Below are positions 1-64,000 of a DNA stretch of 64,000 bases, piece after piece. The stretch covers positions 2,037,271 through 2,101,270 of the forward strand of contig KV454011.1 of the NCBI GenBank assembly GCA_001661245.1. The letters are read 5' to 3'. This stretch comes from Pachysolen tannophilus NRRL Y-2460 (Eukaryota). Every line of letters begins with the position of its first letter. Within the stretch, counting starts at the first letter, position 1. Below the pieces are notes generated by a model. It had not been told where the DNA came from and ran no database searches. It was given only the letters and a program-made list of their open reading frames with translations. Both the position numbers and the translations under genes were made by a program.

Positions 1-87
1 CTGGCGATAAATATAATTATTATACTGTGATAACTTTTTTTTTTTTTTTTTTTTTGCACTTTTTGGAGTTTATCAGTAATATTAATA

Positions 88-1044
88 ATGAATTTTGCTA
101 GAACTTCAATTCAGTTGGCTGGAAGGTTAGAAAGATCGAGTACCCGTGGTTTGGTACAACGGTTTTTCTCCTCGTCGCAACGTAATTACTATAATACAAG
201 TTCATATAAGAAATGGGCTGTTGCAGTTGGTTCTTTTGCAGCTGCTACTACAATTTGGTATAATGATACTTATTATTTTTCAGATGTGAAGAATCTGGAT
301 GATACTGCTTTTGCTATTGAAAATTCTGTATCTGTGGATAAGAGTATTCCACCATTTCCCAAAGTTATTACTGATCCACTTGCTGAAGAGTTTCAACTTT
401 TAGGTTATGGTGTAAGAACAGTGACATTTTTAAGGATGAAAGTTTATGGACTAGGGATATATATTTCCAAGAAAGATGTAGCAAATGTTCCCAAGATTTT
501 GGATTCAAAATTCTTATCTTCATTTTATGAAAATTTAGGTGATCATGAACACCTTTCACATAATGAAAAATTATTAAAAGCATTAGAAGACCCTAATCTT
601 TCCACCATTTTAATTGATAATTTATTGGCTTCAGGAATTAAATTTACTGCTAGAATTGTTCCTTTAAGAAACACAGATTTTAATCATTTAAGAGATGGCT
701 TGGTGAAATCTATAATGGCATCACCTAAGGCAAAAGAAGCATTACAACAGGAAAATTCACCTTTACCGGAAGGTATCGACGACTTAAGAAAAGTTTTCGG
801 TAACAAGCACGGATCATGTCCGAAAGGTCAATCCCTATACTTGGAATTATTGGAAGATCAAACTTTAGCTGTCAAGTATCAGTTCAAGGATAAAAACTCC
901 CGTAAGGTGGAGACTACATTATTAGGTATCGTGAAGGAACCTCTTGTTGGAAAGATGTTATTCTTACAATATTTAAGTGGTAAGAACCCACTAAGTAATG
1001 AAACGAAAACAAAATCTGTCGAGTCATTGGCATCACTTGCCTAA
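88..1044 (+). CDS. AIM18: Mitochondrial chalcone-isomerase-fold protein (Aim18/Aim46 family)
   Basis: Arg/Ser-rich presequence, then motifs LLGYGVRTVTFLRMKVYGLGIY and RIVPLRNTDFNHLRDGL typical of Aim18/Aim46. Confidence 0.8.
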   Translation: MNFARTSIQLAGRLERSSTRGLVQRFFSSSQRNYYNTSSYKKWAVAVGSFAAATTIWYNDTYYFSDVKNLDDTAFAIENSVSVDKSIPPFPKVITDPLAEEFQLLGYGVRTVTFLRMKVYGLGIYISKKDVANVPKILDSKFLSSFYENLGDHEHLSHNEKLLKALEDPNLSTILIDNLLASGIKFTARIVPLRNTDFNHLRDGLVKSIMASPKAKEALQQENSPLPEGIDDLRKVFGNKHGSCPKGQSLYLELLEDQTLAVKYQFKDKNSRKVETTLLGIVKEPLVGKMLFLQYLSGKNPLSNETKTKSVESLASLA

Positions 1045-1681
1045 ACATTTTTTTGCAAACTTACTATTTGTTGAAGCCTGTACATAGTTTATGAATTATA
1101 TATTTCTATTTATTCTCTTTATAATTACCTTTAAAAACTATTCCGACTTCTTTTCGGTTAGATTTCTACAATGTCGAACCCTACTTAACTATGTCTATTT
1201 TTGGCTAGTCCCGTGACTTCCGGGGTGTATGTAGCTTAAAACGAAATTTTCGACGAAAAAAAAATCAAAAAAATTAAAATAAAAAAATAAACGCGCTAGC
1301 CTATTAACAAGAAAGGTATTATTCTAATTGTAGATTATAAAATATATTTAAATATTATTGTTAAATAATAAAAAAAAAATCCATTTTATCACATTAATCA
1401 TTCAGTTGAATTAGTTATAGACTAAAGTCGTTTTATAATCTTTTTTTTTTTTTTTTATCTATTATTTTTGAATTCTTTCATTTCACATTTTATTTTTATT
1501 ATTTTTTTTTTTTTTTTTTTTGGTATTTTTGGTATTGAATCATTCATAATTCAACTACTATATCACTCACTCTATTTTTTTTATTTATTTTTTATTTTCA
1601 ACGAAAGTTATTAGTGATTGCATTTAATTTAATATTCCTTACTGTTAGAGATCCGATAGTTGAAGAGCTATAGAAACGAAA

Positions 1682-3397
1682 ATGACAAGTCCAGGTACTA
1701 GAATTGTTGCAGCCACCTCGACAGTTGTTATCCCCGAATATCTTAATGAAGCTGCGTCATCGATTATTACCAAATCACAAGAACTTTTGGATGCGATAAA
1801 AAGAATTCCAGGTGGTAAGATTATAATAGATTATATTAGAGCATCTTATCAAAATGATCCGTATAGATCATTATTTGAATTTATCTTGGTTGCATTTGCA
1901 ATTAGATATTTTTTAAAATCCAAATCGTCTTACAGTAAGAAAGATTATATAAAATTAACCGAAAAGGAAATTGATGAATTGGTTGCCGATTGGCAACCTG
2001 CGCCTTTGACAGTTCCTTTGAGGGATGATGAAAAATGGCAATTGGATAGTATACCTATTACTAAAGGCCAAATTTCATCACATACGGAGATAATTGATAA
2101 TAGAGATAATGGTAAATTAAAAAGTGTTATTAATTTGGCTTCTTTAAATTTTTTGGATCTAGGAATAAATAAAGAAATGATTGAAGCCGGAATCGAACAA
2201 ATAAATTATAGTGGTGTTGGTGCTTGTGGACCTCCAAATTTTTATGGTACACAGGATGTTCATTTTAGACTAGAGGAGGATTTAGCAAGATTTTTCGGTG
2301 CTGAAAAATCCATCTTGTATGCACAGGATTTTTGTACTGCTCAATCTATTATTCCATGTTTTTTGAAAAGAGGTGATATTGCAATAGTTGATGGAGGTGT
2401 TAGTTTACAACTTCAAAAAGCAGTTATGATATCGCGTTGTGAAGTTTTCTGGTATGATCATAATGATTTAGAAAGTTTGGAAAAAACTTTAAAATTTGTC
2501 AATGAAGATTTCCGTGGTGAGCCTTTAACTAGAAGATTTATCATTACCGAAGGTTTATTTGAAAATTATGGTGATTCTCCGGATTTGAAAGCACTTGTTG
2601 ACTTAAAGAAGAAATATAAATATAGATTGATTATAGAGGAGAGCCGTTCCTTAGGTGTCTTGGGTGCTACTGGAAGAGGTTTAGCAGAGGTTTACAATAT
2701 ACCTAGATCAGATATTGATATAACCGTTGGATCAATGGCTTTAGCTTTTGCCTCCTCGGGTGGGTTCTGTATTGGAGAAACTCCAATGATAAATTATCAA
2801 AAACTTCAATCAAATGCTTATGTTTACTCCGCTGCTTTGCCACCATATTGCGCAAAAGTTTGTTCAAAAGCCTTGTCGTTAATTGAGAATGCCACTTCTG
2901 AAAACGGGAATTCTAATAAAATAATTGGTAGATTGCATTTGAAGATCAAGAAATTTTATAAATTGTTATCATCAGATAAGAAATTAAACGAATGCGTTAC
3001 AATAGTTTCAGAACCTGAATCACCAACAATTCATTTACGTATAAGTAAAAGCATCCGTGAAAAATTGGAATTACCCGCAAGTTATGGTGGTATTGGTTCA
3101 AATATGGAAAAGTTTGTCGAAAAAGGTTTAGAAGAAAATTATTTCGATGAAGAATATAATTTGGAGAATTATTTATTACAAATTATAATTGATAAGATAT
3201 TAAAATCAAATATTTTAATCACAAGGTCAAAGAGAATATTACACCACGAACTTTTGCCATTGATTCCAGAATTAATCATTAATGTTAATGCGGGTATTAC
3301 TGAAGATGAGATTGTTAGGTGTCATCAGGTCATTAGTAAAGAAATTATTGATACTTTAACTAATATTAATTTAAAAACATTTGATAATTTAATTTAA
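1682..3397 (+). CDS. LCB1: Serine palmitoyltransferase subunit 1
   Basis: YQNDPYRS plus TM segment; GVGACGPPNFYGTQDVH; RRFIITEGLFEN; lacks the PLP lysine (GSMALAFASSGGF), as expected for Lcb1. Confidence 0.93.
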   Translation: MTSPGTRIVAATSTVVIPEYLNEAASSIITKSQELLDAIKRIPGGKIIIDYIRASYQNDPYRSLFEFILVAFAIRYFLKSKSSYSKKDYIKLTEKEIDELVADWQPAPLTVPLRDDEKWQLDSIPITKGQISSHTEIIDNRDNGKLKSVINLASLNFLDLGINKEMIEAGIEQINYSGVGACGPPNFYGTQDVHFRLEEDLARFFGAEKSILYAQDFCTAQSIIPCFLKRGDIAIVDGGVSLQLQKAVMISRCEVFWYDHNDLESLEKTLKFVNEDFRGEPLTRRFIITEGLFENYGDSPDLKALVDLKKKYKYRLIIEESRSLGVLGATGRGLAEVYNIPRSDIDITVGSMALAFASSGGFCIGETPMINYQKLQSNAYVYSAALPPYCAKVCSKALSLIENATSENGNSNKIIGRLHLKIKKFYKLLSSDKKLNECVTIVSEPESPTIHLRISKSIREKLELPASYGGIGSNMEKFVEKGLEENYFDEEYNLENYLLQIIIDKILKSNILITRSKRILHHELLPLIPELIINVNAGITEDEIVRCHQVISKEIIDTLTNINLKTFDNLI

Positions 3398-4254
3398 GGA
3401 ATTCTTTTGGTTTTGCATGGAGATATCTATTCACTCAATAGATTGACTACAAAGAAACTTTTTTATTTTTTTTTTATTTTTTCAGCCTGATGTGTTGACT
3501 CTATTTAAATTACGTTTTCATTAATAATACCAATCAATCTTCATATTCATTGATGTCGAATATGTTTCTATATATTTACTTCTTTCCCTTTTACTTATAT
3601 AACTTAATACTTGATTTTTTTATGACGGCTTGATAGTAAATGCACAAATGAAATAGAATAACTACATCTTTTATAATTCCATCAGAACTCCTGGACAACC
3701 TTTTATCTTAACAAGTGCTGAATGTGATCGCAAGATTACTGAAGAAGCTCCGAAATAAAAAAAACGACTTTGACGCATAATCATGCAATCTTCTGCAAAA
3801 CTGTACACAAAAACCAAAACATTGAGCCTCACCTCTAAAGTAATGAAACGGAATCATCTGAACTTATTATTCAAACACAGATGTGTTTGTAAGTGTATCT
3901 GCCGAAATAAGACAGAATTCTGTTGTTCCCATATCCGAGTTGTAACTTTTTGCAAACATCAAAGAAAAAGGAAAAAAAAAAAGAAAAAAAAGAAAATAAT
4001 TTATGCAAGCACAATTCTAGATATAGGTTTTTTTAAAGCAAAGATCATATATACTGTAACGTATCTTCCTTCAGATCAAGACACCAACTGAAGGTAGTTA
4101 AAGGTTATTTCAGATATATGGATCTAAATAAGCTCAAATTATTATAAAAGCTTTGCTATAAATTTACTTCAACCTATCTGATTTTTTTTTTTTTTTTTTT
4201 GATAATACTTATTTGCTACAAGGTCTAACTTCATAAATAAAAAGAAATTCCCAA

Positions 4255-5940
4255 ATGGCAGCAGTTAAAGCTGGAGCTTGGAATGGAGAGAGACAACATA
4301 ATGTACCACTAGTTGATTGCCCAAATGACTTGAATGTTAACGGGTTTAGCTCTGTTTCTTCCAAGAAATCCCTCTTGACAAAATCTTTTAGTTTGAAAAA
4401 AACAGGAAAACAAAAGAAAAGTCTAATCAAAGATCAACAAGAGAATAGTTATGAAGGAAGTGCTTACAATTTTAGTTCGAGCAAGTTTCCAGCTCAAATG
4501 AGCTTGCAAATGCAACAGAAACACGGAGAAGAATGTATCCCAGTTTTTTCTGACCATACTAGCCGAATTATCAGCAGTATTCCATTAACGCGTTCTCTTT
4601 TCATGGATGCTTACAGTAAAGGTAAGTGGAATTTGTCTTCTGTTCCATGTCCACCATGTTTTGAAGGTACACACCTTTTGAAGCTGCCAGAAAGTTATAA
4701 TGAAGCTAGTCGAATCAAAGCAGTAGATTTATATATGAATGTTGAACAATGGAAAGATAGTGGCATTTTTAGCGATATCATTCATAAAAGCATCAAAAAA
4801 TTTCAATGTTCAGGAGCTTCAATTTCACTTGTTGATGAAAAGCATCAAATTGTAAAATATCAGCACTCGTTAGGCTTCAAAGAATGGCCAAGAAAGTTAT
4901 CCATTGATGCTCATGCCATTTTATCAACCGGATTTTTCATCATATTGGATGCTTCCAAAGAATGGAGACTTGAAAATAATCCCCTCGTTAGAGGTGTTCC
5001 AAACATTAAGTTTTATCTTGGCATCCCATTAGTGGCACCCTCGGGAGCAGTTATTGGAATCTTTGCGATATTTGACGTTTTCCCAAGACAAGATTTTGAA
5101 GAAAGATATGTTGCTGTATTGCAAAGAACTGCGACAGAAATAATGGAAATTTTGAATACGCCTGTAAGAAAAGAATTACAAAGTGAGATTAAAAACGAAC
5201 CTTTGGTTAGAAGACTAGGTAGAGCTACAAGCCAAGGGTTTTCAATTAATTCTAATCTTGTTTTTGAAAAAGATGGTTCAGGAACTCCATATTCTCAGAA
5301 TGTTAATTTTAGATTGAGCAAGCATGATTTAGATGAAGAAACTAAAGAAAGTGATAAACTTTGGAAGGCGTTAGCTAGCATTGGAAATTCAAAATTAGCT
5401 GCTGCATTTTTAAGCAAACTCATCAGTGATCGATATGGATTCAACTTTGTTTATATCATGGAAATCAGAGTTTCAGAACCTTATCAGATACTGTCAGAGT
5501 TATTTCCTGCTGAAAATAAAGTAGATGCAGAGACTTACAGATTTGTTGGTGATCTACGTAGAACAGGGGATGAAACTATTAGAACACGAGTCCTAGGCTC
5601 ATATGGTATGCCAACAGAAAATTTAAAATTTGATCCCTCAGTTCATTTCAAATCATTTGTCTCTGAATTTGGTATTTTCTACAAGAGTCATGAAAACGGA
5701 ATTAGGTTTAAATCCGGTATTTGTCTTCCATTTTTCAGATATAACCCAAAGTTAGTTAGGAGAAAACCCTATTTTGCAAACTCAAGATTTCGCAGTCACA
5801 AGTCAATTGATCTTTATCTCAGATCAGGTGGATTTTTAATTGCTGCCTTTAACGAAAAAGAACGCAATTTTTTTGAAAATAACATTAACGGTGTCTTTGA
5901 TGATGTTTCAGTCTTGAGGAAAATTTACATGTCAAATTGA
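4255..5940 (+). CDS. Uncharacterised GAF-domain protein
   Basis: GAF-like motifs GASISLVD, IDAHAILS, DASKEWRLENNPLVRGVPNIKFYLGIPL; no kinase or receiver domain evident. Confidence 0.75.
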   Translation: MAAVKAGAWNGERQHNVPLVDCPNDLNVNGFSSVSSKKSLLTKSFSLKKTGKQKKSLIKDQQENSYEGSAYNFSSSKFPAQMSLQMQQKHGEECIPVFSDHTSRIISSIPLTRSLFMDAYSKGKWNLSSVPCPPCFEGTHLLKLPESYNEASRIKAVDLYMNVEQWKDSGIFSDIIHKSIKKFQCSGASISLVDEKHQIVKYQHSLGFKEWPRKLSIDAHAILSTGFFIILDASKEWRLENNPLVRGVPNIKFYLGIPLVAPSGAVIGIFAIFDVFPRQDFEERYVAVLQRTATEIMEILNTPVRKELQSEIKNEPLVRRLGRATSQGFSINSNLVFEKDGSGTPYSQNVNFRLSKHDLDEETKESDKLWKALASIGNSKLAAAFLSKLISDRYGFNFVYIMEIRVSEPYQILSELFPAENKVDAETYRFVGDLRRTGDETIRTRVLGSYGMPTENLKFDPSVHFKSFVSEFGIFYKSHENGIRFKSGICLPFFRYNPKLVRRKPYFANSRFRSHKSIDLYLRSGGFLIAAFNEKERNFFENNINGVFDDVSVLRKIYMSN

Positions 5941-6131
5941 ATTGATCTAAAATAACGTTATATAAAAATTATTTATTACCAATCTTTTCTTCTTTTCTTT
6001 TTTCTTTTTTTTTTTTTTTTTTTTGTTGTTGTTGCCATTTTCATCATTTCTTAAAAACATTTAATTATGAGATTATTTAAAAACCTACATGAATAAAAAA
6101 AGTATTTGGAGTAAAACAAATAGCAAAATAA

Positions 6132-6162
<31 letters not shown>

Positions 6163-6200
6163 CAAACAATATGGTTTGTTACTTTAAAATAATCCATAAA

Positions 6201-8102
6201 TTAGTAATCTTTTCTTTTTTCTTCAAACTTCTGTTTGCTCTGAGTAGCTTTATCATCTACAAAGCTCTTTAATTTTGAATTGGCGTCATCAAAGTACTTT
6301 TGAGCAGAATCCAATTTTTCCTTTGCAGCTTTCTGAGATTGATCGGTCTTTTCTTCTCCCAAAGAATACCAGTGTCCCTTTTTAGATTCCCAGTCTTGCT
6401 TTGCTTTGTTCAATTGATCCAAAGCATCATCGTATGTTTTTTGAGCAAAGTCTTTAGTTTCTTCAGACTTTCCAAATAATTTTTCTTTTAAAGACTGAGC
6501 GGCCCCTGAAGTTTCCTCCACTACACCGTGACTAGCGGCTTTAGCAGAATTAGCATGATCAGCAGCAGATTGCTCCTCAATCTCATCTGCAAAGAAAGTT
6601 GCATTTTCACCAATACCTTTCGAGACTTTAGAAATCATTTTTCCTAAACTTTCGTCATCCTTCTCATCAACTGTTTTGAGATGGAACCATCCATTGGACG
6701 ACTTTTTGTTATCTGTGTTCGATGGAGTTGTTGTAGCCAGTTGCTGATAATCATTTGCTTTATTTCTTGTTCCATCAACTAAATTTGCAGCTTGGTCATA
6801 AGTATTATTCATTGCATCATTAGCACTGTCAAGGGCATTATTAGTAGATTTATTTGCTTGATCAGCTTTTTCTGAGCCCCATGATTTAGCACTTTCCAAA
6901 CTATCACTTGCAGATTTCTTTAAATTTTCATATTGTCTCTTTGCAGAATCAATAGCATCCTGACCCCATTTTCCTAAAGATGCAGAAGCATCATCATAAT
7001 CCTTCTTGGCTTTATCAAAATCTTTAGATGCCTTCTCATTAGCCTCTTGACTCTTATCCTTATTCCAAGAATACCAGTGATTTTTTGTCTTTTCAAATTC
7101 TTCTTTAGCGCGGGCCAAGGCATCAGATGCGGCGTAATAAGTATTCTCTGCAGATTTTCTGGCTTGATCTTTAGTTTCGTTCAGTGACGATGACGCATTT
7201 CTACCCCAACCACTGAAAATCGAAGAAGAAGAAGAAGGAGAATCGGTAATCTTATCAACAGGACCGGCTGCTGATGTTGCACTGGCATAATCTTCAGAAA
7301 TATACTTTGCATTTTCACCAAAACTTGACGCACCTCTTGCTGCGGCTTCCCGCTCTTCGCGACTGGAAAGGAAATTTTTCTCCGCAAAAATGTTTTTATT
7401 ATTATTATTCGAGCTAGTGGTGTTATTATTGATATTTCCAGCTTCATCCTTTGCGGCTTTAACATTACCAGAGACAAACTCCTTGATTGAACTCAAGCCA
7501 TCATGGACAGCAATGGCAACCCCATTAACAGAATCAATATAAGCGTCGCCAGCTTTCAAAATAGCATTTTTACTTTCATCTGCAGAATCAGCAACAGAGT
7601 TTTTTGCACTACCTATAGTGTCCTTTGTGTTTTCTAATGCATCATCTTTACGCTGTAGAACCCGGGCCTTAATTTTTTCAAAACCTCTAGGCTCATCTTC
7701 GGTTGCGGACTTGTGTAAAGCCTCCGAGCGCTGCAGATGTTCATCCTGATGCTGAGCTGTAACGTCGGCAAACCGATTTGCCCTCTCGTTGGCCCACGAG
7801 GAAGCATCAGAACGGGCATCTTCCAATTTCGAGAATTTGGCATCTGCGTTATGTTTTAAAGAAGTCAAATTCTCATCCAACTTATCCTTTGACCTTGCAG
7901 CCACTTCATCAATTCTACGACCAAACCTAGTTGCAGTCTCTGGTACTCTTTCCTGATCTTTCTGATTTTGAAAAGGAGCCCATGAATTTTTCTCCAATTG
8001 TTGCTGTTGCTCAGCAAGTTTCACACGCTCGACCCTTCTCTCGTACAAGTAGAAGCCGGCGCCCAAGGCGGCGGCCCCACCAATAACATATCTACCAGAC
8101 AT
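6201..8102 (-). CDS. Om45-like / LEA-like helical protein with N-terminal membrane anchor
   Basis: MSGRYVIGGAAALGAGFYLY anchor; A/K/D/S-rich helical repeats; GENA motifs; internal duplication. Confidence 0.6.
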   Translation of the reverse strand: MSGRYVIGGAAALGAGFYLYERRVERVKLAEQQQQLEKNSWAPFQNQKDQERVPETATRFGRRIDEVAARSKDKLDENLTSLKHNADAKFSKLEDARSDASSWANERANRFADVTAQHQDEHLQRSEALHKSATEDEPRGFEKIKARVLQRKDDALENTKDTIGSAKNSVADSADESKNAILKAGDAYIDSVNGVAIAVHDGLSSIKEFVSGNVKAAKDEAGNINNNTTSSNNNNKNIFAEKNFLSSREEREAAARGASSFGENAKYISEDYASATSAAGPVDKITDSPSSSSSIFSGWGRNASSSLNETKDQARKSAENTYYAASDALARAKEEFEKTKNHWYSWNKDKSQEANEKASKDFDKAKKDYDDASASLGKWGQDAIDSAKRQYENLKKSASDSLESAKSWGSEKADQANKSTNNALDSANDAMNNTYDQAANLVDGTRNKANDYQQLATTTPSNTDNKKSSNGWFHLKTVDEKDDESLGKMISKVSKGIGENATFFADEIEEQSAADHANSAKAASHGVVEETSGAAQSLKEKLFGKSEETKDFAQKTYDDALDQLNKAKQDWESKKGHWYSLGEEKTDQSQKAAKEKLDSAQKYFDDANSKLKSFVDDKATQSKQKFEEKRKDY

Positions 8103-8832
8103 TTTTTCCTTTACAAAAAAAATTCACTTCAAAAAAATAAAAATAAAAAAAAGTAATAAAATTACCTGAAAATTATATACTTTTAAAACCCCAATTGAAG
8201 TAAATATATTATATATATAGGTTTATAGGATAACAATTGGGGATTATACTGGCTTTATAAAACTTTTTTAAATATGTAGTAGACAAAATAGTTCCGTGGT
8301 CATTGGTACTCTTGACTCAAACCTTAATTTGCTTTTGCAGTATTTAATAAAACATTCAAAAGGGGAAACAGCAATCGAAAAAGAAGAATAACAAGAATAA
8401 TAATAATATTATATTATAATTATAATTACAATAACATCAAGCAATAGTACACGATGCATCCATTATTAAAATATTGATCATTCACATACTTGGATTATTT
8501 ATTCTATATTTTTCGTTCTGTTTCTTTCATTATTTCTTTCACGTTCTTTCAAATCTTTTCCCCTTTCTTTCTTCACCTTTTCCCTTTTTACCTTTTTCCC
8601 TCTTATACTGCTTACCGCTTCCTGCCACCGCTCTTTTTTCCCCCGGTTTCTCCTTTCGACCTCGCAAAAAAAAAAAAAACCCACAATTCGAGGGCTGTCT
8701 TTCGGACAGGTCAATTTTCCGAGGCGTTCTATAAAAAAAACCAGGGTTGGCGCCAAAATCAGATCTTGCTCACAACAAATACAGTATAATAAGTCTTTTT
8801 ATATACATTTAATTCTTTTGGTGGGTAAAAGT

Positions 8833-11112
8833 ATGAAGTATTCATCCCAGTATTGGTATCCGATAAGACTTTCAACTAGTGGGCGACCTGAATTGATTGA
8901 AGATGATAAGTTTGTTGAAAACGATATTTTGATACAAAATAATATTGGTCTTTATCAGGATGATTGTAAGATAATAGACTATCAAGACGGTAAAGTTTAT
9001 TTGACTAACAAGAGGTTGATCTTTGTTGATAATAAGAATAGCTCGAATAAGAATATTGCTATGAATTTAACTGATATTCAGGATATAATGCTGATTGGGG
9101 GTTTTTTGAAGACAAGTCCGAAGATAATGTTGAAGATGAAAAAGTTTAGGACTAAGAGTAGATCACTGGGAAAAAATAACAGCGGCAGCGGTAATGGTAG
9201 TATTAACACTAGTACTAGTACTGGTGGTCACGGTAGGGGTAATGGCGGTAATCGTGTTACTCCAGTGGAATTGAATTGGATTTGTCAGATATGTTCTTTT
9301 TCTAACCAGATCAAATCAAACTATGCTTTAGAATCAGATGCAGATTTACCGCCATGTAAATCTTGTGGCATGAAACCATCAAGAGAATTAATAGAGACGG
9401 TTTTGCGCACAGGGACAGATTCTAGGTCAAGTATTTCTGCAGTTTCTCAAGAAGGTTTCCAATGCCCAACATGTACATTTATAAATGATCTTTCTTTGAA
9501 AAATTGTGAAATGTGCGGTACTAGGTTGACTTCTTCAAACCTACCTCCTCAGTTGCTTTCTCTTGGAGATTCAGAATTCCCCAATGATGATCTTGTATCG
9601 CCTTTAAATTTAGAATTAGAAGATATTGGGAAAAGAGCTGATGAAATTGATCCTACTATAATTAAATTTAGCTTTAGAAAAGGTGGTGTAAAGACTTTTT
9701 TATCAAAATTACTAGTAGCAAAAGATCAACTGGAATGGGAATTTTTACAACAAAATTCAAAGATAAATTCAGATTCAATCGTCACTACAACAGGGTCGGC
9801 TGATATTATACCTTCTACATCTACTGTAAATATAGTGGAAACAGGACCAAAATTTGGTATTCATGGTTTAGAAAATACAAGCGAGTTGAAAAATTCAAGA
9901 TATGCATCGTTATTAAATAATTCATTGTACGATTTAGAAAATTTGATTTCAAAGGCAAATGAATTGATAGAATTAAGTCAGGCTTATCAAAAAATTTTAA
10001 TAAAAGATAATGCTGCCTCATCTTTTAAGAAAAATAAGATTTCTGATACTGCAAATATTCTTTTAAATTCTAAAAATTCTATAAATATATTAAATAATAT
10101 AATTACAAAACATGAATTTATAAATAGTTCAAAAGAAAGCAGCTTGTTATCATCATTGAAAAAGCAATCATCAAATTATGATTTATATTTAGAAGAATTA
10201 GCAAGACAATTATATGAATTTTTAATCGACTCTGATATTATCTCTAAAAATCATGGTTTGATAACACTTTTTGAATTATTTATCTTGTATAATAGGGCAA
10301 GAGGAATTAATTTGATATCACCTGAAGAATTATTTAATAGTGCTAAGCTTTTTGAAAAATTGGATTTCAATTATATTTTGTTTGAAATCCCATTGATTTC
10401 TAAAAATTTGAACGATATCATTAACGATCACAATTTATTTACAGAGAATAATAATAATAATGATAAATATCTGAAAAATAAATCTAATGTTGTTACTTCT
10501 TCTAATTCAGATAGAATCTGTATAATATCAAACAGAAATTTTACTTCAAATTCTATCTTGACCAAAATTTTACAATTTTTACAAACACAAAATCAGATTG
10601 GTAAACCTTATAAAGGATTATCAATTTTGCAAATACAGAAAACTAAAAAATTGAATTTGGATATAAATTATATAATTTTAAACCAAATTTTATTGGAAAG
10701 CTGTATAAATGGGGATCTTTGTATAGACCAACAGCTACAAGGTGGAATTTACTATGCTAACGAAATTACCAAATTCAATTGGGATGATTATATGAACGGT
10801 AATGATATTGAGATTTCTATGGATGAAAATGAAAAAGATGCTGGATATGAACAAGTTGTTGATGACAAAAACTGGATAGATGATTATTACAGAGATTTAA
10901 ACGCCATGAATGATATTGAAGAAGAAGAAGATGAAGATGACGATGAACTGCAAGAAGGAGAAATAACGCTATCGAAAAGTAACCTGTCTTTAAGCAAGTT
11001 TAATTTTAATTATCAGTTAACCGATACCAATGATAATAATAACTCTGGGCATGAACAAAACTCTGATCAATTTAATGAAAGTTTAAAAGACTTGGTAGGA
11101 TTAAAGTTTTGA
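8833..11112 (+). CDS. VPS36: ESCRT-II subunit Vps36
   Basis: Split GLUE domain (YQDGKVYLTNKRLIF) with two NZF fingers (WICQICSFSN, CPTCTFIN..CEMCG); KFSFRKGG; YNRARGINLISPEE. First ATG at 8833. Confidence 0.9.
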   Translation: MKYSSQYWYPIRLSTSGRPELIEDDKFVENDILIQNNIGLYQDDCKIIDYQDGKVYLTNKRLIFVDNKNSSNKNIAMNLTDIQDIMLIGGFLKTSPKIMLKMKKFRTKSRSLGKNNSGSGNGSINTSTSTGGHGRGNGGNRVTPVELNWICQICSFSNQIKSNYALESDADLPPCKSCGMKPSRELIETVLRTGTDSRSSISAVSQEGFQCPTCTFINDLSLKNCEMCGTRLTSSNLPPQLLSLGDSEFPNDDLVSPLNLELEDIGKRADEIDPTIIKFSFRKGGVKTFLSKLLVAKDQLEWEFLQQNSKINSDSIVTTTGSADIIPSTSTVNIVETGPKFGIHGLENTSELKNSRYASLLNNSLYDLENLISKANELIELSQAYQKILIKDNAASSFKKNKISDTANILLNSKNSINILNNIITKHEFINSSKESSLLSSLKKQSSNYDLYLEELARQLYEFLIDSDIISKNHGLITLFELFILYNRARGINLISPEELFNSAKLFEKLDFNYILFEIPLISKNLNDIINDHNLFTENNNNNDKYLKNKSNVVTSSNSDRICIISNRNFTSNSILTKILQFLQTQNQIGKPYKGLSILQIQKTKKLNLDINYIILNQILLESCINGDLCIDQQLQGGIYYANEITKFNWDDYMNGNDIEISMDENEKDAGYEQVVDDKNWIDDYYRDLNAMNDIEEEEDEDDDELQEGEITLSKSNLSLSKFNFNYQLTDTNDNNNSGHEQNSDQFNESLKDLVGLKF

Positions 11113-11236
11113 TTTTACTAATTTTTTTTTAAAATTTTTCTTTTTTCCATATATATGTACTAATAGTTTTCATTGTACTTTCAATGAAGCTGTCTTAGCA
11201 CACAAAAAATTAAAAATGCATTGAAACTACAAAACG

Positions 11237-11549
11237 NNNNNNNNNNNNNNNNNNNNNNNNNNNNNNNNNNNNNNNNNNNNNNNNNNNNNNNNNNNNNNNN
11301 NNNNNNNNNNNNNNNNNNNNNNNNNNNNNNNNNNNNNNNNNNNNNNNNNNNNNNNNNNNNNNNNNNNNNNNNNNNNNNNNNNNNNNNNNNNNNNNNNNNN
11401 NNNNNNNNNNNNNNNNNNNNNNNNNNNNNNNNNNNNNNNNNNNNNNNNNNNNNNNNNNNNNNNNNNNNNNNNNNNNNNNNNNNNNNNNNNNNNNNNNNNN
11501 NNNNNNNNNNNNNNNNNNNNNNNNNNNNNNNNNNNNNNNNNNNNNNNNN
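11237..11549. other. Assembly gap (N run)
   Basis: Run of n. Confidence 1.
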
Positions 11550-11872
11550 CCTATATATATGTACTAATAGTTTTCATTGTACTTTCAATGAAGCTGTCTT
11601 AGCACACAAAAATTAAAAAATAGCATTGAAACTAACAAAACGAAAAAAAAAAAAAAAAAAAAACAAGACATAAACTAAACTAAAATAAACCTTCCCGTAA
11701 TAATAATGCAAAGCAAAGCAGTTAAATTAAATTTTGTATTTTTTTTAGTTTCTTTTGAAACTATGATAATCTGTTAATACCATTCCTGAGTGAAAAGCGA
11801 TAGATGATATTTGTTTTGTTGTTCCTATGATTGTGTTAAAATTTGGCTGGGTTGAAGTGAAGAATGTTACTA

Positions 11873-13066
11873 TTACTGCTGCTGCTGCTGCTGCTGTTGT
11901 TGTTGCCGCAGATGATTTGGCAAATTGGGAATATCGACACTAGAATTTGAATTTGAAACTATTAATCTGGGTAAATCTTCAATTTGTTGTATAACAAACT
12001 CTTTTTCATCATTAAACTCTCTCATATTTTCTTTTCTATCTGTACTAAAATTTCTTAAATATGTAATTAATTTGTCTCTATTTTTGATTAGAATATCTAA
12101 TATAGGTTTTGATTTTTTAGGATTTGCAATGAAAATTTTAAAAACGTTAAAAGCTTCTATTTGTAAATTTTTAGATTTATCACTTAATAAAATCATTATT
12201 AATTTTAAATTTTGAGGTGAATCAACATAAGCTTGTAATAAATGATAATTTGATCTTTGCATTATTAATTGTGAAAGCAATTTAACAGCTTGCCTTTTTG
12301 TAACATAATTCCCTAAATTAATTAAATTATTAATATGAAATATAAATTTTTCTAAATTCTTGTTAAAAAATTCTGCTACTGCTTTTTTATGTACCGTTAA
12401 TAAATCACTTAATGTAATGAATGCATCTGTAGCATTTTCAAAAGTTCCATTTTTTGAATAATTAAAATATTGCCAAATTAAAGGTTCTTTCAATAAATAT
12501 TTTGTAATTGCTTCATATTTAATACAATCCCTTAGCATTGCCCCAGTTATCAAACAAGTTTCAGAATTTTCTGGACCTCTTAATAAAGTTATTAAAATTT
12601 TTGGTTTTGATAACAAATGATCAACAGTTGGGTTTCTATTACCAATTTCACGTCGCAATAAAGTTGTAAATAATATTGAAACATCTTTTCTTGAATTAAA
12701 TTCCAAATTATGCAAATTCAGTATTAATAAATAAAGACAATCTGTAGAATAAACTTCTTGAGCCAATTGTGATATTTGATCTGGTTGAGGAACGTTTTCT
12801 TCGTCCCCATGTAATATAACTGTAATTTGAGACAAGTATCTTGAAGTATCATCTTGCACCTGAAAGGATTAAAAAAAAAAAATATTGCTAGTCAGTAAAA
12901 AATTCCATTTTTCCCAAATTTAATTAAATCATTGTTAATTTGCAAAAAAGTTACAATTACTTACTTTCTTTAAATCATTTGTGTTATCTAGTTTTGTAAC
13001 CTGATCATTTAAAACACGAACCAATTCACTTGGTGTTTTAGGATTTCTTTTAAACAAAAAAGCCAT
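11873..13066 (-). CDS. HYM1: Mo25/Hym1 RAM-network scaffold; 2 exons (13066-12965, 12859-11873)
   Basis: Exon 1 MAFLFKRNPKTPSELVR; intron 12964-12860 with GTAAGT, TACTGAC, CAG in phase 0; NYVTKRQAVKLL and EAFNVFKIFIANP motifs; polyQ tail. Confidence 0.93.
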
Positions 13067-13531
13067 TTCTCTAATATCCTTTCTATTTACGTCTCAATAC
13101 GAGTAGTTAAGACATAAAAAACCCCAACAATAATACCTTCTCTATGGTTGATAATATCTAAAAATCAACAAGGTTTTTAACGTGGCTAAATACACCACCA
13201 CTTTATAAAGAAAAAAAAAAAAAAAAAAAAAAATTTTACAAAAATATCAATTCAAACAAGTTCAAATACTCTATCAGTTTAATACTATTCAACTCTATAA
13301 CTCTATAGATGATTACTCCAAAACACTATCTATCTCTACTAGAGTTTAATTACAATTATTACTTAGTTCTTCTCCTTTTTGTTCTTACTTCTTTTTTTTT
13401 TTGTGTTATCCTAAAAAAAAAAAAAAAAACAAATCTGATTTTGATATTTAACTACACGACCGTGTTTTCTATATAGTAACTTTGAAAACCGACAACGACA
13501 AGTTATAAATGGAGTTGTTGTGATTTTAAAC

Positions 13532-14704
13532 TTAGACAACGACTCTTGACCACTCGTGGTCTTTCTCACCGTATTGTAGTTCTGCAATCCATGTAGCAAT
13601 TTGTTGAGTCAAATCACCAATTTGTGTTTTTTCATTGACTGGAACTTTAATATCATTATCTCTCCAACCAATTTCACAGATTGGTGAAACAACAGCAGCG
13701 GTACCTGAACCAAATGCTTCGACTAATTCACCTTTTGAGGCCTTATCTTCGACTTCAAAGATGGTGAAGTACCTTTCGTTGACGGTCCATTCTGCTGGGT
13801 CTAATCTTTCTCTACAAAGATCAAGAATTGAATCTCTAGTGACACCTTCCAAGATGGTACCATCTAAAGGTGCTGTAACAATTTCTTTCTTACCTGAAGC
13901 AGCATCTTTAAAGACGAAAAAAACGTTCATTGTACCAACTTCTGTAATGAATTTTTCTTCTCCAAATAACCATAAATTTTGTTGATAACCTTTTTTAGCA
14001 GCTTCTATTTGAGGAACAATACATGGAGCATAATTAGCACCTAATTTTCTATTACCAACACCACCTGGCCAAGCTCTTGTAGCAAAATCTGTGGCTAGCA
14101 ATCTAACTGGTTTAAAACCAGTAGAATAATAAGGACCAACAGGAGACGTAATAACGTATAATAAAGCTTTTTTAGGGAAATGAACACCTAAACCAACATC
14201 AGTACCAATTAAAGTAGGTCTAATATACAAAGAATAACCTCTGCCTTCTGGAATAAAGCTATGGTCCAATTTCAATAACTCTCCAATCAATTTAATTAAT
14301 TCTTCACCATCAAAAGTTGGTAAAGCAATTCTTTCAGCTGATTTATTCATTCTTTCAACATTCTTATCAGGTCTAAACATCCTAACATTACCATTCTTAT
14401 CTTTATAAGCTTTTAAACCTTCAAATAATTCAAAAGCATAATGGAAAACACAAGTTGCAGGATCCATTGAAAAATTTTGATATGGCTTAATCTCTGGAGT
14501 TTTCCAACCAATACCATCTTCCCATTCAATGGTCAACATATGATCGGTGAATGTGGCACCAAAGACCAATTGATCATTTGGCAACTTCGGTTTTGGATTT
14601 GTAGTCTTAGTTATAGTAAGCTTAGAAGCACTTAATGGAGCAGACATTATTGAATAATTTCTTCTAATAACTGATATTAAGTTAGTTTTCAATAATCGTT
14701 GCAT
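13532..14704 (-). CDS. BAT1: Mitochondrial branched-chain amino acid aminotransferase
   Basis: Presequence; FEGLKAY, YSLYIRPT, RAWPGGVGNRKLGANYAP, EVGTMN, EAFGSGTAAVVSP. Confidence 0.95.
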   Translation of the reverse strand: MQRLLKTNLISVIRRNYSIMSAPLSASKLTITKTTNPKPKLPNDQLVFGATFTDHMLTIEWEDGIGWKTPEIKPYQNFSMDPATCVFHYAFELFEGLKAYKDKNGNVRMFRPDKNVERMNKSAERIALPTFDGEELIKLIGELLKLDHSFIPEGRGYSLYIRPTLIGTDVGLGVHFPKKALLYVITSPVGPYYSTGFKPVRLLATDFATRAWPGGVGNRKLGANYAPCIVPQIEAAKKGYQQNLWLFGEEKFITEVGTMNVFFVFKDAASGKKEIVTAPLDGTILEGVTRDSILDLCRERLDPAEWTVNERYFTIFEVEDKASKGELVEAFGSGTAAVVSPICEIGWRDNDIKVPVNEKTQIGDLTQQIATWIAELQYGEKDHEWSRVVV

Positions 14705-14928
14705 TTAAAATAAAACAAAAAACAAAAAAAAAAACGAAAAAAAAAATTTAAAAAGTGATGAGAATAAATGAAAAATTATTACTCACTTTTTCTTTTTCTA
14801 TTTATTGTCTTTCTTTCAACTAGATAGAAATTAAATTCTTTTCAAAAGAATTCAAATTCACTTTGCTATCTTGAAAAGATTTATGTTTGGCCCATTTTTC
14901 TTTCATTGGATTTTTCGCCAAAAACCTC

Positions 14929-14935
14929 TGACTCA
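14929..14935. promoter_or_regulatory. Gcn4 consensus site TGACTCA upstream of BAT1
   Basis: Perfect TGACTCA about 225 nt upstream of an amino-acid biosynthesis gene. Confidence 0.6.
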
Positions 14936-15422
14936 GAACGGAAGACATCTCATGTATGTCATACCACCTTTAAAGTAGGTTTTTCGAGGTATTTCGAGGT
15001 ATCTCAAGGTGAATCAAAGTGTATTAAAATTTTTCGAGGGTATTTGTTTTCTATTTTTATCGGAATACCTCCGGGCGGTATTAAAGATTATATCGGGAAA
15101 GTTGCAAAAAGAATAATAACAATGCGTGTGAGTTTATGCGAGTGTGAATGCTTATGCTTGTGCTTGTGCTTGTGTGTTTTATACCCCAAAGTGTTCCGAG
15201 GGTATGCGATAAGCAGTGTATTAGAGTGTCACGGGGGTGTCACAAAGCTCTATTTCGAGGGTATTTTGGTGATAATGGTGGAAATCATTAATACCATTTC
15301 CTTCGATGACTTCTTGGTAAAAAAAAAAAAAAAAAAAAGAAACCCCCGCCAGATTCTCTTTGATTTGCTGATAAAGCTATAACAAGATTAGACTAGAAAC
15401 CTTCGGGTTGGATTGAGTTAGT

Positions 15423-16153
15423 ATGGGTGCAACTATTACAGAGGCTAAGAAGGCATTGAGGAAGCAGATAAGTTCGAACTTGTCAAAAGTTAGTCAAAAA
15501 TCGATAATTGAACAATGTAAGTATCAATCAACTGATTGAATGAAAAAAGGGGTAATAAAGATTGGTATTAACATTTGAATTTAGCAATTAGAGTTGCTGA
15601 TCGGTTAAGGACACTCTCTCAATATCGAGATGCAGTGAAAATTGGATTTTTCATGAATATGCCTCAAGGTGAAGTTAAGACATTATCTTTGATAAAACTG
15701 GCATTTGAAGATGAAAAATTGGTTTTTTTACCTAAATGTTCGAAAATATCAGAAACAAACCAACATAAAACGTTTCTGTCACAGGATATGCATCTAGATA
15801 TGCTTTTCATGCCAGGTTATGAAGAAGTTATCAAATTAAAACCTCAAGGACCTTATAGATTATTAGAACCACAATCTGGGAGAAATGCATTATCCAACGA
15901 ATTTAAAGGTTTAGATCTAATAATAGTACCAGGAGTTGCATTTACTAAAGATTGTCGTCGATTGGGTCATGGGAAGGGGTTTTATGATGATTATATTAAG
16001 AGACATCTGGCTTATGAAGATAATGAGAAAAAACGACCAAGTTTAATTGGTGTTGGATTACGAGAACAAGTAGTTGACGATCTTCCCGTTGATGATCATG
16101 ATGAACAATTGGATATATTAATACTGGACGGAGAAGTATACTATAAAAATTAG
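15423..16153 (+). CDS. FAU1: 5-formyltetrahydrofolate cyclo-ligase; 2 exons (15423-15516, 15585-16153)
   Basis: Exon 1 AKKALRKQI; intron 15517-15584 with GTAAGT, TATTAAC, TAG in phase 1; DLIIVPGVAF and RLGHGKGFYD motifs. Confidence 0.92.
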
Positions 16154-16192
16154 TAAACTATAAAAATTAGTATCCTATATAGGTACAATCAT

Positions 16193-17047
16193 TCAAAAAA
16201 TCATAAACCATTTCTTCCAAGAGTCTTGCTCTTTAATAAATTTAAAAGTTGCATCGCCTTCAACTAAAGGTCTTCCATGAACTGTTTCAATAACTCCTTT
16301 GACTTTAACATTCCCATTCCCATTCTCATTCCCAACATCATTTCCATCATCAGCGTCAACACATTTAGCTCTAACGACAATAAAATTATTAGCTAAAGTT
16401 GGGAACTTGTAATGAAGTGTTAAATCTTCCATCTTAATATTCTTGTAACTTAACTCATCATCATATTTAAAATTTGAAAAATCTTTTTCATCAATTTCTT
16501 TAAAACTTAGCACGCTACACCTTTTCAAAGATTCATCCAATATGGTAGCTAACATACCTCCATGGACCAAGAAAGGGAACCCACATAGTTTGGGTCCGAC
16601 ATGTATAATGGTAACCGATTCTTTTTCCTTTTCATTCAAAAAAATAGCTGGTTTAATAGCAAATCCACCTGGTCTTCTCAATGATCCACTAACCATTTTA
16701 TCATTTAAAATTGTAGAATTATCAACATTTTCCCAAGCCCGAATACTTATATAATTTGGATTTTTTTCAAATTCAGCAACCAAAGGTAATTTTTGTAAAT
16801 TTTTCTCTAAATTATCAATATATAACTGGACATCAGATTCCGATTCTGGTATTTCATTTAAATAAAATTGAAATAACGAATTAATTGGAACATAAGATCC
16901 AACAGCAGCACCAAGACCAAATGAAACAATGGCAAATGCCCAACCACTTCTCCTGCTCTGTTGTTGATTCTTAATGCCTGATCCTGACAAAGATCTTGAT
17001 TGTAATTTGAATAACCTGTTTCCAAGAACAACTGACCTTTTAAACAT
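16193..17047 (-). CDS. FMP10: Mitochondrial hotdog-fold thioesterase (Fmp10-like)
   Basis: Presequence and TM; LCGFPFLVHGGMLATILDE; adjacent to FAU1 as in S. cerevisiae. Confidence 0.8.
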   Translation of the reverse strand: MFKRSVVLGNRLFKLQSRSLSGSGIKNQQQSRRSGWAFAIVSFGLGAAVGSYVPINSLFQFYLNEIPESESDVQLYIDNLEKNLQKLPLVAEFEKNPNYISIRAWENVDNSTILNDKMVSGSLRRPGGFAIKPAIFLNEKEKESVTIIHVGPKLCGFPFLVHGGMLATILDESLKRCSVLSFKEIDEKDFSNFKYDDELSYKNIKMEDLTLHYKFPTLANNFIVVRAKCVDADDGNDVGNENGNGNVKVKGVIETVHGRPLVEGDATFKFIKEQDSWKKWFMIF

Positions 17048-17332
17048 CCTTCAAAAAAAAAAAAAAAAAAAAAAGAAACAATTACCAATAACTCAGTTAA
17101 TTCAATATTCCTCCTCTTTTCTTCCAATTCTTTTATCAACGTTTAATTGCAAAAGATAATTTTTAATTAATAGAGAAATGCTATAAAAAAGGACCCCAAA
17201 AAAAAAAAAAAATAAAGGTGAAAAGAAAAAAAAAAAATTAAAATTAAAAAACTTTTCACCCATAATAAATCAAATAGATCTATTTATCAAATATTTAAAA
17301 CTAAACGAACTATTGGGTATTGCGGTGTCAAG

Positions 17333-18859
17333 ATGGTTGCAGAGAAGAGTTCGAGTCTTTCACATAAGATTGAGATTTTGGATATTAATGACAAGGTACC
17401 GGTGCTGGGGACTGATGAGAATATCCAGAGTGAAACTGGAGAATCGAATCAACTGGTAATAGTGCCCCATGAAAGAATGGTTATTGACGATGTCATTCGG
17501 ATTTGGAAAGAAGACCCTTCAACTGAGTCTTTGGGGATTCCAAAATTACATGCTCTTCTTAAATCTAGGAATTCAAGTTGGCAATTATCGGAGAAACGAG
17601 TTAAGAATTTGTTAAAACAACATGGTTTATTGGCTAATCAACCACAATTTGCATATGCTAGTGAGATCAAATCAGAACATACCCCAGAATTAATAATTCC
17701 TCCTTTGATTAGGACTCAATCAGCAAAGAAGAGTGGGAAAGGTTTATATGCTATCAAAAAGATACCAAAGGACACTTTATTGTGGGAAGAAAACCAATTC
17801 ATATTTATTCAACCAATCGATATATTGTCACTTATTGGCTTGGGGAAAGCATGTTCATATTGTGGGAAACCTTTACAAGCTAGATCGACTTCTAATGGGG
17901 TCAGTATATTAAGTGGTTTGGATTGTAATGTTTGTAATCAAATGTGGTGTTCTGTTAGTTGTAAAAAATTGGATTCACAATTACATCCATTGTTGAAGCA
18001 CTCGTTGTATACTGGTGATATCAATAAGAAAACTACCAAAAAAATCATTGATTCTAAAAAATGGTCGATATATGAGAAATTTTGTGTTGAAAACCAATGG
18101 CAAGCACTGTATGCTGTTGGTTTAATTTTTGCCCATGAACTCTTGGATAAAACTTGTTTAATTAAAAAACAGTTTAACGCAATGGCCAAGATTAGACAAG
18201 ATATTAGGTACAAGGCCTTAGATTCTTCCGCAGGTTCTTTTGATAACTCCAATGGTGGTGCCTTATTTGTTCAAGAACAACAGGAAAAATTATGGCAAGA
18301 AGGTTACCAAAAATTTAGTGATTGCTTCCTAAAAGATCATTTAACATATGAAGAATTTATGGAATATTTGGGTACTTACAATATTAATAATATTAATAAT
18401 TCTCTTTTCTTGATACAATCACATTTGAATCATAATTGTGATCCAAACGTTGTTGTTAAATTTGGAGCTAAGAGAACAGATGGTATCAAGGTCTACGCAA
18501 AGAGAGATATCAATTCTAACGAAGAATTAACAACAACATATGTCTCACCACAACATACAGTACAAACCAGGAAAAGAGAGTTAAGGGTTAATTGGGGATT
18601 TATTTGCAATTGTCAAAAATGTAAAGAAGATGAAAAATTACAACAACGTAGGAAATCATCAGTGGGTGCTCAACAACAACAACAACAACAAAATAATTCC
18701 AAAAAGGCTATCAAAGATATGTTGTTAAATGGAGAAAATCAAGAATTCGAATTGGAAATTCCAAATTCAAGTAATATTAATGATAATGGAAACATGTCAT
18801 TTGGGGAAAGAAGGAAATCAGTCAGGTTTGATGATAAGGTAATCGCTTTAACAGAGTAA
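17333..18859 (+). CDS. SET5: SET-domain (SMYD-like) lysine methyltransferase
   Basis: GKGLYA; MYND-like CSYC..CNVC..WCSVSC; SHLNHNCDPN; EELTTTY; WGFICNCQKC; RRKSVRFD tail. Confidence 0.9.
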   Translation: MVAEKSSSLSHKIEILDINDKVPVLGTDENIQSETGESNQLVIVPHERMVIDDVIRIWKEDPSTESLGIPKLHALLKSRNSSWQLSEKRVKNLLKQHGLLANQPQFAYASEIKSEHTPELIIPPLIRTQSAKKSGKGLYAIKKIPKDTLLWEENQFIFIQPIDILSLIGLGKACSYCGKPLQARSTSNGVSILSGLDCNVCNQMWCSVSCKKLDSQLHPLLKHSLYTGDINKKTTKKIIDSKKWSIYEKFCVENQWQALYAVGLIFAHELLDKTCLIKKQFNAMAKIRQDIRYKALDSSAGSFDNSNGGALFVQEQQEKLWQEGYQKFSDCFLKDHLTYEEFMEYLGTYNINNINNSLFLIQSHLNHNCDPNVVVKFGAKRTDGIKVYAKRDINSNEELTTTYVSPQHTVQTRKRELRVNWGFICNCQKCKEDEKLQQRRKSSVGAQQQQQQQNNSKKAIKDMLLNGENQEFELEIPNSSNINDNGNMSFGERRKSVRFDDKVIALTE

Positions 18860-19235
18860 CTTCTAAACCATGAAACTTTTTTTGTTCACTATACATTTTC
18901 ATTTCTATATTGTTTTGAAAGTCTTTTTTTTTTCCTTCTTCTTCTACCAAATTGATAAGAAATGAAATCAAAAGTTCTTACTGAAATATAAAACATAAAA
19001 TCTAATGGGAAACAATACAAAAAGTAGAAGAATAAAACAAAATGCTTTAGGCAATTTTCCTTTAACAAAAAATAAAAATAACTCTCAATCAAAAAAAAAA
19101 AAAAGTTTGTAAGAACTTATCAAAGGAAATTATAAAAGACATCAAAATAAAATATATAATAATAACATTTACAGATATAAACTCAATCTGATTCAGAATA
19201 AAATAATAAAATGGTCAAACAAAAAATAAAATAAA

Positions 19236-19292
<57 letters not shown>

Positions 19293-19780
19293 NNNNNNNN
19301 NNNNNNNNNNNNNNNNNNNNNNNNNNNNNNNNNNNNNNNNNNNNNNNNNNNNNNNNNNNNNNNNNNNNNNNNNNNNNNNNNNNNNNNNNNNNNNNNNNNN
19401 NNNNNNNNNNNNNNNNNNNNNNNNNNNNNNNNNNNNNNNNNNNNNNNNNNNNNNNNNNNNNNNNNNNNNNNNNNNNNNNNNNNNNNNNNNNNNNNNNNNN
19501 NNNNNNNNNNNNNNNNNNNNNNNNNNNNNNNNNNNNNNNNNNNNNNNNNNNNNNNNNNNNNNNNNNNNNNNNNNNNNNNNNNNNNNNNNNNNNNNNNNNN
19601 NNNNNNNNNNNNNNNNNNNNNNNNNNNNNNNNNNNNNNNNNNNNNNNNNNNNNNNNNNNNNNNNNNNNNNNNNNNNNNNNNNNNNNNNNNNNNNNNNNNN
19701 NNNNNNNNNNNNNNNNNNNNNNNNNNNNNNNNNNNNNNNNNNNNNNNNNNNNNNNNNNNNNNNNNNNNNNNNNNNNNNNN
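19293..19780. other. Assembly gap (N run) flanked by poly-A
   Basis: Run of n. Confidence 1.
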
Positions 19781-19798
19781 CCCAAAATTAAATTTAAT

Positions 19799-19830
<32 letters not shown>

Positions 19831-19941
19831 TAAAAATAAAAATAAAAAATACCCCTAAATTAACATAAAAACACTTTTGAATAATCTCTCTTTTCATTTC
19901 ATCTAAAAACTTTTCTTGTCTTTCCTTTTTTTACAATTGAA

Positions 19942-20717
19942 CTAAACTAATCTCATTTTTTTATTTAATGGTTCTCCATTGGCCAAATCGATCCCACCAT
20001 TTCTTAGATGTTTTTCCAACATTGCAAACAAATCTGATTGACTGAAAGGTTTTGCCAAAATATCACTCATCCCGTTCCTCAAATATGTCAATAAATCATT
20101 ATCCTGAATATTACCTGTCATTGCAATAATGGGTGTAGTGCTATCAAAAGATCTTATTACACTTGTTGCAGTAGCACCATCTAAATTGGGCATGACTATA
20201 TCCATCAATACTAAATCGTATTTAACTTTTTCCACTGTGGAAATTGCAGAAAGTCCATCAGTGACAACTTCCACAGTGCATCCGTACTTCATCAAAAACT
20301 TACGACATAATTGAATACAAACAGCATCATCTTCAACAAGTAGTACATGAAATGGTGATCCAGGTGGTCTTTGAGGGAAAGTTTGCAGAGGTGGAGATTG
20401 AGATGAAGTTGTAGTTGTTTTTGGTGCTGAGGAAACTGCTGATATAGGAGCACCAGGAGCACCAGCACCGGGACCAGCACCGGCAGCTGTAGATGCTGCT
20501 GCGGATGATGGAGTTGGTGCAGCATTTGTGTTTGTTGGTTGCGGTATCGCTGCCTGTGGGATCAGATTTCCTGAAGGGCTTGTACTTGTCGTTCTTGTTC
20601 CCGGAGGTTGCTGTTGTGGTTGAGGTTGTGGGGGCACAGATGCACCGGTAGTACCAGACGGTGCTCCAATTCCAACCCCGTTATCACCCAGTGCAGATGC
20701 ATTACTTGGAAGTATTG

Positions 20718-20749
<32 letters not shown>

Positions 20750-21639
20750 CGATGATGATGATGATCAAAGTTATTAGTGGTTGTAGTATTATCGCTACCG
20801 GTATCATGAATACTGGGTAAAGAATCAGTTGATCCTCCTGATGATTTGTTTTTAATATGATGAGAAATATTACTACTACTATGATCCATTGCTGTCAAAT
20901 TAGTTGGTCTCTGTGGAATTGGTAATGGCATATCAAAAGGAGGTACTTTTATACCAGCATTATTTAAATATGTGGTTAAATTATTAAATTGTAACAGATA
21001 TGCATCATTTGTCTTTTTCATAGTTATAAGACTTTCTATTACTGTATTATATTTTGATTTCATAATTTTCAATTCTTCAAATAAAATTTTTGAATCATTT
21101 CTTAATTCTTTAACTTGATTATTCAATTTATTAACAATTTCTTGAGATTTTTCATCAACAGTTTTTTTCTGAGTTGGACCTTTTCTTTTAATATTTTCCA
21201 AAGATTCTCTATCATGAATTTTAAAATCAGGATGTTTAAATTCCCATATATTTTCACCATTTTCTAATTTATTTTTCCCCAGTTTCCTATCAGCAGTTGA
21301 AACTTTAACTTTATGAAAATCATATTTATTTAATTGTCTTACAAAACTTGCAAAATTACTATGTTTAAAATGTCTTGGTAAAATCTCCCTTGTAAATTCA
21401 TTTGTATCCACAATAATAAAACTATCACCATGTTCAGTCCATCTAACAATTTTTTTATAATTATCATCTTCTAACATTTGAAATAATTTTTTCACAAAAT
21501 CAGTAGACCCATGGGCGGCGGCAGCAGCGGCAGCCGCCGCCGCTGCTGCCGCACTCGAGGCGGAGGATTGCGATTGCTTTGAAACCAATTCATCTAATAT
21601 TGAAAGTTGAGAAGAATCTTCCAACTCTGGTGGTATCAT
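19942..21639 (-). CDS. SKN7: HSF-domain response regulator
   Basis: HSF DBD (FVKKLFQML, HSNFASFVRQLNKYDFHK), coiled coil, receiver domain (VLLVEDD, DLVLMDIVMP). Confidence 0.93.
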
Positions 21640-22128
21640 TATTTAATAAAAACCCAATCAACAATATAAACACAATTTTAAGGATAAAATAAAAAAAATT
21701 TTTATTAATTTATCTTATTATTCCAAAAACTGTATGAGTTATTGTTATTATTATCTGTGCGTTTGTTTGTTTGTTGTTTTTTTGTATTTTTTTTTTTCTC
21801 TCTCTCTCTCTCTCTCTCACACACTCTCTTTTTTATTTATACAAGTCCTTTCCCCTAATTTTTTTTTGAAAACTTAACAAAACTCAACTAATAGTATCAA
21901 TTTAAATATAATGAGAGACATATAGATTTATTTCAAAGACCCACTTGAGCTCTATTAACTTTTTTTTTTTTTTTTTAATTTCGTATCTCGTATAATAACA
22001 TCAAGTCTCAAATATAACAAAAGACTTTAAAAATGCTTAATAAAAATTCAAAAAAAAAAATTAGTAAAAACGGGTTGTACCTGAAAAATTTAAAAAGATA
22101 GTTAGTTGATTTATTAAATATAAATAAA

Positions 22129-22168
<40 letters not shown>

Positions 22169-22378
22169 CAATAAACCTAAGCTTTAAGGGTAATAAAAAA
22201 AAAAGAAAAAAAGAAAAAATTAATTGATTAATTGATTCAATCTAAACTAGTAGGCACTCTTTACTTTTATAAAAGAAATTTCCCTTAATTCTTGTTTGTT
22301 AACTTGATCATTAAAAGCTTTTTGTATTTTTGATTTGTATTGTCTCAACATCTTCTTTTACCATACCACAGGGCTTGG

Positions 22379-22394
22379 GTTCTAGAACACGTTC
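22379..22394. promoter_or_regulatory. HSE-like element upstream of SKN7
   Basis: Palindrome GTTCTAGAAC followed by another TTC. Confidence 0.4.
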
Positions 22395-22820
22395 TACAAA
22401 AAATCAGCAGTTTCCATAACTGGATGTTTGAGCCTAAGAGACACGACTTTGGTTTATTATATGTTTTTGTGTTTTTGTGTACTTAAAAAAACTCAAAAAA
22501 AAAAATTAGTTAAAAATAGAACAAACAAAATATAAAACAGTACGAAAAAGAAAAAAAATGAATAAAAGTAATATTTATGTATGTATTAACGTCACTTTTT
22601 TAAAACAAAAGTCAAAATAAATATAATAGTAATAATAATGATAGTATATAATAATATGTGTCTAAACGAGACGCAGTATGAAACATGAAACATGGAACAT
22701 GAAACAATAACAATAACAACAATAACAAAAAAAAAAAAAAAAAGAAGAAATTAAATGTATCTTCAAAACCACTTGCCTTCGTATCAAAAAAAAAATCCCC
22801 TTAGTAAAAAGTAATGTGAA

Positions 22821-22852
<32 letters not shown>

Positions 22853-23031
22853 AACAATTCGTAGTAACATATCAAACCTTGCAGAAAAAAAAAAATTAAA
22901 AAAAAAAATTAAAAAATTAAAAAATCAATGCCATTTTATAGATATATATATAATATAGATACAGTTTATTTTCGATGATAGATGTTTTATAAGTAACATC
23001 TATTTTGTAGCATTTCTTATTCTTTCTTTTC

Positions 23032-25386
23032 TTATAGATCGAATCGTCCGTTAACGAACTCATCATCAATATGGTTGTCGTCATCTAGATCCATTTTATC
23101 GTCATCTTCTTCGGCATAGTTATCATGGTCATCAATAACATCTTCATCAGGTGGAAGATTTGGATCGCTTAATACCAAGGATTCACTTACTTTTAACGAA
23201 TTTTTAATATTTCTATTGTTTAAAGTATTGTTATTATTAACATTTCCTGAACCAAAATGATCAAACATTGTACTTTCATCAACGTAAGTAAACCCATTGA
23301 AATTTGCTTGAATTGCTGGAGATAAAGGTGTTGAAGCCAAATGAAATTGTTTATTGATGACTGAGGTCGAGGTATTTGTAAATTCAGGGTCAAAATTCGA
23401 AGTATCAGTTTCACTTGTTAAATGAGGTTTAAAAGGAGGTGGGATTTTTTTTGCTTTTAAAAGTTCCCAATCAATATCTTGGAAAAAAGGATGAGCTCTC
23501 AACTCTCTAGCATCATTAATAGCACCTAATCTATGATTAGGATTTCTATTCAATAATCCCTTAACAAAAGATCGTCCTTCTGGTGATAATACTTCTTTTG
23601 GAAATCTTACTTTACCAAATGCAATATTTTTATACATTTGTTGTGTATTATCTGCATAAAATGGTGACCAACCACAACACATTTCAAAAATTAAAACACC
23701 TAATGACCAAAAATCAACCATTTTTGTATAACCAGATTCATCTAATAATACTTCAGGTGCTAAATATTCTGTAGTACCACAAAATGTATTTGTAGTTCCA
23801 TCAGAAGATAAATTAGCTTTTGAAAGTCCAAAATCACATAATGCAGTATGTCCATTAGCATCCAATAAAATATTCTCAGGTTTTAAATCTCTGTAAACTA
23901 TATCGTTATCATGCAAATGCTCTAATGCAAGTACTAATTCTGCAATATAAAATTTGGCACGATCTTCAGTAAATCTGCCTTCTTTTTGTAAATGCCAAAA
24001 TAATTCACCACCAGACATATAATCGGTGACTAAATATAAATCTTGAGGAGTTTGGAAAGAAAATTTCAAACCAACAATAAAAGAACTTGCCAGGGTTGAA
24101 GTTCTTACAAGAATATTTCTTTCTCCAATAGTATGAGCTATTTCTTTTTTTCTAACAATAAGTTTCTTAGACAAAACTTTCATGGCATAAATTCTTGAAG
24201 TGTCCTTCTTTCTTACTTGGAAAACTTGACCAAAAGTACCTTTACCCAATAATCTTAACACTTCAAAATCTTCAGGACCATAATGTCTCTTAACAGTAGC
24301 AAAATATTCCCACTTGACTCTGATTTTCCCCGTAACACGTTCACCTGGTACTCTTCCTTTCAATTCAATCCATTGTTCATTTGTTGAATTATCTTCAATA
24401 GTTTGTGGAACAATTCTTACATGACCTAAAAATGCATCATCACATTCTGAATCATATACAGATACATCCAATTCCGATTTAGCTCCAACCACATCAAATA
24501 TGGTTTGATGATGCCAGGTAGGACTAATCGGGTTAAACCCTTGCTTTATTTGAAACTTGCCAAAAGTTTGTGTTGAAGATTGTCTTTGATAAATTGGTTT
24601 ACTGTTTTTATTTTTTTCCAAATGAGTTAAATCAGTATTTGGTACCGCTGCCGTTGTTCCAACACTCTCTGGACCATGAGTGATAAATTCTGAACTTTCA
24701 AAAGTACATACTGCATAGGGTAAAGATCTTCTATTCTTATGAACATGTAAACCATGAGCTTCAACAATCGTAACTCTCAATTTACCTCTTGGAATCGAAG
24801 TAGCTGGTTGCGAATCATCTGCAATCGCATTCATCAGTCTGGTCGCTTCTTTAAGAATTTGTTGTTGTTGTTGTTGTTGCTGGTGAACTTGCGGCAGCAG
24901 TTGTTGGTGCTGATGCGACTGCGATTGTGCCAGGTTACCACCAGCACCACCGCTCGATAAATTGCTATTGTTACCACCAAGCCCAACATTTTTATTTATA
25001 AAAGCTTCACTTGTGGAGGCGGTCGATGTAGTTCCATATGCAAATTGATTACTACTCAAAGCTATTGTTGGAGTTGAAGTCTGTTTGACTATATTTGGCG
25101 GGAAATTACTCATATTCGTCAGCGTGCTGTGCAGTCCTGAAGATGACATCGACGATGATTTGGATTTCGAAACCGGAGTGTTGCTTTTTTCTGGAGCATA
25201 AGATGGCGGATCACCCAGCTCTTGTTGTTCTTGTAGCTGTTGTTGTTGGTGCTGTTGCTGTTGTTGTTGCGGCGGCAGCGGCTGTTGTTGTTGTTGTTGT
25301 TGATCTGTTCCATTCTGTTCCTCTCCTGTTTGTGAGTTGTTCTGCTTGAATCCTCCAAAATGAAAAAATTTTGCGAATTCCGCCAT
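23032..25386 (-). CDS. SCH9: AGC kinase Sch9
   Basis: Q-rich N-terminus, C2 domain, kinase domain (GKGTFGQV, YRDLKPEN, TTNTFCGTTEYLAPE), hydrophobic motif FNGFTYVDE; first ATG 25386. Confidence 0.95.
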   Translation of the reverse strand: MAEFAKFFHFGGFKQNNSQTGEEQNGTDQQQQQQQPLPPQQQQQQHQQQQLQEQQELGDPPSYAPEKSNTPVSKSKSSSMSSSGLHSTLTNMSNFPPNIVKQTSTPTIALSSNQFAYGTTSTASTSEAFINKNVGLGGNNSNLSSGGAGGNLAQSQSHQHQQLLPQVHQQQQQQQQILKEATRLMNAIADDSQPATSIPRGKLRVTIVEAHGLHVHKNRRSLPYAVCTFESSEFITHGPESVGTTAAVPNTDLTHLEKNKNSKPIYQRQSSTQTFGKFQIKQGFNPISPTWHHQTIFDVVGAKSELDVSVYDSECDDAFLGHVRIVPQTIEDNSTNEQWIELKGRVPGERVTGKIRVKWEYFATVKRHYGPEDFEVLRLLGKGTFGQVFQVRKKDTSRIYAMKVLSKKLIVRKKEIAHTIGERNILVRTSTLASSFIVGLKFSFQTPQDLYLVTDYMSGGELFWHLQKEGRFTEDRAKFYIAELVLALEHLHDNDIVYRDLKPENILLDANGHTALCDFGLSKANLSSDGTTNTFCGTTEYLAPEVLLDESGYTKMVDFWSLGVLIFEMCCGWSPFYADNTQQMYKNIAFGKVRFPKEVLSPEGRSFVKGLLNRNPNHRLGAINDARELRAHPFFQDIDWELLKAKKIPPPFKPHLTSETDTSNFDPEFTNTSTSVINKQFHLASTPLSPAIQANFNGFTYVDESTMFDHFGSGNVNNNNTLNNRNIKNSLKVSESLVLSDPNLPPDEDVIDDHDNYAEEDDDKMDLDDDNHIDDEFVNGRFDL

Positions 25387-26211
25387 TATCAATATTAATA
25401 CAATAAACAAAAAAAAATTTTGCCTCTAAACGAATTTTTTAAATAAAACTTTATAACGTAGAAATGTTCTTCTACCTTGATAATAATAAAATATTATGAA
25501 AATCACAACTGAAAACTTCTAAAGATATTAGTATAAAAAATTCATAATCTCCATTACCATCTCTGGATTAAATCATAACAAAAACTTACAATTTTTATAT
25601 TCTATATCAACTCAACGTTAAAACATATAAAAAAAAGCAAAAAAAAAAAAAAAAAAAAAGTAAAAAAAGAAGAAAAGAAACTCAAAACTAAAGCCAATCT
25701 TTTAAAAAGCAAAAAGCAAAAAATAAATTGACAAAAGAAAACCACAACTATATCTGATGATGCTAAAGAATACTGGGTTGTAATATAGCTTTATATATTA
25801 ATTATTAATACAACTATCTTTTATAAAATATATATGATTTAACCGCTGCTTCAAGCTTTTAGTTCTGCTATCTCAAGCGAGACAAAAAAGATAAAAAAAA
25901 TTTTCTTGGATTTACCCGGACCAACGAGTTCTTCGTACAACACCCATTATCTTTGAGGAGTAAACGGCGAGATGATAGGTGGAAGGTGAAAGGTGAAAGA
26001 TTAATCAAGGTAGTAGAGGATATGTGTTGGACATCTTACAGAAGAGTTCGTTATTATGAGAAGATATAACATTAAAGATTGAAGAGATAGTTAGCTATGT
26101 GATTGTCTTTTTTTTTGCGTTTCTTCTTAGTATTTATATTTCGGTGCTTATATCCGAGCATCACCCCCTTTTCCTTGGTGTACCCCCTTTCGTAAAAAGA
26201 TTTCATCAATG

Positions 26212-29200
26212 TTATCCAAACCAAACTCTCATATTTTCTACTGGGTCTCCGCTGATTATCAATAGACCATTAGATGTTGCCTTCAACTCGCCCGTTTGTA
26301 ATCTAGTATCGTTCAGACTGATCCAGACAATCTCATTCTCGTTGATATCTTTACCGTTGACTTTTAGTGCACGTAAAATCGAATCTCCACTAGTTGTCAA
26401 CTCAAATTCTTCTTGTTCGTCGTATGGTTGTTGTGAATATTTAACCTTTCTTATATATTCACCAGTTATATAGTTATTTTGCGAGTCAATTTTGCCCTCA
26501 CTTAGTTTTTCAAATTTCAGTCTTAGACCATTCAATTCTCCAACGAAACAGTCATTGGCTAAAACATAAGGAGTTGTTTCATCGAGGAACATTTGATCCA
26601 AGTAGTCCTTATAACGAAACTCATCAGCCGGTATTAGTTTATAAACATCAGCATATCTAATTTTATCCTTTGGATCAAACAATGCTTCGAATGTTTCTGT
26701 TGTAGGAACCCTTGATGATTGAGGTAATTGTTGTAAATTATTATGAGACGTATATAGGTCATAAAAAAATCTTGAAAGTTCAATACTGTTTGCACCCTCT
26801 TTGAAAAATCTTGTGGAGTTGTTTAATATCAGTAATTCGTCGTGCTTATTTCCATTCAAGTATAAAGGTTTAATCAATGAATTACGATACCTTTCATCAA
26901 TGTGATACAACTCTGGTGATAATAATAGCAGGGAATTCACAAAAGACTTTGAAATCTCTTGTCCTTTATTACGATATGCAAGCGGTAATATGCATGTTTG
27001 TAAATTTAAATAATCCAATGACTGTTCTAACTTGTAGTCTTCTAAATTGGTCATTATTGTGGCTGGACCACGGTTGAGATCCATGGAGTTTATTTTTTCA
27101 AAATCTTTTCGTCTTATCTCGTTTTCAGGTATCAATTTCTTATCAGCTAATTCTTTGTCTACCATTGCTATGACTTCTTGACGAAACCTTGGGTTAGAAT
27201 TAAAAACAGAATTAATATAGTCATCATGAAGTAATTCATCATCTTCCAATTCTATCTTATCCAATAGCTCTGACATATATTCAGAATTCAAAACATTGTC
27301 AAACATATCTTCTGGATGATTAGAAATAATCAGTTCACGAAACTGTGCTTCTGCATTCTCATTTAAGATATCTTTTGGATTAATACCTTCTCCTGTCTTC
27401 AATATATCACCATTTTTTTCGCTGTTTTCTATTTTTTCCTTGATCAGCGATAATAATTTATCAATATTTTTACTGAAAAAATTAATTGCAAATTTCTGTT
27501 TAATTTGTTGTTTTTTATCAATAGTAAATTTTTCAGTTAAATCTTCTTTTGTCTGTTGTATTAATAATCTTTTGGATTCCGGAGATAAAGTGTTAAAATC
27601 TACGTTATTATTGTTTTCATAAAAATATGAAAGTACCGTTTGCTTAAAATCATTTGCTTTATCAAAAATTTCGCCAAGTGGAAATCTATTTGGAGTATAT
27701 TTTGCAATTGGAGGAGTATTCAGATTGTTCAGATGAGTTAAAGATTTAAAATTAGTATCATTATTTTGAGAAAACCAATCAAATTTGGTGATTTCTGGTA
27801 ACAATTTTTTATCAAACCATAATGGGTGTCCTTCGGTAGAGAAAATCAAATTTGATACATTATTTTGATGTACTTGGTTTTCTTCGTCAAATAATAAGTA
27901 TAAATATTTCAAAGTTTCACTCAATACAAAACTTTCCATTTTATTTTGTCTCTTATCTGTTAAAACATCCACCACTCCTGCAAATCCACAAGGAGCTCTG
28001 AAAACTTTATCCAATTTGTATAATATATCTTGACCTATTTGTAAATATATTGGGTCGCGTGTTGCACGATATAAATGATAAGTTGATTCAATAAATTCTG
28101 GTCTCAAAGGGTACCATTCCAATGCTATGGAATTCTTAAATAATAATTGTTGTTTTTCAAGACTTGATAATTTCTCAATTTTTTTGGCATTATTTCTTAA
28201 AAGCTCATCAGCATCCATAAAATTCCATCTTTCAGGGATAGACCTATAAGTCTCCCATAATTTCAAATATACTAAATGGTAATGAACTGCATTCTCTACA
28301 TCACCTGCCAATACTTGTAAACCAGGCCAAAACGCGCTTAAAGAATCTATCCAGCTAGTCAGTATAAACCCTGTTGTTGCATCTACATTGTTATACATCC
28401 AATCATTACGCAAATGAGTATTAACTGCTTTATAACCATACTCCCATACTTTTAACATTTCATCATCATCAAACAATATGGCTGATTTTAAAGCATATTC
28501 ATAAAAAGAATCCACCGATGCGCCTATCCCTGTAAAGCTATCAAGCCATTTTCCGTGTTCAAAATCAATTGTCATTGGTAATAAATCAAGTTCAGTTCGT
28601 GAATTCCAAATTGTATAAAAAGCTTTTTTAGAAATTTTTTCAAATTTTGGATCACCAGTTAATTTCGATAACAAAGTCAATTCCAATACCGGAGAAGCTG
28701 CACCTGCAGTGCAAGTCTCCATTTGTATAGATTTAGGTGTAGCTAAAGGACCTTTTGCTAAATTAGTTCTTGGGAAAGGTATCCCTGTTGGAGTATTAAA
28801 TGCCAAGATTAATCTTTCACCTAAATCATAAGCCAATTTAAGTAAAAACCCATCGTATCCCAGGATTGCGAAATTTTTCCGTTCATCTGAAGCATATAAA
28901 TGAGCACTTAGTAATCCTCCTAATATTCTAATATTTGTTTCAAAAATTTGAACATTGGAATTTATTTCAAAATTAGGATATGCTTCCTTCAGCCAATATA
29001 TTAATTTGTGGAAAATTTCTGGTTCATTCATAATTATAAAAGTATCCAAATTATCAAAAACTGTTAATGAATAATTCCCCAATACATCATTTTTCACTGT
29101 ATTTTCAAAATCATTATAATCTGGCATATTCGCTTCACACGTCAATGGTTTCACCTCATCATAAGGAAACCCATGGTCTAAATATGAATTCCAGGCATGA

Positions 29201-29427
29201 TTGAATAGCTGCTTGGTTTTATTCTTAAGCAACTGTTTATGAGCTTTGGTAAATGTAGATTGATAAACTTGATCATCCCGTAAAGGAATATGCGAAGTCT
29301 TCACAGGCTGTGAAGTTTGTGAAGTTTGCCAAGATTGATTCACCACAACTGCTGAATCTTTAGAGACACATATATCTATAAATATCACTAGTACCAATAG
29401 CACTATGCGCAACAGTACTCTGATCAT
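26212..29427 (-). CDS. MNL1: ER alpha-1,2-mannosidase-like protein (GH47, EDEM/Htm1)
   Basis: Signal peptide from ATG 29427; FETNIRILGGLLSAH, GIGASVDSFYEY, YPLRPEFIES, MESFVLSETLKY, FSTEGHP. Confidence 0.9.
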   Translation of the reverse strand: MIRVLLRIVLLVLVIFIDICVSKDSAVVVNQSWQTSQTSQPVKTSHIPLRDDQVYQSTFTKAHKQLLKNKTKQLFNHAWNSYLDHGFPYDEVKPLTCEANMPDYNDFENTVKNDVLGNYSLTVFDNLDTFIIMNEPEIFHKLIYWLKEAYPNFEINSNVQIFETNIRILGGLLSAHLYASDERKNFAILGYDGFLLKLAYDLGERLILAFNTPTGIPFPRTNLAKGPLATPKSIQMETCTAGAASPVLELTLLSKLTGDPKFEKISKKAFYTIWNSRTELDLLPMTIDFEHGKWLDSFTGIGASVDSFYEYALKSAILFDDDEMLKVWEYGYKAVNTHLRNDWMYNNVDATTGFILTSWIDSLSAFWPGLQVLAGDVENAVHYHLVYLKLWETYRSIPERWNFMDADELLRNNAKKIEKLSSLEKQQLLFKNSIALEWYPLRPEFIESTYHLYRATRDPIYLQIGQDILYKLDKVFRAPCGFAGVVDVLTDKRQNKMESFVLSETLKYLYLLFDEENQVHQNNVSNLIFSTEGHPLWFDKKLLPEITKFDWFSQNNDTNFKSLTHLNNLNTPPIAKYTPNRFPLGEIFDKANDFKQTVLSYFYENNNNVDFNTLSPESKRLLIQQTKEDLTEKFTIDKKQQIKQKFAINFFSKNIDKLLSLIKEKIENSEKNGDILKTGEGINPKDILNENAEAQFRELIISNHPEDMFDNVLNSEYMSELLDKIELEDDELLHDDYINSVFNSNPRFRQEVIAMVDKELADKKLIPENEIRRKDFEKINSMDLNRGPATIMTNLEDYKLEQSLDYLNLQTCILPLAYRNKGQEISKSFVNSLLLLSPELYHIDERYRNSLIKPLYLNGNKHDELLILNNSTRFFKEGANSIELSRFFYDLYTSHNNLQQLPQSSRVPTTETFEALFDPKDKIRYADVYKLIPADEFRYKDYLDQMFLDETTPYVLANDCFVGELNGLRLKFEKLSEGKIDSQNNYITGEYIRKVKYSQQPYDEQEEFELTTSGDSILRALKVNGKDINENEIVWISLNDTRLQTGELKATSNGLLIISGDPVENMRVWFG

Positions 29428-30040
29428 CCTTACCGCCCTATCCAAAATCAAATAAATTGCAAACCCTTGAATAAATTGAAAGGGAAAAACTTCATATTTA
29501 CCATTTTTTACATAAAAATAGAGATCTATCTGAAAAAAAAAAATAGTGTACAGTGCGGCCTGCACTGTATGTTAGAAAGAAAGAAATCGAAAAACAAGTA
29601 GTGTCACAATCTCTAAATTCCTAAAACGGTAATTTTGTGTGTGTGTGTGTATTTTTTTGTTCTGATAAACAGTAGTGTGTCTAGTGACATAAACTGAAAA
29701 TAATGTTTTTTTTTCTTTTCTTTTTTATAGCTAGGGCTGTTGATTTTCAAGAATGGCCTTAGGCCTTAAAAGGTCATCTGCTGATCCAAAATTTATTCTC
29801 GGATTTTCTCGCTTGTTTTCCACCATTGTTAGCCGCCCGCTTTAGGCGGGACCTTTATGGGTCAAAAAAAAAATACTAATCTTTAATACCTTGAAAAATT
29901 TTTCACTATGAAGCCATCATACAACCTCAAAATAGCGATTATATATATAAACGGCTGAGTTTCTTGCTTTTTTTTTTTTTTTCTTTATTTCTTTTGCTTT
30001 TTATTTATTTAATAAAGTAATTGCTTTAGAATTTAAAAAA

Positions 30041-32176
30041 ATGACTCTTTCATATCAGGCTTCGAATGCTATTGTTTTTTTAACCTATGGGCTGTTATTA
30101 GTCTCAGGTGTTTCTTTAGCGTTATGGAAAAGAAATGATAAGACTTCATTTTTATGTTCTAACGGAACACAAAGAGCCTTACCTCTTTCATTAAATTTCA
30201 TTGCAAGTTGTTAGTAACTCTTCACCTTTTTTTTTTTTTTTTTTTTGATAGAAAAAAAAAAAAAAAACAAAAAAGAGTTCTAAAACGATAAGTATATTTA
30301 ATAGTATTTCATAGTAATCCTTCTTTTTAAATCATAGTTTGAATCAAGTTTATATAAAAAAACAAAAAACAATATTTCAAAAGCGGGTGTCGATAGAAAT
30401 TTATATTTCGTTGGCTGAGATTATACCGTTTGAACTCGAACAAGTTAATGCTTGCGTGAGGATTATTAAATATTGTTGAATATGCCCAAGTTTTGGCTTT
30501 TTTTTTCCTTTTCTTTCTTAAATGAAAGGAGAAAAAGTAAGGGGAAAATATTGCTAATGCTGAACTCATCACAGCGTAATGGGCAAGCTTACGCTTTATC
30601 TTTGTCCTTCTTTTTCTTTTTATTTTTTTTTTTTTCTTTCTTCCCAAAATTTTTTCCAAGATGAAAGTCATACTAACTTAATATATGGAATATAGCAATG
30701 GGTGCGGGTATTTTAACTACATATTCTCAAATTGCCAATGTTGCAGGTATTCATGGTTTACTTACATATACCATAACAGGTGCAATTCCAATTTTTTTGT
30801 TTTCTTTTTTCGGACCAATGATTAGACGGAGATGTCCAGATGGATTTGTATTAACCGAATGGGTGTACCATAGGTATGGTATCTTGACTATGTTATACTT
30901 GTCAGGTTTTACAATCTTGACGATGTTTTTATTTATGGTTTCAGAATTGGCTGCTATTTCGTTGGCCATTGAAGCTGTAACTGGTGTGAATACCACGGCT
31001 TCAACTGTTGTTGAATGTCTTGTTACTACAATCTATACTGCAATTGGTGGGTTTAAAGTTTCATTTTTAACCGATACTATTCAAGCTGCTTTTGTATTGT
31101 TAGTACTGATCATTGGTACTATTACTTATGGTACTCAGATACATATCGATCGTGAATTGTATAATGAAACGAAACCTCAAATGTTGGAAGCAAATAAATT
31201 GGGATGGCAATTGTTATATATTTTATTTGTTGCCATTGTTACCAATGACTGTTTTCTTTCAGGATTTTGGTTAAGAACATTTGCTGCAAAGACCGATAAA
31301 GATTTATTTATTGCCACTGGAATCGCCTCTATTGTTGCTGCCATTATTTGTACCTTGGTTGGATTACCTGGTATTTTAGGTGTCTGGACAGGTGATTTAA
31401 TAATTGGTGATGATAATGGAGAGAATGCTTTCTTTATCTTATTGGCAAAGATGGATAATTGGACTATAGGTGTCTTGCTTTTATTTTTCGTTGCAATTTC
31501 AACTTGTACTTTTGATTCATTACAAAGTGGAATGACCTCTACAATTTCTAATGATATTTTCAGAAATCGTATTCCTTTGGTTTATATTAGAATCATTGTA
31601 TGCATCATCATTGTTCCTTGTATCATTGTTGCATTAAAAGTTGCTGATGATGTCTTGGAAATATATCTTATTGCAGATTTGGTCAGTAGTGCCATTATCC
31701 CAACAATCTTTTTAGGATTGTCAGATTATTTCTTCTTCTTGACAGGTTGGGAAGTTATGACTGGTGGATTTGGTGCATTATTGGGTGTTTTCATCTTTGG
31801 AACCGTTTATTACGGAGACGCAAAAGATGGAGGCAAGTTATTATTAATCTGGAATGGTATGTACGATCCAGAAGACTGGGGTGCCTTTGGCGCTTTTGTC
31901 ATTGCTCCTTTTGCCAGCATTCTAATTGCATTCATCGTAGCTGCCATTAGAATCAGTGGGTTATACGTTTATTCAAGAATAACGGGGAAACCTTTCACAG
32001 CTTTGGATAAACCCCTGAAGCAAATTTATGTAGATGACAACTTTCTTGGAAATGAGGCTGGTCAAGTAGTAGTAGAAGAAGAGGAAGAAGAAGAAGAAGG
32101 GGACCAATTATGTCAGGAGCATTTTTCCCTTGCAAACCATGAGAGTGGTAGTATCAAGAAGGATTATGAGTCCTAG
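30041..32176 (+). CDS. DUR31: DUR31-like sodium:solute symporter, probable thiamine transporter; 2 exons (30041-30209, 30696-32176)
   Basis: Exon 1 MTLSYQASNAIVFLTYG...LNFIAS joins in frame (T+CA) to MGAGILTTY; intron with GTTAGT, TACTAAC (30671), TAG (30695); many TM segments; intronic TPP riboswitch. Confidence 0.85.
30368..30477 (+). ncRNA. TPP riboswitch aptamer (intronic)
   Basis: P1 aacaatattt/aaatattgtt; P2 gcgg/ccgt; P3 gtcga..gaaat-ttat-atttc..ttggc; conserved CTGAGA, ATACC, TGAAC; P4 ctc/gag; P5 caag-ttaatg-cttg; GCG bulge. Confidence 0.93.
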
Positions 32177-32399
32177 GCGTGAGAGACATCCATTCTTCCA
32201 AAAAAAAAAAAAAAAAGAAAAAAAAAAAAATTTACAACATTACTGACCGCCTTTTTCAACTTTATTCTTTGATTTATAGTAAATAGTTAATTAACAATCT
32301 GAATCCTCTAAAATTCATTCAATATATATGGCTATATGAATCCATTTGTTGATATTTGTAAAGATTAATTCATTTTATATTTCGTTGTATTACTTTTAG

Positions 32400-32405
32400 A
32401 CGCGT
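32400..32405. promoter_or_regulatory. MCB element ACGCGT upstream of CSM3
   Basis: ACGCGT about 120 nt upstream of a replication-fork gene. Confidence 0.55.
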
Positions 32406-32524
32406 AAAAAAAAAAGATTACGTGAAAAAGAAAAAGAATTAAATCTTTTAGGATGTATTTATTATTTACATTTTTGAATGGTATTATTATTTGATAACAG
32501 TAACGAATTATAGAGAAGAGTAGG

Positions 32525-33556
32525 ATGGAATTAGAGCAGGAGTCATCTTTCAGCCACCGTGGGCTTTATAATGGATTTGAAGAAGAACATCCTGATTCAC
32601 CTGAAGCTCATCAGGAGGTGAGTTCAAGTCATAACGATATTTTAGGACTTGAGAAAGAAGTTCAAATCAAGACAAGAAGGAAATTAGTCACGTTAAATCA
32701 GGACAAGTTGCTTTCACGTAATGGTTTGCCTTATATTCAGAAGAATTACAAACGTATTAAATTACATCATGGTAAGGATTATGGATCTTCTGTTGGGAAA
32801 AGTGGAGATTTTACTTCGAGTCATTACTATAAAAATTTATCAAATATTTTACAATTTTATCAATTATGGGCACATAACTTGTTTCCCAAGCTGAATTTTA
32901 CAGATTTTATTAAATTGGCAAATAGACAAAGCTCAGGAAATTCTGCAAAAGTTCATATTTATAGAAGAGGTTTCATTGAACTGGAAATATGTAGGGTTTT
33001 CCCGGATGATGCTATTGTCGTAGGGCAACAGCAAGACGCTACATACGAGGCAAACGATAATGATAACGCAAACGAAAACGAAAACGATAACGGTGCAGGA
33101 ATAAACAGCGGGGAGCCACTAAGTCCTGAACTTAACAATAATAGTTTACCTGGGGAGCGTGATGAAATCATAAATAATGACGATTCTTTGATTTCACGAA
33201 CAAATGGATTATTTGTAGGAGAAGAAGATAACGATGAGGAAGAATTGTATACAACAAGCAAGAGAAATAACATTGTTCTCGGAAGTGACCTGGAGGACCA
33301 TGGAAACAGAGATCAGCCTGCTATTACTAGTAATAATCAAGGAAATGAAAATGTTCAACAAGAGGATGAGTTTTCAGACGAAGATGCAGATTTTACAGAA
33401 TTGTTAAATAAAAAAGCAGAAAAAATATCAACTGGACAGTTACATCAAGAAAACGAAGAAGAATTTCCTAGCATGGCAGAAGGATTTGAAAGCCGTCAAC
33501 TGCAAGAGGATGAATATGAGGATGAAATGGATGTGCTAAGAGCAATGGGTATGTGA
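32525..33556 (+). CDS. CSM3: Replication fork protection protein Csm3/Swi3
   Basis: LGLEKEVQI, KLLSRNGLPYI, ILQFYQLWAHNLFPKLNFTDFI; acidic tail. Confidence 0.85.
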   Translation: MELEQESSFSHRGLYNGFEEEHPDSPEAHQEVSSSHNDILGLEKEVQIKTRRKLVTLNQDKLLSRNGLPYIQKNYKRIKLHHGKDYGSSVGKSGDFTSSHYYKNLSNILQFYQLWAHNLFPKLNFTDFIKLANRQSSGNSAKVHIYRRGFIELEICRVFPDDAIVVGQQQDATYEANDNDNANENENDNGAGINSGEPLSPELNNNSLPGERDEIINNDDSLISRTNGLFVGEEDNDEEELYTTSKRNNIVLGSDLEDHGNRDQPAITSNNQGNENVQQEDEFSDEDADFTELLNKKAEKISTGQLHQENEEEFPSMAEGFESRQLQEDEYEDEMDVLRAMGM

Positions 33557-33711
33557 CCTGAACACAGAATAATGAAAAATGTGATTTTACTGTATAGTTA
33601 GTCATTGTTTCTATCATATAAAAAAATACCTTTTGTCATCCGTAATACTTTAAAATAAAAAAAAATTAAAAAAAAAAGTTAAAAGAATAACGAACTAAAA
33701 ACTGCTTTCCT

Positions 33712-35802
33712 CTAAAGCTTCCCTAACCTATTTAAGACCTCTTTACTTTTCTGAAAATACTCTCTATTCTCTAAAGGCAGCCTGTGCAACATTTTTTCAA
33801 GAACTTCACTGTACGGAGCCTTCACCTCTTTATTTTGCATCTTGACAATATCAAAATAGTTATTATATATATCTCCATCATATGAACCCAATGCAGAATT
33901 GATAAAAGTGTCAGAAAATTTAAAAGCATCAGTCAACCCAATTACCTGAGTTCTCAAATGTTTATTTAATCTCTTAATTTCAAAGCTCAATTCCGATAAC
34001 TGTTCTGATGATATCACATTAAACTGTAAAAAAATTCCACTGAATTTATCAATATTAGATAGAGCAAACAATTTTGCCAAGTCAACTAGATATGGCTTAA
34101 TATTTCCTTTATCTGAGAGCTTATTAATACGATCAATAAACGCTTCCAACAAATAATAAATGGCGTTTAACTTTGACATGGTTACTTTTTCTGCACCAAA
34201 TAAATCCCAATTATTATTGTTTTCAGGTAATAATTGCACCACATAATCAGCTAACCTAATCAATACAGCTTTATAACAAATCAATAATACTTTTAAATCA
34301 AAATATTGGCCCAATATCACATCTTTTCCAACAAATTGTTTATAATCATTTATAAAAGATAAGTCACCTTCAATTTTCTTACCCTTTTGAGCCTTTATTA
34401 ATGCTTGTGATAAAGCTCTACCAACACTCATCGCCAAAACATTGTTATCACCTTCCCAAGTACACTGGACTACCCAATCGTTATAGGCTTTTCCAAAGCC
34501 AGAATACGAAGAATAACCATGGCCACCACAAGATTGCCGTGCCTCATCAATAAGATTTGCAGTAAACCAAGTACATGCCGATTTCAACATACCTGAAGAA
34601 ATGAAAATATTTTTCAATTTTTCAATTGCTTTCCCAATCTTGGTAAAATCTTCACTTCTGGATGCCAGTTCTAATATTTCAATTGTTAAAACATGTTCCT
34701 TTGTTAATCTTTCAGAACCACATGCCAATGCATAAGTAAAAGCCAACCATGGGATCAATCTCAACTGATGAAGCGGATAATCAATTAACTGTAATTCAGC
34801 ATTATCTTCTGAATTCTTTTCAGCAAATTGTCTTCTACCTACAGCATATCTTAGCGCCACGGTCATAAACCTTTGACTTGTTCTAAAAGACTCTCTCACC
34901 ATTGTGACCCTTCCTGTTAAGAGAGCGCCATATGCTAATTGTGCTAAAGGTGGTTCTATAACCTCTCCATCTTCATCAATTCTTGTGTATTTTGTTAACA
35001 TGTACTCTCTTGGAATAACAACACTCGAAAATTGGATCCAGCCATTATCAATACCATCTCTACCCATCTTTGCACCTATATCTCCTATGGCAACACCTGG
35101 GTTTAAATTATGGTCAGCGTCTCTTAATGGAACAACAAATGTCTTGACACCATGATCTTCATTATTGACTATTAACCTTGCATATACTACGGCATGTGTT
35201 GAAGAGTGCAGAGCACCTCCAATCCACCATTTCGTCGCACCAATATGAGGAGTATTTATAATGAATTGATTTGCATCTTTATCAAAAGTGGCTGTTGTCT
35301 CTAAACCTGCCACATTTGAACCATGTGCTAACTCAGTCATTGCAAAGCAACCATATACATTTTTAAGGAAAACCGCACCAGTATCAAAAGCCCAATATTG
35401 AAATTGTTCATCTGTACCATTACCTTTTAAAGCACTTAAAAATAAACCCAAATGAATTCCAATCCTAGTACCTAATTGTGGGTCTATAATTGTAAGCAAC
35501 CCCAATCTTTTTTGAAACTTGTCATAATCAGGTGCATCTCTCTCCATATACGTCGAAAGTTGAGCAATTTTCCGTGCTGTAACTTCTCTATGTTCTGACT
35601 TATTCAATTCATAATAACTTGAATCAACTTTTAAAATAGGATCTCTTTCAATCTGTTGCATTAATTCTTGAACAATTGCAGCTTCTTCGTATGAACCTTC
35701 CAAGAAAACATTTAAAAGATCAATATCAAAATCTATCAGTGTCCGTTCACTTTGAATTGAATTTGCAGGCCTTGGACCAACTTTGCTTTCTACTTGAGAC
35801 AT
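33712..35802 (-). CDS. POX1: Peroxisomal acyl-CoA oxidase
   Basis: GCFAMTELAHGSNV, KWWIGGA, KMGRDGIDNGWIQF, RQSCGGHGYS, CTWEGDNNV; C-terminal GKL (PTS1-like); ATG 35802. Confidence 0.93.
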   Translation of the reverse strand: MSQVESKVGPRPANSIQSERTLIDFDIDLLNVFLEGSYEEAAIVQELMQQIERDPILKVDSSYYELNKSEHREVTARKIAQLSTYMERDAPDYDKFQKRLGLLTIIDPQLGTRIGIHLGLFLSALKGNGTDEQFQYWAFDTGAVFLKNVYGCFAMTELAHGSNVAGLETTATFDKDANQFIINTPHIGATKWWIGGALHSSTHAVVYARLIVNNEDHGVKTFVVPLRDADHNLNPGVAIGDIGAKMGRDGIDNGWIQFSSVVIPREYMLTKYTRIDEDGEVIEPPLAQLAYGALLTGRVTMVRESFRTSQRFMTVALRYAVGRRQFAEKNSEDNAELQLIDYPLHQLRLIPWLAFTYALACGSERLTKEHVLTIEILELASRSEDFTKIGKAIEKLKNIFISSGMLKSACTWFTANLIDEARQSCGGHGYSSYSGFGKAYNDWVVQCTWEGDNNVLAMSVGRALSQALIKAQKGKKIEGDLSFINDYKQFVGKDVILGQYFDLKVLLICYKAVLIRLADYVVQLLPENNNNWDLFGAEKVTMSKLNAIYYLLEAFIDRINKLSDKGNIKPYLVDLAKLFALSNIDKFSGIFLQFNVISSEQLSELSFEIKRLNKHLRTQVIGLTDAFKFSDTFINSALGSYDGDIYNNYFDIVKMQNKEVKAPYSEVLEKMLHRLPLENREYFQKSKEVLNRLGKL

Positions 35803-36223
35803 CTTTAAATTCAAAAGCAATAACTCATCAATCAATCAATTACTATTAACCAACTTATAAAGTCAAAAAAGCAATATAATTAATATAATTAATATATATA
35901 TATATATATATATGTATATTATGGAAGTAAAATAGAGAAAACCTCACCTCACCTCATCATGGTATGCAAAGAAATAGAAAAAGCGGTTATAAAAAAAAAT
36001 AAAAAAACATCCCGCAGAAAAAGGCGGGGACATTCAAAGTCATCCTGGCGGAAAAATGTGGGAAATGGGCGGGAAATGGGAGGAAGACAGTAGAGTAGAT
36101 TTTTTTCCTCTCCCCTCATCACTCACTCACTGTCTACACTACAGGCAGTCATCATTCTTTTACATTTTTACATTGGTTAATGAATGATATAGCAATTAAA
36201 AGTTTATTCAGATAGCGTATACA

Positions 36224-38032
36224 CTAATTTTCAATTTCTCCAACTAATTGTAAATATTCGTAATAGAAGACAATAGTACTTAGATGGCCTTCGAAATCAA
36301 TTCTTTCGTTTACAGAATGTAAGCCACCAGTTAGACCCAGTTCGAAAGGAGTACTGGTGAACAGTGGGATATACCTGTAGATATTATCTGTTAAATTCCA
36401 ATAATGTTGTGTATCTGTGTTTCCGGTACCTAACGATGGTGTAACGATTACTTCTTTATCGCTGATACCTGATGCTTTAAACAGTATGTCTTCGTAGTAA
36501 TGTCTTAAGGATCCTGCAAAATAATACCAGGCGTTGCTTTCTAAAGATGAAATTTTTGCTGGGTCTAATGATCTAGGAATGGTAAAATTGAAGTATCCGT
36601 TAGTGGTAGGTTTTAAAATTTCTTTTCCTTCATAAATTACCCCTAATTCATAATGTTTACTTATTTTTATGATTCTTTGCAAAAAATGTTCTGCAATATC
36701 AGAGACTTTCTTACCAATCTCTACTCTGTGGTTAACAACAATTTCTACGTGTTCAGGTAAAGCATTTGATTTTGCTCCTCCTTTAACAATATCAACTGCC
36801 TGAGAAGTTCTAAATAAATATCTCAATGAAGGATCTGCATCAATTTGTTTTAATAACTCGATTTGGGAATTTTTATCATTAGAAGAATTCAATATAGCTT
36901 TTTTAAAATTTGGATCTAAATCTTGAGAATGTTCAGCAACGCATTTCAAATACCCATATTTAGGATTATAATCAACCAAAGAATTATTATAAGGATCATT
37001 TTCAATTTCCCGAACAAGTTCAGAAATTATACCAATTGATGTATGATCTGGTGGGATAGAAGAGTGTCCACCAGGAGTGGTTAATGCTAAATAAGCATCA
37101 AAATATCCCTTTTCGCCAGTTGGAACTGCAGCAAAATAAGTACCACCAATTTCTGTTAATCCTTCATCACCTTCATCGATCAACGCATAAAATGAATTTT
37201 CTCCATATTTTTCCAACAAAAATTCACCAATCTTGGCAGCACCATGATTACCTGAAACTTCTTCATCAAATCCAAACGCAATAACAATTTCTCTCTTTGG
37301 TTTGAAGTCTTCTTGAATCAATAACTCAACAGTTTCCAATAATGCAATCACCAAATGCTTGCAATCAATAGCACCTCTTCCAAATATAGACTTACCATCA
37401 AAAAATCCTGAAAAAGGTTCATGGTCCCATTGATCAATTGTCTCTGTTTGAACCGGAACAGTATCCTGGTGAGCAGTAAGTAATATAGGTTTTAAAGAAG
37501 AATCTGAACCTTCCCAAGTATAAACCAACCCATAAGTATTTACTTTCTCAATTTTTAAATTTTGATAAACCAATGGAAAAGTTTCTTCTAAGAAATCATG
37601 AAATTTTTTAAATTTCAGCCAATATTCAGGATTTAAAGAAACTTCTGGTGGATCATCATATACCTCAGTAGGAGCTTGAATTGCTCCAGACAATTTCTTA
37701 ATAGAGCCTTGTTTAAAAGACTCATCATGCAAAATATAATCTATCTTGGATTGATTTAATTCCCAATTCAATGGTTTCTTCTTCTCATAAATTGGGCATT
37801 TGAAACTATCGAAATCATCATTAAATTCAAGTAATTTATTAATTTCCAGAGACTTGTAAATACAAATAGAGACTTGAATGAGTGCAATTGTGGCAATTGC
37901 TAGTAACAACTTCTTAAATCTACTATTTTTCTTATCTTTGAAATTATTAGTACCGTCTTCAAACTCAATTGAAAGAGATTTTTCATCAACCTCCTTGTTT
38001 TCACAATTATCAGATAAATATATTGAACCCAT
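36224..38032 (-). CDS. CPS1: Vacuolar Gly-X carboxypeptidase (M20)
   Basis: Type II TM; LLTAHQDTVPV, GRGAIDCK, FGFDEE, TPGGHSSIPP, GNTDT, HSVNE; ATG 38032. Confidence 0.88.
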   Translation of the reverse strand: MGSIYLSDNCENKEVDEKSLSIEFEDGTNNFKDKKNSRFKKLLLAIATIALIQVSICIYKSLEINKLLEFNDDFDSFKCPIYEKKKPLNWELNQSKIDYILHDESFKQGSIKKLSGAIQAPTEVYDDPPEVSLNPEYWLKFKKFHDFLEETFPLVYQNLKIEKVNTYGLVYTWEGSDSSLKPILLTAHQDTVPVQTETIDQWDHEPFSGFFDGKSIFGRGAIDCKHLVIALLETVELLIQEDFKPKREIVIAFGFDEEVSGNHGAAKIGEFLLEKYGENSFYALIDEGDEGLTEIGGTYFAAVPTGEKGYFDAYLALTTPGGHSSIPPDHTSIGIISELVREIENDPYNNSLVDYNPKYGYLKCVAEHSQDLDPNFKKAILNSSNDKNSQIELLKQIDADPSLRYLFRTSQAVDIVKGGAKSNALPEHVEIVVNHRVEIGKKVSDIAEHFLQRIIKISKHYELGVIYEGKEILKPTTNGYFNFTIPRSLDPAKISSLESNAWYYFAGSLRHYYEDILFKASGISDKEVIVTPSLGTGNTDTQHYWNLTDNIYRYIPLFTSTPFELGLTGGLHSVNERIDFEGHLSTIVFYYEYLQLVGEIEN

Positions 38033-38880
38033 CTTTCTTAATTGTTGTATATTACCAAGATATATTGAAACTTCCAAAATTTTAATCTTTCAAATATTCA
38101 CCATTCCAACTTCTTAAATACTTGGTTGCCCAAAAACTTGCAACTCGCAAAAATTCACACAGTTTTAATTTCGGTTAAAAAATCCCATATATTTTCTCAT
38201 GCATAGAGCCGCATTATCAAGCGGTATCAAAGTACAACAGGGTACTAAAGAATTAAAGAAATGAAGTTTCTTTGGGTATTGGACCAATTGAGAGTGTTGC
38301 CCATCTTATTTGAATATTAGGTACTTTGATCTATCAACCGACCTGATGCATTAAAGTTTCGTCTATGAAGATGACCTATTGACTTAATCTTTGCCTACAC
38401 ACTACTTGACAACCTATTTTTTGCAATGAAGTTAACCGAAATTTATCCAATTATCAACAACTATGAACTGCTACATCCAGTTGTTGGTCGATATCATTAA
38501 TAAAATCAAATCTCTAGATGCTGTTAAATATAGTGGTGAAATAATTTTAATCAATTGTTCACAATTTAAATTTTCAATTAAATTCGGTAATTTTTTGTGT
38601 TTGTCATTTGATTTGAGCCTTGGTACATAACAGTTTTCGGTCTCACCGCACATACTGACTGTATATGTTTTGTTTAAAATTGTTTTCTCAATTGTCTATG
38701 TATGATCTTGGCATTATAATTATACTTATAACTACTAATTGTTTCATCTTTCTTCTAGAAACTTTTAATTTTAAATTTTGAAAACTACGTAAAAAGGAAA
38801 ATAAAAAAAACTTTTAATATAAAATGTATAATAATAATAATAATAATTTTTCAGCAATAATATGATGATATCAATGCTAG

Positions 38881-41066
38881 TTATCCTTGATTTTCAAACA
38901 ATTCTATGAAATCAATGTTTCTATCTGTAACACTGAAAACCCTTTCTGAGTTACTAAACTCACCAGCGATAACACTTTTGACATAGAGGCAACTATTTGG
39001 TTCTATAAAATTTTTTTTTAAATAAATTAAAAGATCAGGAAGAAATTCACCATACCATCGACTATTCCAAGATATATATTTAATTAATAATTTTAAGAAA
39101 AAAATATCATCCATCATTTTTTGGAAAAAAAAATCTCCTTTTTTAAAATAATTGATATTTTGATGCAACAGTTTAAACTTGAAAGAATTTTTAAAAAAAT
39201 CGTATAATTCTAATAATTTTAAAGCACCAAATGGATTAAATTTAGCATTTACTGAAGTTTTCAAAGCTGCAATTCCGCTTTCAAAATGATGACATCTAAT
39301 TGATGCCAATCCAATCAATAGCCATTCTAGTGCACTATGCTTTATAACATTACTTGCCCTTTCGCTTTCCCACATTAATACAACTCTTAAATCGTCATAT
39401 AATATTAAAAATAAATGATCCAACCATCTTTCACATAACCTTTTTTTTTAAATTTATCCATATTCGAAATGTGATTACTATCAATCAAATTATCACCATC
39501 TTCTGTCTCCCCTACTTCATTGTTGCCATTGCTGTTTATAGTATCTTTTATTTCGTCTTCCATTACGAAAACATTTGATCTTAATTTTAATAAATTATCC
39601 CACCCTATACTTCTTGTTAAATTTGCCAATAAATCATATGCACTTTGAAAAGTACCCGATAATCTAGTACTATTGAAAATTTTAAGTAATAATGGATCTA
39701 CAGCAGCTCTTTCCAGTGGAGAAACAATATCAATTGGTGTTGCATTACCATAAATTGGTCCATAATATTCAGCAGCTTCCCAAATCTCATCAATACATCC
39801 TTCAAATGGTTGTTTTAAATTTAATTCATCTCTAGCATTAAATCTCAAATAGTCACGTGGTCTAGGCGAATACATTGGTAAGGAATTTAATATGGATAAT
39901 GATTGTTCAAAATTATTAAGAATCAAATGAATTTCTACCAAGGTTTTCCAACATTCATACTCTGTAGGAGCGGCATCAACTGCTTTCTTTGCCGATATTA
40001 TTGCCAAATCAGGTCTATCTTTTTCTATAAGGTATTTTGCTTGTTCTAATAATAATAATGCATCTCTTGGATCATTTTTAATTCCCTCATACATTCTCTT
40101 AACAGCTTCTATTTCATTATCACTTAATAATAACATCTTAATTACAATTAACAAAAAAGGACTATTTCCATTTGGTAATTGTACGAATTGTGGTTGTTTT
40201 TCATAAACATGATTGTTAATATCTTTTTTGTTATTTATATACAATTCTTCAATATATTGAATTGCAAAATCGTACAAATTTGTCAATTGAACTAATTTCA
40301 ATAATGAATCAATTAAATGATTTTGTTGTATTGTCGGCAGTAATACTGTATCTTTGCATCCAGTTAAATTACCTTTTGGTAATAATTCTATCATTGCTCT
40401 AACTGCCAGTCTTGCAGTAAAACGTGATTGAACTGGATTAAACTTACACATTCCGGGCAATTGCCTATTAAGATCATCACTTATTAGCATTGACCTTATC
40501 AATGAACTGACATATGTTTCAAGCCATATTTCATCCGTTATATTGCCATCGGTTAAAGAAATCTTGTTCGAATCTGCAAATACAAAAGAAACTGTTATAC
40601 TTCCTGGGAACTCTGCTCTTATTCTTAAATCACCTTTACTAAAGCAATTCCAACTACAATATGTGGCAATCTTTGGATGTTTATTTGTTGCCTTAATCAT
40701 ATGACTGGCGCTATTATTTAATGTAGTACTACTACCATTTAGATTTTCCGAATTCATTTGAACTATTAATAAGTATGCAATTACAGCATCTGTAGATGAA
40801 ACATCTAGCCCTATAACATAATGATATTGACCTATATCCTTAGCAAGCGACTTCTGATGCTTTGAAATATGGACCAAGTCCACAGGTCCAACATCTTTGA
40901 AATTCGGTAAAAACCGTGTTCTAATATCTAAACTTTCTCCGAATTCACTTTCTAAAATATGTGGAACAATAAGGTCAGGAATCTCAATATTAGACGCAAT
41001 ATTTGGATACGACGGTGTATTATTTATATACGGTATTGATATTGAAGACTTGATACTTTCACTCAT
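38881..41066 (-). CDS. ChAPs family exomer cargo adaptor (Bch1/Bud7/Chs6-like), split by a 1-nt frameshift near 39445
   Basis: GPVDLVH, IWLETYVSS, TPR region, GWDNLLKLRSNVFVME; conserved KRLCERWLD..LF..LYDDLR appears in the -1 frame after an A9 run. Confidence 0.85.
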
Positions 41067-41447
41067 TTAATCGTATATATATGTATATTTATATATATAT
41101 ATATATATTCTCTCATATGGTTGTATGTACCCTTGATTACTTACTTCTTCTCTATGGATAAATAATTCCTTTTTCTTTCCCTCTTGACCTAAATAATAAC
41201 TTTACTCTATAATATACTATTGCTATCAAGAATTGCAACAAAGAAAAAAAAAATTTCCCAAATTCACAATACACAGCTACAACTAAACTCAACTTGTTAA
41301 TTTATTCATTAACAGCTATACCTCTTTTCCAATCATATTTCGTACCGTTCCACATTGAAAAAATTAAAAAAAATTAAAAGAGAGAAATTTAGCTCAAGTA
41401 AAAAAGGTCGTGTAGATTTCGAATAAATGGGTATCCCTTTTTTTTGT

Positions 41448-42893
41448 TCAACACCCCTTTTCGGCGGCGGCAGCGGTTAGTCCAGCGGTAGCTAGTCCAG
41501 CGGTAGCTAGTCCAGCTGTGGTTAGTCCAGCTGTGTCGAGTATCCATTTTTCGAAAACCAGTAATTCCCAACGGATAGAGTTAAAGTATTCAAGGGTTAG
41601 GTTTTCTGATGTTTTCGTATCTAGGAGGTTGGATTTAGAGTTTGAGGAGATTTCAACAAAGCTTTCGGCGGTATTCCCAGTGTAGGTGTTTCCAGTGTTG
41701 GTGTTTCCAGTGTTGGCATTCCCGGTATTGACTATTTCAAAAGATTTTGCACTATTGATATTTGAATACTTGCTAGCACTATTAATGTTAATATCTAACG
41801 AGTTCAACAACTCTAGTTCTGCTGTTATGGATTCGTTTTTCTCTAAAGAGACTTTTAAGTTTTTGTTTAGTTTTTCATTTTTCAGTCTTAAACTTTTGAT
41901 ACTTGATTTTAATTTATTATTTTCTTCTTCAATTATGGAGTTAAATTCCTTCAATTCTTCAATTTCAAATTTATTTTTATTTCTAAAGAATTAAAAAAGT
42001 TAGTAATTTTTTTTTTTTTTGGTTTTTTTTTGGTTTTTTGGTTCTTGATTAACTTAACTTACATGATATCTAAGAATTTTCTATTTGAAGTTTCGTTATT
42101 TTCTCCAGAGCTTGTTGGCAGGTCATTTGATATAGAAAAAGCATTTTTGTCTTCAACAGAAAAACATGATTTATTCTTTTGGTCTCTTAATAGATGCTGA
42201 TGTAATAATTTATTTTCATTTTCGTCTTCCAAGAAAGAAATCAAATTAATACAAAAAGTTGAATATTCACAATGTATGGCAACTTCAATAAATAAGCGAC
42301 ATAACCAATAAAGTTGTGTAATCATCAGTTGAAATTCAAGAGATTCATCTTTTTTCTCATTATTAAAGTTTTGACAAAAATCTATTGGATTTGTTAGATC
42401 AACTTGTAAATTTTTCAAGTCAATTTTTTGTTCCAGGAAAAAATTATGAATTTTCAAAAGTTTTTTATAATTTAAATTTTTAATTATAAAAGTTGGTAAA
42501 TTACTTGAAGTATATTTCTCATAATCTTCATTGATTAAATTTATAAAAATTTGGAAAATGTTTGTATAATAACCTTCAGAATATATATATTCATCTTTAT
42601 AAATAGTTGGAGAAAGAACAGGTATATTTTGATTTATAATAACAAGTAAAATCTCATTGATTACAGAAGGAACAAAAAATTTAAAAGAACGTAATTTATC
42701 TTGCAATGAAATATTCAAAGTAGGGAAATGAGACAACTTAAGGTATAAGTTAGTATTTTAATTAACATCATTTTTTTGTAAAGTATAAAAATCTTACCCA
42801 TGTAATTGTTCCATTAATTAAGGTAATTTTCTCTTCAGTTGAAACATGACTTGAATATTCAATGCTATCAATATTGTTAGAAATCCCAGGCAT
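41448..42893 (-). CDS. Three-exon coiled-coil protein, possibly a divergent Hook-domain protein (exons 42893-42798, 42736-42063, 41982-41448)
   Basis: Intron 1 GTAAGA/TACTAAC/AAG (phase 0) and intron 2 GTAAGT/TACTAAC/TAG (phase 2) join the listed ORFs 42059-42736 and 41448-41954 with an upstream 32-codon exon in frame. Confidence 0.75.
41472..41536. repeat. 15-bp coding tandem repeat, about 4 copies (TAGL[T/A])
   Basis: tagtccagc(g/t)gt.. units; a second 15-bp array (GNTNT-like) lies at 41671-41729. Confidence 0.85.
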
Positions 42894-43938
42894 TTTTCCT
42901 ATAGTTTAAATTTTTACTCTTCACTGAACAAACAACTATAAAATCATAGAAAAAAAAATAAAAAATAAAGCTGATACTGTACTGTTTTTAAAAAAAACTA
43001 GTTCTTTTTGTGGCTAATAAGATACAGGCTATCAGCAATACCACTGAATTTTTTTTTGTTTCTTTCTTTCTTTCCTTCTTCATTTTGGGAATAAAATGCT
43101 ATTTGTGGATTAATAACCCACTATAGGAAGTTTGATGGCCACAACAGGATAATTTAGTTAGTTGTATTGTTTGTAATTGTCCTAGTCATGATACTTTTTT
43201 CAAAAAGTGTTTATAAAGCTGCACAATAATGCATAGAAGACGTATTACACACATATGACCTTAAGAGGACATGTTTAAAATTATTTATTATCTAATTCTC
43301 TTAATTTAGATTACTTCTCCTTTATGCAATCGACAAGTGGGAAAGAGACAGAAAGAGAGAGGCTAATTTATTAATTGTTATATTTGGTAATGGAAAACAC
43401 ATTTACTGATCTTTTATTTTTTTCCCTTAAATGTTAAGTACCATTTCTTAAACTTATAGGAGATGACCATCGCTGCAGGGCAGAAAGTATCGGAGGGTGA
43501 CAATAACAGCAAATACAACAGATGATACATAATATATGATGAAGAAGCAAACTCCTCTTTTCAATTGCGACAATAGTAGATACTTATATAAGATAACTTC
43601 TCTATAAATATATATATTTTTTTTACGGACGGATTCATTCATATTGACTCTGAAAAGCTTATTTTGAACTTTCATCTTTAATACCGATAGGTTTATAATT
43701 ACGGTATTAATAGTGGCCGTGCATAAAATAGCAAGCCAATTTAACTAAATTAGTTGTAACTAATATATAACACCACATAAATAAGAATTATTAATTTACT
43801 TATTTGATAATTTAGTTAAATTGATTTAAAAGTCCTATTTTTCTTTTCTTTTATTTCATTTTAATCCATCAATTAATTAGTAAAAAGAAAGAAGAAAACT
43901 TATTAATTCAGAGTCCGCTTTTAACCATTTTGCTTACA

Positions 43939-44772
43939 ATGACTAGAGAATCACAGTTTTACTTTAGACAAGTTAGTTCCATCTTGTCATTTCTGTTAGC
44001 AGTTTATGGAAATTTCCGTTTTTACTTGCTTAATTCACACTATGGTCATAAATATGATACTCCGTTTACAAGTTTGTTCGTAGTTAATGTTGTATTCTGG
44101 GTAATTCAATATTTATTACAATTGGTATTTGTCTTGCAATATTTTACCAAGAATGAGACAACTTCTGCACAGGATCAACAGAAAATTGATAATATTGTTG
44201 GACATCATTTTGTAACCAATAATTTATTGAATTTCTTTTGGTTTTGGTTATTTAAAAAGCACCATTTCATACTCTCGGAACTTTTATTGATTGCAAATTT
44301 CTTGAATTTACTTGGGTTGTACATTATTCACAAGACATATAGTATTAAAAATGTTTCAAATTGGATCTCTGTTCATTTGTCAACTGCATCTATACCTTTA
44401 GCATGGACAATCTATGCACTTTTCTGGAATGGTGCTATTGTTTTCCACTCAAATGGTAAACATATCAGTTTAGTATTGAGGATCTTGGCCAATGTATTTA
44501 TTTGGGATTTTTTGTTGGTGCCTTTGGCCTTTTTAGCATTATATAATGACTACGGATTTGGATTTGCTACATCTTTATTAATGTTAGGTGTTACAATTGA
44601 CCAATTTTTTACCAAAATCATTTCTTTACAGTGGATTTTTGCAGCAATAATTTGTCTGGTAGTCTTCCTTGCTTCGGCTTTGGGTGCCTCTGGTCAAGTA
44701 TTTGTTAAACGCTCAGGTACTCTAGCTAATGCTACTGACAGAGAACAAGCTCCGTTATTAAGTGGCAATTAA
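43939..44772 (+). CDS. Fungal multi-pass membrane protein (DUF1774-like)
   Basis: About 7-8 hydrophobic segments; VGHHFVTNNLL, PLAWTIYALFWNGAI; C-terminal EQAPLL dileucine motif. Confidence 0.65.
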   Translation: MTRESQFYFRQVSSILSFLLAVYGNFRFYLLNSHYGHKYDTPFTSLFVVNVVFWVIQYLLQLVFVLQYFTKNETTSAQDQQKIDNIVGHHFVTNNLLNFFWFWLFKKHHFILSELLLIANFLNLLGLYIIHKTYSIKNVSNWISVHLSTASIPLAWTIYALFWNGAIVFHSNGKHISLVLRILANVFIWDFLLVPLAFLALYNDYGFGFATSLLMLGVTIDQFFTKIISLQWIFAAIICLVVFLASALGASGQVFVKRSGTLANATDREQAPLLSGN

Positions 44773-44966
44773 AAAAAAAAAAAAATCAACAAAAGAAAAA
44801 TTAATAGTCTTACTTTTTTACTATTTTTATATGAATCTTTTTATTTAAATTATTTAATACACTCGAGTAATTACACTAAAATAACCTTAAAAATTGCACC
44901 CTTGAATAAATTAATAAACCATAACCCTATAGAAATTTCAATATCTAACCTATTATATATATGTTC

Positions 44967-45313
44967 CTATGGTTTCTGTTGTTTCTGTCCTTGAACTGGC
45001 TGAACCATTTTTTCAATCATTGACATCCTTGTTAGTAATTGAGGTTTATTCAACACTATACTCAAATGATGTAGTTCTGGATTATGCATTACCATATTAG
45101 CATAAGTATCCCTATATACATTATCCATCCATTCTTCTCTGGTTGTATCGGTATTCCCCAATCCAATATATTTAGTCTTTAAGTTTTCATACAACTGTTG
45201 TTCCCTTACTTTATCAGCCTACAAAAAAAAAAAAAAGTTGTTAGTAACAAAAATTTATTCATTAAAAAGAAAGAAAAAGAGCATCAGCTCAATTTGAATC
45301 TATCACTCACCAT
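44967..45313 (-). CDS. YSF3: SF3b complex subunit 5 (SF3b10); exon 1 is the ATG only
   Basis: ATG, intron 45310-45219 (GTGAGT, TACTAAC, TAG), then ADKVREQQLYENLKTKYIGLGNTDTTREEW..YRDTY. Confidence 0.85.
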
Positions 45314-45500
45314 TCGTTCAGTTATTTAGATTGAATCGTTTTTAGTTGTACTTTATTTAATTGTTAATTTTGTAAAATTTTTTAACTTTTTCAGTGATTT
45401 GAACATAAATAAAAATATTTCAAAAAATTGTTTGTTAGTATTTCAATTACTTTAATTATTTCCCCAATTATTCGATATTAGCTTTTAGCTTCGGAGAAAT

Positions 45501-48500
45501 ATGTCAGTCTCATCATCTGTTCGATCTACTGATGATAATGCTGAAAATAAGCTAATTTTAATTTCCCAGGAGGATTTTAATTTGGTTAAAAATGAATTTG
45601 GTGATGTTTTTGAGAAAGATAAACTATGGAATTTTCCAATCTTGGATCAACTCAGTTCAAATAATATGAAAGATGATTTATTAAGTTATTTGAGCAATAA
45701 TCCTGATGATATCCTGAATGTTTTTTATGAAATTATCTTATGTTACAGAGATACCTCAAGGTTAACTCGTGCTCAATCGGCTGATTTGATAAAATTAATA
45801 TTTAACATGGACCCAAAATTATCAAGACGTAGAAAGATTGAATTTTTGACATTGTTCAATGGATTTGAAGTTAATACTATTATGAATAATTTGCTTGATC
45901 TGTTAAGTTTTGACAACAATTTTTTGCTGACATATTTGTTCCCAGAGGTTTTAGAAAAATTGAAAAGGACGAAAACTAGTAATTTCATACAATATTTTAG
46001 AAGTCTGACTTTAAAGAAGATTAAGTTTGAAAATTACCAGTTACTTCACGAGGAAAGTTTAGGGTATGCAATATTTTCAGTGGAAATGTACAATGCTTTC
46101 AAAGATGATTATGCTGAGTTTAAAGTTGATTATTATCAAAATGTGCTATTGAATTTAATCGCTTACTATAAATTAGATGCTTATAAGTGTCTTGATATCT
46201 TGTTTGAAGTCTTTAGTAACAATTTTGTGAAGAATTGGAAATTTGCTATAGATTTATTAAAAAAGTCACTTTATTGGCCAATTGTTGATCATGAAGTTGA
46301 CTATGTTGGTAAAACTTTGGAGGAATCATTGCATGATATCAATAGTGGTGGGAATGAAAGGGCCCTGCAAATAATTGCAGTTAAATTAGCAAAATATCCA
46401 GAAAATAAACCTTACCCAGAGACTTTAAAATTATTATTAGCAGTGCTAGTTAAAGAAGGCTTTATAAATTTTGGACATTTCTATAACATTTTAAAACCTA
46501 TTGAAGAAGATAGTATCGAAATGAATAATATTTTCACAAATTATAAATCCGAAATGCAAGAAAAGAGTTCCCGAGTTGGAGCGTCTGAATTGGCAATGGC
46601 TGCTCCATTGGAAGATAGTGATGATGAAGGCGCTAATGTAGCATCAAAGAGAAGAGCTGAAAGTGCCAAAAAAGTTACAAAAAATTTAGATGAATATAAA
46701 GAAGACACAGAAGAACCCTTGAAGTTTAATTTTAAAGTTCAAATGTTGAGAACATTTCTTAGCGTTGGTTTGTATACTGAATCTGTTTTCATATTGTCTC
46801 AATTCCCTTATGTACCATTGGTTGATGAAGTGACAAGTGAATTAATTAATAGATTGATGAGTGGCATCGTTGATAAATATTATGATCAAAATGTTAATTT
46901 CTTATCACAAACAGAGATTGAAGTTTTTAAGACTTCAAAATTGGTTGCAACAACCAAAAGTTCGGAACTCACTAATCAAGTTACATTGAAAGAGCTCCCG
47001 GTTTCCCATTTGATTACTTTTGATCTGAGGATGAAATCATATGCTACTAAAAATTTCAAATATTTTTACGAATATTGGGATAATCTACCTGTTATTAATG
47101 AACCAATAGATTTGATAAGAATTTCAAAAGAATTTTTGAAATTTAATGATGTCTTAATTTCTAGAAAACCAAGTCTTGTCGCCAAAATTTGTGATATTAT
47201 ACACCTTGATTTGATAAGACATGGAGAGGACGAACAAGTCAAAAATGAATGGTTTGAATATTTCAGGCATTTTATTTTTCCATGTTTATCATTAATTGAA
47301 TGCAATCCTTCAGTAATCAATAAAGCCTTTTCTATTTTGAAGTTATATCCAGAGGATATGAGATATAATCTATACGGTGAATATCAATCAGGACTTATTT
47401 ATAAAAACAATTTAGAAATCAAATTAGCTAAAAATACGATTCAAAAGAAATCAAAAGATGCTTTGAAAAGGTTATCAATTCAAAATGCTAAGTCACTTTC
47501 CAGAAAGTTAGCAAAATTAGCTTCTGGAAATCCAATGATTGTTTTAACAACTTTGTTGGAACATATAGAAAGCTATGACAACTTAATAGATATGGTTGTT
47601 GATCTCGCAAGATTTTTCAATGACTTTACTTGGGATGTTTTGCCATTTGCTATATTAACGAGGTTGACAAATGGTAGAGATGCTGTTCAAGGAGATGGGT
47701 TAAACAATAAACAGTGGATTCAAAGTTTGGCATCTTTTATAGGAAAAATTTACAGCAAGCATTCGGAATTGAATATTAAGCCGATTTTAACTTTGTTGAT
47801 AAAAAAATTTAATGACGGCGATATTGATTATTTGATTATCATAAAAGAATTATTGATATCGAGTAGTGGTATACAACAAATATCAAACTTGACACTAGAA
47901 CAGATAGAGTTATTGAACGGTGAGAATAGTTTACGTAAGGTAGTATTTAATACGATTCAAGATAAGAGAGGTCATTCTTCAAAATCGGCAACGAGATTGT
48001 TGAATGATTTGATCGAAATAGATGGTTTGAATGAATTGTTTATTTTGTTGACTGATTTACACAATAACAACATTTTACAAATAGAAAGTCATCATATTAA
48101 GATTTTAGGACTACGGAATGATGACTTAGAGTCCATTTTGCATGTTTTTACTGAGCTAGTTAATGAATTTTTGAAATATGACGAGTTTGTTCTGAAGATG
48201 ATTCCTATTGACGAATTATGCTCAAAATTGATCCAGCCAAAATGGACTTTTGAATTATGGAGAAAAAGATTAAGTCAAATGATCAGAAAAAACTCGTTGA
48301 ATCTGACTGATTTTGAAGGAGATATCAAGATACAAGACACTGAACAAATTTGGAATCATGAATTGATAAAGGTTATGGACAAAATAACCGTCACTTTACC
48401 GGACTTTGATTGGAAGCACCTTAACGTTGGCTTTTATGTCACATTTTGGCAATTGTCATTATATGATATTAATTACCATGATGAAATGTATGATAACAAG

Positions 48501-50477
48501 AAACTTGAATTAGAAGCGCTTAAAAATGGTTACCAAGAGAAATTAAGAGTTTCCTTAAGAAGTAGAGACATTCCTACTTCTGAAATTGATAGATTGAAGA
48601 CAGAAGTTTTCCAATTGGAAAGAATATTAGAGAGTCTCCCTGGAGATAAATTAAAGCATCTGGATCATTCCAAAAGCATTATGGAGAGAATTGAAAGGGA
48701 AAAGAATCACTGGTTTGAAACTAATAATAACGGCGAAACTTCAGGTGAGCAGCTCTTTGAGATTCAAATAAGAGAATTTTTACAACGTTGTTTGTTGCCA
48801 AGAGCTACACATTCACCTTTAGATGCTATCTTCTGTGCTAAATTTCTATTTTTCTTACATAGAATCAACACCAAGGGTTTCATTACTATGTTGACATTAA
48901 ATCAATTATTTCAGGATATATTAGATATTACTATTATGACTTCTTCGAATAATGAAGCTGAAAATCTAGGATTGTTTTACGAGGAGATACTTCGAGAATT
49001 AAATAGATGGAGGAACAAGGAAATTTATGAATCAGAAGCAGTTGGTTTAGAAAAGATAGAAGATGGTAGTCAATGTTACAAATTGTCTTGCATGATTTTA
49101 CCAGGGAAGCAAGAACCTACTGATTATTCTACTTTTTCCAGAATTTTGTTTAATTTCCACCGTGCTATTTTAAGAAATATTCATATGGCTTTGAAGTACT
49201 CAAATTATCTTTCTCGTGCTAATGCTCTCATTTTTTTAAAGAATTGTTTGGGAATTTTTCCTATAATAGAAGATCATTGTGAATCAGTCTTGTCTGCAAT
49301 TCAAAAAGTGATTAAAGAAGATGAAAGAGAAGATTTGAAATTATCATCTAATTCTTTGATAGGACGTATAAAATCTTATTCAAAGGAATGGGTTCATATG
49401 TGGGACTTTTATGAAATGACACCAGAGGAAAGACAAAAACAAGAGGAAAAAATTCTGCATCTTAATAAATTAAAAGAAGAAAAAGAAAAATTAGCAGCGG
49501 CAGCGCGGCAACAGCAGCAGCTGCAATGGAAAGAGATGTCTTCAAGGTCAGCTACAAATAGGGCTCCGTATAGGAACAACGCTACACCAAAGCAGCCACC
49601 ATTGCTGCCTTCAAGGGCAACCAGAACTCCTACTGGACCAAGGTCTAGTGATGATTTATTTTCAGATAAGAGACAAGAAAGCGGAGGTAAAAATTCATTA
49701 TCAAACGAACCACCTTCATCTTCAAGGGCAGATTCTGTTAATTCATCTTCTTCGATGAGAGATCTTTTGAAGGCAAGAATTGAAGAGGAAAAAAATTTTA
49801 GCAAGAGCTCAACTCCATCTTCTCCAAGAGTTACTGTCGAAAAGGGGTCACCGCAGTCATCTGCATCTTCATCGTTGCCACCGGAAAATGCACCTTTGCT
49901 GCCACGGGCGGCTATTGATCAACAGAATGCTCGCCCACGTAGAGTGTTTAACGATGTGTTGGCTTCAAATGATAATAAGAAAAACGATTCTAGTAAGATT
50001 TCATCAGAAGCAGCACAAGAAGCCTCAGAGGATGAGAAAATAAGATCAAGGAGATCAAGGTTATCAGTAGATCTGCAACTGGAATCTCCAGAAGCAGCAC
50101 CAGCAGGTGGTAAAAGAACCCTGAGCAGAAGCAGAAGTGGAAGCAGAAAACGGAAACAAGAAGTACCTTCCAATGGTGATAATCAAAAGGCATCTAATCA
50201 GCTACCAACTAAACCTCAAGAAGCATCTCCAACATTGCCACCATTACCACCACCGCCAGCACCTCCACCATCTAGGAAAAGAGAGGCCTTGCCTTCACAG
50301 GAAGCTATTGCTGGAAGTGCCTCAAGATTCCCACAACCAAGAAAGTTTTCTGCCTCGTCAGGTTCAAATCACCGTCCTTCAGGTCCAAGATCCACATACT
50401 CAGATCACAGCTATAGCAGCCACAGCCGCGGTGGTGGATACAACTCTAGAAACAACAGAAGAGGCGGTAAACGTTGA
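45501..50477 (+). CDS. THO2: THO complex subunit 2
   Basis: YQLLHEESLGY, IESYDNLI, WDVLPF, WIQSLASF, FYVTFWQLSLYDI, FLQRCLLPRA, DEREDLKL; low-complexity tail. Confidence 0.92.
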   Translation: MSVSSSVRSTDDNAENKLILISQEDFNLVKNEFGDVFEKDKLWNFPILDQLSSNNMKDDLLSYLSNNPDDILNVFYEIILCYRDTSRLTRAQSADLIKLIFNMDPKLSRRRKIEFLTLFNGFEVNTIMNNLLDLLSFDNNFLLTYLFPEVLEKLKRTKTSNFIQYFRSLTLKKIKFENYQLLHEESLGYAIFSVEMYNAFKDDYAEFKVDYYQNVLLNLIAYYKLDAYKCLDILFEVFSNNFVKNWKFAIDLLKKSLYWPIVDHEVDYVGKTLEESLHDINSGGNERALQIIAVKLAKYPENKPYPETLKLLLAVLVKEGFINFGHFYNILKPIEEDSIEMNNIFTNYKSEMQEKSSRVGASELAMAAPLEDSDDEGANVASKRRAESAKKVTKNLDEYKEDTEEPLKFNFKVQMLRTFLSVGLYTESVFILSQFPYVPLVDEVTSELINRLMSGIVDKYYDQNVNFLSQTEIEVFKTSKLVATTKSSELTNQVTLKELPVSHLITFDLRMKSYATKNFKYFYEYWDNLPVINEPIDLIRISKEFLKFNDVLISRKPSLVAKICDIIHLDLIRHGEDEQVKNEWFEYFRHFIFPCLSLIECNPSVINKAFSILKLYPEDMRYNLYGEYQSGLIYKNNLEIKLAKNTIQKKSKDALKRLSIQNAKSLSRKLAKLASGNPMIVLTTLLEHIESYDNLIDMVVDLARFFNDFTWDVLPFAILTRLTNGRDAVQGDGLNNKQWIQSLASFIGKIYSKHSELNIKPILTLLIKKFNDGDIDYLIIIKELLISSSGIQQISNLTLEQIELLNGENSLRKVVFNTIQDKRGHSSKSATRLLNDLIEIDGLNELFILLTDLHNNNILQIESHHIKILGLRNDDLESILHVFTELVNEFLKYDEFVLKMIPIDELCSKLIQPKWTFELWRKRLSQMIRKNSLNLTDFEGDIKIQDTEQIWNHELIKVMDKITVTLPDFDWKHLNVGFYVTFWQLSLYDINYHDEMYDNKKLELEALKNGYQEKLRVSLRSRDIPTSEIDRLKTEVFQLERILESLPGDKLKHLDHSKSIMERIEREKNHWFETNNNGETSGEQLFEIQIREFLQRCLLPRATHSPLDAIFCAKFLFFLHRINTKGFITMLTLNQLFQDILDITIMTSSNNEAENLGLFYEEILRELNRWRNKEIYESEAVGLEKIEDGSQCYKLSCMILPGKQEPTDYSTFSRILFNFHRAILRNIHMALKYSNYLSRANALIFLKNCLGIFPIIEDHCESVLSAIQKVIKEDEREDLKLSSNSLIGRIKSYSKEWVHMWDFYEMTPEERQKQEEKILHLNKLKEEKEKLAAAARQQQQLQWKEMSSRSATNRAPYRNNATPKQPPLLPSRATRTPTGPRSSDDLFSDKRQESGGKNSLSNEPPSSSRADSVNSSSSMRDLLKARIEEEKNFSKSSTPSSPRVTVEKGSPQSSASSSLPPENAPLLPRAAIDQQNARPRRVFNDVLASNDNKKNDSSKISSEAAQEASEDEKIRSRRSRLSVDLQLESPEAAPAGGKRTLSRSRSGSRKRKQEVPSNGDNQKASNQLPTKPQEASPTLPPLPPPPAPPPSRKREALPSQEAIAGSASRFPQPRKFSASSGSNHRPSGPRSTYSDHSYSSHSRGGGYNSRNNRRGGKR

Positions 50478-50490
50478 GGTTATCGTTGAA

Positions 50491-50526
<36 letters not shown>
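50491..50526. repeat. (GTTGTC)6 microsatellite
   Basis: Six perfect copies just after the THO2 stop. Confidence 0.9.
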
Positions 50527-50753
50527 AGTTTTGACTTGTAAATATTATTTAGTAGTGTATTAAATATACAATGTCCTAAAAAGGTAATTTGTTTTTTTTT
50601 GATGATATTTATGCGAACAAGTTGTAAATGTAAACAAACCGAATTTATAAATATAGAATAGTAACAATAGTACTGCAATTCGAAGTAGAGGTGAACTTTC
50701 GAAAGGGAAAGGAACTAGTGGAAGCATTCATCTGCAAGGGCATTATTGTTGAA

Positions 50754-52757
50754 ATGAGTAATAGCAGGGCTAATGGTACTTTGATCATTGTGGTATTGAA
50801 AGCTAGGCATTTACCAAATAGAAGAAAGTTAGAAAAGCAAGATCCATATATTGTATTGAGAATAGGACATCTAGTTGATAAATCCAAGTCAATTAAAAGA
50901 GGTGGACAAACTCCTTATTGGAACCATGAGGCGAGATTCAAGCTTAATTCTGATATGGAACCTGTTTTGAAGATTTCTATATTGGACGAGACTAAGAAGA
51001 CTCCAACCCTTATTTCAGATGCTTCTATAGATTGTTCTAAAGCTTTTACTAAATCTGTCGAGGAAGGTTATGATGATTGGCACAAGTTAAGTTATGGCAA
51101 TAAAGATGCTGGGGAGGTGTATTTGGAAATGACTTTTTATCCAGAGTCACCAATTGTACCAGCTAAGATTGTTAATGAACCTAGAAAAATTATGAAGACA
51201 ACACAACATGATAGGCCTTTACCTTCAATACCAGGTCAGCAAAGTACTGAGTACGAAGTACAACCTATGCCCAACCAATCATTTTCTTCAACTCATTCAG
51301 ATTTAAATAATATTATGTCTCGCTCTGCATTACCTGATACGATCCCATTGAATGATTATCGTAATAATAATGGTGGACGTCAACTGGTTATAAAAGAACA
51401 AGACGATATATTTGAAAATAGTCACTCACCAGCTACTGGTATTGGAAATCATTATCCCGAAATAGCAGTAGCATCAGCACCAGAGATTAATTCTAGACCA
51501 AACTTCCATGAAGCTCAAGATATGGAGGACTTATTTGTTCGTGAATCACAGAAAGATGATCGTGGAAGGAAGTCAGGTGAAGTTTCTAAATTTAAAAAAT
51601 TTGCAGATAAATTTCTGATTCCCTCACAATTGATGCCTCCTGATACCAGTACTGATAATGGACTGCAATCAAGAAGGCCATTCTCTTCTTCTCCTTCCAA
51701 GAGAGATAAATTAAAATTTTTCACAAAGTTTACATCTTCCAATGACGATAATGAAGAAGATGATTTTGATTTGTTAGAACTGCAAGTACAATCAGATTGG
51801 AAAAAAAATCATTCTTCAAGCTTCCATGCTAATGTCGGAAAAATGGGTTTAAATAGAAATGATGATGACACAGACGAAGAGGAAAGTACAACATCTTGGA
51901 CTAGGAGTATGAGCAGTCTATACAAGAACAACAACAAATTTAATAGCAGGCATAGATCACTTGATTACTATGGCGACTTACCTATATTGCCAAACTTTCA
52001 AGATGATGAAGATGAAGATGAAGAAAATGAAGAAACCACACCACCACCTCCACCGCCTCATTCAAACAATAGTAGCAGATCTGGAAACAGCATATTTTCG
52101 AACAGAGGCCAGTCAATAAGTAGTTCAAGTGGTTACAATAGCAGTGGATATCAACAACAACAACAGCAACAACAGCAACAACAACAAAGACAATTACAAG
52201 CACAACAAACAAAGTTTCGTCGTAAACCTCCTCCTCCTGCAGATACAAATTTGGCTGGCGAAAAGTCTTACCATAATTTGACATCAAAATTTTCAGATTT
52301 AGATTTAGGTATTCCATATTCAGCTGATTCGATTGGTGAACCACATCGTAAAAAAAACAGCGAAACAGAAAACGTAAACATTTTTTTATTAGACAAGAAA
52401 TTACCAGATGCTGCACTGAATCAAAAACGTAAGGATGAAATAATAGATCCAAAACATTACGCTCCAACACCTGATCAACATTTCTTTCGCCAAATGAGAT
52501 TAGAGCAAGGAAACATTGCTGAAGATGATTTACAAGTGGATCCTGGCAAAGGTGGATATATTGGTGCAGGTAAATGGAATTTTAATAACCCAACTGGAAT
52601 AAAGGAAAGACAAACAATAGAAGTTACTCATCCCAGAAGTCCTAGTAGGTTTAAACCTGAAGTTCCTCCTAAAGTTCCACTTGGATTGACAGAACAGGAA
52701 TACTATTTAACGGATAGACAAAAGTATTTAAGGGATTTACAAGGTAAAAGAGCTTAA
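50754..52757 (+). CDS. INN1: C2-domain cytokinesis protein (Inn1/Fic1-like)
   Basis: N-terminal C2 (KARHLPNRRKLEKQDPY, RGGQTPYW, AGEVYLEMTFY); several PxxP motifs; ATG 50754. Confidence 0.75.
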   Translation: MSNSRANGTLIIVVLKARHLPNRRKLEKQDPYIVLRIGHLVDKSKSIKRGGQTPYWNHEARFKLNSDMEPVLKISILDETKKTPTLISDASIDCSKAFTKSVEEGYDDWHKLSYGNKDAGEVYLEMTFYPESPIVPAKIVNEPRKIMKTTQHDRPLPSIPGQQSTEYEVQPMPNQSFSSTHSDLNNIMSRSALPDTIPLNDYRNNNGGRQLVIKEQDDIFENSHSPATGIGNHYPEIAVASAPEINSRPNFHEAQDMEDLFVRESQKDDRGRKSGEVSKFKKFADKFLIPSQLMPPDTSTDNGLQSRRPFSSSPSKRDKLKFFTKFTSSNDDNEEDDFDLLELQVQSDWKKNHSSSFHANVGKMGLNRNDDDTDEEESTTSWTRSMSSLYKNNNKFNSRHRSLDYYGDLPILPNFQDDEDEDEENEETTPPPPPPHSNNSSRSGNSIFSNRGQSISSSSGYNSSGYQQQQQQQQQQQQRQLQAQQTKFRRKPPPPADTNLAGEKSYHNLTSKFSDLDLGIPYSADSIGEPHRKKNSETENVNIFLLDKKLPDAALNQKRKDEIIDPKHYAPTPDQHFFRQMRLEQGNIAEDDLQVDPGKGGYIGAGKWNFNNPTGIKERQTIEVTHPRSPSRFKPEVPPKVPLGLTEQEYYLTDRQKYLRDLQGKRA

Positions 52758-52984
52758 TTTTACTTTTGTTTTCAACTGTTTTAAAGACTATTGATTTAAT
52801 AAACTCTTTGCTTTTCGGCTGATTTTTTTTTTTTTTTTCTTTTCTTTTCTTTTTCTTTTTTGATCACTTTGTAACCAATAAAAATGCTATCAAACTTAGA
52901 AAAACTATATAGTACATACTTAGACAGAAAATAAAATGCCATCTTCCTTTTTGTTTATTATTATTATTAATATTATTATTATTA

Positions 52985-53743
52985 TTAGAATGCTGCCTCG
53001 TTATCATCTTCATCGTCGTCCCCATACACGTCATCTCCATCATCAAAATATTTCTCCGCATTATAATCGTCGTCATCTTCCTCTTCAAACTCGTCATCTT
53101 CTTCTGCGGCCGCATCTTCATCTTCTACATCTTCATCTTCCTGGTTAGAAGCACCACCAATTCCAGCAGAAGCATTAATAGAAGTTTCATCTGAAATATT
53201 TTTCAAATTTTCCAATTTTTCATTAATTTTTTTAGTTTTTTCTAATAATATTAATCTATCATCTTGTTCTAAATTTTTACTATAATTACTCAAAGATAAC
53301 AATTTTTTCTTTCTCTTATTATCTATCCCCATAACTGTATACAATTCTTCAGGGAAAAATTCAATAACATAAGGATGTTCATCTATGGACCTTCCAATCT
53401 TTCTCTTTTGTCTATGTCTATCTGAATATCTTTTAATACCATCATTTATTCCATCCTGATCATTATAAATTATTTGTGATTTTTTATTAACCTTATTATT
53501 ATTATTTTGTACATTTATAGCAGCAGATTGCAAAGAACCTGTATAAAAAGGCCCATTTTTCAAAATATTTTGAAATTTTATTGATTGTTTTGCTGATTCT
53601 TTCTCCAGATTTGTTGATGGTCCATCTATTGGTATTGTTAATTTACTTGATTCTTCTTCAAAATGCGGACTATTAACATCGTTATACTCTAAACCAAACG
53701 GAAGCAAAGCTCGATTAAAAGCTCCTGTTCTCCTCTTATTCAT
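52985..53743 (-). CDS. RPC31: RNA polymerase III subunit C31
   Basis: LPFGL, GPFYTG, DGIKRYSD, FFPEELY; acidic tail DDDYNAEKYFDDG. Confidence 0.9.
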   Translation of the reverse strand: MNKRRTGAFNRALLPFGLEYNDVNSPHFEEESSKLTIPIDGPSTNLEKESAKQSIKFQNILKNGPFYTGSLQSAAINVQNNNNKVNKKSQIIYNDQDGINDGIKRYSDRHRQKRKIGRSIDEHPYVIEFFPEELYTVMGIDNKRKKKLLSLSNYSKNLEQDDRLILLEKTKKINEKLENLKNISDETSINASAGIGGASNQEDEDVEDEDAAAEEDDEFEEEDDDDYNAEKYFDDGDDVYGDDDEDDNEAAF

Positions 53744-54175
53744 TCTGTCTAATCCTTATCCTTCACCTTCTGCCTTCAAAAACTTATCCTTTCACACCCA
53801 AACAATTAGATCAATGAAATATAGTTAAACTTGTTAGAAAGTTGAAAAATATTGCATTCAAAAATTTTTTTATTAAGTAAAAGTGAAAAAAAAAAACCTT
53901 TAAGTGAAAAATACACTACTGTAAATTGATACTAGAAACAACGACGACAAGACCAACGACAAGAACAATGTATAATGGTGGCAATAATAGGAGAATAATG
54001 AAGAGAGAATTAATAGGGTAAAATATTGATTATTCAAAGCTGAGTGTTTTATTGTGAGAGTATTAGTTGAAACTGAAAAAAAGTTAGAAAAAAAAGAAAA
54101 GAAAAGAAAAGAAAAGAAAAAAGTAAAAAAAATATATATATGAAAGGAAATACAAATAGATATATAAAGTTTTAA

Positions 54176-54634
54176 CTAATCTTCTAATAATTCTGTAAGT
54201 TCATCTTCGGAATCATCAAGTGCAGCTTTTTCTTCTGCAATTTTTATCAATTCATCTTCGAATATTTTTTGTTGCTGTTTAACTTTTCTTCTTGTTGTCT
54301 TACCCCACCCCCATGATTGATCATCTTTTGTTGGATCCGTATCTTCAATTAATTCGGATTGTAAATCACTTCCATTGATCAAGTTTTCTGTTTTCAACTT
54401 CTCATCTCTTGCTAGCTGCTCCTCCAACTGTTTCTGCTGGGCATACTTCATATAAATTCTTCTTGCAAATATATATCCACCAACAATAGCTATTAATCTA
54501 ATAATTCTAAGTGGTTCAAGCTCATCTATTAAATCATGAGAAAAATTCTTTAAAAAATCAGGTAAAACATCTGGTACCAAATCATGAAATACCGATCTCA
54601 AATCTTGGCCCTCTACTATATCTAAACTCATCAT
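54176..54634 (-). CDS. PGA2: Pga2-like small ER membrane protein
   Basis: IRLIAIVGGYIFAR and SWGWGKTTRRKVK motifs; ATG 54634. Confidence 0.7.
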   Translation of the reverse strand: MMSLDIVEGQDLRSVFHDLVPDVLPDFLKNFSHDLIDELEPLRIIRLIAIVGGYIFARRIYMKYAQQKQLEEQLARDEKLKTENLINGSDLQSELIEDTDPTKDDQSWGWGKTTRRKVKQQQKIFEDELIKIAEEKAALDDSEDELTELLED

Positions 54635-54992
54635 CACTGACTTCACTGCAACCTTCCTTCTTCAATTAATATATCAACAATATGTTTATGTTCATGTATT
54701 CATCATCAAAAAATTTTTTTTGTTTATGCGAAACGGTTCGGAAAAACAGAAAAAAAAAACAAAACAAAAACAAAAACAAAAAAAAAAAAAAAAATTTTGG
54801 CGGGAGAGCCCGGTTCAGCTCCCGCCAAAATTTGAAACAGTTGAGGCAGGCTTTCCCGCCCAAAGGTTACAAAGGTTGGGCGGAGCGGTATGCACACACA
54901 GGACAGGTTATACAATACAATTTAAAAGACAAAAGATGTTTCTTTTACTATAACAATATAATAGATATATGGTTAGATTTATCTTCTTCTAT

Positions 54993-55760
54993 TCATAGCT
55001 CATCATCACTATCAAATAACGGTTTTTCAGCAAAGTCGCCAATCTCTATTAGAATTGGTTTTACAAAAGATCCATAATTCTTGTGACATGTAAAATAGTG
55101 TTTACCTCCCGAAATAATGGATCCATCGTTTTTACCAACAGGTTCATCAAACTCGACTCCTACCCATTTATTATTACCATCGCCATCGATTTCCTTAACA
55201 CTACCAACATATCTTATAGTTCCTATTCTTCCTTCATCTTCGTTAAAACTTGCACTTGCGTGAACTTTACAACGTAAACCAATTTGAAGTTTCTTACTAA
55301 GTTGATCATTTTTCAAAATTAATTCTTTTCTCCTTTTCTCATATTCTGGATCAAATCTTCCCAATTTGTTTTGCCTTTTCCAACTTATTACAGAGTCTGA
55401 TCTTTTTTCATATTCTTCTTTAGTCAATTCAAATTTATAATCATCATCATTATCATTATTATTACTACTTAAATAGTCTAATTCACCAGCTTCAGGATTT
55501 ATATCATTTACATGTATTCTCATATACGATGATATGCCAAATTCCGATAACAATGTTTGGTCTTCACCCAAATTCACCTTTGACGAAATTGGTACAGTTT
55601 CATTACTATTACTTATTGGATATAATAAAAGTTCTTGGAATTCAGGTTTAATACCAGTTATTAATTCCAATTTTTCTTTAAAATACTTTAAAGTCCACTG
55701 AACAGAAATCCTTTTCTCAGTGGAAGTTAACGGCGACGTGATATATACATTAATATCCAT
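54993..55760 (-). CDS. ALF1: Tubulin folding cofactor B
   Basis: Ubl domain (KEKLELITGI), YEKRSDSV..WK, CAP-Gly (WVGVEFDEPVGKNDGS); ATG 55760. Confidence 0.9.
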   Translation of the reverse strand: MDINVYITSPLTSTEKRISVQWTLKYFKEKLELITGIKPEFQELLLYPISNSNETVPISSKVNLGEDQTLLSEFGISSYMRIHVNDINPEAGELDYLSSNNNDNDDDYKFELTKEEYEKRSDSVISWKRQNKLGRFDPEYEKRRKELILKNDQLSKKLQIGLRCKVHASASFNEDEGRIGTIRYVGSVKEIDGDGNNKWVGVEFDEPVGKNDGSIISGGKHYFTCHKNYGSFVKPILIEIGDFAEKPLFDSDDEL

Positions 55761-55946
55761 CTCCTCTATATTTATCAATGGTGTTGATGTTTTGTTGATG
55801 TTTTTAATGTTTTTTGGACTTTGTACAAAAAAGTTGAAAACACTAAAAAATAAAAATTTTCGATTATTTCAACGTTTAAATATAATAAAGCAAATTCAAT
55901 AAAACAATTTTTATTATCAAGAACAACAAACTGCTAAAAATATTTC

Positions 55947-56466
55947 ATGATGGAGCATAACAATAGTGGTAATAATTATAGTAACAGTAACAGTAATAGT
56001 AATTACGGCGGTTATAATAATAGAGTAAGTATAATTTAATAGTTTGATATTATTTGAGAAATTAAATACTAACAGATGGGGGGTTTTTCTCTTTTTTTTT
56101 TCTTCTGAATAGCAAAGAAATAGTAATAATAGTAATAATAATAATAATAATAATAGAAGACAAGAAAGGAAGCCTGATGGTCCAAAAAGAGAAGCAATCT
56201 TAGATTTGGCTAAATACCAAGATCAAAAGATTATAGTTGAATTTGTTGGTGGACGTCAAGTTATAGGTGTATTAAAAGGTTATGATCAATTGATGAATTT
56301 AGTCTTGGATGAAGTCGAGGAAAATTTGAGAGATGAAAGTGGGAAGTTATTGGATGAAACAAGAAGCTTGGGTTTAGTAATTGTTAGAGGCCCATTGCTT
56401 TTGACTTTATCACCAGTTGATGGAACTGAGGTTATAGATAATCCATTTGCAAATACTGAAGAGTAA
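55947..56466 (+). CDS. LSM7: Sm-like protein Lsm7; 2 exons (55947-56024, 56113-56466)
   Basis: Intron GTAAGT, TACTAAC, TAG in phase 0; PKREAILDLAKY, GVLKGYDQLMNLVLD, LGLVIVRG, NPF. Confidence 0.92.
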
Positions 56467-56933
56467 TAATCATTTTACAAATTCATTCAAATACTTTAAT
56501 GAAAATCACTAAGCTCTTTGTTTTTTAATGCCATAATTTGTATATCATTGGGATTATATTTGGTTATCTTTATACTAATTCTCCAATTTTTCAAACCTAT
56601 AGACCTATCTTTTTTCAATCTAAATAATGGAAATTTTAAACTTCTTAGATGTTGTAAACTTTCAGAAATACTTGAAAATTCGATTTATAGAATTTACTCT
56701 TCACCCCCGCTTCCTACCAAGATCCAGAAACAAGCTCTACAAGTATCAAAAATGGATGTCTTGGTACTCATTTGTAGTTCTCCTTTGGTGTCCAAAGGAA
56801 AAATTTTCAACAAAAATTATTTTTTTCTTATCGCTAAATCGGTGGCATGAATGGTATAAAACATTGATTTATCTACTGTAACTTCATCATCTTATATATA
56901 TATATATATATATATATCTATAATATATTTAAA

Positions 56934-57668
<735 letters not shown>

Positions 57669-57757
57669 AAAAAAAACAATAAATAAATTATTGATTATTG
57701 AATTTTTCTTTTTCTTTTTTTTTTTTTTTTCAATTAATAAATTAGCTATTTATTTTG

Positions 57758-58934
57758 TTATAAAAATCTCTCATGAATTAAATGAGGATTTTCTTGCCAT
57801 TCATTTTTATTTATCCACATTTTTTTTAAAAGTACTCAAACCTGCTAATATTGATCCACCTATCCATGTACTATATTTTCTTTCAGGAGGAGCATATATT
57901 TTAATTTTTGTATTTTTCTCTGATGAATTTTTTAATTCATTTAATAATCTATTTCCAAAACCTTTAAAAAGAGTAGTTCCACCACTTAAAACAATTGATT
58001 TATATAGTGAAGGTCTAAGTTCTAAATCAACTTTTAAAATTGATTCACTTAAAATTTCATGTATTCCTTGAAATTCAGAACCTATTAATTGTGGATGAAA
58101 TAAAATTTCTGTTGCTCTAAACCTTTCAGGTCCAAGATTTATTATTTTACCATCTGGTAATTTATATATTTCATGTTGTCTTGAGTCTGTTGTTGTTTCT
58201 AACATTGGATTTGTTGATAAATAATTTATCCATTCATTTTCATCTTTTCTTGGATTTTCAGATATAAAACAATTTTTTTCTTTAATAATTCTAACAATTT
58301 CCTTTTCAGAAGAAGTCATTAACATATAACCAGATTTTCTTAATAAAAATTGTAATTGTTCAGTAATATCTCTACCTGCAACATCAATTCTTCTAATAGC
58401 TGAAGGTAAAGAAAATCCTTCATAAACTGGAACAACATGTGAAACTCCATCACCTGAATCCAATACAACACCCGTTGTTCTTCCAGAAGAATATAAAGCT
58501 AATACAGCTTGAACTGATATATATAAAGCTGGAATATTAAAAGTTTCAAAAAAAATCTCACTACATTTTTCTCTATGTCTTGATGGATTTAATGGAGCTT
58601 CTGTTAATAATATAGGATGTTCTTCTGCATTAATTTTTAAATTTTGAGAAAAAATATTTGACCATAATAATTCCATATCATCCCAATTTTCCACCACTCC
58701 ATGAGATATTGGATATTTTAAACTTAACAATCCACGATTTTCTTGAGCTCTATTACCTATAAATGTATCTCCTTCTAAAGCTCCTGCCATAATTTTTGAA
58801 TATTTGGGCCGACCTATAATAGATGAAGTAATAAATTTTGGTTTATCATCACCTGCAAACCCAGATTTTAAAGAACCCGAACCATTATCAATCACCACCG
58901 GTTGATTTAACAAAATCGGTTGATCTGGATCCAT
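57758..58934 (-). CDS. ARP1: Actin-related protein 1 (centractin); C-terminus needs a 1-nt shift near 57823
   Basis: [74 protein letters not shown] follows in the shifted frame. Confidence 0.88.
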
Positions 58935-59125
58935 AACATATAACCAAACAGCCAAACAAAAAAAAAAACAAAAAGAAACCTTCTAGGACTCTATGTTCTA
59001 TCAATTGATCTTATAACTTCTTTAATATAACTATACATAGATAGATAGATTCCTTTTGGTTTTGGCGTTTACCCTTATTTCTACTGGTAAACAAAAACAA
59101 AAAAAAAAATAAAAAAAAAAAAATA

Positions 59126-59215
59126 AGCGAATTCTGTGGATCGAACACAGGACCTTTAGATTGCAACGCTTAGCACGACTTCAGTCTAACGCTCTCCCAA
59201 CTGAGCTAAATCCGC
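59126..59215 (-). tRNA. tRNA-Phe(GAA) with 17-nt intron (59162-59178)
   Basis: GCGGATTTAGCTCAGTTGGGAGAGCG TTAGA CTGAAG [intron] ATCTAA AGGTCCTGTGTTCGATCCACAGAATTCGC, followed by a poly-T terminator. Confidence 0.97.
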
Positions 59216-59484
59216 CTCGGAGATGGACGATTGCAGGCGGATTCCGCACTATACGTTAGGAAGTGTAGAATTTTTTCAACGAAGATACCATATGATAACC
59301 ATTTGAACCAGGGAACAATTTTGTATAAAGATAGAAATATTTTAATTTTGTAAAGAAAAAAGAAAGAGAGAGAGAGAGAGCTAGAGCTAAAGAGTATTAA
59401 TCAGAGCATATTTAAATCAAACTAAGAAGAAAAAGGAAAAGGAAAAGGAAAAGGAAAAGAAAGAAAAAAAACTCCATATGTTGG

Positions 59485-60555
59485 TTAGATTTCCTGCATA
59501 GCGACAATATTGGTTAAATCTGCAGGTTCTTTTGCATTTGTACCTGTGATTTGTTTTTCCATATAATTTTGCTTATCGTAATCATCTTCTAATTGTTTAT
59601 AACCATGCAGCAGATTTGTGCTATCCATTCCATCGACTGTTCCGGATCCTGGCATGAAAATAACTTTACTATTTGCACTTTTGGCCATACTATTCATTGC
59701 ATCCAAATATCTAATTTGCATTGCAGCTTTAGATGATAAGATATCAGCAGCTTTTCTCATTAATTTTGCACTTTCTACTTCTGCTTTTGCAGTTATAATT
59801 TTACTTTCACCAATTCTCTTTGCTTCTGCAGCTTTTGATAATGACAGTTCAACTGTTGGAGGTAATCCTAAATCTTTAATTAAGATACTTTCAATATGGA
59901 CCCCCCATGAAGTTGCAATATCAGTAATTATTTCTTCAATAGCAGATGCAATATCTTCTCTTTTTTCAATAACATCTTGTAAATTAACAGCACCAACAAC
60001 ATGTCTTAAAGTAGTTTGTGTTCTTTCAACAATTGCATTTTGAACATCAGAAATACCGAAAACTGTTTTTGATGGTTCAATAACGTTATAATATAACACA
60101 CTGCTTAATTCAACATTAACATTATCTTTAGTCATACATCTTTGAGTAGGAATTTCAACAAGTTGAATCAATATAGGAACTTTGAAAAGATGTTCAGTTA
60201 TAGGATTAACTTTAACTAATCCAGGATCAACACCTCTATACAATTTACCATACCTTGTAACTAACCCCACATTACCTTCTTCAACATTTTTATAAGGATT
60301 TGGACAACATATACAACATGGACATAAACCTAAAAATCCAATAAAATTTCCAAAAGATTGCTTTAATGAACCATAAGTTTCAGTCTTTGGTGGTTCCCAT
60401 TGAAATGAAAAAGAAGGAACATTCATTCCTGTATTCTTTGTAGGTGGCCTATTAATAACTGGTGGAACAATTGGTTTCTTAAAAGAACCACTCGAAGATC
60501 CTTGATCTGTCAGAAGAACACTTGGATCCATCTGGAAAGTTTCTCGATTACTCAT
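59485..60555 (-). CDS. Stomatin/SPFH (band 7) family protein
   Basis: Cys-rich CPCCICCPNPY; TKDNV, QTTLRHVVG, AEVESAKLMRKAADIL, AMQIRYL. Confidence 0.88.
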   Translation of the reverse strand: MSNRETFQMDPSVLLTDQGSSSGSFKKPIVPPVINRPPTKNTGMNVPSFSFQWEPPKTETYGSLKQSFGNFIGFLGLCPCCICCPNPYKNVEEGNVGLVTRYGKLYRGVDPGLVKVNPITEHLFKVPILIQLVEIPTQRCMTKDNVNVELSSVLYYNVIEPSKTVFGISDVQNAIVERTQTTLRHVVGAVNLQDVIEKREDIASAIEEIITDIATSWGVHIESILIKDLGLPPTVELSLSKAAEAKRIGESKIITAKAEVESAKLMRKAADILSSKAAMQIRYLDAMNSMAKSANSKVIFMPGSGTVDGMDSTNLLHGYKQLEDDYDKQNYMEKQITGTNAKEPADLTNIVAMQEI

Positions 60556-60976
60556 ATCTTAATCAATTTTAATAATAATTTTACTTTATAAACTTTTAAT
60601 CATAAAAATTTTCGAAAAATAGATTATTTCTTTACATTTATATACATAATTATTCCTAAAACAGTTTTTAACATAAAGCAGCCAATCAATATTTATATCC
60701 ATTCTTTAACTAAACAAGAATATTATTTATTATCAGATCTCGCAAAATAGTTAGCCGCATACGTTATAACTTTGCCCTAATTTTTTAAAAGTAAGTGGTA
60801 TTAATAATTGATTAATTAATAATAAATAGATAATGAATTATGCATATTATACAGCATTGGCATACTATAAGTACACTAAATTGCTATTATTATTACTATA
60901 ATGATATTATATATATATATATATATATATATAATTTAAACTATTTAATCTATAATTTCTGGTCATTTATTTCTGA

Positions 60977-62140
60977 TTAGCGTACATTTGCATTAACGAT
61001 TGTTGAATTGTGTAATACTTCGCCTTTTGAATTAACCAATTTTGCATCTGGTTTCCCTTCTTGTTTGTAAATGACTTCAAATTTATCATTTGTAGAGAAA
61101 TTTGGTTGAACAGTTTCCCAAATTTTCTTTTTAGGGTTTAATACTTTTTCAGGGGTTCCATCAAAACCTTCAAAGAAAATTTTATCACCCGGTTTTGAAC
61201 CTGGTGGTGGATTAACAAATTCAACTTTCCCCTCATCGGATGCACATAATACCATTGCACAAGATTTTATACCTCTCATGGTAACTGGTTTCAAATTAGC
61301 AATAACAACTACATAACGTTCCTGCATTGCTTCCAATGGGAAATAATTTACTAAACCAGAACAAACGGTACGTGGTCCTTCTTCATCACCCATATCAATA
61401 GTGGAGACATATAACGAGTCTGCATCTGGGTGTTTTACAGCCTTTTGGATAAAACCAACACGGAAATCAATCATTGAAGGGTTTGGTGGTACCAGAGCAG
61501 CTTTAGCCTTGGCTTCTTGTTCTGCTTTTGCCTTTGCCTTGGCAGCTTTCTTAGCTTCAGCTTTTGCCTTTTTCTCAGGATCTTCTTCCTTAGAAGTAGC
61601 ACCAGATGCTGATGCTGACTCTGCACCGGCTGCAGAGGCAGCTTGTGCTGGTGCTGAAGCTTGTGCTGATTTTTTCTCCTTCTTTGCTTCTTTTGTACCA
61701 GTAGCAGTAGAAGCAGAATCTTTCTTCTTCTTCTCTGGCTTTGCCTTAACTTCCCTTGGAATCTCAACATCATAATTCAATTTCAATTTCATATCATCAG
61801 GAATGGTAATCAAGGAATTTTGAATTAAATCAGCCCATCTAAATACATGTCTAAATTGTGCTAATTCTTCAACACTATAATTTTTACCTGTTAAAATTGG
61901 TAAAACTTTAACAAAAACCTTCACATCAGCAATCGACAGCTTATTACCTAACAAATATGTCTTATTCCTTAAATTATCATTAAATTCAACTAAAGATTCA
62001 GGTAATCTTTTTGATAATGTTAACCATTGAGATTCTAATGCCAATTCTTCACTAGATAATTCCGCAAATTCAGAACTTAAATCAGCTTTTTCAACATCTT
62101 TCAAGCTCAAAGCTTTCAAAGGAGCAACCAAATCAGCCAT
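60977..62140 (-). CDS. ARC1: Aminoacyl-tRNA synthetase cofactor Arc1
   Basis: GST-like N-terminus (RHVFRWADLIQN), K/A-rich linker, OB fold (IDFRVG, HPDADSLYVS, NLKPVTMRGIKS); ATG 62140. Confidence 0.92.
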   Translation of the reverse strand: MADLVAPLKALSLKDVEKADLSSEFAELSSEELALESQWLTLSKRLPESLVEFNDNLRNKTYLLGNKLSIADVKVFVKVLPILTGKNYSVEELAQFRHVFRWADLIQNSLITIPDDMKLKLNYDVEIPREVKAKPEKKKKDSASTATGTKEAKKEKKSAQASAPAQAASAAGAESASASGATSKEEDPEKKAKAEAKKAAKAKAKAEQEAKAKAALVPPNPSMIDFRVGFIQKAVKHPDADSLYVSTIDMGDEEGPRTVCSGLVNYFPLEAMQERYVVVIANLKPVTMRGIKSCAMVLCASDEGKVEFVNPPPGSKPGDKIFFEGFDGTPEKVLNPKKKIWETVQPNFSTNDKFEVIYKQEGKPDAKLVNSKGEVLHNSTIVNANVR

Positions 62141-62204
62141 TCTAACAATCAAATAACTCTTCAATATATATATTTCTATCAACCAATTCAAACAACAAGA
62201 TTTT

Positions 62205-62243
62205 TCCTCATCAATTCAATTTTTTAAAAAATTGAAAAATTTT
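62205..62243. promoter_or_regulatory. PAC-like (GATGAG, minus strand) and RRPE (TGAAAAATTTT) motifs in the ARC1/DOM34 divergent promoter
   Basis: cctcatc at about 62205-62211; TGAAAAATTTT at 62233-62243. Confidence 0.5.
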
Positions 62244-62377
62244 TGAATTCATTTTTTTTTTGACCATTTTCTTCTTTTTTTAAAAAAAAGTAAAAAAACA
62301 GCAAAGAAAAAAAAAGTTGTACTAAACAAATTAGGGCTTCTATAGAACGTTATATGAGATAGTGTTGAAGATAATAT

Positions 62378-63562
62378 ATGAAGTTGATAAAGCAGAGTTT
62401 TGAGAAGGATTCTGGAGGGTCTGTGACGTTGGTGCTGGAGGATAAGGAGGACTTGTGGTCTTTGTACAATTTAATTCAAAAAGATGATGTTATTGATTTA
62501 AAAACTGTGAGGAATGTTAAACTTGGGAGTAAGCTGGGTTTAGGTTCAAGTTTAAAGAATAGTAAGAGTGAGAGGAAAGTTGTTTATTTAAGTATTAAGA
62601 TTGAAGATATTGAGTTCAATGCTTCTGATGAGGTGATGAGGTTAAGGGGGAAGACAACAAAGCAAAATGATGATGTTCCATTAAATTCATATCATACTGC
62701 AGAATTAGAATTTAATCATAGTTTTACATTATATAAAGATGAATGGGATCAAATTTCTTTTGATATTATTACTAAATCTTGTTCAATTGAAGAAAAAGCT
62801 GAAGTTGGAGCAATTATAATGGAAGAAGGAATTGCACATATTTGTCTTTTAACTGATAATATGACTGTATTAAGGGCAAAAATTGAAAAATCAATACCAA
62901 AGAAGAAAAGAGGTGATAATTCTCAATATGAAAAGCTGTATAATAAATTTCTTAAGATGTGTAATGATACGATATTAAGGAATTTTGATTTAGAAAAATT
63001 AAAAGCTGTTATAATTGCATCACCAGGTTTTGTTGCAAGTAAATTATATGAATTTATTATTAAAGAAGCTCAATCTAATACAGATAAAATAGTATTGGCA
63101 AATAAATCTAAATTTATAGTTACACATTCTTCAACAGGATTTTTACAAGGTTTAGAAGAAATTTTGAAAAATCCAGATTTACAGAAAAAATTAAGTGATA
63201 CAAAATTTAGTAGAGAAGTAATAGTGATGGATAATTTTGTTCAAATCTTAAACGTTGATGATAATAGAGCTTATTATGGTCAAAAAGAATGTGAAAAAGC
63301 TATATTGCAACATCCAGGTAGTGTTAAGATTTTATTAATAACAGATACTTTATTTAGAAATGATGATATTGCTTTGAGAAAATATTATATTAATTTAACA
63401 GAAAATGTGAAAAAAACAGGTGGTGAAGTCATCATCTTTTCGAGTCTGCATGAATGTGGTGAACAACTAGATCAATTAACTGGAATTGCTGTCATATTGA
63501 ACTATCCTGTTTACGATTTAGATGAAGATGAAGATGAAGATGAAGAAGAAGAAGAAGAATAA
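62378..63562 (+). CDS. DOM34: Ribosome rescue factor Dom34/Pelota
   Basis: EDKEDLWSLYNLI, YHTAEL, IASPGF, GEQLDQLTGIAVIL. Confidence 0.95.
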   Translation: MKLIKQSFEKDSGGSVTLVLEDKEDLWSLYNLIQKDDVIDLKTVRNVKLGSKLGLGSSLKNSKSERKVVYLSIKIEDIEFNASDEVMRLRGKTTKQNDDVPLNSYHTAELEFNHSFTLYKDEWDQISFDIITKSCSIEEKAEVGAIIMEEGIAHICLLTDNMTVLRAKIEKSIPKKKRGDNSQYEKLYNKFLKMCNDTILRNFDLEKLKAVIIASPGFVASKLYEFIIKEAQSNTDKIVLANKSKFIVTHSSTGFLQGLEEILKNPDLQKKLSDTKFSREVIVMDNFVQILNVDDNRAYYGQKECEKAILQHPGSVKILLITDTLFRNDDIALRKYYINLTENVKKTGGEVIIFSSLHECGEQLDQLTGIAVILNYPVYDLDEDEDEDEEEEEE

Positions 63563-63634
63563 TGAGAAATCGATGTAGAATAAATATATATTAAATTAAA
63601 TAAATTAAGTTATTAATTACCATTTTGTTTTCTT

Positions 63635-64000
63635 TTAGAAACGTAATTTCCCACTTTTTAATTCTCTTGGATAAATTCCAAAGAAAACTCGCAAATACCA
63701 CACATCATCTCCTTTCAAATATTGTAATCCATCTTGTAATAATCCCAAGACTAGTCCAAGTGTCGCACCTTTTTTCATAAAATTTTTAGCTTGAGTATTA
63801 GCAAGCCCATAATAATTACTATATATATATCCTGAAAGTACAGTTGCCATCATGGTGTTCCCAAAATCAATACAATTCCTAAACTTATCTAATCCAGCCT
63901 CTATCACAAATATAGAACCCGTTAAAACTGATAACTTTATAGCATTTGTAATTGCTGTCTTGAAAGAATTTACCAAACAAAAATAATTTTTTCTTTTATG
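63635..64000 (-). CDS. Partial (5' end outside window) Tim17-like mitochondrial membrane protein
   Basis: Frame stays open to the window edge (HKRKNY...); Gly-rich TM segments such as GATLGLVLGLLQDGL. Confidence 0.5.
   Translation of the reverse strand, partial: HKRKNYFCLVNSFKTAITNAIKLSVLTGSIFVIEAGLDKFRNCIDFGNTMMATVLSGYIYSNYYGLANTQAKNFMKKGATLGLVLGLLQDGLQYLKGDDVWYLRVFFGIYPRELKSGKLRF

What the first reader, a model, noticed from the sequence alone, without database searches (positions are those of the whole stretch)
30368..30477. Complete TPP riboswitch inside the intron of a DUR31-like transporter
Seen: all aptamer elements are present in order: a 10-bp P1 (30368-77/30468-77), P2/P3, the CUGAGA pyrimidine sensor, AUACC, P4/P5 and the GCG bulge. 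It lies in a 486-nt intron whose first exon the ORF track missed. Established: TPP riboswitches control splicing in fungi, and intronic riboswitches are described for the DUR31/NCU01977 family; S. cerevisiae has none. Inference: this gene is a thiamine-related transporter regulated by TPP-dependent alternative splicing. The class is known, but this instance would be invisible to ORF-only annotation.
Basis: partly seen in the sequence, partly recalled or inferred. Interest (0 to 1): 0.85.

Follow-up and report, generated by a model that had tools for sequence, protein, structure and literature searches.

The report
Known thiamine riboswitch in yeast intron
A real thiamine-pyrophosphate-sensing RNA sits in the first intron of a yeast thiamine-transporter gene (DUR31), but this exact sequence was already printed in a 2018 survey, so the finding is correct and ordinary.

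Summary
Rfam's TPP model (RF00059) hits window 30373-30479 (+) at 58.6 bits, above its 54.3-bit gathering cut-off. A perfect 10-bp P1 (30368-77/30468-77) closes the fold. The aptamer lies in a 486-nt intron (30210-30695) that splits a DUR31/NCU01977-type sodium:solute symporter. Exon 1 (30041-30209) aligns with Dur31 N-termini. The public gene call covers exon 2 only (492 aa).

It is not new. The ungapped 'P.tannophilus' row of S2 Fig in Donovan et al. 2018 equals these 107 nt by my reading. Their table lists a 107-nt DUR31 riboswitch for that species.

What I add is a candidate expression platform. A 28-bp helix pairs 30292-30322 with 30458-30485, the 3' strands of P4 and P1. It beats the aptamer fold by about 12-13 kcal/mol in prediction. 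It is rare against shuffles (0 of 200) and against native placements (6 of 1455). It was not clearly found in four relatives. This resembles the Neurospora alpha-alpha' mechanism and is untested. Interest is low.

The parts
30041..30209 (+). DUR31 exon 1: ATG at 30041, 56 codons plus the first base of a split Ser codon
   Evidence: Translation and phase. Alignment to the N-termini of nine full-length Dur31 homologues, 53-67% identity, ending at the shared NFIAS. No Pfam hit on its own.
30210..30695 (+). Riboswitch-bearing intron, 486 nt, 26.5% G+C
   Evidence: The same intron position (after ...NFIAS plus 1 nt) is seen in loci L001, L002, L006, L007 and L008.
30210..30216 (+). 5' splice site GUUAGU(A). 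It is non-consensus at position 3 and is the exact reverse complement of the branch-point heptamer.
   Evidence: It is the only GT whose phase keeps the conserved NFIAS-S/A-MG junction. Four candidate short introns elsewhere in the window start GTAAGT or GTGAGT (unverified). Pairing of 30210-16 with 30671-77 appears in the predicted folds.
30212..30214 (+). In-frame UAG that ends translation after 58 codons if the intron is retained or a downstream donor is used
   Evidence: frame 29951..30214 ends ...NFIASC*. Donovan 2018 report a stop after 58 amino acids in the unspliced C. parapsilosis mRNA.
30216..30279 (+). U20 / A16 hairpin directly after the 5' splice site (AACUCUUCACC-U20-GAUAG-A16-CAAAAAAGAGUU)
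   Evidence: Inverted repeat I8, arms 30216-43/30252-79, 28 nt, 82% complementary. The A-run can also pair with the pyrimidine tract at 30596-30649 (I2, I3), so its partner is uncertain.
30292..30322 (+). alpha: candidate anti-P1/anti-P4 strand. It holds the donor-like GUAUAU (30292), GUAUUU (30304) and GUAAUC (30314), none with G at position 5.
   Evidence: RNAduplex against 30457-86: -26.4 kcal/mol versus -11.1 +/- 2.0 in shuffles, 0 of 200 as good. In the native-geometry control 6 of 1455 placements were as good, and 0 of 395 AT-rich ones. It forms in the MFE and centroid of 30285-30492.
30368..30477 (+). TPP riboswitch aptamer, from P1 5' strand to P1 3' strand
   Evidence: RF00059, 58.6 bits, gathering score 54.3. 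Fold. By my reading of the gapped row, identical to the printed P.tannophilus row of S2 Fig, Donovan 2018.
30458..30485 (+). alpha': P4 3' strand, J4/1, P1 3' strand and 8 nt beyond. It pairs either inside the aptamer or with alpha.
   Evidence: Pair probabilities with alpha are 0.59-0.999 in the unconstrained ensemble, and P1 pair probabilities are 0.0.
30671..30677 (+). Branch point UACUAAC
   Evidence: It lies 18 nt upstream of the acceptor.
30694..30695 (+). 3' splice site AG (AUAUAG|CA AUG)
   Evidence: The phase agrees with the exon-2 frame and with homologues.
30696..32176 (+). DUR31 exon 2, through the stop codon
   Evidence: Pfam SSF PF00474, E 1.1e-07. 56-69% identity to yeast Dur31-type proteins over 85-100% of the query. 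Two CTG codons read Ala under table 26, and that translation was given the id of the public protein P0001.

Best explanation
This is a genuine TPP riboswitch in the first intron of the DUR31 (NCU01977-type) thiamin transporter gene of an AT-rich budding yeast. The published figure row it matches is labelled P. tannophilus.

Shown here: the aptamer, the gene structure and the homology.

Inferred from experiments on orthologues (C. parapsilosis, O. polymorpha, N. crassa): it is an OFF switch. With little TPP the 486-nt intron is removed from donor 30210 and a 549-aa transporter is made. With ample TPP productive splicing falls, and transcripts that keep intron sequence stop at UAG 30212-14 after 58 codons.

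My own inference about the platform, about 0.45 likely given that the switch is real: the 3' strands of P4 and P1 plus 8 further nt (alpha', 30458-85) can leave the aptamer. They then form a 28-bp helix, with one 3-nt bulge, with alpha (30292-30322), which lies 82 nt downstream of the donor.

The outer 8 bp (30292-99/30478-85) persist in both predicted folds and stack on P1. The choice between P1/P4 and alpha-alpha' would therefore be a strand exchange that TPP binding biases towards the aptamer.

By analogy with Neurospora, the alpha-alpha' state favours use of the true donor, and the TPP-bound state frees alpha and lowers productive splicing.
For: Aptamer:
- RF00059 at 58.6 bits, above the 54.3-bit gathering score, full-length match.
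- 10-bp P1 and the full P2-P5 architecture in the single-sequence MFE.

Host gene:
- SSF domain.
- 56-69% identity to yeast Dur31-type proteins.
- Exon 1 aligned to Dur31 N-termini.

Conservation:
- An nhmmer profile of the aptamer core hit 65 of 80 metagenome DUR31-like loci, always on the sense strand upstream of exon 2.
- Rfam at E<=1 hit 7 of 11 yeast-like loci. The 4 without a hit have no intron or only a gap of about 80 nt.
- P1 differs in sequence yet stays paired in WIN, L001, L002, L006, L007, L008, L010, L027, L034, L046 and L050.

Literature:
- Thiamin lowers the spliced DUR31 isoform in C. parapsilosis and O. polymorpha.
- The intron alone confers the response in S. cerevisiae.
- dur31 deletions resist pyrithiamine (PMC5997356).
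- Alpha-alpha' pairing promotes use of S1 in NCU01977 (PMC3597705).

Platform:
- The MFE and centroid of 30285-30492 use alpha-alpha' (-45.4 kcal/mol, z -3.08, 0 of 200 shuffles as good).
- The aptamer-enforced fold is -33.1 kcal/mol. In a 611-nt context the values are -132.6 and -120.3.
- Duplex -26.4 versus -11.1 +/- 2.0 in shuffles, 0 of 200 as good.
- 6 of 1455 native placements were as good, and 0 of 395 AT-rich ones.
Against: - No RNA evidence for this locus. Splicing, its response to thiamin and even use of donor 30210 are unobserved.
- J4/5 has A where the consensus has U; the effect on binding is unknown.
- The alpha-alpha' advantage of about 12-13 kcal/mol is as large as, or larger than, what ligand binding usually supplies. 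At equilibrium the aptamer would hardly form, so the model needs kinetic, co-transcriptional control. Nearest-neighbour prediction on AU-rich RNA with long homopolymer runs is also unreliable (one search shows many competing A/U pairings).
- The same duplex test in relatives with room for an alpha gave 6/200 (L010), 38/200 (L001), 39/200 (L007, which fits the published description of the C. parapsilosis intron) and 165/200 (L002). In L006 and L008 the aptamer starts about 25 nt after the donor. The element is therefore not shown to be conserved.
- Predicted accessibility of the donor (0.27 free, 0.20 with the aptamer enforced) and of the branch point (0.32, 0.58) does not point to an OFF switch.
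- Donovan et al. thought Neurospora-like long-range pairing unlikely in the shorter yeast introns.
Confidence: 0.8

Rival explanations
1. Same riboswitch and same OFF outcome, but the platform works as in NMT1 or 'Type III'. Without TPP the aptamer's 3' half masks alternative donors inside alpha (GUAUAU 30292, GUAUUU 30304, GUAAUC 30314). With TPP they are freed and compete with the weak true donor, giving mRNAs that keep 82-104 nt of intron and the UAG at 30212-14.
For: - The alpha-alpha' helix covers all three GU sites.
- Their mean unpaired probability rises from about 0.25 to 0.47 when the aptamer is enforced.
- C. parapsilosis has a second, non-consensus donor (GTTGGA) that is used.
- Mukherjee et al. 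2018 propose this scheme for internal-intron riboswitches (PMC5882874, section 7 part 1).
Against: - None of the three sites has G at position 5. The true donor and the four other candidate introns in the window all have it.
- In C. parapsilosis use of the second donor was not clearly thiamin-dependent, and O. polymorpha has a single donor.
- The intron (486 nt) lies outside the 200-400 nt given for Type III.
Confidence: 0.2
2. Same riboswitch, but alpha is irrelevant. The TPP-bound aptamer, or its absence, changes splicing efficiency directly, through overall intron architecture or through the donor/branch-point pairing, and the outcome is simple intron retention.
For: - In C. parapsilosis and O. 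polymorpha the main thiamin effect is more unspliced RNA, and deleting the aptamer abolished splicing altogether.
- Donor GUUAGUA and branch point UACUAAC are exact complements and pair in both predicted folds.
- Alpha-like elements were not detected in most relatives.
Against: - It leaves unexplained a 28-bp complement to exactly the P4/P1 3' strands that is rare by two controls.
- The donor/branch-point helix is predicted in both states, so it does not by itself make a switch.
Confidence: 0.2
3. The aptamer is a decaying relic that no longer binds TPP or no longer regulates anything.
For: - J4/5 U-to-A change at a position the Rfam consensus writes in capitals.
- No expression data.
- Several yeasts (C. 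albicans, L. elongisporus) have lost the DUR31 riboswitch.
Against: - The score is above gathering with every other conserved position intact and a perfect 10-bp P1.
- The same A variant is present in 5 of 65 other DUR31 aptamer cores.
- Lineages that lost the riboswitch also lost or shortened the intron, whereas here a 486-nt intron is kept in a genome whose other candidate introns are about 60-90 nt.
Confidence: 0.05

Closest known systems
DUR31 intron TPP riboswitch of budding yeasts (Donovan et al. 2018, PLoS Genet, PMC5997356)
   Same: - Same gene family and the same intron position, after ...NFIAS plus one base.
- The aptamer is on the sense strand.
- A premature stop after 58 codons in unspliced RNA.
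- TACTAAC branch point.
- By my reading, the 107-nt sequence is identical to the row 'P.tannophilus' in their S2 Fig, and their S1 data set lists a 107-nt DUR31 riboswitch for that species.
   Different: As an instance, nothing differs. They tested C. parapsilosis and O. polymorpha, not this species, and state that the mechanism is unknown. The intron here is longer (486 versus 351 nt) and its donor is non-consensus (GTTAGT versus GTATGT).
Neurospora crassa NCU01977 riboswitch with long-distance alpha-alpha' pairing (Li & Breaker 2013, NAR, PMC3597705)
   Same: - Orthologous gene.
- The aptamer lies in an intron that splits the coding region.
- A strand downstream of the first donor is complementary to the 3' shoulder of P1 and competes with P1.
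- TPP represses productive splicing.
   Different: - Alpha here is AU-rich and lacks the RGCGGYRRY consensus.
- It also covers the P4 3' strand.
- The separation is about 135 nt, not about 530.
- Alpha is 82 nt from the donor and alpha' is 210 nt from the acceptor, where Neurospora-type introns commonly have under 60 nt on both sides.
- No well-formed alternative donors.
N. crassa NMT1 / 'Type I and III' riboswitches, in which the aptamer masks a second donor (Cheah et al. 2007, recalled and not read; described in PMC5882874 section 7 and PMC3597705 Results)
   Same: An aptamer strand pairs with intron sequence that holds GU sites upstream of the aptamer. A stop codon lies between the first donor and those sites.
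   Different: The GU sites here are poor donors (no G5). The riboswitch is in a coding-region intron, not a 5' UTR intron with a uORF. The intron length lies between the published Type II and Type III ranges.

Membership tests
TPP riboswitch aptamer (Rfam RF00059) | Covariance-model score at or above the curated gathering score, over the full model | tested here: met
   58.6 bits against 54.3, E 6.3e-09, model positions 1-105 of 105, + strand.
TPP riboswitch aptamer (Rfam RF00059) | P1 helix closing a three-way junction with the P2/P3 and P4/P5 arms | tested here: met
   The single-sequence MFE and centroid give P1 (10 bp), P2, P3, P4 and P5. P1 differs in sequence but stays paired in at least ten related loci.
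TPP riboswitch aptamer (Rfam RF00059) | Conserved unpaired nucleotides: CUGAGA in J3/2, ACC, and GA..GCG around P5. That these are the ligand-contacting parts is recalled, not taken from a call. | tested here: met
   All are present in the model alignment. The exception is J4/5, which reads GAA instead of GAU; this variant is also found in L053, L058, L075, L077 and L079 (5 of 65 other cores).
TPP riboswitch aptamer (Rfam RF00059) | Binds TPP | not testable with these tools
   Needs in-line probing or ITC.
Fungal DUR31/NCU01977 intronic riboswitch | The host gene is a Dur31-clade SSF transporter | tested here: met
   PF00474. 56-69% identity to the listed yeast homologues, among them a C. albicans protein (P0047). 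N-terminal alignment. 65 of 80 related loci carry the same aptamer core. No tree against the Dur3 clades was built.
Fungal DUR31/NCU01977 intronic riboswitch | The aptamer is on the sense strand inside the 5'-proximal coding-region intron, with a premature stop if the intron is unspliced | tested here: met
   Intron 30210-30695, aptamer 30368-30477, UAG 30212-14. The same intron position is seen in L001, L002, L006, L007 and L008.
Fungal DUR31/NCU01977 intronic riboswitch | Thiamin-dependent change in splicing | not testable with these tools
   No RNA holder was listed for this sequence.
Neurospora-type alpha-alpha' expression platform | A strand near the first donor complementary to the 3' shoulder of P1, mutually exclusive with P1 | tested here: met
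   30292-30322 pairs with 30458-30485, 28 bp. 0 of 200 shuffles and 6 of 1455 native placements were as good. It replaces P1 and P4 in the MFE and centroid.
Neurospora-type alpha-alpha' expression platform | Alpha core consensus RGCGGYRRY | tested here: not met
   Alpha reads GUAUAUUUAAUAGUAUUUCAUAGUAAUCCUU and has no such motif. By contrast the 3' flanks of many other metagenome loci read GUGCUGCCGC.
Neurospora-type alpha-alpha' expression platform | Commonly under 60 nt from S1 to alpha and under 60 nt from alpha' to the 3' splice site | tested here: not met
   82 nt and 210 nt. A predicted hairpin (30216-79) could shorten the first distance, but that is prediction only.
'Type III' / NMT1-like masking of a second donor | A usable second donor between the stop codon and the aptamer, paired with the aptamer when TPP is absent | tested here: inconclusive
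   GU sites at 30292, 30304 and 30314 lie in the helix but lack G5. Their use cannot be checked without RNA.

The most novel reading that the evidence does not exclude
The budding-yeast DUR31 riboswitch, whose mechanism Donovan et al. call unknown, works in this species by a toehold-mediated strand exchange. An always-formed 8-bp helix (30292-99/30478-85) stacks on P1. From it an upstream near-copy of the P1 5' strand (by eye, 30300-14 matches 30368-83 at 12 of 15 positions) invades P1 and then P4 unless TPP locks the aptamer. This would be a compact AU-rich counterpart of the Neurospora alpha-alpha' platform. It acts on an intron whose weak donor GUUAGUA is the exact complement of its own branch point.
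Probability: 0.35. Interest if true: 0.45.

Novelty: already known. Interest (0 to 1): 0.2.

Why it matters
As a finding it matters little. The class was described in 2007-2018, and this very sequence is in a published supplementary figure.

Two small points of use remain. First, the public gene model for this locus appears to be the 492-aa exon-2 product, which lacks the first 57 codons. The annotation could therefore be corrected to 549 aa, with three CTG codons read as Ala if the organism uses table 26.

Second, the mechanism of the yeast DUR31 riboswitches is still open. This intron offers an unusually clean, statistically rare competitor helix to the P1/P4 3' strands, and it could be tested with a handful of reporter mutants of the kind already used for C. 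parapsilosis.

Tried and rejected
- No RNA holder listed: the look-up of sequencing runs returned 4 runs from one study, none on record as RNA. I laid no reads, so splicing could not be observed.
- The window's whole genome is not held, so other TPP riboswitches of the same genome, such as THI4, could not be looked for.
- Earlier scan notes: none for this genome.
- Rfam at gathering on 40 of the 80 related loci gave only 2 TPP hits (2 of 20, 0 of 20), although most carry the aptamer core. Long P3 insertions push fungal examples under the cut-off, so gathering-level absence is not evidence of absence. The remaining 40 loci were not run through Rfam.
- The MAFFT alignment of 8 aptamers misaligned P1 and P3. 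I therefore built no covariance model and ran no count of structure pairs.
- In place of that, the cognate versus non-cognate P1-flank test covered only 32 of 66 sequences (25 distinct). Its P2 anchor was visibly wrong for many non-yeast loci. The result was mean -9.1 versus -6.8 kcal/mol, Mann-Whitney p 0.005.
- First alpha test with a wide 52-nt probe: window 1 of 300 shuffles as good. The relatives were not significant: L001 19/300, L002 270/300, L006 116/300, L007 154/300, L008 130/300, L010 131/300. The native-geometry control for that wide probe gave 18 of 596 as good.
- Narrow probe against sequence downstream of the aptamer: nothing notable in the window (58/200) or in relatives.
- Predicted accessibility of donor and branch point with and without the aptamer enforced was ambiguous.
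- Premature polyadenylation inside the intron (UAUAUA at about 30350 followed by A-runs) was considered. I dropped it for lack of any precedent in the fungal papers read and of any test available here.
- A search of papers for 'riboswitch' plus 'Pachysolen' found one unrelated paper. The species appears only in the supplements of Donovan 2018.
Full report
**The observation**

A covariance-model scan of the whole 64-kb window against Rfam 15 returned two hits above gathering. One is a tRNA. The other is RF00059 (TPP riboswitch) at 30373-30479 on the + strand, at 58.6 bits against a curated cut-off of 54.3 and E 6.3e-09. It matches model positions 1-105 of 105 without truncation.

Folding 30360-30485 alone gives the textbook three-way junction:
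- P2: 30381-86/30426-31.
- P3: an extended helix, 30389-30400/30405-15.
- CUGAGA: 30415-20.
- P4: 30435-38/30457-60.
- P5: 30441-45/30450-54.
- A C-G bulge at 30455-56.

The single-sequence energy is only modestly better than shuffles (z -2.0, 4 of 200 as good). The weight of evidence is therefore the model score, not the energy.

One conserved position departs from the consensus. J4/5 reads GAA where the consensus, and all seven yeast-type relatives I aligned, read GAU. The same A occurs in 5 of 65 other DUR31-type aptamer cores (L053, L058, L075, L077, L079), so it is a tolerated natural variant of this subfamily.

**The gene**

- Exon 2 (30696-32176) carries a sodium:solute symporter domain (PF00474). 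It is 56-69% identical to a long list of budding-yeast proteins of the Dur31 type.
- The frame upstream, from ATG 30041, encodes 56 residues that align end to end with the N-termini of nine full-length homologues (53-67% identity). The alignment stops exactly at the shared ...LNFIAS.
- Joining 30209 to 30696 makes a Ser codon (T|CA) where relatives have Ala (G|CN). It opens a 549-aa frame.
- The intron is 30210-30695, 486 nt and 26.5% G+C, with TACTAAC at 30671-77 and AG at 30694-95.
- Retaining it stops translation at UAG 30212-14 after 58 codons. Donovan et al. report the same number for the unspliced C. parapsilosis mRNA.
- The protein held in the public collection for this locus is the 492-aa exon-2-only product.

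**Relatives**

A scan of metagenome contigs with a Dur31 alignment gave 80 loci.

- An nhmmer profile of the aptamer core (CUGAGA to GAGGA) hit 65 of the 80, always on the coding strand upstream of exon 2.
- Of the 15 loci without a hit, 10 are cut off within 100 nt upstream of exon 2 or inside it.
- The other five are L003, L005, L009, L011 and L018. They have exon 1 contiguous with exon 2 or separated by a gap of only about 80-140 nt.
- Rfam itself, at E<=1, found the aptamer in 7 of 11 yeast-like loci. It missed exactly the four intron-less or short-intron ones.
- At gathering level Rfam found only 2 of 20 and 0 of 20. This is a reminder that fungal aptamers with long P3 often fall under the cut-off.
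- In L001, L002, L006, L007 and L008 the intron sits at the same codon.
- P1 has a different sequence in each of these loci yet stays complementary.

**Whether it is new**

It is not. Donovan et al. 2018 (PMC5997356) is the key paper. I read its abstract, Results, Discussion, the list of supplements, parts 1 and 2 of 3 of the S1 data set, and passages of supplementary files 2 and 5. The paper establishes four things:
- TPP riboswitches are widespread in DUR31 introns of budding yeasts outside the Saccharomycetaceae.
- Dur31 transports thiamin.
- The C. parapsilosis intron alone confers thiamin-repressed splicing in S. cerevisiae.
- S. cerevisiae has neither the gene nor any riboswitch.

Their S1 data set lists a DUR31 riboswitch of 107 nt on the plus strand of a large scaffold for Pachysolen tannophilus, translation table 26. 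The row 'P.tannophilus' of their S2 Fig, read without its gaps, is letter for letter the window's 30373-30479. I compared the two by eye from the gapped row.

Other details fit that species:
- The window is 30.8% G+C.
- A CTG codon in the acyl-CoA oxidase gene aligns with Ala in both Yarrowia structures.
- The table-26 translation of exon 2 was given the id of the public protein P0001, which has Ala at both CTG codons.

The instance is thus a published Infernal prediction. The paper's experiments were on C. parapsilosis and O. polymorpha, not on this species.

**How it probably works**

Shown by others:
- In two yeasts thiamin lowers the spliced DUR31 isoform and raises unspliced RNA. Deleting the aptamer abolishes splicing. 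The authors call the mechanism unknown and doubt Neurospora-like long-range pairing.
- In N. crassa NCU01977 a strand (alpha) near the first donor pairs with the 3' shoulder of P1 (alpha') when TPP is absent and promotes use of that donor. This was proven with compensatory mutants (PMC3597705, Results).

Looking for such a competitor here, I found that 30292-30322 is complementary to 30458-30485. That stretch comprises the P4 3' strand, the joining bases, the whole P1 3' strand and eight further bases. The helix has 11 + 17 pairs with a 3-nt bulge.

Evidence for this helix:
- The tool's MFE and centroid for 30285-30492 both adopt it while keeping P2, P3 and P5 (-45.4 kcal/mol, z -3.08, 0 of 200 shuffles as good).
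- Forcing the aptamer costs about 12-13 kcal/mol.
- The duplex is -26.4 kcal/mol against -11.1 +/- 2.0 for dinucleotide shuffles of the target (0 of 200 as good).
- Among native placements of the same geometry in the window, 6 of 1455 were as good, and none of the 395 AT-rich ones.
- The outer eight pairs persist even when the aptamer is enforced, and they stack on P1. By eye, 30300-14 resembles the P1 5' strand 30368-83 at 12 of 15 positions. This looks like a toehold and invading strand for strand exchange.

I therefore propose an alpha-alpha'-like platform. Without TPP the long helix forms and the true donor is used. With TPP, P1 and P4 hold alpha', alpha is freed and productive splicing falls.

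**Caveats**

- There is no RNA evidence.
- The predicted energy gap is so large that the switch would have to be kinetic.
- The intron is full of A- and U-runs with many alternative pairings.
- Predicted donor and branch-point accessibilities do not behave as an OFF switch would require.
- The same test in relatives with room for an alpha gave 6/200 (L010), 38/200 (L001), 39/200 (L007) and 165/200 (L002). In L006 and L008 the aptamer starts about 25 nt after the donor. Conservation is thus not shown.
- Alpha lacks the Neurospora consensus RGCGGYRRY, and the distances to the splice sites (82 and 210 nt) exceed the <60 nt common there. It works like that platform, if at all, without being a member of it.
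- The main rival is NMT1-like masking of the donor-like GUAUAU, GUAUUU and GUAAUC inside alpha. All three lack G5.

**Verdict**

The class and the instance are already known, and interest is low. The residual value is a corrected gene model and a concrete, testable competitor helix for a riboswitch family whose yeast mechanism is still open.

Noticed in passing
window 30210-30216 and 30671-30677: The intron's donor GUUAGUA is the exact reverse complement of its branch point UACUAAC. A mirror-image 'intron' was flagged on the minus strand for the same reason. The two pair in both predicted folds. Positions 3 and 4 of the donor are the two that depart from the usual GUAAGU/GUAUGU, and they are what makes the match perfect. 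Whether this is chance (roughly 1 in 16 for those two positions) or a self-inhibitory helix is unexplained.
   Followed up: partly
window 30216-30279 and 30596-30649: A U20 run and an A16 run directly after the donor can form a hairpin. The A-run can instead pair with the long pyrimidine tract just upstream of the branch point (45-nt arms, 76% complementary), which would bring donor and branch point together.
   Followed up: partly
window 33715-35835 (-), codon 209; 30041-30208 (+), codon 18: CTG codons sit where relatives have Ala. WWIGGA[CTG]HS aligns with WWIGGAAHS/T in two Yarrowia acyl-CoA oxidase structures. The DUR31 exon-1 CTG aligns with Ala in 3 of 9 homologues, Phe in 5 and Leu in 1. 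In all, 90 of 12,516 codons in 23 ORFs are CTG. This fits nuclear code table 26.
   Followed up: partly
window 59125-59216 (-): A tRNA gene with a 20-nt intron (Rfam 55.4 bits). ARAGORN could not name the anticodon. The printed arms look like tRNA-Phe(GAA) to me from memory.
   Followed up: no
window 11149-11217 and 11553-11621: A 69-nt direct repeat (97% identical) with 404-nt spacing, in the gap between the Vps36-like and Mo25-like genes.
   Followed up: no
window 25519-25589 (-), 41983-42062 (-), 45219-45310 (-), 56025-56112 (+): Four candidate short introns (about 70-90 nt) with GTAAGT or GTGAGT donors and TACTAAC/T branch points. They were not checked against coding frames. They suggest that the 486-nt DUR31 intron and its GTTAGT donor are atypical for this genome.
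   Followed up: no
window 29637-29680: A (GT)n microsatellite about 360 nt upstream of the DUR31 start codon.
   Followed up: no
L007:2148-2498: This metagenome locus has a 351-nt DUR31 intron with donor GTATGT, an internal GTTGGA and a 99-nt aptamer. That matches the published description of the C. parapsilosis intron. A long GC-rich hairpin (CAAAGUGGGGUGGUGG...CCACCACCCACUUUG) fills most of the space between the aptamer and the branch point.
   Followed up: partly
L012-L017, L037-L045 and many others: Most non-yeast DUR31 loci have the aptamer core ending about 80-140 nt before exon 2, and 3' flanks reading GUGCUGCCGC. This is the complement of the RGCGGYRRY alpha consensus of Li & Breaker, so these look like the Neurospora-type architecture.
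   Followed up: no
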